IMG/VR virus record: IMGVR_UViG_3300035654_000005
Length of the DNA: 64,000 nucleotides
Reading direction: 5' to 3' (one strand)
From: an uncultured virus (IMG/VR IMGVR_UViG_3300035654_000005)
Lineage: Duplodnaviria > Heunggongvirae > Uroviricota > Caudoviricetes
Shown here piece after piece: positions 1-64,000 of the stretch. The translations under genes were made by a program, and so were the position numbers. Below the pieces are notes generated by a model. It made no database searches and was not told the DNA's origin. It worked only from the letters and a program-made list of their open reading frames with translations. Each line of letters starts with the position of its first letter. Position 1 is the stretch's first letter.

Positions 1-29
1 ATATTATTCTCTATTATCAATACGTTAAT

Positions 30-51
30 CATACCCTAATCATAGGGTATG
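30..51. terminator. Hairpin downstream of glutaredoxin, possible terminator of the nrd operon
   Basis: 9-bp inverted repeat CATACCCTA/TAGGGTATG with 4-nt loop just past the grx stop; U-tract is weak. Confidence 0.4.
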
Positions 52-58
52 GTCAACA

Positions 59-280
59 CTAATTCAACTTCTGTTGCAACTCCATATATCCGCCAACTAA
101 GTTACCGTCTAGGAATACCTGAGGAACAGACTTAGCAGTCGGAACTGCAGCCAATAGATCTTCGCGCTGATATCCCTTACCTACGACACGTTCTTCGTAG
201 GTAATGCCTTTAGCTGTTAAAAGTTGCTTTGCTTTATCGCACTGTGGACAGTGCTCTTTACTCCATACTACTGCTGTCAT
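59..280 (-). CDS. Glutaredoxin (T4 NrdC/NrdH-like)
   Basis: CPQC dithiol, SVPQVF and GGY motifs; directly follows nrdB. Confidence 0.93.
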   Translation of the reverse strand: MTAVVWSKEHCPQCDKAKQLLTAKGITYEERVVGKGYQREDLLAAVPTAKSVPQVFLDGNLVGGYMELQQKLN

Positions 281-289
281 GTTAATTCC

Positions 290-1390
290 TTATAGATTTG
301 GTAGTTGATCGTAATCTAATTGATCACTCATAACACCAATTACATAGCTTGTACTCTCATTTTCTTGGAGAGCTGTCTGTTTTTTGCTTGTATCAGAGTG
401 CTTGGTAAACCATGGCACTGGACTTGATTTAGGCGCTGTACCGTGATACTTCAAGTCGATTGCTTTCAACGCATCTACAGCGGTGAAGTCCACCAAATCA
501 CACATAATGTTGGAGTTCATACCGATGACTGGACCTTTTTTGAACAGGAATGTGGACCAGTCCTTTTCTTCACGAATTACGTCCATATACATGCCATACA
601 CTTCAGCTTCACATCGTATTTTAGCAGCACGGAATCGCGCATCGTCTTTTACGACTTGCTTAATCATGTAAGCAGTCCAATCTTTATGGAGCAATTCATC
701 CTGTAAAATCAAGCTGATAATATTACCATTACCAATGAAGATTCTATTCTCAACCATTGCTAAGCTTGTAGCAAACGATACCATAAACCTGAATGCTTCA
801 AGTCCATAACTAGCGTTTAACGCCAACCAAATAGCGTCGATATGATCTTCTTCACTGACAGTCATGCCAAGTTCCTTCATACAATTCAAGCGGTGAAGCT
901 TATCGTAGTATGTACCAATGTTACTTGCCATGCTGATAATTTCAGAAGTGTCGTGAATCTTGTTAAACTCTTCTTTAGGTACTTGGTAAATATTTCGTAT
1001 AATATGACTATAAGATCTACTATGAATATTTGTCTCGTAGAAGCTCCAATTGCTCATCAGAGCTTCTACTTCTGGAACACTCGCTACTGGTGTAAACACC
1101 TGAGCAGGCGCACGACCTTGCAAGCTATCCAAAGCTGTCTGTCTTAAAAGGTTACTAGTAAAAATATGCTTAACAGCATCACTAGCGTCTTTGAAGTCAG
1201 CTTTATCTTTAGTAAGCGTCACTTCTTCCGGAACCCAAAAGAATCCACGAGCTGTTTGCTCAAACTTCTGGATTTTTGGATACCTTACCTCTTCAAACCG
1301 CTGGATAGTAACTGGACCCGCTGGGTCCAGAAACATCTGACGGTCTAGGTAATTAGTTTGTTTTGATAAATCGTATTGTGATAAACTCAT
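290..1390 (-). CDS. nrdB: Ribonucleotide reductase class Ia beta subunit
   Basis: FFWVPEEV, LDSLQ, ETNIHSRSY (Fe ligand plus radical Tyr), LEAFRF, DELLH, C-terminal QENESTSY. Confidence 0.97.
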   Translation of the reverse strand: MSLSQYDLSKQTNYLDRQMFLDPAGPVTIQRFEEVRYPKIQKFEQTARGFFWVPEEVTLTKDKADFKDASDAVKHIFTSNLLRQTALDSLQGRAPAQVFTPVASVPEVEALMSNWSFYETNIHSRSYSHIIRNIYQVPKEEFNKIHDTSEIISMASNIGTYYDKLHRLNCMKELGMTVSEEDHIDAIWLALNASYGLEAFRFMVSFATSLAMVENRIFIGNGNIISLILQDELLHKDWTAYMIKQVVKDDARFRAAKIRCEAEVYGMYMDVIREEKDWSTFLFKKGPVIGMNSNIMCDLVDFTAVDALKAIDLKYHGTAPKSSPVPWFTKHSDTSKKQTALQENESTSYVIGVMSDQLDYDQLPNL

Positions 1391-1403
1391 TTACTTAATG
1401 CCC

Positions 1404-3746
1404 TTATAGTTTGCATGCTTCGCAAGATTCTTCTTCTGCCTCATCAAACACGCTATTGGCTGCTGTGATGACTGGCTCTTCTTCTTTACTACCTTTTTTG
1501 TTGATTAGACTGTAGTACATAGTTTTAAGACCCCACTTATGCGCCAACATTAAGTTTTTTGCGATGAGTGTCGGTGGTACTTTTCTATCCAATTCAGGTA
1601 CTTCACTACGGAAGTGTGCTGGATTATAGAATGTGTTGGTACTGATACTTTGATCAACATACGCTGCAATAACGGCTGCTGTCTTAATATAGTTTACACA
1701 ATCTGTTTGATCCCACAATAATTCGTAGTTGTTTTTGTACTTCTGATATTCTGGCACTACTTGAATCAACGAACCAGACTTGGATTCTTTTACAGAAATC
1801 AATTGCATCACGTGTTCAATACCATTCGTACTACCATTGCCTGTAATAGCAACTGAACTTGACTCAACCGGAGCAACTGCACCAACTGTTGCTGCGCGTA
1901 CACCTGATTTAATCATACGCCCACGTAGTAGTTCCCAATCTAATGTTGGGGTAAAGTCAGTCAATTCGTTAGAACCTTCTGCACGTAGTTCCCATGGGAA
2001 TATACCTTGACCATATCGTGTTAGGTGGCTGTGTTCACATGGACCACGCTCTTCAGCCAACTCAATGTTAGCTTCCATTAGGTAATACGTTTGGTGTTCC
2101 ATCCAGCGCTTAACATTGGCTAATGAATCATCAGCACCGTATTTCAACCCACGTTTAGCGTGCCAATATGCCAAGTTCGTAATACCGATACCCAACGGTT
2201 GAATTTCTTTATTACTTAGCTCACTCTGAATACTCAAGAAATCTTGGTAGTCTAATACGTTGCATAAACTACGTACCAGCACTTTACACGCTTTACGCAT
2301 GTCTTCAGGATTTTTACATGCACCCCAGTTGATTGAACCCAGTGTACACAATGCAATACGGCCTTCAGCATCTTCCAAACGCTCAAACGATTTAGTTGGT
2401 AATAAGATCTCAACACAAAGGTTTGATTGGTAGATTACGTGATGTTTAGGATCGAATGGACCTTGATTCATTACATTGTCGATGTTTACAAGGTAAATCC
2501 TACCAGTATCAGTACGCTCTTTTAAGATACCACCTTTGAATACTTCTTCAGCACTCATTACCTTTTTACGAAGATCTTTACGCTTCTCATACTTAGTGTA
2601 CAATTCTTCAAACAACTCTGAATCTGAATAGAACGCTTGGTATAAGTCAGGTACTTGGTTTGGATCAAAGAACGTGATATTTTCTTTATTCTTGAAGCGC
2701 TTCCAGAAGAATGCACTTAATACAACACCGTAGTCTACGTGACGTACACGTGTTTCATCTGTGCCCTGATTGTTTTTAAGAACAATAAGGTCATCAAACT
2801 GAGCATGCCATATAGGATAGAAAATCGTAGCTGATGCGTTGCGAATACCACCTTGTGAACAACTGCGTAAGTCATAGAACCATTTTTTAAGGAATGGAAT
2901 CATACCTGTATGTTTAATCTCGCCACCACGGATAGGGCTACCAATTGGGCGAACGCGACCAACGTCTAACCCAATACCTGCACGTTTTGACGCATACTTA
3001 GCCATCATTTCGCCTGAAGCAAATATACTATCTAAGCTGTCACCAGACTTAATAAGCACACAGCTACTAAATTGTTTCGTAGGAGTACCTAGTCCAGCTA
3101 ATACGGGAGTTGCTAACGTAAACATACCATCGCTAGCACAATCGTAATAGTCACGAACGTACTTTAAGCGTGATTTAGGTTCAGCATGGAATGCTGTCGC
3201 TGCTGCAACCATGTAACGAATTTGCGGTGTTTCATATACTTGATTAGTGCTACGATTGCGGACAAGGTATTTTTCAACAAGTTGTTCGATAGCAGCATAG
3301 CTGTATAACTCATCTTTACCATGATCAATATACTTATCCATCGTATTCCACTCATCGTCAGAATACCATTCAAGTAGTTCATTGCTATATACACCTGCGG
3401 CTACGTTGGCTTTAACGATTTCCAATAAAGGAGGTGGAGTATACTGACCGTATACATCTTTACGCAGCATTGAAACGCGTTGCTTACCTGCTGCAAACTG
3501 ATAGTTAGTATGACCTATGTCAGGTAAATTTTCTTGGTCAATCAAATCAACAATAGCTCTAAGAGTTAAATTGTCAATATCGCGTGTTGTAATTCCGTCG
3601 TAAAAGTGCGGTTGTGCTTTAATTTCAATCATACTCTGACTAATGTCAGGAATGCCTATACTGATCTTATGGATCTGTGCTTGCCATTTTTCAATCTGTA
3701 ACGGCTCTTTACTACCGTCACGTTTAATTACTGTAATGTTGGTCAT
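1404..3746 (-). CDS. nrdA: Ribonucleotide reductase class Ia alpha subunit with N-terminal ATP cone
   Basis: TVIKRDG ATP-cone start, QFSSC, SNLCVE catalytic motif, LCTLGS, KTMYY, C-terminal CEAC; ATG at 3746 preferred over GTG at 3758. Confidence 0.97.
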   Translation of the reverse strand: MTNITVIKRDGSKEPLQIEKWQAQIHKISIGIPDISQSMIEIKAQPHFYDGITTRDIDNLTLRAIVDLIDQENLPDIGHTNYQFAAGKQRVSMLRKDVYGQYTPPPLLEIVKANVAAGVYSNELLEWYSDDEWNTMDKYIDHGKDELYSYAAIEQLVEKYLVRNRSTNQVYETPQIRYMVAAATAFHAEPKSRLKYVRDYYDCASDGMFTLATPVLAGLGTPTKQFSSCVLIKSGDSLDSIFASGEMMAKYASKRAGIGLDVGRVRPIGSPIRGGEIKHTGMIPFLKKWFYDLRSCSQGGIRNASATIFYPIWHAQFDDLIVLKNNQGTDETRVRHVDYGVVLSAFFWKRFKNKENITFFDPNQVPDLYQAFYSDSELFEELYTKYEKRKDLRKKVMSAEEVFKGGILKERTDTGRIYLVNIDNVMNQGPFDPKHHVIYQSNLCVEILLPTKSFERLEDAEGRIALCTLGSINWGACKNPEDMRKACKVLVRSLCNVLDYQDFLSIQSELSNKEIQPLGIGITNLAYWHAKRGLKYGADDSLANVKRWMEHQTYYLMEANIELAEERGPCEHSHLTRYGQGIFPWELRAEGSNELTDFTPTLDWELLRGRMIKSGVRAATVGAVAPVESSSVAITGNGSTNGIEHVMQLISVKESKSGSLIQVVPEYQKYKNNYELLWDQTDCVNYIKTAAVIAAYVDQSISTNTFYNPAHFRSEVPELDRKVPPTLIAKNLMLAHKWGLKTMYYSLINKKGSKEEEPVITAANSVFDEAEEESCEACKL

Positions 3747-3793
3747 TATGCTGACCACCCATCGACACGAATGTGTATGGAGATGTGTTGCAT
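3746..3793 (-). CDS. Putative 15-aa leader peptide MQHISIHIRVDGWSA coupled to nrdA
   Basis: ATG at 3793 preceded by AAGAAGGGT; its TAA overlaps the nrdA ATG as TAATG. Confidence 0.4.
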   Translation of the reverse strand: MQHISIHIRVDGWSA

Positions 3794-3844
3794 GTCGGGT
3801 GTACCCTTCTTATTGTTGTTGATGTTAGTACTGTTACGCCTACT

Positions 3845-3874
3845 ATTGTAGTTGATTACCACGATATTGAGCAA
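3845..3874 (-). promoter_or_regulatory. sigma70-type promoter for nrdA
   Basis: TTGCTC-18 nt-TACAAT on minus strand. Confidence 0.5.
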
Positions 3875-3996
3875 CAGTTTTGTACGAGTGTGTGGATAAT
3901 AGCGAGATTCTATTAATAAAGCAGGTAGGTTTATTTAGTCAATTTACCAGCAAACTTGGTTTTATCAAATACCCCAATATGTTATGTGTATTTCCG

Positions 3997-4025
3997 TTGC
4001 TTTTAGTTACTGAGTAGGATATGAT
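3997..4025 (+). promoter_or_regulatory. sigma70-type early promoter
   Basis: TTGCTT-17 nt-TATGAT upstream of ORF 4093. Confidence 0.65.
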
Positions 4026-4092
4026 ATCCAAACGTTGAGCTTGATAGCACTCGCTGATCAAGTGTTCAATAAGCATAACAAAGGAATCAAAC

Positions 4093-4368
4093 ATGGCATA
4101 TGTCCAACGTGAACCAGCCCGCGAACCACAAAAAGAAAAAGATGTGGGTCAAATCATTCGTTACTTAACCCATACTTTCAACCAAGCAACAGCCAAAATG
4201 GAGCGTCCATGGCGCAACAACAAAACTGGTGTTGCTAACCAGTTATACGTATTACAACGCGAATATGCGTATCTCATCAACGAAGTCGGCCAAGCACCGC
4301 GATGCTTAGTGCAAAAAGCGATTGCTGACTGCAACGAGTACATCGACAAAGTGATTAGTTCTACCTAA
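4093..4368 (+). CDS. Hypothetical early protein (91 aa)
   Basis: AAGGA RBS, own sigma70-type promoter; no motif recognised. Confidence 0.75.
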   Translation: MAYVQREPAREPQKEKDVGQIIRYLTHTFNQATAKMERPWRNNKTGVANQLYVLQREYAYLINEVGQAPRCLVQKAIADCNEYIDKVISST

Positions 4369-4403
4369 TCCTACCACATTCGTGGAATAGCATAAATATC
4401 TAT

Positions 4404-4967
4404 ATGTTATTCCACGAGCTCATTCCACCTACACCTTCAACATACTCATTATCTAATATAATTAGAGCAGAGTGTGGCCAATACCTTCATCTATCCGAAG
4501 GCTTACCACTATTTAAAACCCTACCATCCTCATATGGTGCGTTCAAGCGCGTGAAGGTTAGATTCCAAAAAGCCAAAGATCCAACATCTGCAGTATTCGA
4601 AGCTGCGTTCGGACACAACAAACCAGGTTTCAGAGAACGTGTTGTTATAACATATCCTACTCCACCCATGGTGTTGGAAACTCACGATTTGTATTACATT
4701 TTTCCAGTCGATGGTTTTAAATATATGTTCTCACCTATGGTTCGAGATTCGAATCTCGACATTGGGGGAGTAGTAAATACTTTAATAGAACGATTAGACT
4801 TTGACGAAGGTAGCTCATTGGCAGCAGACTTGTTGCAGTATTCATACCAGAGTACAAACTTACTCGAAGGGTTAAAATCTGAAGCTGAAATAATGCTGTA
4901 TGACTTGCCTAACTTCTTAGCAGTAAGAGTCGATATCGACCCACATTATAACATTATATCAAATTAA
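4404..4967 (+). CDS. Hypothetical protein (187 aa)
   Basis: ORF immediately after ATAAATA (4392-4398). Confidence 0.75.
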   Translation: MLFHELIPPTPSTYSLSNIIRAECGQYLHLSEGLPLFKTLPSSYGAFKRVKVRFQKAKDPTSAVFEAAFGHNKPGFRERVVITYPTPPMVLETHDLYYIFPVDGFKYMFSPMVRDSNLDIGGVVNTLIERLDFDEGSSLAADLLQYSYQSTNLLEGLKSEAEIMLYDLPNFLAVRVDIDPHYNIISN

Positions 4968-4976
4968 AGGCATATC

Positions 4977-5288
4977 ATGAGCTTAGCACTTATCAAACTG
5001 AACAACAATCAAGAAATCGTAGCCGACCTTATTTCAGGTGGTCTTGGAACTACTATGCGCATCACTGCTCCTAGATTTATTGCATACAACCAAACACCTG
5101 ACGGTGCATTCCAAGCTTCTTTAATGGCTTATAGCCCTATTCATCCAGAAGGCACATACGATCTAAATACTACAGATGTATTGTCAATTGCGGTGGATGA
5201 GTTGCCAGAAATTTTAATATCAATGTACAAAGGCAACACCACTGGTTTAGATTTAAACAGTGGACGACAACAAGGTCTTGCACTGTAA
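4977..5288 (+). CDS. Small conserved T4-like phage protein, possibly Sm-like fold
   Basis: LIKLNNNQEIVADL N-terminus resembles KLxxGEEII-type small proteins of T4-like phages; AAGG RBS. Confidence 0.55.
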   Translation: MSLALIKLNNNQEIVADLISGGLGTTMRITAPRFIAYNQTPDGAFQASLMAYSPIHPEGTYDLNTTDVLSIAVDELPEILISMYKGNTTGLDLNSGRQQGLAL

Positions 5289-6268
5289 TGGCAAAAATTA
5301 TATCAAGAGGTGAGGAAGTATATTCATGCGACGTGTGCAACAGATACGTACGTCTGCCGGATAACCCTCTTGGTCTAAATATTCTACACCGCTGCATAAT
5401 AACCAAAGGTTGCTTGGGTAGCTTGCACAAAGTATTAAATAAAAAACTAATATCACAAATCTCGACAATTACTCCTTCGGTTGAGGGGGTAGCTGATTGG
5501 TTCCAACGTAAGATCGTACACACTCATACACAAACAGCACCTACCAAACAGTGGGTGTTTGATCACGACTTAGGTAGCATTCCAGTCGTGCAAGTGTTTA
5601 TTGACCGTGGAATCCCAAATTCAACGAACACCGAGTTACTTGAAACTGAATTATATACTCAAACATCAACATCAACACACACAACTATTAATTTTGATGT
5701 ATCACAAACGGGTATAGCGCAATGTTTAGCACTATCATCCACCACTGTACAGCCAAAAACTGTGCAAGTTACAACCAACGTGCAGTTGACTAATAAAGGT
5801 GAGCTTACAATTGCTACCCTTGATTCTGCACCAGCAATAGGTTTAACAGTTAGATATACAGATACAAATACTGGAGAGACAATCGATGTCCGATACTTCA
5901 GTGTTGATAACAGTCCGTCTATTCTGTCACCATGGGCGTCTATCAGCAATATTTTATTGAATGGTAAACGATACTATGTGCGTAGCTTTAACATTGCTAC
6001 TACACCAGGTGGCAATGCGTTCTTCGCAAGCGGAAGACCACTAACATCGGGGTTCTCAATTACATTCCCTGAACTGGAATCTACATATAACACCAACGTA
6101 ATCCTTTTGGCTGCTAGTCCGTACACAGCTATTGATAAAATCACTAATTCATTCATAGACATTGCTACAGTAACTGCTGTACAGTCTTCTGTAGTACTCG
6201 TAGGTAGTGATCTGGTATCTGTGCCAAGTATCATCCGTGATACTTATCCACCAATACTGCCGCTGTAG
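5288..6268 (+). CDS. Putative virion structural protein with N-terminal Cys cluster
   Basis: CDVC...HRC...C cluster, HTQT..W...H.LG..P.VQV motif typical of tail-associated proteins, Thr/Ser-rich. Confidence 0.5.
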   Translation: MAKIISRGEEVYSCDVCNRYVRLPDNPLGLNILHRCIITKGCLGSLHKVLNKKLISQISTITPSVEGVADWFQRKIVHTHTQTAPTKQWVFDHDLGSIPVVQVFIDRGIPNSTNTELLETELYTQTSTSTHTTINFDVSQTGIAQCLALSSTTVQPKTVQVTTNVQLTNKGELTIATLDSAPAIGLTVRYTDTNTGETIDVRYFSVDNSPSILSPWASISNILLNGKRYYVRSFNIATTPGGNAFFASGRPLTSGFSITFPELESTYNTNVILLAASPYTAIDKITNSFIDIATVTAVQSSVVLVGSDLVSVPSIIRDTYPPILPL

Positions 6269-6330
6269 ATTTTTATACAAATCTAGTAGATAGTACAAAT
6301 ATAATAAAAATAATAAAGGACGTTCATTCT

Positions 6331-7659
6331 ATGAATGATGCAAAACAACGTCTGTTGCTAGAATATTTAATATCATCAGCAGACATCTACACACTCACCA
6401 AGAGTTTAATCAAGCCTTCGTACTTTGATCCTGCTCTTAGATCTACTATTAAGTGGGTCAACGACTACTACGAAGCATATAACGGATTACCCACTCCGAT
6501 TCAAATCAAAGCTGAAACTGGTGTTGAGTTAGAAACTCACGTAGTTACACGCGATCAACAAAAATATTGCACTACGGAGATCGAAGGTTTTTGTAGACGC
6601 AAAGCCTTAGAACAAGCTATTCTCGACGCTCCACAGTTAATCAAAGACGGTAAGAGTGGCGAAATTGAACAACTGATCCGCGATGCATTGCTGGTTAAAA
6701 TATCAACTAGTTTAGGTTTAGATTATTTTGACAATCCTCTCGATCGTTTAGAAGATATGCTTGCACAAGCTCCACGCCACAAGACTGGATTTGGTCAAGC
6801 GTTTGATGACTTGATTGGTGGTGGATTAGCACGTACAGAAATGATCCTATTCACAGCCAACTCTGGTGGTGGTAAATCCCTAGCTCTTGCAAATTTAGCA
6901 CTCAACTTTTCACTTAGTGGGAAAAACGTAGTTTATATCTCCCTAGAATTGTCAGAGCAGATGATTGCTCAACGATTCGACCAGATGTTGAGTGGTGTGT
7001 CGCAAGTATTGTGGAGAGAGAACTACGAATCCATTGCTGACAATATACGTTCAGGTTCTAAAGGTAGTGGCAAACTAACAGTAAAACGTATGAACGTTGG
7101 CACAAACTCAAATGAGATTCGTGCGTTTATTAAAGAATATGAACTCAAATACGGTTTTGTACCTGATCTACTCGTAGTCGATTATTTGGATCTTATGGGC
7201 ACAAATAGTAAAATGACGTCAGATAACATCTCTGAAAAAGATAAACAAACTACAGAGCAGTTGCGTGATATTGGATTCGATTATGATATGTACATCGCGA
7301 GTGCATCTCAACAAAATCGTTCAGGTATTGATGCTGCGTTACCTTCGCAAGCTCACATTGCTGGTGGTTTGACTAAGATCAATACTGTAGATATTTCAGT
7401 ATCGATCTTATTCTCTGCAGTTATGAAGGCAAGTGGACAAATCGGATTTGCGTTTACGAAGACACGTAGTAGTGATGGTGTAGGCAAAACAGCTTTGTGT
7501 GAATGGGCGACTAAGTATCTCCGTGTGTTACCCATGGTAAATAAGCCTGAGGATGCAGTCACAGAACGATATGCTCCAACACCGTCTAAAGACAGTAAAA
7601 AGATTGATTTATCTTCATTGATATCTAAACATTCACAACCAAGAAAAGGAACACAATAA
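6331..7659 (+). CDS. Replicative DNA helicase (T4 gp41/DnaB-like)
   Basis: Walker A ANSGGGKS, YISLELSE, Walker B LLVVDYLD, SASQQNR, KTR arginine finger. Confidence 0.93.
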   Translation: MNDAKQRLLLEYLISSADIYTLTKSLIKPSYFDPALRSTIKWVNDYYEAYNGLPTPIQIKAETGVELETHVVTRDQQKYCTTEIEGFCRRKALEQAILDAPQLIKDGKSGEIEQLIRDALLVKISTSLGLDYFDNPLDRLEDMLAQAPRHKTGFGQAFDDLIGGGLARTEMILFTANSGGGKSLALANLALNFSLSGKNVVYISLELSEQMIAQRFDQMLSGVSQVLWRENYESIADNIRSGSKGSGKLTVKRMNVGTNSNEIRAFIKEYELKYGFVPDLLVVDYLDLMGTNSKMTSDNISEKDKQTTEQLRDIGFDYDMYIASASQQNRSGIDAALPSQAHIAGGLTKINTVDISVSILFSAVMKASGQIGFAFTKTRSSDGVGKTALCEWATKYLRVLPMVNKPEDAVTERYAPTPSKDSKKIDLSSLISKHSQPRKGTQ

Positions 7660-7919
7660 TGCTTGAAGTAACTAAAACAGAAAATGTTGCAACAGATAAC
7701 GGTTTATACCCAACATCATCCCTTCCACCAAACATCCAACAAATCGTTGCGTTGATTGATGAGTGGCGTATGCAGGAAGCCAACGCTGCTGCCAATTTAC
7801 AAATGGTGCGTTCCGCGATCGATGCTGCCCGAAATTCATTACTGAAAGCGATGATTGAGCTTGAAACCACATCAGAGCCAGATCCAGTACCTGATACGTC
7901 AGCAGATACTGTTGAATAA
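7659..7919 (+). CDS. Hypothetical protein (86 aa)
   Basis: TAATG overlap with helicase stop; AAGGA RBS. Confidence 0.7.
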   Translation: MLEVTKTENVATDNGLYPTSSLPPNIQQIVALIDEWRMQEANAAANLQMVRSAIDAARNSLLKAMIELETTSEPDPVPDTSADTVE

Positions 7920-7942
7920 CAACCGACATCAAAAGAGATTGG

Positions 7943-7950
7943 TATAAATA
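7943..7950 (+). promoter_or_regulatory. T4-type late promoter
   Basis: TATAAATA upstream of ORF 7978. Confidence 0.75.
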
Positions 7951-7977
7951 CTTCTAGTCTATAACTCGGAGAACTAC

Positions 7978-8997
7978 ATGTTACCAACCCCTCTAATTAA
8001 ACAATTGCAAGAAGATACTGGCGCCGTAGGCGCTGGTTCTGTTGCATTTGCTGCTACACCTTTGTTTGCTACTCTTGTACGTCGTAGTAAAAAACCTAAA
8101 CTTACTGCAATCAAAGCACCAGCGAAGCGTAAGATGGGCATGGGTGAATCATTCACTGCTACCAAGAAGATTCGCGAGTCTAGTGAATTTGACTCAACAA
8201 GCGTTATCTCCAAGCTTAAAAGTTTAGAGAAACAAGACCAATCTATCTCACAACCAATGGCTACGTTTGGGTTGGAAGATGAAACCGGAAACGTTGTTAA
8301 GGTGTCGGTTCCTGTGGACCAAGCTGAAGATTTTGAAAAATCTCTTCAAGCAGCACTAACAACAGATGATGATACAAATATCGAAATTGCAGAAATCTTG
8401 TTCGATCTTAAAGACCGTTTTGATATATTAGATGTCGATTGGGGTGATGTCGTTGAAGATGAAGAAGAAATTCAACCAGTTGATCCTGACGCACCTATTG
8501 ATCCTAATGCACCAGTTGATGGTGAAGAATTACCTATCGATGGTGAATTACCTCCTGAGGGCGAAGATACGGGCGAAGTTCAGTCATTGCTTACTCAAAT
8601 CATCGACATGATGAAAGCAGATGCGGAAGCTCGTACAGCAGATGCAAAAGCACGTGAAGCTGAATCACAAGCTAAAGAAGCAGAAGCTGCAAGTATTCAA
8701 GCCGCTGCTAAGGTTCGCCAAGAAGAACAAATCTTGGATATGGAAACTCACAATAAGAAACAAAAAGAGATCGGAAAAGAAGCTAAACGTCTTGCTCAGC
8801 TTGCTCAATGGAAACATGAGATGGCTGGTGGCGATGACGAAGCAATTGATGACTTTATTCCTGGTTACAGTGAAGTAACGGATCCAGTCGAACCAGTTGT
8901 TCAACGCGAAGAAAACGAAGAAGTGCGTGCAAAAGTACTTCAACATCCACTANNNNNNNNNNCATCAATCTTGTTAAGCAAATCGAGAGCAAAATGA
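7978..8997 (+). CDS. Acidic/coiled-coil late protein, possible internal head protein (gap near 3' end)
   Basis: Late promoter, GGAG RBS, D/E-rich with Ala/Glu coiled coil; N-run 8953-8962 makes the C-terminus uncertain. Confidence 0.55.
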   Translation: MLPTPLIKQLQEDTGAVGAGSVAFAATPLFATLVRRSKKPKLTAIKAPAKRKMGMGESFTATKKIRESSEFDSTSVISKLKSLEKQDQSISQPMATFGLEDETGNVVKVSVPVDQAEDFEKSLQAALTTDDDTNIEIAEILFDLKDRFDILDVDWGDVVEDEEEIQPVDPDAPIDPNAPVDGEELPIDGELPPEGEDTGEVQSLLTQIIDMMKADAEARTADAKAREAESQAKEAEAASIQAAAKVRQEEQILDMETHNKKQKEIGKEAKRLAQLAQWKHEMAGGDDEAIDDFIPGYSEVTDPVEPVVQREENEEVRAKVLQHPLXXXXSILLSKSRAK

Positions 8998-9242
8998 TTA
9001 CCATTGTAGAAGTTAACAGAATTTTAAACGAAGGTACTGCTGAAGAAGTCGCTCAGCTACAAGCTCAAATATCAACAATTGAGACACAATTACAACGCGT
9101 GTCTCAACCTTTGATTACGCGTAAAAATCGCTTAACTGCTATGTTGGCTCAGAAACAAAAGCAGCTTAGCAATCAACCTGCTGCTCCAACACCAGCACAG
9201 CCAGCTCCTGCTTCACCAACACAAGCTACTCAACCACAGTAA
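8994..9242 (+). CDS. Hypothetical coiled-coil protein with Q/P/A-rich tail
   Basis: ORF overlapping both neighbours (ATGA, TAATG). Confidence 0.65.
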   Translation: MITIVEVNRILNEGTAEEVAQLQAQISTIETQLQRVSQPLITRKNRLTAMLAQKQKQLSNQPAAPTPAQPAPASPTQATQPQ

Positions 9243-9910
9243 TGCAGTTCAACCATATTTCTGTTCAGCAAATCGCTGACATTACATCTAAAGACACATC
9301 CAGGGGACGATTTTATACAACTCCTTCTGGATCTGTGTATCCATCTATCACTACCGTGCTTGGCCACATTGAAAAGCCTGCTATCGCTGAATGGAGATTA
9401 AGTTTAGGTGCAGTTAAAGCTGACAAAGAGACTAAACGTGCTGCTGATCGCGGTACGGCTGTTCACACGATGATTGAGCGATACTTGAATAATGAAGAAG
9501 ATCCAACCGTTGGTTTCGATCATCTCAATATTCGCGAGTTCAAACAGCTTCGGACAAAGCTCAATAAAGTAGACGACATATTGTGTCAGGAATATCCGTT
9601 ATTCAGTGATACGCTTAAACTTGCTGGACGAGTGGACTGTATTGGACATTATGACGGCGAATTAGCTATCATCGATTTCAAAACATCCAATGGTAATAAA
9701 ACTGAAGGTATGATTCACGACTATTACATGCAAACAGCAGGTTATGCTGTGATGTTCCAAGAATTATACAACATACAGATTGACAAGATTGTTATTCTAA
9801 TGAGTGTTGAAAAAGGTGCTGTTCCGTTAGTATTTAAACAAGACGTAGACCCTTGGATATCTCCACTTTGTGAGAGAATAAATAGTTATTACAAATCAAC
9901 AAAGGCGTAA
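9242..9910 (+). CDS. PD-(D/E)XK exonuclease of T4-like phages
   Basis: YPSITTVL, RGTAVH, AGRVDCIG, IIDFKTS, YYMQ..GYA. Confidence 0.88.
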   Translation: MQFNHISVQQIADITSKDTSRGRFYTTPSGSVYPSITTVLGHIEKPAIAEWRLSLGAVKADKETKRAADRGTAVHTMIERYLNNEEDPTVGFDHLNIREFKQLRTKLNKVDDILCQEYPLFSDTLKLAGRVDCIGHYDGELAIIDFKTSNGNKTEGMIHDYYMQTAGYAVMFQELYNIQIDKIVILMSVEKGAVPLVFKQDVDPWISPLCERINSYYKSTKA

Positions 9911-9913
9911 CAA

Positions 9914-10477
9914 ATGTCAACAACCATCGGTCAACACACAGATATTAAATTACCTCTGTTTAACAAAGAGTTATCAGCTAAGGTAGACACAGGAGCAACT
10001 ACATGTTGCTTGCATGGAACAAACATCAAAGTAAACCCTGCACAAAATTCTGTTACGTTTATGAACCCTGACTTATCTAGCAATCTTATTAAGATGAGCT
10101 TGAAAGGTGAAGTAGACGTACACAGCGCTGATAACGGCGCTGATAAACGTCCTATCGTCGAGATTGATGTCGTAATCAACGGCCAGGTAATATCAAATGT
10201 TGAATTTAATATCAACGATCGTTCGCAGATGGATTCTGCTGTATTGATTGGTCAGAACCTACTCAAACAAGGTGGGTTTGTGGTTGATGTGGCGGAAGCC
10301 GCGGATATCGATGTTGAGAATGTCCCACCAGAAGTGGTTGATCCTTCACCAGTACAAATGAACGATGCTCCTCTATCGGGTAACATAACATACGATCCAG
10401 CTACAGAAACATTCACGCTTATACTCACAAAGCAATGTATGCTTGATTTAATAGCTAGAACTGAAAGTACTGAATAA
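9914..10477 (+). CDS. Retropepsin-like aspartic protease (RimB / 'ATP-dependent Zn protease' family)
   Basis: AKVDTGA...LH catalytic motif, RP.V, DRSQM...LIG.N.L. Confidence 0.82.
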   Translation: MSTTIGQHTDIKLPLFNKELSAKVDTGATTCCLHGTNIKVNPAQNSVTFMNPDLSSNLIKMSLKGEVDVHSADNGADKRPIVEIDVVINGQVISNVEFNINDRSQMDSAVLIGQNLLKQGGFVVDVAEAADIDVENVPPEVVDPSPVQMNDAPLSGNITYDPATETFTLILTKQCMLDLIARTESTE

Positions 10478-10478
10478 T

Positions 10479-11084
10479 ATGAACAAGTCACCTTTTTATG
10501 TAGTTGAAGAGTTTTTATCCCCAATGTTGTGTGAAGACATTCTGGCCAAAGCTGATTTCACTGTGCCTAACACAGATAAAAATGGTGCTGAAATAATGAC
10601 AATGAAATCATGTCAACCAGCCGACTTACTAATATTCGAACGCTTGCAAGACATCCTAGACGATGTTCAAGCGTACTATCAGTTGTTATACAAGGGCACA
10701 GAAGCTATGTCATACGAATGGTTCCCCGAAGGTAGTGTCGGCGCTATCGGATGTGCTAATAGTGTATACTCACGTAAAAAATGGCTAAGAGTTAAGCCTG
10801 CTGATCTAACGGGTATTATATTCCTGTCAGATTATCAAAACGAACCTAACTTCGACGAGGGATACGAAGTATATGGTGGTAAACTAGAGTTCCCTCAACA
10901 TCAGTTTGGCTTCAACCCAAAGCGTGGTACGCTGGTTATATTCCCAAGTGGACCGCACTTCATAAATCAAACGACACTTATACAAGCAGGTGATCTTCAC
11001 CAAGTACGCTTTAACATTGTCGGCAAGACACCATACCTATACAATCCTGCCGGATTCCCAGGTAATTACACAAACTGGTTCTAA
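10479..11084 (+). CDS. 2OG-Fe(II) oxygenase-fold protein (prolyl-hydroxylase-like), metal ligands not evident
   Basis: F.S...C N-terminal motif, LTGIIFL.D, YGGKLEFP, PKRGTLVIFPS. Confidence 0.7.
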   Translation: MNKSPFYVVEEFLSPMLCEDILAKADFTVPNTDKNGAEIMTMKSCQPADLLIFERLQDILDDVQAYYQLLYKGTEAMSYEWFPEGSVGAIGCANSVYSRKKWLRVKPADLTGIIFLSDYQNEPNFDEGYEVYGGKLEFPQHQFGFNPKRGTLVIFPSGPHFINQTTLIQAGDLHQVRFNIVGKTPYLYNPAGFPGNYTNWF

Positions 11085-11089
11085 TCACG

Positions 11090-11118
11090 TTGTATTAAAC
11101 AAATTACTGACGTATAGT
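11090..11118 (+). promoter_or_regulatory. sigma70-type promoter for the SLT-groES-groEL-dsbA unit
   Basis: TTGTAT-17 nt-TATAGT. Confidence 0.65.
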
Positions 11119-11137
11119 CAGTGATATAGGAGATTTT

Positions 11138-11812
11138 ATGTCTAAAAAATTAACAGCTATGCTGTATGCAGTATCTATTTGCTTTGCGTTTGTTGTTGGA
11201 ACTAACTACACACAACTAGGATCTAATACTACCCCCGCAGTTACAGCTATCCCAGTGGAGTCGAGTCCTAAATTAGCTATATTAGAAAATCTACATCCTG
11301 CTAACATGACAGCAAAATATAGCGATGTTCTCAAGACTAGCTATGCTATCGCCAACCAAGTCGATGTCCCACCAACAATTGTTCAGGCCATTCTGTTACA
11401 AGAAAGTAAAGCTGGCAATGTTAAATCATTGGTTGGTAGCCGTGGTGCTGGTGTTGGCAATCGATCTTATGGCGTTATGCAGATGAAAGTAGAAGCTGCA
11501 AGATCAGTCATGTCACGAACACCAAAATTAGTGTCCAAGTACTTTCCAAACCGCTCGTACTCATCGATCACTGATGAAGAAGTAATAGCATTAATGTTAA
11601 CCAACCACGAAGCTAACATTCGGATGGCTTGTTACCACCTTAAACTATACCATAGCATGATGCACGACTGGGATGCTACAATCGTTGCATATAACATGGG
11701 TATCGGTAACGCTAAGAAAACATTGGTATTTGACACCAACCCATATTTAATAAGTGTTCAGAATTATATGAACACCACAGTACCATCATTCAACTCAAAA
11801 CATAATTTATAA
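11138..11812 (+). CDS. Lytic transglycosylase (SLT domain) with N-terminal signal/anchor
   Basis: AILLQES catalytic Glu, GVMQM, AYNMG motifs; hydrophobic N-terminus after KK. Confidence 0.85.
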
Positions 11813-11831
11813 CAACAATAACGGAGAAACT

Positions 11832-12128
11832 ATGTCATACGTCCCACTTAGAGATCTAATCGTAGTCAGATTAGATACAGAATCAGAAACAACCTCAGCT
11901 ACAGGTTTTGTCATCCCAACATCTTCCCAGGTTAAGTCAACGTTGGGTACAGTTCTAAAAACTGGACCTGGTGCTCGTACTCCTGCTGGTGAGCGTTTGC
12001 CGATGACAGTAAAAGAAGGCGACCGAGTAGTACTAGGCAAAGGTTCGGGGCAAGAAATTAAAATTAACGACGAGCAGTTGTTAATTGTACGTGAAGATGA
12101 TATAATGGTTGTATTAACCTCCAAATAA
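11832..12128 (+). CDS. groES: Co-chaperonin GroES (Cpn10)
   Basis: PLRDLIVV, mobile loop TGFVIP, GPG, VKEGDRV, REDDIM. Confidence 0.93.
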
Positions 12129-12140
12129 CAAAAACAATAA

Positions 12141-13762
<1,622 letters not shown>

Positions 13763-13783
13763 TAAAGAGAGAATCATTTAATC

Positions 13784-14164
13784 ATGGCAAAAGTACAAAA
13801 ACAATCAGAGCGTGGTGCTAACATTCTTAATAGTCCAGAAGAACGTAAAAAGTTCAAATCTGCTCTGTCTACAATCACACATTACTTCCAACAAATCGAC
13901 GATGCTAAAGAGTCAGTTAAAGAAACCGTAGCAGACATTGCTGACCAGTATGGCGTTGACAAGAAACACGTTCGTAAATTAGCTGCCACTATGTTCAAAC
14001 ACAACTACGAATCACTTCAAGAGGAAAACAAACACTTTGAAGCGTTGTACGAAATTGTGATTGAAGGTAAGTTGCGCGGTGATGGTGATCCGCTAGCAGC
14101 AGCTCTGTTAGCAGATGAACCTGATGACGATGCAAGTAACGACAACAAGGATTTGTCAGAATAA
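13784..14164 (+). CDS. dsDNA-binding protein (T4 DsbA-like)
   Basis: IDDAKESVKE...YGVDKKHVRKLA.TMFK.NY...FEALYE pattern matches T4-type DsbA proteins. Confidence 0.72.
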   Translation: MAKVQKQSERGANILNSPEERKKFKSALSTITHYFQQIDDAKESVKETVADIADQYGVDKKHVRKLAATMFKHNYESLQEENKHFEALYEIVIEGKLRGDGDPLAAALLADEPDDDASNDNKDLSE

Positions 14165-14165
14165 T

Positions 14166-14192
14166 AAAAAAGCCCGCTAAGCGGGCTTTTTT
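14166..14192. terminator. Bidirectional rho-independent terminator
   Basis: A6-GCCCGC-TAA-GCGGGC-T6 between convergent genes. Confidence 0.92.
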
Positions 14193-14193
14193 A

Positions 14194-16683
14194 TTATAGC
14201 ATCTTATATGTTCCGGTCAGTATATATCCACCAAACGGATTAGAGCCTTGTGACGTAATATTCATAAAGGTAGCTACATATCGTTCCAATGGTTGAACTA
14301 CCAGAGGAGTAGTCTCATTCAACACATCAAATGTTACGGTTTTTGCTACGGTAGTATCTCCGAAAATAGAAACGATCGCTACCTCACCCAATTTACCGCC
14401 TATAACTTGTATATCCAACGCTGTACCCACAATCGGAATTAACGATATAGGAGCAAACTGTTGTCCAAGATCAACGTCAAGAGTAGCTCTAGGATCACCG
14501 CCTGTGTCATAATCCACAGATAGGGTTGTGTTTGTTGTTGTTGGTAATAGAGCTAGAGTGCCACTCTGAGCTGGTAGTGTGTATGAACGAGTAGTACCCG
14601 TTGGGATAAATGTCGTATCAAACTCAAATCGTTTAGTTGAATCAGTTGGATCTACAGCAAAAGTTACGGTCGTATTATCTGTACTCAACATAATGCTATT
14701 TGAGTCACTATCAGCAGTTACGTGGAATGCCACCTGGCTAGCATTGATATCTAATATCGATTGAGCTGATCCAGTTCCTTCATTATACGATGTCGTTAAT
14801 TTTACTTGTGAATTTAGAGTCGCTTGTCGAATATAACCAAACCCTGGGTTCATGAACATATCGTGGCGTGCTAGTATAGCATTTTCATTAGCTGTGTCGA
14901 CTATTGTGCGAGCTGTGGATATGGATTGGTTTTGCGCATCTATTGCGTCAGTACTGTTGAACGATACTACAGGTGTATGTGAATCTAAAATAAACGATAC
15001 TAATTGTGTGTTAGAATTAGCGTCAAGTGTATATGATGATACCAACCCACCTGCATCATCAGCTGTACTGACAATACTTACTTGAGTTGGATCGTTTTGA
15101 ACAGCTTGTGCGTCAAAACCACCTCCAGATATATCACTCAACAATGCTAACGTACCATTTTGGTTAGGCATCGTATACGTTCTCGTAGTGGAAGGTGAAA
15201 TGGTAGATGCGTCAAATGTGTATTTTTTGGTTACGTTAGTTGAATCTGTGCCCGACAACTGACCATGTATAGTCAATGTGTTTGAAGCAAAATCTCCTAA
15301 AATTAACGGAGTATCTGTAGGTGTAATGTCAACGTACAATTTGCTAACTACGTTGCCGGAATTAGTAAGCGGCCCTGCATTGAAACCCAATATAATACTA
15401 TTTTGCAATTCGCCCGTCAATCCACCTGCAGTATTTGCTCCGATTACAACAGACTGGAATCCTCTAGTTGCATTGTTTGCTGCATACGTACCAATTGCTA
15501 CTGTATTAGTACTGTTTGTAACAGCAGCAGATAAAGCATACTGACCGATGGCAATGTTGTCACCTCCAGTAGTAAGTCCCGCTAACGCACCGGTACCAAT
15601 AGCAATATTCTCCAAACTACCTACGGTAGCTCCTTGCAATGCATTTTTACCGATAGCTACGTTATCTGTACCTAATATACCAGCGCCTAATCCCAATGCT
15701 GTGTGGCCAGCATCCGTAATTCCTATCAGATCAGATCCACCAGGTGTGGCTACACCTGCTATAACAGGATTAAAGAATACAGATTTAGGAGTTAATGCAA
15801 ATGCTATAACTTGTGTTTGTCCGGTAGAGGTGTCTGTTAGAGCACCATTCGAACCAACGTATAGAGGTGCACCAACTGTAGTCCAGTTCCAACCTTGATT
15901 TTCAACAACACCTTGTGTGTAAATTGTAGTATAGTCACCCGCAACAACATTTCGACTGATAATACCATACACTGTAGAGCCTATATCATAGGAATCAGCA
16001 GTTATAAACTTGCTAAAATCGCTCAGTTTTACAACAGTAAATGCTGGGATAGTTTGTTGAGCCTCTGCTTCTAATACTGTTGCTGCTAATTTAAGCTCTG
16101 AGCTATTAGTAACACCAGCGATTCCTGTTGTTTCTGTTGTAAAGAACGTGTCGTTCGAACGTTTTGTTGGTAATCCAAATGTATCAAATACAATGTAGCC
16201 TGATAAACTGGAGTTTTGATTACCAACTTGAGTACCAGTAAACAATGGCGAACTTATGCTAACGCTTGAAAAACTACCATTGTAACGGGCGGCGATTACA
16301 CGAATTACTCTAACCCATCTAGATCCAGAGGCACGCCAGACGTAACCCACTGTATTCGTAGTATCAAACCAGTATTGGCCATTCGCTGGTGTTGCTGGAG
16401 CAGTTGCACCGATTGATGGAGCTAATGTTGTTGACCCACGAGTTAGAACACCAGTTTTGATATTAATATCCCAGTACAACCAGTAGTTAGTACTTGGGGT
16501 AAAAGGCCCAGGCCACGCGGAATTTACACTGACGCGTTCTGTTACAGTATAGTTAGCGTCTTTATCAGCAAACGTCAGTACTATTGGTGTTGTCGGATTT
16601 ACTGCTAAATTTACGGAGCCACTTGAAGCTACTAAAAAGCCTGTTTGTGCTGTAACGATACCTTGTCTAAATGGGAGTCTCAT
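14194..16683 (-). CDS. Tail fibre-like virion protein
   Basis: Repeated N.AIG..AL (YadA-head-like) motifs, duplicated TTRxYTxPxQxGTLALL motif, late promoter at 16711-16717. Confidence 0.7.
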   Translation of the reverse strand: MRLPFRQGIVTAQTGFLVASSGSVNLAVNPTTPIVLTFADKDANYTVTERVSVNSAWPGPFTPSTNYWLYWDINIKTGVLTRGSTTLAPSIGATAPATPANGQYWFDTTNTVGYVWRASGSRWVRVIRVIAARYNGSFSSVSISSPLFTGTQVGNQNSSLSGYIVFDTFGLPTKRSNDTFFTTETTGIAGVTNSSELKLAATVLEAEAQQTIPAFTVVKLSDFSKFITADSYDIGSTVYGIISRNVVAGDYTTIYTQGVVENQGWNWTTVGAPLYVGSNGALTDTSTGQTQVIAFALTPKSVFFNPVIAGVATPGGSDLIGITDAGHTALGLGAGILGTDNVAIGKNALQGATVGSLENIAIGTGALAGLTTGGDNIAIGQYALSAAVTNSTNTVAIGTYAANNATRGFQSVVIGANTAGGLTGELQNSIILGFNAGPLTNSGNVVSKLYVDITPTDTPLILGDFASNTLTIHGQLSGTDSTNVTKKYTFDASTISPSTTRTYTMPNQNGTLALLSDISGGGFDAQAVQNDPTQVSIVSTADDAGGLVSSYTLDANSNTQLVSFILDSHTPVVSFNSTDAIDAQNQSISTARTIVDTANENAILARHDMFMNPGFGYIRQATLNSQVKLTTSYNEGTGSAQSILDINASQVAFHVTADSDSNSIMLSTDNTTVTFAVDPTDSTKRFEFDTTFIPTGTTRSYTLPAQSGTLALLPTTTNTTLSVDYDTGGDPRATLDVDLGQQFAPISLIPIVGTALDIQVIGGKLGEVAIVSIFGDTTVAKTVTFDVLNETTPLVVQPLERYVATFMNITSQGSNPFGGYILTGTYKML

Positions 16684-16710
16684 GTTGTTTGTGTCCTTAT
16701 AATGTAGTAA

Positions 16711-16717
16711 TATTTAT
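16711..16717 (-). promoter_or_regulatory. T4-type late promoter
   Basis: ATAAATA on minus strand upstream of ORF 16683. Confidence 0.65.
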
Positions 16718-16788
16718 GGTTGCATCTATCGTACACCGTAAGTTACCCTTATTTTGGTTTGGATAAATATGATGTAGGTTTTAGATGG

Positions 16789-16817
16789 TTGATTTGTAGT
16801 TATCATTCGCGTATACT
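16789..16817 (+). promoter_or_regulatory. sigma70-type promoter for DNA polymerase
   Basis: TTGATT-17 nt-TATACT. Confidence 0.7.
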
Positions 16818-16844
16818 TCTACCACAATAATAAGGAACGCATTA

Positions 16845-18515
16845 ATGAGTTACATATCAGCCGTCACTATGAACGATAATGTTATTGTTTATGAACGTGA
16901 TGCAGAAAATAAACGAATTCAGCAAGTGTACAAAGCACCGTACTACTTTTATGTAGATGATCCCGATGGTGAATATAATACCATATTCGGTACAAAGGTG
17001 TCCAAACTGACGTTTAAAAACGGCCGAGATTACTACGGTACTAGAAAGTCGTGTAAAGAATCAGGAATACAAACGTGGGAATCTGACATCCCCCCTGAGA
17101 TTCGTGTACTGTCGAACTTCTACTACAACAAACCGGCGATGAAATTGAACATCACGTTTTGGGATATTGAGGTCGATTACAATCTCGAAATGGGTTTCTC
17201 ATCTCCAAAGTATCCGTACGCTCCAATTAACTCTGTATCGTTGTTTCATCAACATCGAGATGAGATGGTTATCTTGTGCGTACCACCTCCTGGTCAACCA
17301 TGGACTGCTGAAACTCTAATGGAAGAAGTGCACGCCGCACACCCACTACCGACTGAATATAAAACTATAATTAAAGTGTTTCCAGACGAACGAGAGTTAT
17401 TGCTTGAGTTCTTAGATCAGATTGAAGATACTGATTTGTTATCTGGTTGGAACAGTGACTTCTTCGACTTACCATATACAACTAAGCGTATCGAACGTAC
17501 ACTGGGTTCAACTTTTGTTAAGCGACTGTCGTTCACAGGAGCACAAGCTCCACAATGGAATGAGGTTGAGTTTAAAAAACAAATCAATCTAGTAGTTAAT
17601 CTATACGGTCGTATGTCACTCGACTATATGCAACTGTTCCGTAAGTATGAACCAGGCGAACGTCACTCATATAAGTTAGCTTCGATCGAAGAGGAAGTTG
17701 GACTAAATCTACCTAAACTCAACTATCAAGGTTCTTTGCATGAGTTGTATCACCAAGACTTTCCGTTCTTTGTACGATACAACATGCGAGATAGTGAAAT
17801 TCTCCGTGGATTCGAACTAACACTAGGCTACGTTGATGTAGCCTCACAAATGTACCATATTTCATGCGGGCAGGCATCACACGTTCAAGGTACATTGAAG
17901 CTCGCTGAGTTGGCAATCGTAAACTACTGCCACCACGTACTGAAGCAAGTCGTACCTAACATTGAACGTCCTGATGTAGATCGAAAGATCGATGGTGCGT
18001 TTGTATTACTGCCACAAATTGGTATGCACGAACAGATTGGTTCTATTGATATTACATCACTGTATCCAACAGCGATACGCAGCGTTAACATTTCTCCTGA
18101 GATGATCGTTGGACAGTTTACGGCTACGAGTGAAGCTCACGTCGGTGTCATTAATGGAACAGATGAACTATTCTTGTTTGAATATGATAACGAAACAACA
18201 GAAACTAAATCTGGAGCGGAATGGAAGCAACACTTGATAGATAATAAGTGGAGTATCAGTGGATACGGCACGGTATTTTCTCAGGAAAAACAAGGAATTA
18301 TACCAGCTGTGTTATCCGATTGGTTTGCTACTCGTAAAAAATATCAAAACGACAAAAAGACTGCCAATGCTGCCGCTGTAGAAATATTGAAAAAGTATAT
18401 GTCAGAAGAAGAGGCAATTAAAATGGTATCTCGAGCAGTTACAGAGATCTCAGAAGTACTAACCGAAACATCAGCGTACGATGATACTGATGAAGAAGAA
18501 TTTGACGAGTTTTAA
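16845..18515 (+). CDS. DNA polymerase family B, N-terminal subunit (exonuclease plus palm motif A; gp43A-like)
   Basis: ExoI WDIEV, ExoII GWNSDFFD, ExoIII YNMRD, motif A DITSLYP, GIIP...W...RK; ends in acidic tail. Confidence 0.93.
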   Translation: MSYISAVTMNDNVIVYERDAENKRIQQVYKAPYYFYVDDPDGEYNTIFGTKVSKLTFKNGRDYYGTRKSCKESGIQTWESDIPPEIRVLSNFYYNKPAMKLNITFWDIEVDYNLEMGFSSPKYPYAPINSVSLFHQHRDEMVILCVPPPGQPWTAETLMEEVHAAHPLPTEYKTIIKVFPDERELLLEFLDQIEDTDLLSGWNSDFFDLPYTTKRIERTLGSTFVKRLSFTGAQAPQWNEVEFKKQINLVVNLYGRMSLDYMQLFRKYEPGERHSYKLASIEEEVGLNLPKLNYQGSLHELYHQDFPFFVRYNMRDSEILRGFELTLGYVDVASQMYHISCGQASHVQGTLKLAELAIVNYCHHVLKQVVPNIERPDVDRKIDGAFVLLPQIGMHEQIGSIDITSLYPTAIRSVNISPEMIVGQFTATSEAHVGVINGTDELFLFEYDNETTETKSGAEWKQHLIDNKWSISGYGTVFSQEKQGIIPAVLSDWFATRKKYQNDKKTANAAAVEILKKYMSEEEAIKMVSRAVTEISEVLTETSAYDDTDEEEFDEF

Positions 18516-18523
18516 GAGAACAT

Positions 18524-19705
18524 ATGGTTACAATTGATGGCGTAAAAATGAGCGACGATGATGCGTTGCTATATCAAAAATACATCCAACAAGCGGCGTA
18601 TGCTGACAGGTTGCAGTATGTGTTTAAGATTAAACTAAACAGTCTATATGGTGCAATGAGTAACTTATATTTTAGATTCTACGATCTGCGGATGGGTGAA
18701 TCCACTACTGCTACTGGTAGAGCTATTCTACTCCACCAATGTCGCAAAGTAAGTGAATTATTAGATGGCAACTACAACGTCGACTTCCCACTGTATGAAA
18801 CACCTAAAGAGTGTATCGAAAAAGGTATAGATGTTAAATTTGCTCTACATGGTGATTACTTTAACTCTAAACACCAGAGTGATTCCGTTGTTTATGGTGA
18901 TACCGACTCTACTTACTTCAAGACTCACCAAAAAACTACAGCGGAAGCTATCGTGGTTGCTGATTATATTGGCGAACAAGTAAATAACTCATACGGTGAT
19001 TTTATGCGTTCTCACTTCTTATGCACACCTGGTTTCGATAATCTGGTTAAAGCTGCTCGTGAGATTGTTAGCGATAACGGCATATTCGTTCAGAAGAAGC
19101 GTTATATGTTACACTTACGCGATGTCGACGGTAAGACTGTTGATAAGATGAAGGTGATGGGTCTTGATACCAAAAAGACTATCCTACCTAAAGAAATCTC
19201 CCTCAAGCTAAATGCATTTATGGAAGACTGGTTGAAAGGTAAGGAGTGGGATCGCGTAGCTGAAGAGATCGTTGCCTACAAAGACTTTTTGATACATAAT
19301 GGCTTAATTATTAAATACGGGTTACCAACCGGTGTTAATAATGTAGACCAATACACAGCTTTATACCTAAAAGAAGGTATGAAAGCACGATTACCAGGTG
19401 GTGTTGCAGCCGCCATTCACTATAATCAGTGTCTTGCAGAGTTTGGCGACAAGATCAGCATACCTATTACATCAGGTATGAAGATCAAGAAGTTTTATCT
19501 TAAACGCCCACGAGGCAAATTTAAAACTATTGCTTTACCGACAGACTTAGATGAAATCCCACCATGGTTTGCTGACTTTGAGATTGACAATCAGGCCATG
19601 ATTACGAGACTTGTGGATAAACCCGTAAGTAATATAATTAAAGCGGTAGGAAAACTACCACCCACCAAACAAACTTTACTAGACACTAAGTTAGTGAGGT
19701 ATTGA
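18524..19705 (+). CDS. DNA polymerase family B, C-terminal subunit (gp43B-like)
   Basis: Motif B KIKLNSLYG, TTATGR, motif C YGDTDS, KKRY, KVMGL. Confidence 0.93.
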   Translation: MVTIDGVKMSDDDALLYQKYIQQAAYADRLQYVFKIKLNSLYGAMSNLYFRFYDLRMGESTTATGRAILLHQCRKVSELLDGNYNVDFPLYETPKECIEKGIDVKFALHGDYFNSKHQSDSVVYGDTDSTYFKTHQKTTAEAIVVADYIGEQVNNSYGDFMRSHFLCTPGFDNLVKAAREIVSDNGIFVQKKRYMLHLRDVDGKTVDKMKVMGLDTKKTILPKEISLKLNAFMEDWLKGKEWDRVAEEIVAYKDFLIHNGLIIKYGLPTGVNNVDQYTALYLKEGMKARLPGGVAAAIHYNQCLAEFGDKISIPITSGMKIKKFYLKRPRGKFKTIALPTDLDEIPPWFADFEIDNQAMITRLVDKPVSNIIKAVGKLPPTKQTLLDTKLVRY

Positions 19706-19717
19706 TGAGGAGTTATT

Positions 19718-20584
19718 ATGAAATCAGTATTAGTTGGCATATTGTTGTGTGTTGTATCGACCTGTGTAAGTTCGGCAGAGTCTATTAATTTACCCATTAA
19801 ATCCCAGTCAGTATTAGTGCTGGATGCAGATAGTAATGAGGTGTTATATCAACGTAATTCAAACGAAGTCCGTTCAATAGCATCCATTACGAAGCTTATG
19901 ACAGCGCTAGTTACGGTTGAAGCAAAGCTTGATCCTAATGAAATAATCGTGATTACCAACGAGGACGTCGAAAACACAAAACTACACAATCGCGTAACGA
20001 GCACATCATTACGAGTAGGGTCTGCCATGACCCGTGAAGAATTATTACGTCTGACGCTCATGAACTCACAAAATAGAGCTGCATGTGCATTAGCCAGAAC
20101 ATACCCAGGTGGTCGTGAGGCTTTCATCAATACAATGAATCTCAAAGCAACGCAGCTTGGAATGAAACACACCACCTACGTAGATCCAACAGGACTATTT
20201 AATTCGAATGTATCAACTGCAGAAGACTTAGCTCTTCTTATGATGGCTGCCAATCAGCACCCTGAGATAAACCTATACAGCACAACAGCTAAGTTTACAC
20301 CATCCTCAACGTCACATTCGTTTGGAACTACCAATCGATTAGTTACATCAAAGGGATGGAATATACTACTACAGAAGACTGGATACATCAAAGACGCTGG
20401 AAGATGTGTAGTAATGGTTACAGAAGTTTCTCTCAAACGAGTTATTATCGTGTTGCTGAACACACCGTCTACGCAGCAACGTGCCCGCGACGCTGTTATA
20501 ATTAAGTATTGGCTCGAGAACAACTTAGTACCTTCTACATCCATAGTAAACCAGCTATCACCGTACCGATCCAAGCGAGGTTGA
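19718..20584 (+). CDS. D-Ala-D-Ala endopeptidase/carboxypeptidase, peptidase S11 (PBP7/PbpG-like)
   Basis: Signal peptide, SxxK (ASITKLMT), SxN (SQN), KTG (KTGYI), DPTGL...N.STA.DL. Confidence 0.9.
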   Translation: MKSVLVGILLCVVSTCVSSAESINLPIKSQSVLVLDADSNEVLYQRNSNEVRSIASITKLMTALVTVEAKLDPNEIIVITNEDVENTKLHNRVTSTSLRVGSAMTREELLRLTLMNSQNRAACALARTYPGGREAFINTMNLKATQLGMKHTTYVDPTGLFNSNVSTAEDLALLMMAANQHPEINLYSTTAKFTPSSTSHSFGTTNRLVTSKGWNILLQKTGYIKDAGRCVVMVTEVSLKRVIIVLLNTPSTQQRARDAVIIKYWLENNLVPSTSIVNQLSPYRSKRG

Positions 20585-20609
20585 TTCTAGCTACAAAAAG
20601 TAGTACAAT
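20581..20609 (+). promoter_or_regulatory. sigma70-type promoter
   Basis: TTGATT-17 nt-TACAAT. Confidence 0.7.
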
Positions 20610-20633
20610 AATCATATAATAATAAGGATAATA

Positions 20634-21319
20634 ATGNNNNNNNNNNGGTGCTTGAAAGTGCCAGTACAATATCCATCGATACTATCATCATAGAACCCGG
20701 CAACATACGCGGCACATCAGAGTGTGGTCAGGTATTCATCTTACATCAAGATGGCGTACCTGACTTACCATTTGGATCGATCGCATTAAACCGCATTAGC
20801 ATGTTTAAGCTACGACACTCACTCGTACGTTCACTGTCGCCAACTTATGACGTTACAGAGCATAAAGTTGATTTCAATGGTACTCAGCTATCATTTGCAC
20901 GTACCATCCACATGGCCACTAAGAAGTTGAAAGTAGATTTTAGGTGTGCTAATCCAATTACAATTCGCTCACCCCGTGAAGTATTAGATCCAATTACGTA
21001 CTTGGTAACTGGTATTCCAACGTGGCTTGATACTTTATCAAGAGGTCTTCAAGCAATGGGTGGTCAGCTCGTTAAAGTCCACCGTACTGCTGGTGAAGTA
21101 TCACTTAGTGCGATCGATGCGAACGGTGATGCGTTTGATTACAATATTGGTTCAGACGAATTTACAGAAGCAGACGACAATTTTGCATTCGAGTACGACG
21201 CAAAAATGTTTGTAAATATAATCAAACGAGTTAAGCAGGACTCATTCAGCATCACAGCTAATGGTATGATCAATGCTGTAGTCGACAACTTAAACGTATA
21301 CTTAAAACCGGTGGCCTAA
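20634..21319 (+). CDS. Putative sliding clamp (gp45-like); 5' end crosses gap 20637-20646
   Basis: AAGGA RBS and ATG at 20634; size, alternating beta/alpha pattern and position between polymerase and RNase H; assignment is inference. Confidence 0.5.
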
Positions 21320-21320
21320 T

Positions 21321-21722
21321 ATGTTCAAAGCTATAAAGAAGTGGTGGAATCGAAACGATACTCGTTTTGCTGAACTACAGACACAAATCGAAGCAATAAA
21401 AGAAGATCGTGACGAACTTCAATCAGAATTAACAACTGTACGTACCACACAGGAGGCAGATGCTCTTAAAAAATCCAGCAGCGAACCTTGGGTAGAGGTG
21501 CGAAGTGCAGAGTTTGATGCCAACCGTGGTGTGCAAATTGACCTCGACTGGAATCCAGCATTTATTGTGTATTTGAAAGAAAATGGAATTAAAGGTAAGA
21601 CAGAAGAGATCATTATCCAAAAATGGTTAGCATTTCTGTATGAAGATCTTGTACAGAAGTTAGATGAAGAAACGACAGAGCAAAGCGTGCACGATTCTAA
21701 AGAACCGAATGAGTTTCAATAA
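21321..21722 (+). CDS. Conserved hypothetical phage protein
   Basis: Coiled coil then EPWV...LDWN.AFI...G motif; coupled to neighbours. Confidence 0.7.
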   Translation: MFKAIKKWWNRNDTRFAELQTQIEAIKEDRDELQSELTTVRTTQEADALKKSSSEPWVEVRSAEFDANRGVQIDLDWNPAFIVYLKENGIKGKTEEIIIQKWLAFLYEDLVQKLDEETTEQSVHDSKEPNEFQ

Positions 21723-22660
21723 TGGAAACGTGTGATTACTTAGTGTTCGATATATCGAGCGTATTATATCGAACGTTTTATGCTCAACATACAGAAGACG
21801 ATCTAACAATTGCCGGTCTTGCTACACATACCGCATTAACCACTCTTAACAAATATTACAAAGAGTATAAGCCAAAATATGGCGTTATTATGGCGTTTGA
21901 TAGATTGAGCTGGCGCAAAGGTTATATGGCTAGTGATTTAGCCGTATCGGATAAGGCTTACAAAGGCACACGTCGTAAGGACATGAGTCCTTCTAAACAA
22001 ATTAAGTACGCTCAGTTCCTGACTCACTTGGGTGATTTTGAACGATTAATTACTCAACACACGACTATCAGAACAGTTGCGAAGGATGGATTAGAGGCCG
22101 ATGACTTGATTGCTGGTTTTGTACGGTTGCATAAAGAGTTCAAGATTGTTGTGATCACGTCCGATAGTGATATGCTACAACTAAAGCGTCACGGTAATTG
22201 TGAGATTATCACTCCAGCCACTGGCAAAGCTCAGTCTCTAGCCGACTACAACGAAGATCCAGATTACTACACGTTCCACAAATGTATTCGTGGTGATACT
22301 GCCGATAACATTCAGTCAGCACTACCTAATGTGCGGTCTACAGCTATACGTGAAGCTTACGATGATCCATTCAAGCGTACTGCACTCATGAAGACCAAAT
22401 GGACTGATCAGAACGGTAAAGAATTTTTGGTTGAAGATTTATTTGAAGAAAACGATTTGTTGATTCACTTAGACCACCAACCAGAGCCAATCATCAATAT
22501 GATTGATACCACTGTTAAAGCAGCTATGGAAGAAAAGAAAAACTTCAATCTGTTTTACTTGATGAAGTTTATCGGAAAGTACCAACTCAATAAGATCAAG
22601 GATAATATTGAGCAGTACATTCCATTATTGAGTAAGAAGCAAGTTACTCCTAATCTTTAG
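21722..22660 (+). CDS. rnh: T4-type RNase H / 5'-3' exonuclease (FEN family)
   Basis: FD...WRK, YKGTR, EADDLIA, TSDSDMLQL, RGDTADNI. Confidence 0.9.
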   Translation: METCDYLVFDISSVLYRTFYAQHTEDDLTIAGLATHTALTTLNKYYKEYKPKYGVIMAFDRLSWRKGYMASDLAVSDKAYKGTRRKDMSPSKQIKYAQFLTHLGDFERLITQHTTIRTVAKDGLEADDLIAGFVRLHKEFKIVVITSDSDMLQLKRHGNCEIITPATGKAQSLADYNEDPDYYTFHKCIRGDTADNIQSALPNVRSTAIREAYDDPFKRTALMKTKWTDQNGKEFLVEDLFEENDLLIHLDHQPEPIINMIDTTVKAAMEEKKNFNLFYLMKFIGKYQLNKIKDNIEQYIPLLSKKQVTPNL

Positions 22661-23033
22661 ATTGCTTACCTTCGCCTTTAGATGCAGGTTCTACAGGTGG
22701 AGGTTGATTGTATCGAGCGGCCACATACTTGCTCCAACCCTCAATCGCTCCAACGTATGTTAGGTATGTTATCAACAGTTCACCGGACAACTTGTCTTGC
22801 AGTGTAATAAACACCATTATCCAAGTAGCCGTAATTCCACCAACCAACTGCAGCAATTTAGTCAGACTTACCTTCCGGTGACTCGATGTAATCATGTCCG
22901 TCCAGTTAAGATCACCGGTTTTATTCGCACGCCATATCATATAGAACAGCAGCAATGCTAAAATTATAATAACTACCGCTTGTGCATTAAGCGTTAGTGT
23001 AATGCCATCTAGTGACCATATCAAGTTGTCCAT
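22650..23033 (-). CDS. Small membrane protein, putative holin
   Basis: Three hydrophobic segments, charged C-terminus, late motif ATAAATA at 23059-23065 (minus). Confidence 0.5.
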   Translation of the reverse strand: MDNLIWSLDGITLTLNAQAVVIIILALLLFYMIWRANKTGDLNWTDMITSSHRKVSLTKLLQLVGGITATWIMVFITLQDKLSGELLITYLTYVGAIEGWSKYVAARYNQPPPVEPASKGEGKQSKD

Positions 23034-23109
23034 ACCGTATTTTCCTCTGTTATATACATATTTATTGGATTTATGGGTAAATATATAGAATATGTGAGGA
23101 GAGTGTTAG

Positions 23110-24100
23110 ATGGTGGCAAATGTGCGTTTGGGTGATCCAATAAGTTGTGGAGATGTTGTTGCGCAGTGGTAACTGCTTTATGAACGGCATGCCTGTGTCT
23201 AGAGTTGGTGACTTAACCGCTGGCCACTGCTATCCATCTGTTCCACTATTGGTTGGCATACCACACTTCTACGTGAATAATATTCTCGCCGCAGTTGTAG
23301 GCAATCCAATACCAAATCACACATGTGGGGATGATACTCACAACGGTGTAGTTACTACTGGATCACCAAATTGTTTTGCAGGAGAGACAGGAGCGTCTGC
23401 ACAAAGCGGCTCATCTGTTATTGCACAATACATACAGTCAGGGATACCACCTCAACTCGCTGCAGAACAACACGACGACGATCCAGGTAGTGATCCTGTG
23501 TATATTGCTGCAAGACAATCGTCAGTGTTACTATCTCCAATTGCAAGAACGCCTGTTGTAGTACAAACCACTCCCAAGGTTGCTCGAATAGCTGTGGCCA
23601 ACGTACCATCAGATTGTACAGACATATATGCTGTCTCTGGTGCGTTCTCACCGTCATTCCAACTATCTACGCATTTTACGTTGGCGATGTTGACTACAAA
23701 CACACTCGTTAGTAATTATCCTCTAGTAGAGCAGGTTGGACTAACACCTGCTGATATCGTATGCAACCTGAGAAGATTATGTGTCAATGTTCTTGAGCCG
23801 CTGTATACAAAGTATGGATCCGACTTAGTTATTAATTCTGGCTTCCGACATGGATCTGGTACAAGCCAGCATTACCGTGGGGAGGCTGTAGATGTATCGT
23901 TCAAAAATGTGAGGACTCCTGATGCTTCTTGGGCAAGAGCTCAAGAATTACCATCCGTAGTTCCATTTGATCAGTATATATTTGAGCAAAACTTATCAGT
24001 ATGGTATCACTTCTCCTACGTAGCTGACGGTAATCGCGCAGTCGTCCTATCAAAACCTAGAGGAGATAGGTATTACTCTGGCTTAACACGGTTTGCTTGA
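23110..24100 (+). CDS. PAAR spike-tip protein fused to peptidase M15 domain; apparent frameshift near 23164
   Basis: GAGGAG RBS and ATG 23110 give MVANVRLGDPISCGDVVAQ; next frame continues SGNCFMNGMPVSRVGD...H...VVGN...H.C...H...GSPN; C-terminal INSGFR, SQH..GEAVD, WYHFS. Confidence 0.8.
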
Positions 24101-24153
24101 TTGGTAAGCAATCCGATAAATACTAGTTCATATAACAACAAGGACATGAAATA

Positions 24154-24571
24154 ATGGCAAATAGTTTATACGGCAAAGGCCGAGAAAAATTCGCACAAGC
24201 AGCAATCAACTGGAACACAGACACTATTAAGTGCGTTTTAGTCGATAGTGCTCAATACACCGTTGATTTAGTAGTACACGAGTTCTTATCTGACGTTGCA
24301 GTCGGAGCTAGAATTGCTACTTCCCCGTCNNNNNNNNNNACTAACAACTAAAACTTCAGTTGGTGGAGCATGTGATGCAGATGATGCGCTATTCACTGCC
24401 GTAACGGGTGTGTCATGCGAGGCATTAATAATTTACAAAGATACTGGATCTGCTGCAACTAGTCCACTGTTAGTATACATTGACACAGCAACTGGTTTAC
24501 CGATCACTCCAAACGGTGGTGATATATTGGTAGGTTGGAACAACGGTACTGATAAAATCTTCAAACTATAA
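24154..24571 (+). CDS. Small tail/virion structural protein (gap 24330-24339)
   Basis: MANSLYGKGREKF...; C-terminal half DADD..F...LPITPNGGDI...W; late promoter ATAAATA 24116-24122. Confidence 0.65.
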
Positions 24572-24580
24572 GGACTTCAA

Positions 24581-25771
24581 ATGGCTGTTAAAGTATATAC
24601 AAATTTAGACGCAGGTGCTCCTACGTTGACTGGTCAGGTTGGTGTAATGTTGACCGTCCTCGACGCTGTATTAGTCAACGGATACAACAGCGTATCGATT
24701 ACAAGCATCACACGTTCGAGCAACGTGGCAACCGCTACGTTTGCTTCTGCTCACGGTTTGGCTACTGGTGATACTGCTCTGATAGCTGGTGCAAACGAAG
24801 TAGATTACAATGGTGAGTTCGTGGTTACTGTTACTAGCACAACAACCCTCACATTTGCTGTAGCTAATACTCCAGCTACTCCAGCTACTGGTACAATTAC
24901 AGGTAAACGTGCTGGTGGTGGTTTTGCTAAACCTTTCACAGGTACCAATATTGCGGTATATAGATCAAACGACGTAACAGGTATTCGTCACTATCTACAA
25001 GTAAAAGATGATGGTACGGGTGCAGGTGGTAATAGGGAAGCTCTGTTGCGTGGATATGAGACTATGTCATCTGCTACTGTTGGCACAGGACCATTCCCAA
25101 TTGTTTCCCAGTCAACAAACGGATATATAATGGGTAAATCATCTACAACTGATGCTACCGCCAGACCTTGGACTATCATCACAGACGGTTTTATATTTTA
25201 CATGTGGGTACAATACGCAGGTACTGCAGCAAATGGAGTTACACTACCTATTACAACAAATACGTGCTTGTTTGGTGATATTAAATCGTACAAGACTGGA
25301 GACGTATACAGTAGCACCGTAGGTGGTGCGACCACCGAGAACAATACGACTAGCTTCAGTGGGGGTCTTGGAACTGGGGTCCTAAGCGTACCAACAACTA
25401 GTACGTTTGGTACACCAACGGGATTGGCATGTCCCAGAGATTTCACAGGGACTGGTAGCGCTAAACTACAATCCTTATTTGGGACAGGTCAAAACACAAT
25501 CATATCATCTACGCTACAAGTTCAATATCCAAATCCGGTTGATGGTGGTATGTACATTGCTCCTATTGCTGTGGTTCAGGGGTTGCCTTCAGCAATCAGA
25601 GGATCCTTGCCTGGTGTATACGAATCGTTGCATGGAGTCAACACTCATTTGGGTGGGGATATAATAACAAACGTAACCGGATTACCAGGTAGGAAGTTGC
25701 GTTGGATGCCAGCTACAAGTTCAAGTTCACAGGCAGGTGCATTTATTGACGTAACTGGTCCATGGAGATAA
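24581..25771 (+). CDS. Tail fibre / receptor-binding-associated protein
   Basis: AGAPTL..., LDAVLVNGY, HGLATGD..LI.GA...YNG.F.V domain, C-terminal DVTGPWR. Confidence 0.6.
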   Translation: MAVKVYTNLDAGAPTLTGQVGVMLTVLDAVLVNGYNSVSITSITRSSNVATATFASAHGLATGDTALIAGANEVDYNGEFVVTVTSTTTLTFAVANTPATPATGTITGKRAGGGFAKPFTGTNIAVYRSNDVTGIRHYLQVKDDGTGAGGNREALLRGYETMSSATVGTGPFPIVSQSTNGYIMGKSSTTDATARPWTIITDGFIFYMWVQYAGTAANGVTLPITTNTCLFGDIKSYKTGDVYSSTVGGATTENNTTSFSGGLGTGVLSVPTTSTFGTPTGLACPRDFTGTGSAKLQSLFGTGQNTIISSTLQVQYPNPVDGGMYIAPIAVVQGLPSAIRGSLPGVYESLHGVNTHLGGDIITNVTGLPGRKLRWMPATSSSSQAGAFIDVTGPWR

Positions 25772-25774
25772 TCC

Positions 25775-26578
25775 GTGGCAGCACACTCATACTGGCAAAT
25801 AATTTTTCCAGCGGCTCCGTCAGCGCGCACATCATCTACCCAACAAATAACTGAATTAGAATTTCACACATCAGTTGGTGGAGCGCAAGCGGCAACGGGG
25901 GGTACTGCAACGGGTTTTGCGCTAACCCCATCAGGTACGCCTGCAAACGCTTTCGACGGTAATACTGGTACGGTGTACGGCGATACTGGTGCCACTACAA
26001 ATACCATGTGGGGTATAGGATATTCATTTGCTACTCCCGTCGATATAGTTGAGATTGTTCTAAAAATTGGTGCGTCTCCAGCAACTGGTCCTGTTAATTA
26101 TATCGTTAGATATAGTGATAATGGGTCGTCGTGGGTCAATCAATATGCGGCTAGCACCACCTGGGCTGCTAATGAATCAAAAACTATCTTGGTGTCAGCA
26201 AATGTGTTGGGTACGTTGTTGGCAAGACCTGATTATAATCAACTGGCATATACTCACACAGGATCGTATGGTACACTGTTTCCTAGAGCAATCTCAACAT
26301 GTGTACTACCAAACGGAAATGGGTTTACACGAACTCAATTCAAAGGAAGTACATACAAAGTACAAGGAACGACTACACAGTTGGGAGTTCCTACTGCTCG
26401 GAAAGTGTGGCTAGTAGATCAAGCATCAGGACTTTTAGTCGATTCCGTAGCAACAGATTCCACGGGAGCCTTTGTATTTAACGAGATATTACCAGGTACG
26501 TACTCAGTAATTGGGGTAAATCCAACTGGCGTACAAAATAGTGTTATTTACGCTCACATAGCCGCAGTACCGATGTAA
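25775..26578 (+). CDS. Tail-associated protein with discoidin/F5-8-like and Ig-like domains
   Basis: AH.YW, ELEF, NAFDGN, YSDNG..W; C-terminal V.GT...G.P..RKV.L...G.F.F. Confidence 0.55.
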   Translation: MAAHSYWQIIFPAAPSARTSSTQQITELEFHTSVGGAQAATGGTATGFALTPSGTPANAFDGNTGTVYGDTGATTNTMWGIGYSFATPVDIVEIVLKIGASPATGPVNYIVRYSDNGSSWVNQYAASTTWAANESKTILVSANVLGTLLARPDYNQLAYTHTGSYGTLFPRAISTCVLPNGNGFTRTQFKGSTYKVQGTTTQLGVPTARKVWLVDQASGLLVDSVATDSTGAFVFNEILPGTYSVIGVNPTGVQNSVIYAHIAAVPM

Positions 26579-28644
26579 TGTCGTATGTTCCTCCATCAGG
26601 AAGTTCTGTTGGAGTTGATTTTACTTCAACTCCATATGTTGCGCCTAATGCAGGTAGTGTAGCGTTAGAGTTCGATCCTACGGATGTATTTAATATACGA
26701 CAAGCTGGTGGCATTCTAGCTCCATCTGTACCTTCCCCATCATTAACTAATCAGCGACAAAATTTGTTTGCGTCTGGTACACCTCCGCCCGACATTAGCG
26801 GTACCACCGTCGAACGTGTATCTCTAAAGATATATCCACCAGGTATTGAAGCACCAGCTACTGTACCTTCACCACAATTCATATATAACCAACTTGCGTT
26901 TCCATCCGGAGTATTACCGCCTGATTCATACGTTTCAGTCGATAGAGTCCGGTTGTTGGGTGGATATCTCGGAGTGCCTGGTTCAAACGTAATTCTGGAC
27001 TTTTCAACTGGTGCTTACTTTCCACCTCCTGCATCGTCTACCATATTAGAATTTGGTTCTGAGGGTTTCACAAACGTTCTGGGTGCAGGTGCAATCAACT
27101 CCTCATCAGTTGGAACTCCTACAATAACTCAACAAGCGGGTGCATTTGGTGTAACTGCTGGGAATACATCGTCGGTTGGAACTCCAACTGTGTCACGTAC
27201 AGTTGCGTATGTATTCCCTCAAGGGATTAGTGCTCCAACGTTAAGCTCTGGTCACCTAGTAACAAGTGCATTGCAATTAGTAACACAAACGACTGGTATA
27301 TCAGCTCCTGTACCTAGTTCTGTAAACACAGTATCGTATTATTATAGAACTATAAACCCGGTTGGTATATCAGCTCCGACTGTTCCGAACCCAAGTGTTA
27401 GATATTCGAATTCTATATTCCCTGCTGGTATTAGTGCTCCAGTGTTAAGCACGTCAACAACAATTACAAATCTGTTACAGGTGTTGCTGCCACAGAGCAT
27501 TGTTGCTCCAATACCTAGCACAAATACAGAAATTTCTGATTATTTCCGAACAATAAATCCCGTAGGTATTGCTGCTAGTGCGGTACCCACACCAACCGTT
27601 GGTCGCATAAATTCGATACTACCGACTGGGATACCAGCACCCGCAATTAACGGTACTGTTGTTTCTAACAGATCACGTGTTATAAATCCGTCTGGAATCA
27701 GTGCACCCGCTGTTAGCACCAGCAATCGAATATTCAACCAATCGGAACTGCTACCATCTGGAATCAGTGCTCCAGTTGTAAGCTCAGGTACTGTAGTTGC
27801 TAACAGAAACAGAACGCTTACCGTACCATCCATTGGTAGTAGTATTGTAAGTACACAAACGGTTGTTATTCACCCAATGACAACCAAAGTAATATTCACA
27901 CCAACCATTAGTGATAGTGTTGTAAGTGTACCAGTTATATCGATTACTCAATCTCCTTCTCAGTCAATTAATATAACCGGTATATCCAATCCTACTGTAT
28001 CGTCTGGTTCGGTAGTCATTGGATATCCTCCTGATACAGTGGACCCACAACCACCACTGGGCAATCCATGTTATCCTACGTATCAATACAGACCGGAGGC
28101 GTTTGCACCATCTGCCTCATCTTGTCAAGCTCCTAATTTCTCTGAGAGACGTAGCAGATTAACTACTGGTGGAGTGTTCTTCCGTTCAATCAACCAAGGT
28201 CCACAAACCAATTTACTAGCTGTAGAATTGGCCTCTAACACGTTTAGGGTATATTTTAACAACGTGATAGTTGAAACATATAGCTCAGTAGTGATGGGAG
28301 CTGGTGGTATTGCTGCCTTGAGAGCTCGTCTAGCAACATCTGAGTACATCCGAATGCCAGCCATTGGAGTCGATATCAATGATGGTAGGGTGGTTGAAAA
28401 TGATACTATCTTGGGAGGATTAAATCCGATTGCTAAAACCAGTTTAGTTGGAGGTAGTGGACCACCGATTGATGCGCCTTCTATCGCTGCTATTAGAACA
28501 GGACCATCGAGAACTATATGCGTGTTGCAAACTTCAGAAAACAACGCTGGTAGCCCCGTTGGTGTGTATCAAGCTATACAGTGGAATGGAACAAAGTGGA
28601 TAAATTATTCCAACGAAGTTCAAGGAAGTTGCCCAATTGGATAG
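26578..28644 (+). CDS. Repeat-rich virion protein (P/S/T/V-rich), putative fibre
   Basis: Four YxxPxxxxVxx(D/E)F units and more than ten (P)xGIxAPxV units. Confidence 0.6.
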   Translation: MSYVPPSGSSVGVDFTSTPYVAPNAGSVALEFDPTDVFNIRQAGGILAPSVPSPSLTNQRQNLFASGTPPPDISGTTVERVSLKIYPPGIEAPATVPSPQFIYNQLAFPSGVLPPDSYVSVDRVRLLGGYLGVPGSNVILDFSTGAYFPPPASSTILEFGSEGFTNVLGAGAINSSSVGTPTITQQAGAFGVTAGNTSSVGTPTVSRTVAYVFPQGISAPTLSSGHLVTSALQLVTQTTGISAPVPSSVNTVSYYYRTINPVGISAPTVPNPSVRYSNSIFPAGISAPVLSTSTTITNLLQVLLPQSIVAPIPSTNTEISDYFRTINPVGIAASAVPTPTVGRINSILPTGIPAPAINGTVVSNRSRVINPSGISAPAVSTSNRIFNQSELLPSGISAPVVSSGTVVANRNRTLTVPSIGSSIVSTQTVVIHPMTTKVIFTPTISDSVVSVPVISITQSPSQSINITGISNPTVSSGSVVIGYPPDTVDPQPPLGNPCYPTYQYRPEAFAPSASSCQAPNFSERRSRLTTGGVFFRSINQGPQTNLLAVELASNTFRVYFNNVIVETYSSVVMGAGGIAALRARLATSEYIRMPAIGVDINDGRVVENDTILGGLNPIAKTSLVGGSGPPIDAPSIAAIRTGPSRTICVLQTSENNAGSPVGVYQAIQWNGTKWINYSNEVQGSCPIG

Positions 28645-28735
28645 GGGACGCAAACCGTGTAGATAGGAGTGCTGAATTTGCTATGGGTTAAATACATGTA
28701 TCAAATTTAACAAACAACCTTTTTGGAGATTTACC

Positions 28736-29140
28736 ATGGCAGATCAAGCACAAGCAGCAGGACCACAAGTATCATATCGCGTAGAGAAATCACGTGACTA
28801 CCACCACATTTTTTGGATCGAACTTTACGGTGACGGCATTCTACACGAATGTGCAGTTTTAAAACGTGACGGTAACGGTAGTGTATTCTTTTTCCAAACT
28901 AACCACTTGGATGAGATCGATAAAAAACGTTTAGCAAGTCTTTTAATGGATCGTAACGCAGCAACTGTAGAACTTTGGGACATTGCAGCTAACCGTACCT
29001 TAGGTAATGGTGTGAACGCATTGGTGTACTTCCACCAGTTAGCTAAAATCCTTACACCTAACGGTAAGATCTTAGATCCACGTTCAGGTCAAGTAGGTAC
29101 AGTATCAACTGGTTCTGTAAACCTTAACACACCAGCGTAA
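28736..29140 (+). CDS. Conserved hypothetical late protein
   Basis: TAAATA 28689-28694, GGAG RBS, followed by terminator. Confidence 0.75.
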   Translation: MADQAQAAGPQVSYRVEKSRDYHHIFWIELYGDGILHECAVLKRDGNGSVFFFQTNHLDEIDKKRLASLLMDRNAATVELWDIAANRTLGNGVNALVYFHQLAKILTPNGKILDPRSGQVGTVSTGSVNLNTPA

Positions 29141-29155
29141 TTATTACTGATCAAT

Positions 29156-29182
29156 AAAAAAGCCCGCAATGCGGGCTTTTTT
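29156..29182. terminator. Bidirectional rho-independent terminator
   Basis: A6-GCCCGC-AAT-GCGGGC-T6; identical to 14166-14192 except the loop. Confidence 0.92.
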
Positions 29183-29197
29183 ATTGTCTAACAGATG

Positions 29198-30442
29198 TTA
29201 CTGAGGTGTACGAGCAAAGCTTATGCTGATTGTATAAGTGACCGTGATAGTACGGTTTTTAGACTTCAACACAGGGCTAAATACCAAGTGAGCCAATAAG
29301 CGCTCACGCTCTGCTGATGGGTTAGTAGGTGAGTTTTGAACACCTGCTACTGTACCTGGATTTGCAGCGATTAACGTCGCACCAATTGGAGGATTGAATA
29401 CTGTTAGCAACGCTGATGTATTCGAACCTGCTAGTGAGATTGCTGATGTTGAACCAGAAGTTGAACTTTGTACTTTCAAGTATCCATACGTTTGTTCTGA
29501 TAATATAGATGGGAATGTACCAGCTGTGTTATCCGTGATTGAAATTGTTGAGTTTAATGGTAATGGATTTGTACCAGCAAAGCCCCAAGCTGCGGAACCT
29601 GTGTTGATTGCCTCACATAGATCACCATACAGTATTTCGCCTGCTGGACCTGAACCACCACCCGCAGGAGTAGTGAATGCAATCACCGTTGAAGTACCAC
29701 CATCTACAGAAATGTCAAACGAATATGATTGTCCCGCTGTAAGACCCGATACGTCAGTTGATGTGCGATTGCCGACGTCAATGAATTGATATCCACTCGT
29801 GTTAATTGCTGATGCACCAGATGTGTACAGAGCGATCTCATCAAATACAAAGTCAGATTCTAAGCTAGATGATGCACCCGCACTAGGTCCTGATGATGAC
29901 AATTGACTACGAGGTTCATCACCGTTCAACGTACATGTAATAACAATATCTGAGCTTACTCCAAGATCAACACTACGAGCACCTGGACCGGAAACGTGTG
30001 GAACAGATGTAGGATCGGATGAAGGAACAGCACCGCCCCCTGGACGAAGTCCAGTATTCAAGTCAGCAGAACCAGGATCAGAGCCAAGCAATGGATTTAA
30101 TACGCTTTGACCGTCATCCACAATTTCTGAGTACGTTTCGTTGTACATACGAGAATCCCAAGTTGCAGCATCTGGAGAAAAGCCGTCATTTGGTGTTTTA
30201 TAAATTACGTTGAATGCAGCGTCGATGATCGTACCACCGTTACCAAATGCCATTCTGTGGATAAAATAGTTGTGTTCGTTTGATAGAGCACGTGCAACAA
30301 CCCTAGCTAAGTTACGCGGGTGGATTGCGTTGTGTTTGTCTAGCAGTACGTTGCCAAGGTCATCTTGAATGTGAACGTGGCCTTTAGCCATCATGGTGAC
30401 GTAATCGTGATTATTGTTCATCTTATTCCTATTATTGATCAA
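29198..30442 (-). CDS. Baseplate/tail-fibre attachment structural protein
   Basis: HNAIHPRN, MAFGNGG, FVFDEIAL, HLVFSPVLKS.NR motifs; end of baseplate gene block. Confidence 0.6.
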   Translation of the reverse strand: MINNRNKMNNNHDYVTMMAKGHVHIQDDLGNVLLDKHNAIHPRNLARVVARALSNEHNYFIHRMAFGNGGTIIDAAFNVIYKTPNDGFSPDAATWDSRMYNETYSEIVDDGQSVLNPLLGSDPGSADLNTGLRPGGGAVPSSDPTSVPHVSGPGARSVDLGVSSDIVITCTLNGDEPRSQLSSSGPSAGASSSLESDFVFDEIALYTSGASAINTSGYQFIDVGNRTSTDVSGLTAGQSYSFDISVDGGTSTVIAFTTPAGGGSGPAGEILYGDLCEAINTGSAAWGFAGTNPLPLNSTISITDNTAGTFPSILSEQTYGYLKVQSSTSGSTSAISLAGSNTSALLTVFNPPIGATLIAANPGTVAGVQNSPTNPSAERERLLAHLVFSPVLKSKNRTITVTYTISISFARTPQ

Positions 30443-30665
30443 GACGTCTTACTGACGTCGTTAGTTGTTTAATCATATTGTTTAGTGCTACTGGTTCAAC
30501 CAAAGCCTGTCCTAAATCGTATCCCTTGATTAGCTCATCTGCTACATTGCTGAAAACAAATGTTCCTTTTAAGCCTTGTTTTTGAATCTCTACAATGGCA
30601 TAACCGTTTAATCTCAAGTAAGAGGCTAACACGATGTCCGTTGTTTTGTATACTGTATTGTCCAT
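30432..30665 (-). CDS. DUF5659-like small protein
   Basis: YKTTDIVLASYL...G...FVF pattern; TATAAATA at 30696-30703 (minus). Confidence 0.6.
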   Translation of the reverse strand: MDNTVYKTTDIVLASYLRLNGYAIVEIQKQGLKGTFVFSNVADELIKGYDLGQALVEPVALNNMIKQLTTSVRRLDQ

Positions 30666-30726
30666 ATAATTATTACATCCTATTGTGTGTAGGTATATTT
30701 ATATGTTACCTATATTGGTATGCTTG

Positions 30727-32094
30727 TTATATGACAATATTCACCGGATTCGTTGGTCCATCGTCAAATGCACTGACGTCAAAGAACAAGGTATCGAAGC
30801 CTGCTGGTGTCAGTATCAATGATGTTGTTTGAGTGGTGGTGGCATTAAAGTTGAGACCATCCACATCATATCCATCAGGTGAACCCCAACCACTCGTTGA
30901 AAATCCACCACTAAGTGGGTTCTCAATAGCTTCACCAGTCCAATCTTCATCGAAGCCCAAACCAAACTGGAAGCTTAGGACCTCTGACACTCGTCCTCTA
31001 CCGTACAAGTCGGGAGCAGATGTTAATTCACACTCTGTTGCTGTATCAAACCCTGAACTAGCGGGATACATCGAACCATCAGTCATTAAGCCGACAGGTG
31101 TTGTATTAGGTACAGGCTCATTCATAATTAAAGTAAATTCGCCAGCATTCTCCAGCATGTATCGAATGGTATATCTACCATTGTTGCGACTTAGATAGGT
31201 GCTGCCAATTTCAACAGAATCGCCTGGTACGAATGGTTCTGCTTGCTGAATACCCAACAAACCAGTACCATAATCAAATATATCTGCATAGTCAGCATAC
31301 TTAGTCGGATATCGAGTAGCAGACAAGTTGAATATACCTGGTGTAGAACCTGGCACAACGTAGTACTGACGGTTGTACTGTATTGGTGTTGGTAGATCAC
31401 CATTTATTGACGACACGTTCACTTTAGTTGGTTTAGTTAGCCACGAAGGTATATCTTCAACCGAGGTAAATACAGCTAAAGTAGCTGGGAATATAATTTG
31501 TGCTGGGATAGGTTCCGTAACCACAACTATAGTGTTACCCAGAACTGGAGTAACAGTCGATACTACATATGTTTTGTTAACTACGCCACCAGATAATCGT
31601 TCTATATTGAGACCTACCGTCAATCCTGGTGTAACCAAACCTGCAAGGTTGCCCGATACCGTAAAGCTGCGATCGTTTGTGTTTGATGCGGTGATAGGAA
31701 AACTAGTACACAACCTAAAACTGTTTGAGTTGAACGATGTGGTATAAAAATTCAACACTGGTGCAGTTGGTGGAGATATAGTAAAGCTGTTAGCTGTTGG
31801 AGATGATTCATCTCTAGCTTCTGCACGAATAATGGCATGTGGAGTTGGAAGACCAACAGGAGAATCCCAAATATGACCAAATCCACAATCAGCAAACAGA
31901 ACATCTCTAACCGTTGAGCGTTTTTCAATCAACTTTTCATCACGGTCTATAGCTGTACCAATAGCTAAATCCCGATATACGTACTCGATCTGGATGTCGA
32001 GTACTTTTGTATGAAACGGCTTAACGTGTTGAACGTAATCGATTAGACCTCGAGTGGGTTCAATTCTGGTAAGTGTTTGTATTAAATTTGCCAT
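30727..32094 (-). CDS. Virion structural (baseplate-associated) protein
   Basis: YVQHVKPFHTKV N-terminal motif, G(F/W)D repeats, position in baseplate block. Confidence 0.6.
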   Translation of the reverse strand: MANLIQTLTRIEPTRGLIDYVQHVKPFHTKVLDIQIEYVYRDLAIGTAIDRDEKLIEKRSTVRDVLFADCGFGHIWDSPVGLPTPHAIIRAEARDESSPTANSFTISPPTAPVLNFYTTSFNSNSFRLCTSFPITASNTNDRSFTVSGNLAGLVTPGLTVGLNIERLSGGVVNKTYVVSTVTPVLGNTIVVVTEPIPAQIIFPATLAVFTSVEDIPSWLTKPTKVNVSSINGDLPTPIQYNRQYYVVPGSTPGIFNLSATRYPTKYADYADIFDYGTGLLGIQQAEPFVPGDSVEIGSTYLSRNNGRYTIRYMLENAGEFTLIMNEPVPNTTPVGLMTDGSMYPASSGFDTATECELTSAPDLYGRGRVSEVLSFQFGLGFDEDWTGEAIENPLSGGFSTSGWGSPDGYDVDGLNFNATTTQTTSLILTPAGFDTLFFDVSAFDDGPTNPVNIVI

Positions 32095-32095
32095 A

Positions 32096-33034
32096 TTAAG
32101 CGTGTTCCGTAGTGTGCATCATATTTATGGAATCAAACTCCGATTTTAGCAGTGGTACCATAGATAATGGAAAACATTCTGTCCAACCCGTATGATTTAA
32201 TTCTATTAGTGATTTCACTTTATATCTATCATCAGAGTATCTCAACAATAAACCTTGCTCTATACTAAACGCTGTATAGAGTGGAATCGTGCATGTTGCT
32301 AAAACTTTAAATTTCATTCCAGGAAAGCGTTGTTTAACACTACTCTTTTTAGTTATACCAATTTTACAAAAGGTACCGTCTACCTCTATTAAATATAGGT
32401 TAGCGGCAACGCTTTTCATTTCTGGATGATTCGTAAAATATTCTAATGAATATCCTCCACCCTGTTTGCGAGATCCACAAATTGGACAACCGACTCCGTT
32501 AAGATGATCAGCTGGTCGTTGTTCAAACACACCGTGTATTTTACACGTAATTTTAACATTATTGTTCATACCATTCATCTCAACATCATGATACACATAA
32601 GCATCACCATGCGCTTGAGTTGCTCGTTTAATAAACTCTGTGGTGGTGACTTTTTTAGTGCCACCACATGACGGGCATCCATACTTAGTTAGATGATCGT
32701 TTGGTTTTTGTAAAAAGCTTCCATGGTGTGGGCAGGTAATGTCCACTTTGGTTGCTGAGTTAGTATACAGTACGTTCTCATACGTGTACTTTGAACTATG
32801 TTTGGTGGTTGCTTTTTCTACAAACTGTTCCAGTGTAAGGTTCTGACGTTCGTTACAAAATCTGCACCCTCGCCCTGCTAAGTGATCTGATGCCAATTGT
32901 TCAAACTCACCGTGTATAGAGCACCCTACAGTAAGCTTTTTACTCATGCCATGATACGTAGTGTTGGTGTAATCGTAGCGAGTGCCATGAACAGCACTCG
33001 CTTTGTCGATGAAATATTCAAGAGATTTAGTCAT
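32096..33034 (-). mobile_element. Free-standing homing endonuclease-like gene (DUF723-type Zn repeats plus GIY-YIG-like C-terminus)
   Basis: Three repeats F...A...H...Y.Y...(K)..I.C..HG.F.Q.P.DHL...GC..C, then LYLIEV...KIGIT and GWTECF. Confidence 0.72.
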
Positions 33035-33058
33035 CTCTTATTTATGCATCATTGGGCT

Positions 33059-36000
33059 CTAGTCATCAAACAAACCATTCACGTCTAGTATTCTAATACC
33101 ATGTAGTGCCACCCACGACGTCTTCATCAGTTCTTTGTATTCAGCTTTGCTTGTAAACGCATCAGCTAACAGTTCGAACCACAAGTTGTTAACTGTTTCA
33201 GTACCAAACGTATTGTATATTTCATCCATCGCTGCACGAATTGCGTCAGGTGAGTTGAAATCATACTTAGTCAAGAACGTGTCAACGTCTATTGGGTAGA
33301 AGTCACGTGATGGATCACGTAGGAATGCTACCAATGTGGAGAGTGCTAAATCCTTACGAACAAAAGACTGTCCTTCAGCTAAGCCAAATTGAGTATCAGT
33401 TAAGAATAAATCATCATATAATACTCTGTTTAGTGCAGGCACACGAATCGTCTGATCGGTTAATTTGTAGCCAATCATCGATTCAGTAGCTCTGTCCCAC
33501 AATCTGCGGTCTATTGTGTTTAGTTGTTTGTTGCGAATCATTAGCCATTCTTGGTGCTTAGGTTTAAGATCCATGTTGCCGTTGATTGTGTTTGGTTGGT
33601 ATCTCAAACTCAAGTCACGTGTGAACTGTACAATGTAGCGGTCGTTATCACGTATTAATGACGACAAGCTGCGCAATATAACAGCACGGTAAAACACCGG
33701 AATTGTAATAAATTGTTCAGCTAAATCAGGAACACCAAATACTTTTCCGTATTCACTCTCACCAAAACCATACGCTTGTGTGAACGAAAAATCTGGATCA
33801 TCTAATGGATTTTGTTGAATGAAATACGGAATAGGAATCTCTCTCAACTGTGACGTGATTTCAGCAATACTCAACTGGTTGCGAGCCGTTGCGCTGCGAT
33901 TTTGGCTATTTTGTATCCAGAAGTAATAGAATAGCGTTGGAGCACCATTCACCATGCGTGATGATGTTGAATATTCAACACTCTCTGTCCACAATACAAC
34001 TTGTGTGCCGTCATCAGGTTCAGCCGCAATTGCAATTTCTTCTGTTGTAACAATGTGGTTAGGACGCACGATTTCGTAAATATCACGAATTAGTACTGTA
34101 TCTGGTAACACAATCTCAAAGCTAGATCCAATTACGTCATTTGCTAAGTAGATACCGTTTTTGTACAACTCGACAGTATCGCCGACATTCCATCCCAATG
34201 ACGAATCCAATTGAATAGTTGGACTTACTTGTGTCGTTTCGTATACGATGCCTGGTAAGAAACGCTGAGTTACTAATTTATCCTTGGTCCATTCAATTGA
34301 TTGGAAACCTTTAGTGTACGTAATGTTAGTATAGGCCGTTCCGATATTGATTATTTCACCATCTATCGTAGAACCTAGAGTTAAATCCGTGTACAGATAG
34401 TTTGCAGGTATTGCTGAACCAGAGTATACTGGATTTGTGCCCAACACCACGTATGGAGCTGCTGATTCTAGATCATCACCAAACAGATCTGATGTCAACA
34501 CCACAATATCTTCAGCTACAAATATGTCATTTGTTACGCGTACTAGGTTTGTAAACGCACCTGTTGAAACTGTGATTGACGACACACCAGATATTGAGGT
34601 GAACAGTGTACCACCTGTTACTATTAGTTCTACTGGACCTGCTGATGCTGCAATTAGTTGAATCGCAGTGGTTGTAACATCGGTGTATAGTACGTCGATG
34701 CCGATACTCATTTGTATGAAGTCAGCAACTGCGCCGTATGTAGTCAACTGTGAACCTAATGCACTCACCACATATACTTGTCCATCTACACTAATCGAAG
34801 CTGTGTAAGTAGTAAGAGCTGATAATCCTGTTGGGCGAGCCGCACCAACGCCAACAGACGTATTAACCGACACAGTTGAGTTAGTTAAGCCCACAACTTG
34901 AGCATCGTTATATATTGTGCGAGTTTTAGTAAACGATGTTGGCTTAACATCACCTGATGGAGTTATTCCACTAGCTAATGGTTGACCAGCTTGTACCAAT
35001 TCAGTCCATCTATCAGGATGAACCGGTGATTCAACCCACTCAGAAGCTGAGACATATGCCCAATCAGCCATCTTACCCCAGTTGCGAACACGATCTCGTA
35101 TTACAGGGAATATTTGCTCATCGTAGTATGGAACATATGACAACAGCGATGAATCTACCCAACGAGTACCCACTTCGTTGAACGTCCATGGACGTTGCAA
35201 GTCTGTTGTTGATAAAGAATTCGAATATAATGCAGGATCAGTTGTCAACAAGTCAACGTTGTGAATTGCAATATGATAATGTACGCCTCTAGCCGGATCC
35301 CACATAGGAATCAGTGAGTTGGTTGTTTGTGTTTTTACATCGATTAATCGAGCTGTGTTATTTTTAGCTGCTGATGGTACTAAGCCGTAAAACGTTAAGA
35401 ATACGTCATACGTCGAAGCGTTTTCGATTAACGATGGTAGATATACGTTCACAATGTGGCTATTGATTCGGCTATGTGTATCTGGACCTTCAGCAAGCAC
35501 TGATGTTTCATAATCATCGATTACGTTAGCAGTGTGTGGTGTGCGTGTAATTACACGCACAGCATCAACAGGTTGTGCAAACATAACACGCAACGCACCA
35601 TTAATAACAAACATATTGTCTACTGTCGTTGGAGTCCACGTTTGTGTTAATTCGTTGTACACATTAGTAGTAGAATCTGTAGGATTTACCCACACAACCG
35701 ACGATTTCTTAGCTTCAAATATGCTGATTGGTGCGGTATCTCCAACATAAGCATGTACTGTCTCAGCAACGTCAACATCTAAGAACAATCCTGTGTTTTG
35801 ATCAGGTTGTTTGTAGTAGCGAGTTTGTGAGTTTGGTTCTACAACTTCAAAACCATTCTCAATAAGATCCAACGTCTCCACGCTGTCAATCTCACGAGTT
35901 GCTGCTGCAAACACTAGTTGAATATCAGCTAGCACTGCATCATCAGCTCGCAGTTTGATTTCTGGATAGTATTTTGGACGTTTGTCACCAAAGTCAGCTT

Positions 36001-39000
36001 GTTTCCAAGCCCAAAACTCATCAATCTTAGCGTCAACGAATCTACGTGAGTTGATGTATGCATTAATCGATTCAACAGAACCCTTGCTTTGGATCATACC
36101 ACGATAGAATGCAAACTGAGATGCTGGATTTACATTCAACGCATCTAAGAAAGATAAATTGCCTGTGTAATCAAACAACTGCTTGGAGTAACGTGCTGTA
36201 TCCGTTTGCGCAATTTGATCATATGCACTATAAAATGTTTGGATATCTGAGATGCTACCTTCAATGTTACGCTTGAAGTCAGAACCAATCAAGTAATGAC
36301 CACCAATAGTTGGACGCAATGTGTAGTTGCTCGTCTCGTAATAATCTAGGTTGAATCGTTTAACATTCAAGCCAACGAACGGATCGTATATGTACGAACC
36401 AGACAATGTATAACTATTGAACAACACAATGTGTTGGTATTTGTTAACAAATAGATGAGCACCACCAATGTGTAAGTAATTGTAAGGATCTTCAATACCA
36501 GCAATTTGCAGTTCAACGTCATTTGGTACGTTTTCTAATATTTTGATTCTACTTTCCAAATCAGAACGGAACACCAACAAGTCTGTAGATGAGATTGGGC
36601 GTGCGTATTGATCGAATAACGTTTGGCTAATTCTAGCATCAGCTTGAGCTCCACGCAATACGTTAGCCAACATACCAACTGGAGTATTGAATACAATTTG
36701 GTTTCGTGTTGGGTTCAGTTCAAATGATGGATATGCTTGTTGGTTCGCCATCATGGAGATGAATATAGTACCACTTCCGATTGAAGTGATATCGATAATC
36801 GCCAGTGGATCTGCTGACTTGTACGCTGACAATTTAAACGTATTAGGACCAGTAGGTATGTAAAAATATTGTGTCGATGATGCTGTTCCTGTAGGTAATG
36901 AACCAGTCGTAGTTAGTACGATTGGTGTTCCTGATATCCAGCCTGGAACGTCACTAACAAATGTAAACTCGTCAGTTGAAACGTTGCTTACGTTAATCTC
37001 GTAGCGATCGCTTAATTTAATCGAAGAGCGACGAATGCTAAATGCCCAATCGATAAAGCGTTCAACTTCACTTTGCCATGCAACTAATCTACCTGTGTTT
37101 GGATCATATTCGCTGTAATCACCTGCACCATATACAAGTCCACGTGCACGCTGAACAGCTTCGTACCCATCCACAATATCAATCAACGCTTGAATACCCG
37201 CTATTGACGTAGGTGGAGTTATTTTATGCGTAACGCGTTCATCAATTGCATAGTGAATCCACTGTTCTTTCGAAACACTAGCCCCACCGTACACTTGGAA
37301 TGTTGAATGTACTTCACCAATGTAGAATATACCTTGACCTGCCGTCGTAAAGTCGATTACGTTACCTAACATAGCATCCACTTGTGTTTCAGCTAAACTG
37401 AAAGAGTAGTCATTAACTCTAACTACGTAGTACGGAATGTCTTTCAACAGCGGCAGTGGTAGTTTTTTGGTTGTCGTTAAAATAACTTGATCGCCTGTAT
37501 TCCAAGGCAACGTTACACGATCAGCAGTAATCGTACCGATAGACAAATCAACTAGTTGCTCAACAAAATACAATTTTGTTAAGTTTAATGCTGGATCGTA
37601 TGTAGCTGCGCGAACGGTATATGTACCATTGTTTGCTGTTGAGTTTGTAACTACAACAGTATCACCCGATTTGAACACATTTGTTTGGTCATCGCGTATC
37701 GACATCCAGTCAGATACATCGTCAGATTGCACGACTGGATATTCAAAAATAGTAGCGATTGTTGAATTTACAGCAAACGTAAATGGATATTTCTTAACAC
37801 CATACACATCCATTGTGCGATTTACTGGTGAAAGTGTTGATAACGATAGTTTCCAACCCAACTCATTATTGTATTGCATAATGGCTGGTGGTATAGACAA
37901 AACATCGATACGGAACGCATCCACCCACACATCATCGATTGTACCATCTTTAGCAAGCACTATATTGTAGTCTTGTGTGGTAATATCAAAGTATTTGTTT
38001 GTTGCACTGAATGTGCTAGTATCGACAATACCGTTTGTTTGGTATCCTAAGTACGGAGTCCAAGTTTTCCACAGTGTATTGAACGTAGATCCTGTATCTC
38101 GGCCAGCATAACGATTTTGGTTAACATACCATTGATTTAAACCACGAATCGATACATTAGATGTTTCATCCAGAGATTCTCCGTGAAATTGAATAGCATC
38201 GTGCGAATACACACGTTGACTGGTTAGGTCGTAACGCAAACCACCAACGTCAACATAATCAGGTCCAAATGCATAATGTAAGAACTTCACAGGTTGCATC
38301 AAGAAATCAATAATCAACAGATCGTACTTATACGACGTAGATGTGTTCCAAGCCCATTCTACCGGTCCCACAAATCCAAATGCATAATCGGAGTTAGGTG
38401 AGATGATCTCAACGCTATAGTTGGTAAATAGCGATCTAACATCGGGTCCCGCCAGTGATGTTGAAGTGTTAAAGTACGGAGGCAACAAATCGTCTGGTGC
38501 AAAACCATTTACTAACGTAGTATCGCTATCAGATATGTTGACTGGAACGTAGCTATATGTAGGAACTGTACCGACTGGAGGTGTTTTACCTGCAGGGATG
38601 ATACCATTTAAAATATTGTACCACATACCAGTAGTTGTAGCGTGAATATACTTCCATCTACGATTGCCGTATGTTTGTGTATCTGTGTTCAAATACTCTG
38701 CATTCCACCAATCAGGTTGGCTTTCATAACCTTGAAGTTTCCATGGTTCTAAGTGTGGGACTGGAGTATTGAACCAGTCGTTATACAAACCTTGCCATGA
38801 TCCCAAACTAACGTCTTGTGTTTCTGACGATGGTGGTGTACTAATTGTACTAAACATGTAGTTCCACGTAAATGCATCCGTGGCGTTGTATCCAAGGTTT
38901 ACAANNNNNNNNNNACAAGCGATTCAGCCACAATTTGGCTTACATCAATTAACGTCCACAGTGATCCGAGGTTTCCGACTGGATCTGTTGTTGGAATCCA

Positions 39001-42000
39001 TACATTTCCCTGCACCTCATATACTTGTTGTTCAACTGTGTTGTAATATTTTGTACCATCAGTCATAGCTGAAGTGATTATCGGTTCAACGCCTGCAATT
39101 GCAACTGCTTGCAATTGGTACAAGTTACGCGTACCAAATGTAGTAGTGTACCACAATTTGCCAATTACGTTAGTAGAACCCACAAATGTAGACAATATAG
39201 TTGCATATGACGTTGGTGGTAATGACGATGAGGTATGTGTTAATTTCACACCATCCGAACCTGTTGCTGTCAGTAGTGGTTGAATAACATCAAATGCTTG
39301 TGATGAAGAATACGATATTGTAGAGCGATGACCGTCGTGATGCAACACTTCCGTTCTTGTACCATCTGTCAATACTAACGGACGGATCGGATCAGCAAAA
39401 CCAAACATAGGCAATGTTGAGATCCAGCTCTTGATACCAACGTCGCCTGTAGGATTATATGATGAGCTGTCGCCATATAATCTGAAATTGAAATCATTAG
39501 TTTCGTACTTGTTTATAACTTCACTGCTGATAGCGTCATACAGTCCACGAGAATTGATTGGTGATATTGTAGAAAACACCTCTGTTAGACTATCTACAGT
39601 GTATTGCTTAATGCTCAACAAAGCATTGTCGTACTGTGATTCTGCAAACTCGATCACAGATACTGGTGACGTCTCAACGTCGTTTATTGCAGATATCAAC
39701 AAGTCGAAGCTGTCGTTGTGTTCACGAATAAGTCCACCCAATCCAGGATTAATAGACTGTTGAGTGTATGAGTAAGCACCACCACCCTGCAATGCAGGTA
39801 CAGGTAGTTGTTTAACCAAAATATCATTAAAGTGGCTTACTAATTGGGCGTATGATACATTAACTTTGTTGTCGTGCTCACTGTTGAAGTACCACTGACT
39901 TAGAGTTTCCCAACTACCACGTTCGTCACCTATCGCGATAGGTGCTTTCAACGAATCTACGTATGCAGGTGTGTATTGCTCGGCGTTATTACCTTGCTTC
40001 CAAACTGTTTGTAGCAATGGATCGGAATCATGTGTACGTACGACTGGAGTCACCTGGGTTACCCATTGTTCCAATATTACGTTACGTGCTTTTATAACAG
40101 AATTCGTAGTATCAAACCACAACGCTTGTGGTACGTTGTTTAAGTCCATCGGTTCGAATTGAGATGCCACGATTTCAGATATATGGTCTAAACCAAGTGA
40201 ATCAGAACTAGAGTATGTATTGCTGTATGCTGTACCAGTCCACACTTTAACTGTGTTAAGCAATGGACTGTACCAAATAAATGGTGATGATTTCAACAAT
40301 CTGTATGCACGCGTTAGAGAACCATCCAACAATGTTTGGTTGAATACAAAGTCTCTACCATCATCAAGAGATGTGATTCGACGTTGAGTAGCAAGATTAA
40401 TCTTGTTGGTGTCTGATTCTTCGTATGCAAATAACGAGGCCGCTGACACCACTTCACTTGTAGTGATATCATAAACGTTGAATAATGGGTATTGGTTCAA
40501 TTGAGATTTTTGCTGCTCTAAACGCTCGTATTTTATCAAACTAGACATTACTGGTTGTGTTTTTGCAGCGATAGCTAGAGCAAAGTCAACTTCACTTTCG
40601 ATTGTACGAACAGGGACTAAACCCAGTTTAACATCAGATACCGCTGATGGACCAACTTCCAATCGAACAGTTGCTGATGTTGGAACAGCTTGATCAAACG
40701 TAACACCTGTAACATATTCAATTGATGGAGATAAAGAATCATCCGATGTGTATGATGTAGTACCAATCATCACATAATCAGCATCAACAGTAGCTGTATT
40801 TTCTACGTAATTACCATACTGACGTACACCATTCACGTATACACGCAATTGGGAACCACCAGCAACCGCATACACACTCGATGGATTCGCAGGATTGTAT
40901 GTCAGAGATGGCAATAAGTCCACGACCGTTACTACACCAGTTGTGATAGTTTCTTGATGATATGCAGAGAAGTATGCTTCTCCAATCGGAGTAGATTCAA
41001 CGCCTGTATTGATGCCATCTCCCGTGCGCAATGTTTGTGGTGATGCTGGTACTTGTGTAGTAGCATCTACATCCAACAACCAATGGACGTGGTAACCTCT
41101 CCACGAATCGCCTTGGCTTGTACGCACCGGTTCAATGCGGCTGTGTACAGCGGTACCACCTGACGTAGCACCGTCGTAATCCAACTCGTCGATATACACT
41201 ACAGTTACGTGAGAAGCATCTCGCACAGCTATAGGATCAGAACTGTTGGTTTCTCTGAATATTGAGAACGTAGTCGTACAAACGTTCGTGCCGTTGGTAT
41301 CATCAGTGGTTCTGAATACATATCCTGGTTTAAATGTATCTGTATAGTTGATATTAGCAGATTGTTGCTGGTCAACATCATACAAGTAGAATATCCAAGA
41401 CTGTGGTAGTCTAACTGCGGTGAATCCTTTGATTGGATCAAGTTCTAAACGGAAAGGTTCTGAAGTTGTGTTAACAAACGTATTGTTAACATCGCTGCGA
41501 TACTTCCAAGCATAATTGTTCTGTACCCAATTGTTAAGTTCGGTGCGTGAATCGTACTCGATGATAGGAACCGCCGCTCGCTTAATACCAACAGAAGATT
41601 GAATTTGTGATTTATGTATCCATTTATTTTGAGTGTACCATGGGTTATCAACTTGAGCTTCACAACCAACCGTAGCATCCCAAGCTTGCGTACCTGTAAA
41701 TTGTTCAACTACTATAGAAAATTGGGTAACCGTTGTTTTCCAAGCATCACTAGCATCACGCACCAACAATTCATCAGTTGATACATTGTACCATATAGAA
41801 CCAAGCACAGGAATACCGTTAGCTGAAATCCACTCAGCTTCAGTTAAGAATGAAATCGCATCAAGTACAGCATCACTCCACTGTATATCACCCAATTGGT
41901 TATCATCCCACAGCGCAACATCCCAACCTACTTGTTGATCACATGCACAATCTGCACCACGACGATATACTTCTAACTGGTATGTAAGATCTGCGGAAAC

Positions 42001-42846
42001 TTGTGCTTGTGATGATGTGTGAACCCATGCGTTACCATCCCATGCTGATAGTTGCATCGTTGTTGTATTATACCACCATCTTCCGATTGATGATGGTGGC
42101 GGTGTGGTTGCTGATTTAATGGCAATCGGTTGAAGTACTGTGATTGTTGTTACGTTAGCTACTGCTTGTGAGCTAACTACAGTCCATACAGTGGTTAAGA
42201 AATTGCGATTTGTAGTATCAGATGTTTTGAATCTGAATCCAGCATTAAAAATATCAGCACAGTCGTTATTGATGACGAATGTGTTGTTTACGACGTCGAT
42301 TGCAGCGATTGCGAAACTTTCGCCTCGTTGAGATATAATATTGCTATACGAATCAACACGCGATTGAGCCTTATTACAGGCACTCTCAATAGTGAAATAT
42401 TGCGGAGCATCGTTGTTGTCAGAGGTTTGCCAAAAGTAATTGTAGTAATTTACCAACATGTCCATGTTGATCGGAGGTACCCAATTAAATTTTGTGGTGG
42501 TGGCCCATTCTGGCAACTTGTCAGTATTAATCCCCAACAATGTCAATTGTTCTAGGAATGATTGTTGCGTAAGTGTCTGACGCTCAACACCAATGTTAGT
42601 CAACATTACAGGTTCTAGTTGGAATGCATCAACGTGAGGATCTGTCTCGACTATACGACGGGAGGTTATAGATGCAGCGTTACGATCACCAACATATCCG
42701 TTGATACGCGTGGTGTTATCTTTGGTAAGGTGTCTATTGTGAGCACCTTCAAACAACGTGACATTGATGTCAGAACGATTTACTTCTGGTAAGTATTGGT
42801 CGATACGTGTTCTGTTTTGTTTGTGATCTGATTTGTTTGCCACCAA
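33059..42846 (-). CDS. Giant baseplate wedge-like virion protein (at least ~3260 aa; one gene across gap 38905-38914)
   Basis: Both ORF halves run open into the gap (VNLGYNATDAFTWNY precedes the second half); late promoter 42872-42878; lies between gp6-like and baseplate genes. Confidence 0.7.
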
Positions 42847-42911
42847 CTGCTCCTGACATGATTATAGAAAATATTTATGTGAGGGTGCAGTTGGGTAAAA
42901 CAGCTGTGTTA

Positions 42912-45900
42912 CTAATTATTCAATCGAATGTTAGTTGGTGTGTATGAAGTAACCACCTCAACGTCCTCAATATTAATATCAGCGTAAAATATTTCATCTT
43001 CTTGGCAGTATATCTGGAACAAATCACCAAATTGGCTTGCTGATCCTGTAGGTACAATTACCACCGAACTTATTTCAGATTTCAGAGCATTGTGGATTGC
43101 TGAAATTAATTCCGTTACATAAAAGGTTTCACCAAATTCCCATTGGGTAATATCGAAGAAATTGCGGATAGTCGAAACCACAGTAGACTTAACTTGGTTA
43201 TCAGTTAATGTAGCTACTTCAGAACGAACAACCTTGAATACTCCACGCAAAGCTGGTTGTGATTTATCACCAAACAATAACTTCATTCTACCTGGATGAA
43301 CAACCGCTGTATCTGATACCATCTTATTTCGAAGCAACGACGCATATGAAGTTCTCAGATCAAGCGGCGTAGGCAATTGTGGTTGTAGTGCTGTTGGATC
43401 TTGAATCCAACGACGTAACTCTGTAAAATAACCTTTAGTAATAACAAACAAGTCTATGATGTTAGTTGGAGACGGATCAACCAAATAATATCTAGGTGAA
43501 CTATGTGTCCACATAAAGTTTAACTTGTCACGACCTGGTCTGCGAGTCCACAGTGCAAATTCCGGTTCAGTCGTTTGAGTGCTAATCACATATGATTGAA
43601 CAGAGTTTGTAGATGTAATAGCTGGTTGGTACACATCCGATAGACTCTGACGAGTAAGGTACACGTAATCATTTATTTGTATTACAACAGTTGCTGATTC
43701 TCCACTCGATCCCCCCTCACCTTCTGGTCCTGCACCACCACTGTTTGACACTTGTATGGTGTTTGATACTTCAAGATCATCTTCAGTAATCGTAATATCA
43801 CCCATAGGCTGAGTGGATGATACCAGTTTGATATCTCCTGCGCCAGGAATGTATAGTATAGGCAACGTAACTTCAATGGTTTCGCCTGCTGGTACAACTA
43901 CGGTTACACTCGGATTGAGTATATCAGCTAGCCCTTGAGTGGCAGGGTAAGTTATAGATAGATTGTCAGGAATGCGGTCGCCATTATCATCTCGTGGCAA
44001 CACGATTACCTTTGAGTCAGCTGGTAGGCCAGCATCGAGACCTACATCTACAATAGATCTACCGAGAATGTTGTACACCCAGTTTTGTTGCAACAATTTT
44101 GTTCTGTTGTGGTCAGGATTCGCTTGAAGAATCACAATTTGATCTAGTTCAGACTGAAGTGAGTCATAATTCACTACTTTATTACCGTCGTTGGTTGACC
44201 AGAAGGTTGTAGTTGGACTCTCAAACGTCAATCGACGGGCTGAGCGAGATACTACATACTTAAAGAAGTTCGTCTGTGGTTGTTTGATCGTAATCAACCC
44301 AGCTTCAATGAATGGATTAGTTGGTCCCGTTACCCAAAAATTTGTGGTCAGATCACCAGCTGAGTTGGTTGCACCTTCACCGAGATCCACTGCTGGATTT
44401 GCTCCTGGCGTTGAGCCATCATTTAAACNNNNNNNNNNCTTCAATTGCAAACCACGTCGAATCAGTTTTTCTGAAGTACAAAGTTGCTGACGCAGGAGAG
44501 CCGGCGGCTAATAATGCATCCAATATAGATTGCTTTTCAGCAGGAGTGAATATACGTGGAATATTAACTACATCAACGCCCTCTGATACCAAGCGTACAA
44601 ATAAGTCTGTAGAAGCCAACAATGGCTCTACGTAGTTAGATATCAAATCACTCGTGGATACTTCATCTGTTGTGGATGAAACGTATTGATCTTCAAAATA
44701 AAGGTAACCATCATTGCCAAATATCTTAACGTTTTCATAATTTGTGCTAGTGTCGTGCCATGGAATGTACTTAGAGTCGCCAGCAAATGTGCGATTTACA
44801 GCACGAAGTTTCAATATCGATGGATCTTGAAGCAGGAATATATTGTAGTCTTGGTTGTTAACCATACGATCCTGTGTATAGTACACAGCAGGAGCTGTTG
44901 AACGGATGTGTTCCAACGTTTCAGCAGCAGATGCATTTTGTAGCGAACCAATTAACGATACTGTAAACGTACACGTTTGTGTTTGGTTCAAACTATCAGT
45001 GTAGTTAAACGATACAGGTACGTCAACCACAGAACCTTGTGGGATTACAATGTCTTCATCCGCTGATGAACGAACCCAGATATCAAACGTACCACCTGGA
45101 ATGTTTGCAAATTCGCCATCACCAAATATCAATCGAACTTGGTTGTTGTCACGGGTTTCAACTTCATACTTAGAACGTTTTGGATTGGTGTTAAACGTGA
45201 TGTTTTGAGCGTGTGCAATATCTACCTGCTCCCATTCACCCGATTTACCAATGTCACTGCGTTCACGGACGATTGTATTCGTTTCTTGGTCTAGTATCTC
45301 ACCAGTAACTGGATCGATTTGGTTGACCCATACGTCGGTATCGTTAATGTTTGATACCGGAATGTTAAATATTTGTGATGGTGTGATACCGTCAAATGTA
45401 GTATTGAGTTTCTGAAGCGAACCTTGTTTCGTAAATGCAAAGAAGCCTGTAGTATTAGACTCATCACCAAGACCATCCGTACCATACAATATAGTAAAGT
45501 TTGAATTGTTTTGTGGGCGGCGTTCAAGCAATCCACTATCGACGTCATACTTAACTGGGACCAATTCCATCGGAACCGTTCTGCCGTTAGCGTTAGCTGA
45601 ATAACTAAACACACCGTTTGTTATTGGATTGTTGCTTAACGAATATAACTCAAACAACACATCTTGTATTTGGAATCGATCAGTTGGACTAACATTACCA
45701 ATATTCTGATCAAGCACGCGATTCATAACTAAGATGAATTGTTCTTTCCACGCAGGATTGCTTGAGTCATTCCAGCGAATAGTTTTGTTGGCAAGTTGAG
45801 TACCATTTGCAGATGTTAGACGCTCTGTTGTAGTAACAGATGAGAATTTTACCAATCCACGTGCTGGGATTGGACGAGAGGCTGTGTATGAGATCAGTTT

Positions 45901-46188
45901 TGCTAGACGTAGTACAGAATCTTTACGTTGGGCTGTCGATATAAAGTTTTCGTGTGCAGCAACGTCTATACGATATGCTAGTAATTCTGCAACATAAGCA
46001 AACGTTTCAACAATAGCAATTAATTCTGATGATTCGATAAAGTCATTAAACGACTCAGGGAATGTCAGCTTGATGTAGTCAAGCAAACTCTGCTTAACAC
46101 TAGCGTAGTCAAACGCTGTGAAATTGATAGTGTCGAATGCTTGATAAACGCGTTCAAACCCTTCTGCTTTTGAAATTAATCTACTCAT
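42912..46188 (-). CDS. Baseplate wedge protein (T4 gp6-like), across gap 44429-44438
   Basis: FNDFIESSE, ENFISTAQR.DSV.RLAKL.SY, LIFGDG.F..IP, APAVYYTQDRMVN.QDY, FFDITQWEFGETFY. Confidence 0.85.
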
Positions 46189-46565
46189 TACTGACCTTCG
46201 AAAATTATGTTGAGATCCATGTTATCTACTATGTTTAGTTCTATGTATAGCAACTTTGCAGATGCTACAATTGTGTTCTGGTCGTACAGCGGCGTGATCA
46301 CAAAATCCAAGAGTTTTACGCGTGGATCGAAGTTGATTACTTGGAGCAAGTCTTCTTGAACTATATCAAGCGTAAATTGATCCAACGGCTCAAAGGTCAA
46401 ATCAGGGATTCTTGTACCAAATCGAGGCATATGTACGCGTTCACCACGACGTGTGTATATGTGATTTAGCAAATCCATCTTCACTATATCCACATTGGTG
46501 AGAGCGAAGTTCTTTGTCTTCTGGTATTCATAAGACGAGAATCCTCTATAAATTGATCTAATCAC
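46188..46565 (-). CDS. Baseplate wedge subunit (gp25-like)
   Basis: YRGFS, DLLNH..TR.GER...P.FGT.I..L.FEP, DPRV; TATAAATA at 46590-46597. Confidence 0.9.
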   Translation of the reverse strand: MIRSIYRGFSSYEYQKTKNFALTNVDIVKMDLLNHIYTRRGERVHMPRFGTRIPDLTFEPLDQFTLDIVQEDLLQVINFDPRVKLLDFVITPLYDQNTIVASAKLLYIELNIVDNMDLNIIFEGQ

Positions 46566-46613
46566 TGACTTGTTCTCCTGAGCATCAATTATTTATAGAT
46601 AAAGTCCTATGCT

Positions 46614-48059
46614 TTATCTACGCCAGAACAAGCCACGTATAATTTTACGTCCACGTTCGATTCGGTTAACCAAATCACTAAAATATGGCACTTCAGGTTC
46701 ATGCGTAAAGTCATTTGCTGTCATGGTACGCGCGAACGGCTCGTGCGTTGGTACGCGGTTAGTCCACTTTGCTGGTTGTTCGCTAGGTGGTGATGCAGAC
46801 GTTGCAACTGCTGCGGATGGTCCGTTGTGGTGAACAGTAGCTGCTGTTACTACATAATCACCAGATGCGTTCATGTTGATTGTGTTTCCAGCAGTGCCGT
46901 TCAATGCACCACCTGATCTCAAGTTTAAATTGGACGAAGACGTAAGAAATAGTGATGAACTTGCAAGCGCATGTATATCTTGTTGAGCAGCGATAAATGC
47001 AGATGCCCCAGCTCCAACGCGCAAGTTCTGACCAACCTTAATGTGTGTGTCAGTTGTTGATTGTATTCTAACATCCGTTCCAGATACTATATGAACACCT
47101 TTTTTACCTTGCAGGCGTATAGTTTCATCAGATGTAATGTTTACATCCTTAGCTGCACGAATATTTAACTTATTACTGGTATACACGTCAATGTTGCCAT
47201 CTTGATCGAGCTCAATCCAGTTATTGCCTTCTGCTGTTGCAATATAGATACGTTCATTCGTATCATCCAATAAAATTTGATGACCGGATGTTGTACGGAA
47301 TCGCATACGGCAGTTTTCCATGCGATCGTCCATTGATATAGCGTGGAAACCTGGTGAAGTTAGAGATACCACCTTAGACTCTTGCTCAGTCTCATCATAT
47401 CTAGTGTTGCCATATCCTTGGGTTGAAGCCCATTTAGACAAGGGATCAGTAACTTCGTGATCATCTGCTGAATTGCTCTGTGTGTAGTCTAAGTGATCGA
47501 GGTTAATTGCGGCGGCTTGATAATCACCTACCCGAGATTGCCACTCATAGTTTGACGTGCTTGGTCCAAAGGCGTGGCGATAGTTAGTAGCTAGTGGTTC
47601 GATTGGACTTTCAGTTGATGTATATGGACCATATGGGGTTGAGCCAGTATCACTAGCTGCTGGGTGACCATCGTATTTGAAGCGACCGTGTGGTAGAGTA
47701 TGTGGAGATAGTGATCCATACATCGAACCAATGTATACTCGAAAGGACGGGTCATTATCCAAACACATTACCAGCACTTGTGCTCCAATTTTAGGTATGG
47801 CCCAAAAACCATACGCCACGGAGCCTTTTGATTCTTGAAATCCTGGACCTCGCGATCCAACGGAACCTTCACCACCAAACGGTGAGATATATGATGCCCA
47901 AGGCAAGTCATCAATCAAACTATCAAATGTATCACCCCATTTAGAGCATACGATTTTTAACCGACCCATTTGTTGAGGATCAGTAGTACTAACAACAGTA
48001 CCAATGGTTACCATTGTAAAGTTGGTATTTGTAGGGCTTTTATAGGCTGAATTATACAT
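46614..48059 (-). CDS. Baseplate hub central spike (gp5/VgrG-like) without lysozyme domain
   Basis: DPQQMGRLK OB-fold, P.IG..VLV, RTTSGHQILLDD, beta-helix repeats, PTHEP. Confidence 0.85.
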   Translation of the reverse strand: MYNSAYKSPTNTNFTMVTIGTVVSTTDPQQMGRLKIVCSKWGDTFDSLIDDLPWASYISPFGGEGSVGSRGPGFQESKGSVAYGFWAIPKIGAQVLVMCLDNDPSFRVYIGSMYGSLSPHTLPHGRFKYDGHPAASDTGSTPYGPYTSTESPIEPLATNYRHAFGPSTSNYEWQSRVGDYQAAAINLDHLDYTQSNSADDHEVTDPLSKWASTQGYGNTRYDETEQESKVVSLTSPGFHAISMDDRMENCRMRFRTTSGHQILLDDTNERIYIATAEGNNWIELDQDGNIDVYTSNKLNIRAAKDVNITSDETIRLQGKKGVHIVSGTDVRIQSTTDTHIKVGQNLRVGAGASAFIAAQQDIHALASSSLFLTSSSNLNLRSGGALNGTAGNTINMNASGDYVVTAATVHHNGPSAAVATSASPPSEQPAKWTNRVPTHEPFARTMTANDFTHEPEVPYFSDLVNRIERGRKIIRGLFWRR

Positions 48060-48062
48060 TAT

Positions 48063-51000
48063 TTAACTTCCACATTTTTTACGTTTTGCTACTGCTTGTT
48101 CTTTTGCTGACACTTCGCGATCGTATTTTGCTAAGCCTGCACGAACTTCTTCTGTTGTACGAGTGTGACCACCTCTACCAACGCCTGGTTTCATTAAGTC
48201 TGTGTAGAACTCATCCCTAGCTTGCTTCTTGCGGGCTGCTGCCAACGCATCGGACTGATCTTGATTTCGTTTAACCTCAGCATTATACCGCTGTGCGTCA
48301 CTTGCGTGTTTCTTGTCGTACTTATCCAGCTCAGCGTTTAGTCGAATCTTAAACTGTTCAGGAGTTTCGTGTATTGTTCTACTCGAGTACGGTTTGATAG
48401 AAGCGATGAAGTCCACTCGAGCTTGCTCGGCTTCTTTAGCTTCACCGGATGTGTAGTATGGCGTATTCTGTAAATCTTTACTAACCACATTGGACATTTG
48501 GTGCGTACCAGTCTTACCAGCTTTAATTGTAGCAATTTGCTGAGCTTCTGTAACTACTGCTTTTTTAGCCGGAGCTGGAGTAGTAGGTTGTGCTACTTTG
48601 GTAGTATTCAGTGTTCTTGCTACCCGATTTGCAGACCAAGCTTGCAATTCTTTCGCCGTAATCTCATACGGTAAGTGGTTTGGACCTGTAAACTGGCGCG
48701 TATACTTTGTACCTAATATTTCATACACTGGTGTATCTCCGCGACCTTGCTCAACAGCTACGATTACTTTGGCGGCTCTGGATCCATCAATCACGTGCGA
48801 TAGATATAGGTTTGTAGAAGATTCGTAGTCGCGTACTCCACCAGATTTAAGAGCACGGCGGTTTTCTGTTACATACTGACCAGCCGCCAAAGCTGCGTAT
48901 TGTGGGTTAAATCTGAGTGGTAGTGCTTCTGATCTTGGTGTGTTTGGAGCAATTCCTGGAATTTTACCTTGTGATACAAAGCCCATCCAAGTATCAGAAA
49001 TAAATTGGAATGCACCTGATGCAGACTGACCAGCTTCAGGATTCACAGATGTTACGCTAAAGTTTTTAGCTTCTAGTGCTGCAATTTGTGCCAATAGTAC
49101 CGGTGAAACACCTTTTACACTAGCAGCGTTTGTGATAGCAGTCTTCAATTCTGGTGAAGCATTAGCTGTGTATCCACGTACGTCGTCTACCGTATATTCT
49201 CTTCCATCAACCAGCGATTTGACGTTCTCGGTTGTATGTTGAGGGTGATCAACTGGAGTATCTGGAGGCGATGCAGGAACAGTATGTTGAGCTTTTGGTG
49301 TTGGTTCGATACCGTTACCATCATAACAAGCGTCAACTCTTCTAGCAAGGTTGCTCTTAGCGCTAGTCAAACCCTGTGGTAAGAAGTTGCGTTCCGGTAG
49401 ACCTAGAAGTTCCAAACGTTGTCTAAATTCTCCATCCTGAAATAAGTTCTCAATTCCAATAATGTAGTAATAGCCTTGAAACCAAAACTCTTTAGCATAG
49501 TCTGCCGCCCCGTCTTTGCCAACTTGAGATGATAGCAATGCAATGTCGTCGTTGTTTGACGGCATGCGGATGTTAATCTTTGCCAATGATGGGTAGTTAG
49601 AAAAGTCTAATAAAGCACCACTAGTTAATGGAGGTGAAATTGTTTGTCCACTAGCACGGTTGATTGAGTTCAATAACAACGGATTACCAGTAATAACTAC
49701 AGACGTTTCAAGTGCTTCAATAGAAGCGTGGCGTGACATCGTGTACGCAGCTTGAGATGCAGTTCCGGTATTCTGCACATTCTTGAATAGTGGAGATTGA
49801 ACATCAGTACTAAAGAACACAGGCACGGGTGCTGTGCTGGTATAGCGGTCTACGTCGGATGTACCTGGTTGTGTTTGTTTTACTGGAACAAAGCTGTTTT
49901 GTTCTTTTGTGGATAAGCTCATGGTAGCAATTTGTAAATATGCAAATCCTTGGTTCATGGTAATATCCATGTCCAATATATCTGTATTATTACCAGTGTA
50001 CATGTAGTCAAACGTGATTAAGTTACGCTGCACGTAATTCTTATCGTCCAATTTGTCTTGCAGTGATTTCGATACATTGATTGTTGCAGGTTCTATAAAT
50101 CGCTTAATGTTGTACGTTACTACATACTTTGTAGTCTTTTCTCCATTACTCTGAACGAACGACGAGTCGAATGATACATCTATTTTGTATGAGTATTTTT
50201 CAACCGGTTCTTGATTTGGTTGATCGACAGCACCACGTTCGGCTTCCACTTGAGAGCTCTTAGCCATCATCATGTGGATTGCGTCCTCGATTGACAAACC
50301 CGCAGGAACTGCAAGCTGTCCAGGTGAGGCACAATCAGGACTATCTTTTTGACTCGATGTTTGGTTCCCAACGGTGTATTTTTCTGATTGGTATTCTTTA
50401 TCTAGCTGAATCACGTAGCTAACCTCAGCTATTCGATTAGCTAACGACTGAGCATTGGTGTTAGTATCAGTCGTGGTTAGAGAAGATTGCACACAGTTGA
50501 ACAGCTTTTTATAGTTGAAGTTAATTTTTCGTTGTAACTCTTTAACCGTCTCAAATAACGTGTCGCCAGCTTTGATGCTAAACCCTTCAGCAGATTTACT
50601 GTATTGTGGAAGTCTAGCAATACCATGCTTGATACAAGCAAATTGCATGGTATACTCGCCACCATTTTGTGTGAATGAACCAGTCATATCCGTAGCCATG
50701 CATTTCAATGGCTCAACGGTTACGATCTGTTGTGGGTAGTCTTCTTGTGTTATCGCATCATGAGCGTGACCAACAAAGAAGGTTTTAATTACATACACAG
50801 CTTGAGCTGCGTCAATGTTAAGTGATCTACACGCTAAGACAATGGTGTCTAAGAAGCTGATACCTCGCGGTTCAGAGAATTGTATCATGCCTTCCATTGC
50901 TACTGATGTACCTCTATCGTACTCAGTTGCTGCAGCTACAGTAGTACCAACATATTGTAAGTTAGTTATACTAACATCAGCGTCTGATGCGCCGTCCACT

Positions 51001-51245
51001 AATACACAATACTTCCCCGTAAGCTCTGCTGGTTTATTTGCGAGTTTGATTTCACGTGGGGAGTACTTTCCATACATAGAAAACTTACCAATATCAGATA
51101 TTTCATCAGACGTTGGGTGTCTCCACTGTTCATCGTCAGACAAAATTGATAGATTGTCTGCGGTTTCCGTACTGTCACAAATAGCTAGGACGTGATAGTA
51201 CGAGTATGATCTGTAATTAGCTAACGGGTTTGCTGGAATTGACAT
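48063..51245 (-). CDS. Baseplate hub protein (gp27-like) with C-terminal lysozyme/transglycosylase-like domain
   Basis: NPL..Y.SY.Y, EP.G..F, Y.YTG.N.DIL, I.GNP, G.Y.I...N.F..G.F.Q; then AQIAALE...ASGAFQFI..TW...YLSH. Confidence 0.7.
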   Translation of the reverse strand: MSIPANPLANYRSYSYYHVLAICDSTETADNLSILSDDEQWRHPTSDEISDIGKFSMYGKYSPREIKLANKPAELTGKYCVLVDGASDADVSITNLQYVGTTVAAATEYDRGTSVAMEGMIQFSEPRGISFLDTIVLACRSLNIDAAQAVYVIKTFFVGHAHDAITQEDYPQQIVTVEPLKCMATDMTGSFTQNGGEYTMQFACIKHGIARLPQYSKSAEGFSIKAGDTLFETVKELQRKINFNYKKLFNCVQSSLTTTDTNTNAQSLANRIAEVSYVIQLDKEYQSEKYTVGNQTSSQKDSPDCASPGQLAVPAGLSIEDAIHMMMAKSSQVEAERGAVDQPNQEPVEKYSYKIDVSFDSSFVQSNGEKTTKYVVTYNIKRFIEPATINVSKSLQDKLDDKNYVQRNLITFDYMYTGNNTDILDMDITMNQGFAYLQIATMSLSTKEQNSFVPVKQTQPGTSDVDRYTSTAPVPVFFSTDVQSPLFKNVQNTGTASQAAYTMSRHASIEALETSVVITGNPLLLNSINRASGQTISPPLTSGALLDFSNYPSLAKINIRMPSNNDDIALLSSQVGKDGAADYAKEFWFQGYYYIIGIENLFQDGEFRQRLELLGLPERNFLPQGLTSAKSNLARRVDACYDGNGIEPTPKAQHTVPASPPDTPVDHPQHTTENVKSLVDGREYTVDDVRGYTANASPELKTAITNAASVKGVSPVLLAQIAALEAKNFSVTSVNPEAGQSASGAFQFISDTWMGFVSQGKIPGIAPNTPRSEALPLRFNPQYAALAAGQYVTENRRALKSGGVRDYESSTNLYLSHVIDGSRAAKVIVAVEQGRGDTPVYEILGTKYTRQFTGPNHLPYEITAKELQAWSANRVARTLNTTKVAQPTTPAPAKKAVVTEAQQIATIKAGKTGTHQMSNVVSKDLQNTPYYTSGEAKEAEQARVDFIASIKPYSSRTIHETPEQFKIRLNAELDKYDKKHASDAQRYNAEVKRNQDQSDALAAARKKQARDEFYTDLMKPGVGRGGHTRTTEEVRAGLAKYDREVSAKEQAVAKRKKCGS

Positions 51246-51575
51246 TTATGAGTTTGATAATAGTTGAGTATATAGTCTGTTTTTAGTTGGAAGAGTTATT
51301 ACACTACCAACGATAAATTCTGTATTAATATCTATGATGCTATTGTACTGGAGTACCATCCATATCAGTGACGATGTACCATATAAGTCAAACGCTAGTA
51401 AGTCTGGGCGACCAGCATACCGCGGTGTGATGGTTACTTGGACGTCTGTTGCTGCTCTCGGGAATACTTTTCGTTCCCACCACCCCAAACGGTCGGGATA
51501 TGATTCTGCTGTTCCGCCCGCAAGGTATCTACCACGTTGGTTTTGATCTGATCGAGATTGTTTTTTAGTAGCCAT
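51246..51575 (-). CDS. Baseplate wedge protein (gp53/LysM-like)
   Basis: YAGRPDLLAFDLYG...L.W.V..YN...G..I.LP. Confidence 0.85.
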   Translation of the reverse strand: MATKKQSRSDQNQRGRYLAGGTAESYPDRLGWWERKVFPRAATDVQVTITPRYAGRPDLLAFDLYGTSSLIWMVLQYNSIIDINTEFIVGSVITLPTKNRLYTQLLSNS

Positions 51576-52291
51576 TAGAAATTCACCAATCGTCCTGTTT
51601 TAAAGTCAGCTAAGCTGAACTGTTGATATTCAGATGGTGAATGTGTTTCAATGAGTGATATACTCACTTCCATCTTAGTTGGGAATGGACTAGGTAAAAC
51701 GTCGCTGCTTGGAATGTAGTCCACATCACTCGGGAATGCAATATCCAATGATGTCATCACAACCGGAACCTTGTGAATGTTAACAGCACTTTGAAGTTGA
51801 AAGCCACCTTCAGCAGTTTGACGCTGGTCTGATGACGCATATCCATAAAGGTACAACACATCCGGTGGTGCACCAAGCAATTCCGTTCCGCGATCTGCAG
51901 CTCTAACATTTGGATCTGTAGCTACACTTTCCGTAGAGTCTTTTACATCAGCTCTAAATCTTCGTTGTGCTTCCGAAAGTGTGCTACTTCTACCAAAGTA
52001 TGGAGTAGTCCATCCACGCAGTAGTTGTAGATAGTTCATATTTTCGAGAGCCTGATCAGGAGTTTTTGATACAAACGTTGCGGTAATGTTGAAATCACGG
52101 GATGATGTATTCTTGTACACTTGGATGCTACCAGGCATATGAACAGGAGACACAGGCGTGTACTCTACCTTACGTGATTCAGTAAGTGTAGGAGTTACTT
52201 TGAATATCACTTGCTCGAATTCAGACGACGTGCTAGCCCCATAAAAACTCGAGACCGCTATTAGTCTTACTCTATATCCTGCTTCGTCCAT
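51575..52291 (-). CDS. Tail tube initiator / baseplate-tube junction protein (gp48/gp54-like)
   Basis: VIF.VTP, Y.NT, GAPP.VL.L.GY, VPVV.TS....P.DVDY, FSL..F..G; late promoter 52316-52322. Confidence 0.65.
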   Translation of the reverse strand: MDEAGYRVRLIAVSSFYGASTSSEFEQVIFKVTPTLTESRKVEYTPVSPVHMPGSIQVYKNTSSRDFNITATFVSKTPDQALENMNYLQLLRGWTTPYFGRSSTLSEAQRRFRADVKDSTESVATDPNVRAADRGTELLGAPPDVLYLYGYASSDQRQTAEGGFQLQSAVNIHKVPVVMTSLDIAFPSDVDYIPSSDVLPSPFPTKMEVSISLIETHSPSEYQQFSLADFKTGRLVNF

Positions 52292-52326
52292 ATGTACATC
52301 CTTTTGTAAATAAAATATTTATGATG

Positions 52327-52355
52327 TTGACACTGCCGTACAAAACACGTATGAT
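52327..52355 (+). promoter_or_regulatory. sigma70 consensus promoter for gp55-gp47-gp46
   Basis: TTGACA-17 nt-TATGAT. Confidence 0.85.
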
Positions 52356-52393
52356 TATCGTTGAACCGCAATATAAAAATAAGAGAGTTATTC

Positions 52394-53043
52394 ATGACTT
52401 CAGAAACAACAGCAGTACCAGAGGTAGAAGTTGTACCTAAAAGATCTAAAAAAACCGCAGTGATAATCGGTGGTAAGACAGTATATCTAAACAATAAAGA
52501 ACTTCTCATTGAGATTAAGGTCGCAAAAGAGAAGGGTCGAATGACCGACAAATTGGCGGCAATGCTTCAATTACTGTGTGCAAGATATGCACGTAAAGGC
52601 AATTTCGTAAATTATTCATACAATAACGACATGCAATCATACGCTATGTTGATGTTGGTCAAGACGTGGAATAGCTTTAATCCAGACAAAGGTAGCAATC
52701 CATTCGCGTTCTTTACTCAGTGTATTAAAAACTCATTCAGACAGTACTTAAATCACGAACGCAAACATCGAGATATTCGAGANNNNNNNNNNCTGAGCTA
52801 ATCAATCAAGGTTTAAATCCTTCATACGGCTATGAATCAGGTCAACGTGATGTTGATTTATTTGAAGACGAACAAGACTTCCACACTACATACGAGCGGT
52901 TGAACAAAGCTCCAGATGTTGATAGTGATGCTGACGACAACAATAAAAACGACGATGATCTAAAAGATCCATTGGATGCTATTCCACCAGCTGAACCTGG
53001 TGAGCCAACGGTGGATGAAGAAACAGGCGAGTTACCCCTTTAA
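52394..53043 (+). CDS. Late-transcription sigma factor (T4 gp55-like), across gap 52783-52792
   Basis: YLNNKELL, NF.NYSY..DM, FNPDK.SNPFAFFTQ; after the gap ELINQGLNPSY and an acidic tail to TAA 53043. Confidence 0.88.
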
Positions 53044-53090
53044 AATTATTTTTAATTGGGTTTAATAATAAGATTCCAAAAGGAACATAC

Positions 53091-54170
53091 ATGGCTAATA
53101 TCATAGTCAAGCCGATTGGCTCGCTTGCACAGCTAGTCAAAGCGGCTAGTTTTACAGATATTCACTGGGGTTGTAAGTCGAACTCTGAACAACACAACGA
53201 GGATTGTTTAAGCTTCATTCGTTGGTTTTGTGAACAAGTACGCAACGATCCAGAGATCGACCACGTTATTTTTATGGGAGATTGGTTCGAAAACCGATCT
53301 GCTGTGAACATATCAACGATGAACTACTCGTATCTTGGTGCTAAGCTCTTAAATGAGCTTGGTATTCCAATTTACTTTATTGTAGGCAACCACGATCTAT
53401 ACCATCGTCATACCCGAGACATTCATTCTGTGGTGAACTTTCAAGAGTTCTCCAACTTTGTAATCGTAGATGATCCAATGTTGATTGAGCGTATTGGTGA
53501 TGGTTCTATTTTATCGCCGTATTTGTTCCATTCAGAATATCCTGAACTAGCGAAATTCTTAAACTACAAAACGTGGTGGGGACATTTCGAATTTAAGGGA
53601 TTTGTGATCACAGGATACAATGTACGTATGCCGACTGGACCAGATGCTGCAAATTTCGCTGGACCTGATCGTATTTTTTCTGGACACTTCCACAAGCGAC
53701 AAACTTCTGAAAATATTGTGTATATTGGCAACACCTTCCCGACTAGCTTTGGTGATGTGGGTGACTCAAATCGCGGTATGTGTGTCTACGAGCACAACGG
53801 AAACAATTTAACATTTATCGATTGGCCAGATGCACCTATGTATGTACATGCTAACTTAACAGAATTAATGGACGAGAGTCTTATATTACCGAGCGGAGCT
53901 CGTGTCAAATGTGTCGTAGATTTGCCTATTAGCTTTGAAGAGGGCAGTGTAATTAAGGCAACTTATCTACAGGATTACAGCTTGCGTGAATTTTCTCTTG
54001 AAGAATCCAACGATTTGCAAGAGGCCGTAGCTGATACAGATACTAATATTCAAGAGATGGTCGTAAAAGGTCACAGCGTAGATGAGATGGTAGTACACAT
54101 GTTGAACGATATCAAACACGATAAAATCGACAACGAAATTCTCGTCAAACAATATCAACTTTTAGGTTAA
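53091..54170 (+). CDS. Recombination nuclease (gp47, Mre11/SbcD-like)
   Basis: TDIHWG, MGDWF, VGNHD, GHFE, SGHFH phosphoesterase motifs. Confidence 0.93.
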   Translation: MANIIVKPIGSLAQLVKAASFTDIHWGCKSNSEQHNEDCLSFIRWFCEQVRNDPEIDHVIFMGDWFENRSAVNISTMNYSYLGAKLLNELGIPIYFIVGNHDLYHRHTRDIHSVVNFQEFSNFVIVDDPMLIERIGDGSILSPYLFHSEYPELAKFLNYKTWWGHFEFKGFVITGYNVRMPTGPDAANFAGPDRIFSGHFHKRQTSENIVYIGNTFPTSFGDVGDSNRGMCVYEHNGNNLTFIDWPDAPMYVHANLTELMDESLILPSGARVKCVVDLPISFEEGSVIKATYLQDYSLREFSLEESNDLQEAVADTDTNIQEMVVKGHSVDEMVVHMLNDIKHDKIDNEILVKQYQLLG

Positions 54171-54172
54171 TT

Positions 54173-55985
54173 ATGAAGATCACACTAGGCACACTTACAA
54201 TGCGTAACTTTATGAGTTACGGAAACAACGATACGGTTATTGATTTTAAACGTCCAGGTACTACTTTAATTGTAGGTGAGGACTTAGATAATACAACTGA
54301 CGGTAAATCTGCCAATGGTACAGGTAAATCAACTATAGTAAACGCTGTTTCATATGCTTTGTACGATAAAGCTGTATCCAACATATCGAAAGATAAGTTA
54401 GTAAACAACATCAACAAGAAAAATCTAATGGTATCTTTAGATTACACCGTAGGTGAAGATGCATATCGTGTGGTTCGTGAGCGTAAAACAAAAGTTGGAC
54501 CTGAAGGTAACAAAGTCCACTTTTACAAAAATGGCGTAGATGCAACACGTAGTGCTGCAGAAACAAACCGAGATATTGAAGCTAGTTTAGGGATCCCTCA
54601 CGAATTATTCTCACGAATCATTGTATTCTCTGCATCCCACGTACCTTTCTTAGATCTACCAGCCACTTCACAGGTTGGTCCAAACCAAAAAGACTTCATT
54701 GAGGAGCTATTTGGTCTAACAGCACTGAGTCAAAAAGCTGAACTGTTAAAAGCTATCATGAAAGATGGTAGGTCAGCTATTGAAACTAAGCGCGTAGCAA
54801 TTCAAGCGGTTGAAGGTGAGCATGACCGCCACAAGGTCCAAATTGAAAATGCAGTTAAGCGCGTAATGAGTTGGGAAGAGACTAATAAACAATCAATTCA
54901 AACTCTAAAAGATAAAATTGTGTGGGCAGATGGTATTGATGTGAAGGAGCAACAACGGTTGCACACTCGTGCTGATGAAATTAGATCACAATCGAAAGAC
55001 AAAAAACGTACACTTGATACGCTAACCACAGAGATTGCTCAACTAACACGTGACAAACAGACGAAGGTTGGTGAACTATCCCAGCTCAACGACGCTACGT
55101 GTCCTTACTGCAAGCAACACTACGATTCATCAGAAGAGCACAAAAAGCACGTATCCGATGCAGTGAGTGAAGCAGAAAGCAAGCTGGCTGAATTTACATC
55201 ACAACAGCAGACCATTCGCGAAGAGTGGAATGCTCTGAAAGATGAGTTAGACACAGTCGAATCTAGTATTACTGTGTCCAATATTGCAGAGTTGCAAAAC
55301 ATTGTAAGTCAGCGAGACTTATCTACTCAGAAGATCGCTGATATGGAGGCTGCTGTAAATCCATACTTAGATCCTCTGGATGAGTTGGAAAATATGAAGT
55401 TACCAGAAATTAATTATGATGAGATTGAAGCTCTGACTAAAACGCTAGAACACCAAGAATTCTTACTCAAATTATTGACTAAGAAGGACAGCTTTGTTCG
55501 TAAGGCACTGCTTGATAAGAGTTTACCGTACTTAAATTCACAATTGCGTATATACTTGAATGCACTTGGATTGCCTCATAATGTGGTGTTTACGCATGAG
55601 ATGATAGCAGAGATTTCAAGGTTTGGTACATCGTTGGACTTCGGTAATCTATCGAATGGTCAGCGAGNNNNNNNNNNGTCAGCGAGCACGTGTTAACATC
55701 GCGTTATCGTTTGCGTTTAGAAATGTATTACAGAATTTACACTCAACTATCAACTTCTGTATGTTAGATGAAGTCTTTGACTTTGGACTAGATACAGTTG
55801 GTGTGCAATTAGCTACAAAATTAGTAAAACACAAGACTAGAGAAGAAGGCTTATCTATGTTTGTGATCTCACACCGAGATGAAGTGTTCTCGTCATTTGA
55901 CAGTGTATTAACAGTACATTACAGTAAAGGATTCTCGACAATCGTGAATCCGACGAGTACTGCGGTGGAGAGTGCTGAGGAATAA
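54173..55985 (+). CDS. Recombination ATPase (gp46, Rad50/SbcC-like), across gap 55668-55677
   Basis: NFMSYG, Walker A NGTGKS, coiled coil with CPYC hook, LSNGQR signature, LDE, ISH; duplicated gap flanks merge in frame. Confidence 0.93.
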
Positions 55986-55991
55986 ACTGCC

Positions 55992-56022
55992 TAAATACCC
56001 CAAACGTTATTATTGGGGTATT
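55992..56022 (+). promoter_or_regulatory. Late promoter within an RBS-sequestering hairpin upstream of ruvC-like gene
   Basis: TAAATA 55992-55997 overlaps left arm AATACCCCAA (55994-56003); right arm TTGGGGTATT (56013-56022) holds the SD and abuts ATG 56024. Confidence 0.7.
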
Positions 56023-56023
56023 C

Positions 56024-56506
56024 ATGGCTATATTTCTAGGTGTTGATCAATCATACACTTCATGTGCATTCGTTGTATCGAATGCCGATTGTGTTATGCT
56101 GGATGTTGGTATTATTAAAACCAGCAAAACTGAAGATATATTCGTGAGAGCTTTATATATCGCTGAACAACTTAACTTGTTAATCGACAAGTATGATGTT
56201 ACTGACTTTCACATCGAAGGATTAGCGTTTGCTATGAGAGGTGATGCTACTCGTGATTTGGCTGGACTATTGTTTACCATCATCACTACGACTATGACTA
56301 AACATCCAGATGTTACGCGCAGAATTGTCGCTCCTACTTCGTTAAAGAAGATTGCTACTGGATCAGGTAAAGCTGATAAGCAGCAAATGATCGAAGCCCT
56401 TCCAGCTGGTGTACGAGAAGTCTTCAACACCAAAGGATACAAGAAAACTACTGGTCTTACGGACGTAGCCGATGCTTATTGGTTGTCCACTTATCGGCCA
56501 GTATAA
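56024..56506 (+). CDS. RuvC-like Holliday junction resolvase
   Basis: LGVDQS, IEG, PTSLKK.ATG.GKADK, D.ADAY acidic motifs. Confidence 0.85.
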   Translation: MAIFLGVDQSYTSCAFVVSNADCVMLDVGIIKTSKTEDIFVRALYIAEQLNLLIDKYDVTDFHIEGLAFAMRGDATRDLAGLLFTIITTTMTKHPDVTRRIVAPTSLKKIATGSGKADKQQMIEALPAGVREVFNTKGYKKTTGLTDVADAYWLSTYRPV

Positions 56507-56509
56507 ATA
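56502..56509 (+). promoter_or_regulatory. T4-type late promoter reading into a non-coding region
   Basis: TATAAATA overlapping the ruvC-like stop; no ORF of 60 aa or more follows on this strand. Confidence 0.6.
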
Positions 56510-56634
56510 AAATTATAATATAACATATAGAACCGAATTCAACACAACCTACCTACACAAATCAAGAAGCGAATTAATTAAAAACCAAATCTGAAACAAT
56601 CAGTATAAAATNNNNNNNNNNGTATAAAATAGAA

Positions 56635-56865
56635 ACGCAGCCATTCAAACCCTAACTGTTGGCGGAGTAGGAACCCACGTCGTCGAACCGATTGTGTCAA
56701 GCCTTGTAGAATGATGTCTACAGAAGTTTCTCGTAAAGCCACTCGAGATCAGCCTACTTGGGAGTAGTCAACTCTTGTGCTGCTATATCGTTATACAACT
56801 TTTTTTGGACTTTGGTACGAATCTATTATGATTCCGAGGGGTTTGAAGTTTTTTAGCCCCCATGC
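56635..56865 (+). ncRNA. Candidate structured non-coding RNA or structured origin element
   Basis: 9-bp long-range helix 56644-56652/56839-56847 enclosing five short stems; ORF-free; strand inferred from upstream promoter. Confidence 0.5.
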
Positions 56866-56894
56866 AGAAAATCAAGAACAAAACCAAAAGCACT

Positions 56895-56940
56895 AATATT
56901 ATAGATTATGTGAGCGCAGTGAAACATAATCTATAATATT
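56895..56940. repeat. Perfect 17-bp inverted repeat with 12-nt loop
   Basis: AATATTATAGATTATGT-GAGCGCAGTGAA-ACATAATCTATAATATT. Confidence 0.95.
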
Positions 56941-56987
56941 CTTATTGAACGTAGTGAAATGAGCATCCTTATAATCGCTTAAGAAAA

Positions 56988-57176
56988 CTAGTATTGTGGA
57001 TGTGGATTTTTACCTTCAGCTTCTAATCTCTTTGCTAAGAAATTATCCATTAAGTCACGTTCTGCTGGTGTTAACTCAAACATATCGTGATATTGAATGG
57101 AGCCTCGCATAAAATATACTAGTTGTATGATGCCTTGTATTAAGGCTTCACTTTCCTTCTTCAACCTAGAGAACAT
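56988..57176 (-). CDS. Small baseplate hub/tail assembly protein (gp51-like); possibly the C-terminal part of a frameshift product
   Basis: L.YFMRG.I.Y......P.ER motif; frame stays open upstream into the T8 run at the end of the gp26-like gene. Confidence 0.7.
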   Translation of the reverse strand: MFSRLKKESEALIQGIIQLVYFMRGSIQYHDMFELTPAERDLMDNFLAKRLEAEGKNPHPQY

Positions 57177-57211
57177 CCTTTGGATATCCTCAGTTGAACC
57201 GTTCTTCAGCG

Positions 57212-58006
57212 TTATGAAAAAAAACTTACTGGGTTCGTACTGAACTCAATATCGATTAGTTCCGCACAATCCTTACATTTGGTGCTGTGTTTCATTGAAG
57301 CACCCCAGTCACCCAGTTGAGTCAATGCATCAGTCAACATACGAATATGACCAGCAGATACTACACCAATCCATTCACGAATTTGTTCTTTATCACTGAT
57401 TCCGTCCACAGAATCGATCACATCTACCAATACAGCGGTAATACTGGTCTTGAGATCTTCTAAGCTTGGGATACTATCAGATAAATCTACGTCTTGATTT
57501 AGCGACAACATCGCACCAAATGTGGTTGGTTTAAGTTTAACTAGTTGATCTGTTGGCAATTGAACAGAGAAAATATCTGCCATTGTTGTTGGATCGATTT
57601 GTTTAGATGCACGAACGATTGGTTGTAAACCGACTTCATACGTGTGTTCTTTTCCATCTTTACATCCGTGATTGTATGACAACTGTAATGTTGGACCATA
57701 TGTTACCATACGTAGACACACCATTAAGAAATCAACATCCTTTGACAACAATGCTTTCGCATCTAGTACTTGTGGAATACAGCGAGCAAATACATCAACA
57801 ACGCCTTGTCCCGTGAACAACATGTCTGGTGACTTGAATACTAGCTCATCCATGGCAGTCATCGGTTTAACGTGCACTTCACCGTTCTTCACATCATCAC
57901 GAAGTTCACCATGTGTGTAAAATAGTCCTTGAGATGGTAACTTAAACGTCTCACCTGGAAGGACAGCCTTTCTAAGCAATGGATTGATTACTATGTTTTC
58001 TTCCAT
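57212..58006 (-). CDS. Baseplate hub assembly / tail assembly chaperone (gp26-like)
   Basis: LPSQG.FY, V.PMTA.DE...K.PD.L, D.D.L...LR..TYG, C-terminal CKDC and NP..FF; TATAAATA at 58037-58044. Confidence 0.82.
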   Translation of the reverse strand: MEENIVINPLLRKAVLPGETFKLPSQGLFYTHGELRDDVKNGEVHVKPMTAMDELVFKSPDMLFTGQGVVDVFARCIPQVLDAKALLSKDVDFLMVCLRMVTYGPTLQLSYNHGCKDGKEHTYEVGLQPIVRASKQIDPTTMADIFSVQLPTDQLVKLKPTTFGAMLSLNQDVDLSDSIPSLEDLKTSITAVLVDVIDSVDGISDKEQIREWIGVVSAGHIRMLTDALTQLGDWGASMKHSTKCKDCAELIDIEFSTNPVSFFS

Positions 58007-58118
58007 ATACGTCTCCTTATAATATAATATCCTAAATATTTATAATATATACCAAGGGTTTATCCATCGTGGTTCTCAACATAAATATTTGATCAATAAC
58101 AAAATTATAGGATCGTTC

Positions 58119-60356
58119 ATGGCAGGTGAAATCAGCACACAAGAATTAGTAAGAGCGTTACAGGCGCTTGCTAAGCAATCTACGTCCATGTCTAACAACA
58201 TTAAGACGGCTAGTGAGATCATTGCCGAGTTCACTGATCCTATCGAACAGTCTACAAAAGAGTACGAAGCTCACGTCAAAAAGATGCGAGATTTGCACGG
58301 TAAAGAAGCGGCTGAACAAGCTAAACTAATAGGTGAATTGAAAAAACACCAGTTGCTTAATCAACGTGAAGCTGATGCTCGCACCCAAGACATTAAACAA
58401 CTTCAAGCTGACATTCTCGAAAAATCCACAGCATTGGTTAAACAACGAGCTCTGGCTAAGAGTCTTCAAGCTAACTATGGCTTACTTGATGATGCTACTG
58501 CCAACGCATATGCTGAAGTCGATAAGCTTACCGCTGAACTAAAAGCTGCAACGGATGCACAAGCTAATAGCACCGTAGCTCAGAAGAAGCATACAGATGA
58601 AGTTGGTAAGTTCACTTCAGAGATTACAGCTCAAGAGCGTGCATTAAACCGCATGAATATTGGTGGTGTTGTTAGTAAATCCATGCAGCAGTTTGGTTCG
58701 AGCATTACCAAGAAACTGCTAGGTTTAATCCCAGTTATGAATGCAGTTGATCTTGGTAAGAAGATGTACACCGACATCAACAAAGAGATTGCTACTGGTA
58801 TAAATGCAGCAAGTAGCGCTTCTGAATACACTAGATTAGCTAGTCTTGGAATGGATGCTGGCAAATTTACAGATCTTGCACAACAAAACCGCACAGCGTT
58901 AATTGCATCTGGTGGTAAAGATGCATTCTTAGATGTACTAACAGAAGCTCAGCAAAAATTCAAGGGTTTGATTCCTTTTGGCGACCGTGCAAAATTTGCT
59001 GCGGAGCAAATGTCAATCCTTACGTCTGCGGGTATTAAGCCAACTGCAGATTCACTAGGTTTATTGTACGGTAGCTTTACTAAGTTGCGCAAAACTGCTG
59101 GTACGACTGGCGAAGAATTTAATCAAATGATGGCTAGTGTTGTTCAATCTGAAGAAACCATTCAAGTATTGCGTGGAGCTGCTTCAGAACAAGAACGTCA
59201 AGCAATTGTAGCAGGTATTGCAGCAAGGTTAGCAGAAAATAAAGCGATTGGTGTGTCCAAAGACCAAGCTATCGCTATGGTTAAAGCACAAGCTAAGATG
59301 CAAGGAGAAGGTCCTCTTAAAAAATACATCAAGGGTATTCGTACAGCAGCACTGGGATCTGTGCTTGGTGTAGAAGGCGGTGATCGCTACATGGAGATCC
59401 AACGCAAATCTGTAAAAGACCGCACTGCTGATGATATTAAATTTGAATCAGACTACAATGGCAGACTTTCTGCAAAAACTGCATCCGCATATAACGGCGG
59501 TATTGACGATCCTGCTAGCTTGCTTGGAGTAATAGGACAGGAAAAATTAGGCAATGAAAACACCGGCCCTAATAGTGTGTTTAATATTAGTCTTGCAAAA
59601 GTTGCTACATCGAATGACGCATTGGTTAGTAGTTTGGGTGAAGTATCAAATGTCTCCAAAACGCTAGTAGAGAAATTAGGATTGGTTGCCTCACAACTTA
59701 CCAATAATCCGATCCTACAAGGTGTAGTGATGGCTGTATCTGGTTTGGCTAGTGTGGTTAGTATGTTAGCTGCTGGAAGAATGGCTTCTGCTGCCGGTAT
59801 GGGTGGTGGCATACGAGGACTAGGAGGATTGGGAGGAGCGGGTAAAGGTGCTCTGAAAGGCGCAGGCAAATCTCTATTAACAAAACTTCCACTATTGGGT
59901 GGACTAGTCGCAGGTGGATTTGCATTAAACGATTTAGCTAATGGTGATATGCAAGGAGCAGCATCTAATGCTGGTGCAGGTATTGGTAGCGTTGCAGGTG
60001 GTGCTTTGGGTGCTTTGTTAGCACCAGTAACAGGTGGATTGAGTATACCTATTGGAGCTGCTTTAGGTGGAGCTGCAGGCGGATATCTTGGTGGCAAAAT
60101 AATGGGTGGTGATTCACCAACTACTATCTCTCAACCGACGGAAAAAGTTGACGACATTTTGAATAAGCAAATTCGTCAGATGGACGACAGCAACATGTAC
60201 TTAAAACAACTAGCTGATACTATGCCAAAATTGGTAGCTTTATCCGAAAAACAATTGATTGCCATGACTCTAACAGATCAACAGCGCACTAGCGAATCAA
60301 CGCGTGCCAAACTCCTGGGAAACAGTAGATTTAACAATCAATATCAGACGGTTTAA
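58119..60356 (+). CDS. Tape measure protein (probable)
   Basis: Ala-rich helical protein with coiled coil and Gly-rich hydrophobic segment; late promoter 58081-58087; ATG 58119 after AGGA; between gp26-like and portal. Confidence 0.7.
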   Translation: MAGEISTQELVRALQALAKQSTSMSNNIKTASEIIAEFTDPIEQSTKEYEAHVKKMRDLHGKEAAEQAKLIGELKKHQLLNQREADARTQDIKQLQADILEKSTALVKQRALAKSLQANYGLLDDATANAYAEVDKLTAELKAATDAQANSTVAQKKHTDEVGKFTSEITAQERALNRMNIGGVVSKSMQQFGSSITKKLLGLIPVMNAVDLGKKMYTDINKEIATGINAASSASEYTRLASLGMDAGKFTDLAQQNRTALIASGGKDAFLDVLTEAQQKFKGLIPFGDRAKFAAEQMSILTSAGIKPTADSLGLLYGSFTKLRKTAGTTGEEFNQMMASVVQSEETIQVLRGAASEQERQAIVAGIAARLAENKAIGVSKDQAIAMVKAQAKMQGEGPLKKYIKGIRTAALGSVLGVEGGDRYMEIQRKSVKDRTADDIKFESDYNGRLSAKTASAYNGGIDDPASLLGVIGQEKLGNENTGPNSVFNISLAKVATSNDALVSSLGEVSNVSKTLVEKLGLVASQLTNNPILQGVVMAVSGLASVVSMLAAGRMASAAGMGGGIRGLGGLGGAGKGALKGAGKSLLTKLPLLGGLVAGGFALNDLANGDMQGAASNAGAGIGSVAGGALGALLAPVTGGLSIPIGAALGGAAGGYLGGKIMGGDSPTTISQPTEKVDDILNKQIRQMDDSNMYLKQLADTMPKLVALSEKQLIAMTLTDQQRTSESTRAKLLGNSRFNNQYQTV

Positions 60357-60410
60357 AACCGCCCAAAATGAGCCACCATAAATATAGCACAAGACTACGG
60401 AATGTAACCA

Positions 60411-62048
60411 ATGACATCAGCTAAATTTTCATCATATTTTAAAATAGTGTCGCCTAAGACACACTCAACGTCACTATCTGATAGTCAGACGATGGGTGAT
60501 CAAGGTACCTACGCAAACTACACGTGGTATCAACGGTTAATGCAGGGATCTGCTTCGCGCGTAACTCGTTATCGTGAATATGATATGATGGACAATGACG
60601 TCGAGATTGCTCGTGCATTGGACACCATCGCTGAAGAAATGGTTGGTAATGCAACTAACGAAATCAACTCATTGCAATTGGTTATAAATCCTGATAAAGT
60701 AACAAAAATTAGCTCCACGGACGTAGCTACGCTCAAATCAGCACTTAGATACTGGTCAGATATACATGACTGGGATCAACGCTTGTTTAAACTTTGCCGC
60801 GTGACTGTTAAGTACGGTGATTGTTTCTTTATCCGTCAGAAGAACACTAATAAGTGGGTATACATTCATCCGAAAGATATAGTAGCTGCAATTGTGGATG
60901 AAGAGGACGTTACCAAAATTATCGGATGGCAAATCAAAACCGATACCAAAGTAGCTAATTCTCCATACAACCAACCTGGTAGCCAATATGGCCATAATCA
61001 AACAACCAATACAGTTGATACATTACCTGCAGATCGTGTTGTACGCTTCACTCTGAACGACGACATGTCTGATTCAGCTCCATTCGGCGAATCAGTACTG
61101 CGTGCGGTATACCGTGCTCAGAAGCAAAAAGAATTACTACAGGATGCGATTATCATTTATCGTATTCAACGCGCTCCAGAACGTCGCGTATTCTACATCG
61201 ATGTGGGTAAAATGCCTCCACAACGTAGTAAATCATATCTGGAACAGATCAAAAACGAGATTCGTCAGAAGAAAGTACCAACATACGGCGGTGGTGTAGA
61301 TCAAGTTGACTCTGTATACAACCCACAAAGTATGCAAGAAGATTTCTTCTTTGCACAACGTCCTGATGGTCGCGGTTCTAAGGTTGAAACATTACCTGGT
61401 GGTCAAGGATTGGGTGAATTATCTGACTTGGAATACTTCCAAGATCAAGTATTCCGTGGTTTGCGTATTCCTACTTCATACATGAAGGAAAGTGATGGAG
61501 CACTAATCAACGATGGTAAATCTGGTATTGCATACATCCAAGAGTTGCGTTTTGCTTTGTACATTAATCGTCTACAACGCCACATTACGTCTACATTGAA
61601 TGTGGAGTTTAAACGCTTCTTACGTACTTCTGGTATTAGTTTAGATCCTGCAGCATTTGACATCAAACTATTAGATCCTGAAAACTTTGGTGTGTATCGT
61701 CAACAACAATTGGACTCTGAATTGCTTGGTACTTACCAATCTGCTGATGGTGTTGCTTCGTTATCAAAACGCTTTGCGTTGAAGAAATACTTGCAGTTGA
61801 CAGAAGAAGAGATCATCATGAACGAACGTATGAAGATGGAAGAAATGGGTATGGATCCAAATACTACTACACCAGACTTGGTTGCAATCTATTCAGCAAC
61901 ACCTGAAGGTGGTTTGGGAGCTGATATGGGTCTAGGTGGAGGCATGGTAGCAGGGGCTCAAACGCCACTACCTGCAGATCCAAACGCACCAGCAGGTACT
62001 AATCCAGAAGCAGCACAACCAGGACAAACGCCCCCAGTAGCGGCGTAA
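60411..62048 (+). CDS. Portal protein (gp20)
   Basis: IIYRIQRAPERRVFYIDVG.MP, EDFFF, VETLPGG, LRIP.SY, E.RF. Confidence 0.96.
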   Translation: MTSAKFSSYFKIVSPKTHSTSLSDSQTMGDQGTYANYTWYQRLMQGSASRVTRYREYDMMDNDVEIARALDTIAEEMVGNATNEINSLQLVINPDKVTKISSTDVATLKSALRYWSDIHDWDQRLFKLCRVTVKYGDCFFIRQKNTNKWVYIHPKDIVAAIVDEEDVTKIIGWQIKTDTKVANSPYNQPGSQYGHNQTTNTVDTLPADRVVRFTLNDDMSDSAPFGESVLRAVYRAQKQKELLQDAIIIYRIQRAPERRVFYIDVGKMPPQRSKSYLEQIKNEIRQKKVPTYGGGVDQVDSVYNPQSMQEDFFFAQRPDGRGSKVETLPGGQGLGELSDLEYFQDQVFRGLRIPTSYMKESDGALINDGKSGIAYIQELRFALYINRLQRHITSTLNVEFKRFLRTSGISLDPAAFDIKLLDPENFGVYRQQQLDSELLGTYQSADGVASLSKRFALKKYLQLTEEEIIMNERMKMEEMGMDPNTTTPDLVAIYSATPEGGLGADMGLGGGMVAGAQTPLPADPNAPAGTNPEAAQPGQTPPVAA

Positions 62049-62142
62049 TACACGAGATCGACGATATATTAGGCAAGCATTACGGTAGTGTGCCATAAAT
62101 ATCTGAATCATATACACTTAATATGTTTACAAAGGAAATATA

Positions 62143-62409
62143 ATGGACAAAAAAATTGAAACTCCTCTACGTGGTTTCGTTGAAGCATACGCTACACAAA
62201 ACACTGAAGAAGGCGATAAACTAATTCACGAATACATTTGCAAAAAATCACAAGCAATGTTGATGGGCGAATCAGAAGACGAAGGCGACGACGCTGAAGA
62301 TGAAGCTGACAAAGACGATGCTGATAAAGATGACGCAGATAAAGATGACAAGTCTGATAAAAAAGACAGCAAGAAAGACAAAAAAGCTGATAAAGAAGAT
62401 AAAGAGTAA
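62143..62409 (+). CDS. Small acidic prohead core protein (gp67-like)
   Basis: Between portal and protease; late promoter 62095-62101; D/K-rich (D/E)ADKD repeats. Confidence 0.55.
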   Translation: MDKKIETPLRGFVEAYATQNTEEGDKLIHEYICKKSQAMLMGESEDEGDDAEDEADKDDADKDDADKDDKSDKKDSKKDKKADKEDKE

Positions 62410-62432
62410 TCTTTAACTGATTTAAGGCTACT

Positions 62433-62460
62433 AAAAAACCCAGCGAAAGCTGGGTTTTTT
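62433..62460 (+). terminator. Rho-independent terminator
   Basis: A6-CCCAGC-GAAA-GCTGGG-T6. Confidence 0.9.
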
Positions 62461-62504
62461 ATTTAAACCTATAAATACCTGATCACAACAGGAAGGGCAC
62501 AAAC

Positions 62505-63143
62505 ATGAAACACCAATTATTAGTAGAAGACTTACAACCTAACCAAGCTCGTATTGTTACTGAGTCATCTGCAGATGGTAAAACATTGTGGTTGAACGGT
62601 ATTATGATGCAAGGTGTGGACGAAAATCGCAACCACCGCAAATATCCTTTGATCGAAATCGAAAACGCTGTACGCATTGCACAACAAAAAATTGCTGAAT
62701 GTAATGGTATCTTTGGTGAACTAGATCACCCACAAACACTACAAATTAACATGGACCGCGTATCACATGCTATCACAGAAATGTGGATGGTTGGCAACAA
62801 CGCTTATGGTAAAGCTAAGATCATCGAAAAAGCTCCAATGGGCCAAATCGCTAAAGCATTAATCGAATCTGGTGTACGTGTTGGTGTGTCAAGCCGTGGT
62901 GCTGGTAATGTAAATGAATCTGGTGAAGTTTCAGGTTTCAATTTCATTACTGTAGATATCGTATGTACACCATCAGCTCAATTGGCAATGCCTGGTTCAG
63001 TATATGAATCATTGGAATTAGCTAAAAACGGTAAACAAATCTTAACACTAGCACAATCAGTTTGTGAAGATCCAGATGCTCAGAAGTATTTCAAGAAAGA
63101 AATCTTAGCATGGTTATCTACAGGAATTTACAAAAAACGATAA
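62505..63143 (+). CDS. Prohead protease (gp21)
   Basis: NRNHRKYP, GELDHP, GVSSRG.G, TVDIV.TPSA; TATAAATA at 62470-62477. Confidence 0.95.
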   Translation: MKHQLLVEDLQPNQARIVTESSADGKTLWLNGIMMQGVDENRNHRKYPLIEIENAVRIAQQKIAECNGIFGELDHPQTLQINMDRVSHAITEMWMVGNNAYGKAKIIEKAPMGQIAKALIESGVRVGVSSRGAGNVNESGEVSGFNFITVDIVCTPSAQLAMPGSVYESLELAKNGKQILTLAQSVCEDPDAQKYFKKEILAWLSTGIYKKR

Positions 63144-63333
63144 TACGTTTTTTACCTTATCTCCTTGTAGAGACAGAAAAAACATTTTTTCATATCAAAA
63201 ACTAGAATTTTCAACCACCACGTGCACCCGCATGAAACGTAGAGTTAACAGCAAACACGCAAGTACTCTACGTTTATTTGCGATCCCCACTATAAATATT
63301 ACTATCATTCCATAGACGCAAGGAGAACACACA

Positions 63334-64000
63334 ATGGAAAAATTGTTAAAGGACCTACTTGAAGCTGAAATTCTTACAACAGAAACAGCACAAGAGTTAC
63401 AAGAGNNNNNNNNNNTTACAAGAGTCCATCACCGCTCAACTTAACGAAGCGATTGAGGCAGCAAAGATTGAAGCTACAGCAATGGTTACAGCTCAATTAA
63501 ACGAACAATGGATTACAGAACGCGGTATCTTGATCGAAACAATCGATGAAAAAGTTACTGAAGTTCTTGAAGCAGAACTAGCAGAATTAAAAGAAGACGT
63601 TGAACGTTTCCGTGATCTTGAAGCTGAATACGCTGACAAGCTTGTTGAAGCAAAACACGAACTTGCTTTGAAATTGGAAGAAGACCTTGACCAATTGGTA
63701 CAACGTATCGATGCAGTTGTTGAGATCCGCCTTGCAGAAGAATTAACAGAATTAAAAACAGACATCCAAGAATCACGCAATCAAGCATTTGGTAAAAAAG
63801 TATTCGAAGCATTTGTTAATGAATTTAAAACATTCTACACAACAGATGATTCAATCGAATCTAAATTGTCTGAAACAGAAACACAGTTGGCTGAAGCGAT
63901 GGAAGCACTTGCTGCTTCTGAAACAGAAAAAGCTAGCATGGTAAGAACACAAAAAATGCGTCAAGTACTAGAGCCATTATCTGGCCGTACACGTGAAGTG
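63334..64000 (+). CDS. Prohead core scaffold protein (gp22-like), gap 63406-63415, truncated by window end
   Basis: TATAAATA 63291-63298, AAGGAG RBS, Glu-rich coiled coil with FGKKVFEAF..EF, follows gp21. Confidence 0.85.

What the first reader, a model, noticed from the sequence alone, without database searches (positions are those of the whole stretch)
56507..56870. ORF-free structured locus after ruvC: candidate undescribed phage ncRNA or primer RNA
Seen: the largest non-coding stretch in the window follows a perfect TATAAATA. An A/C-rich unstructured ~120 nt leads into a domain closed by TTCAAACCC(56644-52)/GGGTTTGAA(56839-47), containing GTTGGCG/CGTCGAAC, TGTAGA/TCTACA (56705-22), TCTCG/CGAGA (56729-48), CTACT/AGTAG (56754-67) and GAATC/GATTC (56819-34). 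The G-run can alternatively pair with AGCCCC (56855-60), giving two exclusive folds. I recognise no tRNA, tmRNA or intron core. Inference: a late structured RNA, or an R-loop/primer RNA of a replication origin next to the recombination genes.
Basis: partly seen in the sequence, partly recalled or inferred. Interest (0 to 1): 0.8.

Follow-up and report, generated by a model that had tools for sequence, protein, structure and literature searches.

The report
New structured RNA family in large phages
The gene-free stretch after the phage's ruvC gene encodes a conserved, intricately folded RNA found in about two dozen uncultured large phages and matching no catalogued RNA family; what it does is not yet known.

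Summary
Folding energy is no better than shuffled sequence (z +0.27), and there is no Rfam, tRNA or tmRNA match.

Comparison with relatives settles it. A covariance model built from 7 metagenomic relatives finds the element in the window (56584/56598-56762, + strand, 47 bits) and in 23 other distinct phage sequences.
- Across these 24 sequences, 92.9% of 731 pair cells are paired, against 68.6% when shuffled.
- 23 of 33 pairs show compensatory double changes; 0 of 500 shuffles reach this.

The fold has:
- five 5' helices (P1-P5) with near-invariant loops;
- a probable 3-bp P2-loop/P5-loop kissing contact;
- a pseudoknotted 3' domain in relatives;
- a long terminal hairpin with a conserved purine-rich loop.

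One is contradicted.

The RNA follows ruvC. In 7 of 16 relatives the ruvC stop codon lies inside it, so it is co-transcribed. One complete 350-kb phage genome has a second copy upstream of a NadM-like gene.

Function is unknown. My best guess is a processed, trans-acting RNA or RNP component. The origin/primer reading is unsupported, and transcription has not been shown.

The parts
56024..56506 (+). ruvC-like Holliday-junction resolvase gene (160 aa), the upstream neighbour and probable source of the transcript
   Evidence: PF02075 E 4.4e-11; phrog_159 E 4e-25. The order gp47-gp46-ruvC then RNA is kept in 15 of 15 relatives with flanks.
56502..56509 (+). TATAAATA, a T4-type late-promoter-like motif overlapping the ruvC stop codon
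   Evidence: Six of the 7 TATAAATA in the window precede gene starts. The motif is not conserved at this place in relatives.
56507..56589 (+). A-rich, G-poor leader
   Evidence: Composition A 51%, C 20%, G 8%, T 21%. Relatives have G-poor leaders of 20-190 nt, several with YAGAC repeats; the window has no such enrichment.
56590..56602 (+). P1 hairpin, CUG-AAACAAU-CAG
   Evidence: All 4 P1 pairs show changes on both sides across the 24 sequences. The AAACAAA loop is near-invariant.
56603..56630 (+). Window-specific insertion between P1 and the junction: two GTATAAAAT copies flanking 10 masked bases (56612-56621)
   Evidence: Relatives have only about 6 nt here.
56627..56634 (+). Conserved single-stranded junction, AAAUAGAA(AC)
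   Evidence: UAGAAAC is near-invariant in the alignments.
56635..56668 (+). P2 hairpin with 9-nt loop AACCCUAAC (56648-56656; CCC at 56650-56652)
   Evidence: Six of the 8 inner pairs covary. The loop is near-invariant.
56669..56704 (+). P3: closing pairs AGG/CCU around GGAAC and an inner hairpin (56676-56696)
   Evidence: The closing helix has 2 of 3 pairs covarying and the inner helix 5 of 5.
56705..56722 (+).
   Evidence: Three of 4 pairs covary.
56729..56748 (+). Window-specific hairpin, TCTCG...CGAGA, inserted between P4 and P5
   Evidence: Absent from relatives. No letter differences listed here in two 95-99% identical strains.
56754..56767 (+). P5 hairpin, CTACT-UGGG-AGTAG; loop GGG at 56760-56762 is the proposed kissing partner of the P2-loop CCC
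   Evidence: UUGGGAG is near-invariant. For P5, 2 of 4 pairs covary. For the kissing contact: C-G in 21, 22 and 20 of 22 sequences at the three pairs, one U-A double change, one U.G, one break.
56768..56865 (+). 3' domain: hairpin GAATC/GATTC (56819-56834), CGAGGGG (56835-56841), C-run (56857-56861)
   Evidence: Homologous to the relatives' 'hairpin + CGYGAGG'. In 14 relatives this domain forms an H-type pseudoknot (99% paired, 2 covarying pairs). The window's version is divergent.
56895..56940 (.). Terminal hairpin: 17-bp A/T-rich arms and a 12-nt loop holding GAGCGCAGUGA
   Evidence: I3. The motif occurs exactly once in the window. A hairpin with a GAGCGAAGCGA-like loop follows most of the copies read by eye, including the NadM-adjacent ones. 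It differs from the phage's GC-rich terminators I1, I2 and I10.
56945..56957 (+). Second, degenerate copy of the purine-rich motif (TTGAACGTAGTGA) just after the hairpin
   Evidence: Relatives have GCGNAGC at this place.
56988..57176 (-). Conserved 62-aa gene of unknown family, convergent with the RNA
   Evidence: tblastn finds it in 76 of 80 gp51 loci. No PHROG or Pfam hit.
57212..58006 (-). gp51-like baseplate hub assembly gene
   Evidence: PF12322; phrog_150.

Best explanation
Window 56590 to about 56940 (+ strand) encodes a member of a previously uncatalogued family of structured non-coding RNAs. The family is carried by a clade of uncultured, T4-related large phages from freshwater, sediment and similar samples.

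Shown:
- The 5' domain has five helices (P1-P5) kept by many compensatory substitutions, joined by near-invariant single-stranded segments: the AAACAAA loop, UAGAAAC, the ACCCUAACU loop, GGAAC, AACGAGCC, UAAAGUUGACC and the UUGGGAG loop.
- In relatives, the 3' domain forms an H-type pseudoknot.
- A long terminal hairpin with a conserved purine-rich loop follows most of the copies read by eye (not counted).
- The element sits directly 3' of ruvC.
- One complete genome carries two copies.

Inferred:
- The P2-loop CCC pairs with the P5-loop GGG, either as a kissing contact within one molecule or between molecules.
- The RNA is transcribed by read-through from the gp47-gp46-ruvC operon. In this phage it may also be made from the late-type TATAAATA at the ruvC stop.
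- It is released by processing in the G-poor leader.
- It acts in trans as a folded RNA, most likely by binding a protein as an RNP scaffold or decoy, rather than by long antisense pairing.

The partner and the biological role are unknown.
For: Homology and structure:
- blastn of the gap against 80 related loci picked out window 56624-56674 (82% over 51 nt, E 4e-8), although flanking proteins are only about 45% identical.
- RNAalifold on 7 relatives gave 30 pairs, 16 of them with compensatory changes.
- Model R1 hits the window at 47.1-47.5 bits, E 3e-13 to 1e-10.
- On 24 distinct sequences, 92.9% of 731 cells are paired against 68.6% when shuffled. 23 of 33 pairs change on both sides. 0 of 500 shuffles reach this, and slid controls give 31-41% paired. 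The same picture holds on 17 sequences.

Strand: 10 G.U against 3 A.C cells.

Not coding: the spacing between invariant motifs varies by non-multiples of 3 (69-85 nt), and + frames carry stops.

Not in a catalogue: Rfam gave 0 hits.

Co-transcription: the ruvC stop lies within P1, or between P1 and UAGAAAC, in 7 of 16 relatives.

Behaves as an independent module: the complete 350,089-bp genome G001 has two copies (85 and 101 bits). The second lies beside CoA and NAD genes. NadM-adjacent copies occur in 3 lineages.

Kissing contact: one U-A double change, one U.G, otherwise C-G.

3' pseudoknot: 99% of 98 cells paired; covarying pairs are C-G 8 / U-A 5 / U.G 1 and G-C 10 / A-U 4.

Purifying selection: two 95-99% identical strains show no listed letter differences in 56622-56773, but several substitutions and three deletions, one of 8 nt (in one strain), in 56774-56990.
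Against: - No transcript has been shown. The only 'RNA' run covering part of the region is probably DNA, and contigs cannot show ends or strand.
- The MFE is not better than shuffles.
- The alignments used for the pair counts were fitted to the model, which inflates the paired percentage.
- The window's copy is a divergent member (47 bits). It has an insertion containing masked bases, an extra hairpin and an atypical 3' domain.
- The kissing contact rests on one compensatory event, and one sequence (L391) breaks it.
- Trans action and protein binding are inference only. No partner gene co-occurs in the flanks I examined.
- 50 of 61 related phage loci with enough sequence lack the RNA, so it is accessory.
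Confidence: 0.6

Rival explanations
1. A cis-acting element of the transcript. It could be a structured 3' UTR or intergenic module that stabilises the upstream mRNA, blocks exonucleases or insulates convergent transcription. Alternatively it could be a ligand-sensing (riboswitch-like) domain whose terminal hairpin controls read-through, into nadM for one paralogue and into antisense of the baseplate operon for the other.
For: - The element always lies directly after an ORF and overlaps the ruvC stop in 7 of 16.
- No conserved promoter of its own was found.
- In 3 lineages a copy sits 250-300 nt upstream of, and co-oriented with, a NadM-like gene, with a hairpin in between.
- The A-run plus hairpin gives a T-run on the minus strand after the 62-aa gene (read by eye).
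- The window's G-run has two exclusive partners.
Against: - The ruvC-adjacent copies (19-20 of 24) have no downstream gene on their strand.
- The terminal hairpin has a conserved loop, and in the NadM copies no U-run follows it. That is unlike an expression platform.
- The many invariant unpaired nucleotides exceed what a stabiliser needs.
- L017, a related locus where ruvC directly abuts the 62-aa gene, has only a 38-nt gap and no such RNA.
Confidence: 0.25
2. A replication origin with an R-loop or primer RNA beside the recombination genes, or another DNA-level site such as an iteron array.
For: - The position next to gp46/gp47/ruvC.
- The promoter-like TATAAATA.
- Strand-asymmetric YAGAC repeats in several relatives' leaders: L002 has 10 against 1.9 expected, and L039 has 9 against 1.7, each with 0 of 2000 shuffles reaching it.
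- GCGNAGC motifs resemble stable DNA mini-hairpins (recalled, not tested).
Against: - Helices are kept by compensatory changes with a G.U bias on one strand, which points to RNA.
- The window itself has no repeat enrichment (2 against 1.7).
- One genome has two copies in unrelated contexts.
- The element is absent from most relatives.
- I did not run a GC-skew or coverage test.
Confidence: 0.04
3. A guide or cofactor RNA for the adjacent RuvC-fold nuclease, by analogy with the omega RNAs of TnpB/IscB/IsrB or the bridge RNAs of IS110. These also overlap or abut the 3' end of their nuclease gene.
For: - The RNA directly follows ruvC, or overlaps its 3' end, in 19-20 of 24 members.
- It is large and pseudoknotted.
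Against: - The protein is a 160-aa plain RuvC resolvase (PF02075, phrog_159), with no extra domain to hold an RNA.
- There is no HEARO or other Rfam hit.
- No variable guide-like segment was identified.
- Paralogues beside a NadM-like gene have no nuclease next to them.
- L017, a related locus, keeps ruvC without the RNA.
Confidence: 0.03
4. No function: a decaying gene remnant or chance structure, or a small unannotated protein gene.
For: - The MFE z-score is near 0.
- Short ORFs of 32-54 aa exist in the gap.
- The element is absent from most relatives.
Against: - Nucleotide conservation exceeds that of the flanking proteins.
- Covariation is strong.
- Indels are not multiples of 3, and stops occur in + frames.
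- Paralogues are retained.
Confidence: 0.03

Closest known systems
Large orphan structured RNAs associated with phages and prophages (GOLLD, ROOL)
   Same: Phage-borne, large, with many helices, invariant junctions and pseudoknots. Their role is still poorly understood and they are not tied to one neighbouring gene. Loop-loop contacts could in principle be intermolecular. The cryo-EM preprint 10.1101/2024.12.08.627333 was seen only as a search listing and abstract start.
   Different: No Rfam model matches the window or the relatives. This RNA is smaller: about 280 nt of core, or about 350-400 nt with the terminal hairpin. Its motifs are different, and so far it is restricted to T4-related large phages.
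T4 stable RNAs rnaC and rnaD (species 1 and 2)
   Same: Stable small RNAs of unknown function in a T4-type phage, made by processing of a longer transcript (recalled).
   Different: Model R1 gives no hit on the T4 tRNA/rnaC/rnaD region; the best score is 3.6 bits, elsewhere in the region. The T4 RNAs lie in the tRNA cluster rather than after a resolvase gene.
Omega RNAs of TnpB/IscB/IsrB (HEARO) and IS110 bridge RNAs
   Same: A structured RNA, which may contain a pseudoknot, abutting or overlapping the end of a gene for a RuvC-fold protein.
   Different: Here the protein is a 160-aa resolvase with no other domain. There is no Rfam HEARO hit and no guide segment, and paralogues occur with no nuclease nearby. 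The papers were seen only as listings or passages.
phi29 prohead (packaging) RNA
   Same: A phage-encoded structured RNA whose loops pair with each other and covary (recalled). This window's RNA also lies in a region with structural and packaging genes: the portal gene is at 60411-62048.
   Different: No Rfam match of any kind. There is no evidence of a link to the packaging motor. T4-type phages are not known to need such an RNA (recalled).
Candidate structured RNAs catalogued from IMG/VR (Fremin et al. 2023, PMC10690425)
   Same: Same data source (IMG/VR) and the same kind of evidence (covariation in intergenic regions).
   Different: The only catalogue entry linked to RuvC that I could find is DNAVirus_908: 104 nt, 4 covarying bases, palindromic, assigned to Betaproteobacteria hosts, and lying upstream of RuvC. 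It does not fit this RNA. The catalogue's sequence files could not be read, so an unnoticed overlap cannot be excluded.

Membership tests
Any Rfam 15 family (4227 models) | A covariance-model match at the family's gathering score | tested here: not met
   There were 0 matches in the 64-kb window. In 56300-57300 at E<=10 there were only 4 chance-level matches, none over the core. There were 0 matches at E<=1 in 11 relatives, 60 kb in total.
tRNA / tmRNA | ARAGORN detection | tested here: not met
   0 genes in the window.
T4 rnaC / rnaD | Similarity of sequence and structure to the annotated T4 RNAs | tested here: not met
   Model R1 with filters off on T4 68000-75000 gave no hit over rnaC or rnaD; the best score was 3.6 bits.
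Omega RNA / HEARO (RNA-guided RuvC nucleases) | An adjacent effector of roughly 350 aa or more with a RuvC domain plus RNA-binding domains | tested here: not met
   The neighbour is 160 aa and has a RuvC domain only. The effector size threshold is recalled.
Omega RNA / HEARO (RNA-guided RuvC nucleases) | A match to the HEARO model, and a variable guide segment at one end | tested here: not met
   No Rfam hit. No hypervariable terminal segment was identified in the alignments.
Riboswitch | A co-oriented downstream gene under control of an expression platform | tested here: inconclusive
   Not met for the 19-20 ruvC-adjacent copies, where the downstream genes are convergent. Met in layout only for the 3 NadM-adjacent lineages. 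Ligand binding cannot be tested here.
Intrinsic terminator (for the 56895-56940 hairpin) | A G+C-rich stem followed by a U-run | tested here: not met
   The terminator scan did not call it. The stem is A/T-rich. The phage's clear terminators look different (I1, I2, I10). A T-rich run does follow on the minus strand in several relatives (read by eye).
T4-type R-loop origin (oriF/oriG) | A promoter plus a downstream DNA-unwinding element; origin activity | not testable with these tools
   Only a promoter-like TATAAATA is present. I ran no GC-skew or coverage test.
Protein-coding gene | A conserved open frame with indels in multiples of three | tested here: not met
   The spacing between invariant motifs was 69, 74, 76, 80, 80, 80, 83 and 85 nt in the 8 sequences examined before the script stopped, and + frames carry stops.

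The most novel reading that the evidence does not exclude
This is a new class of large functional RNA with a defined tertiary architecture (kissing loops plus a pseudoknot), kept as two specialised paralogues in some phage genomes of about 350 kb. It would act either as a catalytic or ligand-binding RNA or as a self-assembling RNA/RNP particle. One paralogue would be tied to DNA recombination and packaging (ruvC) and the other to NAD/CoA cofactor metabolism (NadM-like gene). That would make it a phage counterpart of RNAs such as pRNA, GOLLD or ROOL.
Probability: 0.2. Interest if true: 0.9.

Novelty: categorically new. Interest (0 to 1): 0.72.

Why it matters
Structured RNAs of this size, with this much covariation and this many invariant unpaired nucleotides, are rare. 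Those already understood (ribozymes, riboswitches, RNP scaffolds) each opened a field.

This one is carried by large, uncultured T4-related phages and sits at the end of the recombination operon. At least two phages appear to keep a second, diverged copy next to cofactor-metabolism genes. That suggests a role in phage physiology which protein-centred annotation misses.

The work here yields a covariance model, 24 sequences, a testable secondary structure and two testable tertiary contacts. The RNA can now be synthesised, probed, imaged and searched for in metatranscriptomes.

It also gives a practical warning. The usual single-sequence energy z-score test would have discarded a real RNA.

Tried and rejected
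- **Single-sequence folding** carried no signal.
- **Promoter and terminator scans** showed no enrichment.
- **blastn of the gap against GenBank phages**, and of a relative's RNA, gave no match.
- **Protein-seeded scans of IMG/VR** with the RuvC and gp51 proteins found no relative. The metagenome scan with a gp51 alignment is what worked.
- **Sequencing runs**: all runs laid were contigs.
  - The 'RNA?' run X6 is probably DNA and covers only 56743-56969.
  - The true RNA run X20 covers only the 62-aa gene, at under 90% likeness.
  - So there is no evidence either way on transcription, ends or strand.
- **Search for antisense targets of the invariant loops** in the 64-kb window: no exact complement, and only scattered one-mismatch hits.
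  - 9-10 bp in the window, L125 and L211;
  - split or weaker in L208, L056, L037 and L043;
  - nothing consistent in the other members, so it is not established.
- **Cultured relatives** RsoM2USA and XacN1: no hit, best 7.4 bits.
- **T4 rnaC/rnaD**: no hit.
- **L237**, which sits in a different context and shows P1/P2/P5-like motifs by eye, scores only 6.2 bits (E 3.8). Its 168-kb record gave no hit. I left it out of all counts. L037 (10.4 bits, partial) was also left out of the 24.
- **L238 and L239** are pattern matches that looked like coding sequence by eye.
- **L006** has a similar 3' pseudoknot motif by eye but gave no model hit.
- **RNAalifold on the MAFFT alignment of the 3' domain** found only 7 pairs. 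The pseudoknot was then counted on a structure I named myself.
- **Earlier findings of this scan**: nothing.
- **Literature** (search; reading): no description found.
Full report
**What is in the window.**
The window comes from a T4-related large myovirus; its own contig is 130,712 bp. It encodes:
- ribonucleotide reductase, a DnaB-like helicase and a family B DNA polymerase in two ORFs;
- gp46/gp47-like recombination nucleases;
- a T4-type portal and a prohead protease.

The finding lies between two convergent units.
- On the + strand: gp47-like (53091-54170), gp46-like (54173-55985, with a short masked run) and a 160-aa RuvC resolvase (56024-56506; PF02075, phrog_159).
- On the minus strand: a gp51-like baseplate hub gene (57212-58006; PF12322) and a 62-aa ORF (56988-57176).

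The 62-aa ORF is a real gene. tblastn finds it directly after gp51 in 76 of 80 related loci.

The gap 56507-56987 is the largest ORF-poor stretch in the window. Ten bases (56612-56621) read N.

**Checks on the single sequence.**
- Rfam gave nothing at gathering score over the whole window. At E<=10 it gave only four chance-level matches in 56300-57300.
- ARAGORN found no tRNA or tmRNA.
- The MFE of 56623-56880 is -57.1 kcal/mol, against -58.35 +/- 4.61 for 200 dinucleotide shuffles (z +0.27). The minus strand gives z -0.11.
- TATAAATA occurs 7 times. Six lie shortly upstream of gene starts in the correct orientation, so the seventh, at the ruvC stop, is a credible late-type promoter facing the gap.

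**Relatives.**
GenBank phages hold nothing similar at the DNA level, and the flanking proteins have only 23-40% identical relatives there.

A gp51 alignment retrieved 80 metagenomic loci. In 13 of them ruvC is convergent with the 62-aa gene across a gap of 310-931 nt.

blastn of the window's gap against all 80 loci picked out one segment, window 56624-56674. It is 82% identical over 51 nt in L044 (E 4e-8), with weaker hits in five others, always at the same relative position. The neighbouring RuvC proteins are only 40-54% identical (40-52% over full-length matches). A non-coding segment that outlasts its flanking proteins is the first sign of function.

**Structure and covariation.**
RNAalifold on seven relatives gave 30 pairs, 16 with compensatory changes. 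The model built from them (R1) gave these results:
- It hit 12 of 81 sources, that is the window plus the 80 loci.
- The window scores 47.1-47.5 bits at 56584/56598-56762 on the + strand, E 1e-10 to 3e-13.
- Pattern scans of IMG/VR, followed by model or nhmmer screening, added further members.

In the final alignment of 24 distinct sequences:
- 92.9% of 731 cells form standard pairs, against 68.6% after shuffling.
- 23 of 33 pairs change on both sides.
- No shuffle of 500 reaches any of the five measures.
- Sliding the 3' partners by 1-3 columns drops pairing to 31-41%.
- The 17-sequence alignment gave the same picture.

These alignments are fitted to the model, which favours the structure. 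Even so, the margin is large, and it was already present in the unfitted MAFFT alignment.

G.U cells outnumber A.C cells 10 to 3. This places the RNA on the ruvC strand.

Spacing between invariant motifs varies by non-multiples of three, and the + frames carry stops. It is therefore not a small protein gene.

**Anatomy in the window** (by homology).

| Element | Coordinates | Notes |
|---|---|---|
| P1 | 56590-56602 | CUG-AAACAAU-CAG |
| Insertion | 56603-56630 | Window-specific; holds the masked bases |
| Junction | up to 56636 | AAAUAGAAAC |
| P2 | 56635-56668 | Loop AACCCUAAC |
| P3 | 56669-56704 | Around GGAAC and an inner hairpin |
| P4 | 56705-56722 | |
| Extra hairpin | 56729-56748 | Window-specific |
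| P5 | 56754-56767 | Loop UGGG |
| 3' domain | to about 56865 | Divergent |
| Terminal hairpin | 56895-56940 | 17-bp arms; loop carries GAGCGCAGUGA |

The terminal hairpin is unlike the phage's ordinary GC-rich terminators. Its loop motif occurs exactly once in 64 kb.

- Three correspond to conserved helices: TGTAGA/TCTACA, CTACT/AGTAG and GAATC/GATTC.
- One is lineage-specific: TCTCG/CGAGA.
- One is contradicted by P2: GTTGGCG/CGTCGAAC.
- The 9-bp 'closing helix' TTCAAACCC/GGGTTTGAA overlaps P2. It is mirrored in only some relatives, so it remains open.

**Tertiary contacts.**
The P2-loop CCC and the P5-loop GGG are almost invariant. Three sequences depart from this:
- The second copy in genome G001 has UCC together with GGA, a double change in the correct antiparallel register.
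- The L373 lineage has CCU with GGG, which gives a U.G pair.
- L391 has a mismatch.

This suggests a 3-bp loop-loop contact, but it rests on one compensatory event.

In 14 relatives the 3' domain forms an H-type pseudoknot, CGYgAG/CURCG interleaved with CAGC/GCGG.
- 99% of 98 cells are paired.
- Two pairs covary: C-G 8 / U-A 5 / U.G 1, and G-C 10 / A-U 4.
- Slid controls give 14-50% paired.

**Genomic behaviour.**
- The order gp47-gp46-ruvC, then the RNA, then the convergent 62-aa gene and gp51 holds in 15 of 15 members with readable flanks.
- Among the 80 loci, 61 extend at least 450 nt past the 62-aa gene, and 11 of those have the RNA. The rest have a convergent ORF within about 60 nt. The five loci most similar to the window in gp51 all have it.
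- In 7 of 16 ruvC-adjacent members the ruvC stop codon lies inside P1 or between P1 and UAGAAAC. In five of these it is the UGA of P1's CUGAAAC.
- Most relatives show no late-promoter core (nTAAATA, as seen upstream of their gp51 genes) before the RNA.
- Read-through from ruvC is therefore the general way the RNA is made. The window's TATAAATA is an addition.

The complete 350,089-bp genome G001 has two copies. One is after ruvC (85 bits). The other scores 101 bits and lies after a 67-aa ORF, about 200 nt upstream of a gene with cytidylyltransferase-like and Nudix domains (read as NadM-like), near CoaE-like and second cytidylyltransferase-like genes.

NadM-adjacent copies occur in three lineages. 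One of them comes from the same sample as a ruvC-adjacent copy, and one further copy has an unresolved context. The other ten records searched whole are incomplete (nine are 2-68% complete fragments; the tenth, L237's record, is about 94% complete): nine show one copy each and L237's record shows none.

The element thus behaves as a self-contained RNA gene that can be duplicated. It is not simply a feature of ruvC.

**Close strains.**
Two freshwater DNA assemblies 95-99% identical to the window show no listed letter differences in 56622-56773, the conserved 5' domain. In 56774-56990 they show several substitutions and three deletions, one of 8 nt (in one of the two strains). This is consistent with stronger constraint on the core, although the numbers are small.

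**What it is not.**
- No Rfam family matches the window or the 11 relatives tested.
- It is not T4 rnaC/rnaD.
- It is absent from the two cultured jumbo phages closest by gp51 and from GenBank phages by blastn.
- The full-text searches and passages I read gave no description.
- The IMG/VR catalogue of Fremin et al. (PMC10690425) lists one RuvC-linked candidate, DNAVirus_908, with different properties. That catalogue's sequence files could not be read, so overlap with an unnamed entry cannot be excluded.

**Mechanism.**
Shown: a conserved multi-domain fold on the + strand, physical continuity with the ruvC transcript, and paralogy.

Inferred: processing out of a G-poor leader, followed by action in trans as a folded RNA.

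I favour a protein-binding or RNP role (about 0.4 within the RNA reading) for three reasons:
- The invariant nucleotides are mostly unpaired loops and junctions.
- No complementary targets were found in 64 kb.
- The copies sit in unrelated contexts.

A cis role (stabiliser, insulator or riboswitch-like control of read-through) is the main rival. Origin/primer and RuvC-guide readings are unlikely, for the reasons given under the rival explanations. Transcription itself has not been demonstrated.

Noticed in passing
L241:3884-4250 (genome handle G001, 327384-327538 and downstream): A second, higher-scoring copy of the RNA in the same complete 350-kb phage genome. It lies after a 67-aa ORF and about 200 nt upstream of a gene with cytidylyltransferase-like and Nudix domains (read as NadM-like), near CoaE-like and second cytidylyltransferase-like genes. 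Its P2 loop has UCC and its P5 loop has GGA, in place of CCC and GGG.
   Followed up: yes
Leaders of L002, L039, L044, L001 and L043 (between ruvC and P1): Strand-asymmetric YAGAC/AGAA repeats. L002 has 10 against 1.9 expected and L039 has 9 against 1.7, each with 0 of 2000 shuffles reaching it. The repeats partly overlap the 3' coding tail of ruvC in different reading frames. They are not enriched in the window. Their meaning is unknown.
   Followed up: partly
window 56988-57176 (-): A 62-aa ORF with no Pfam or PHROG family, conserved directly downstream of the gp51-like gene in 76 of 80 related loci. It is probably an unannotated baseplate-operon gene.
   Followed up: partly
window 16845-18515 and 18524-19705 (+); 12153-12962 and 12956-13762 (+): The family B DNA polymerase and the Cpn60/GroEL-like chaperonin each appear as two adjacent ORFs. 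They may be split genes, frameshifts or sequencing breaks.
   Followed up: no
window 7943, 30696, 46590, 58037, 62470, 63291: TATAAATA lies 25-70 nt upstream of gene starts in the right orientation at six places, which points to T4-type late promoters. Relatives carry nTAAATA upstream of their gp51 genes.
   Followed up: partly
window 14161-14197, 29152-29186, 62432-62461: Perfect GC-core palindromes flanked by A and T runs (AAAAAAGCCCGC / GCGGGCTTTTTT type). These are likely bidirectional intrinsic terminators, and they are clearly different from the hairpin at 56895-56940.
   Followed up: no
L232:4290-5690 (Ralstonia phage RsoM2USA, downstream of its gp51 homologue): About 1.4 kb with no annotated gene and only short ORFs. 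Model R1 does not match it.
   Followed up: partly
L384:1-2060: The RNA copy in this IMG/VR contig sits in about 2 kb with no ORF longer than 75 aa, so its genomic context is unresolved.
   Followed up: no
window about 55690 (inside the gp46-like gene) and 56612-56621: Short masked runs (N in the DNA, X in translations). The second lies inside the RNA locus, between two GTATAAAAT copies.
   Followed up: no
After the terminal hairpin in L343, L019, L365, L373 and L210: A further conserved stretch (AUGAUGCC...GGAGCUGG(C)UUAG-like) follows the terminal hairpin in several members. The RNA may therefore extend beyond the hairpin, and its 3' end is undefined.
   Followed up: no
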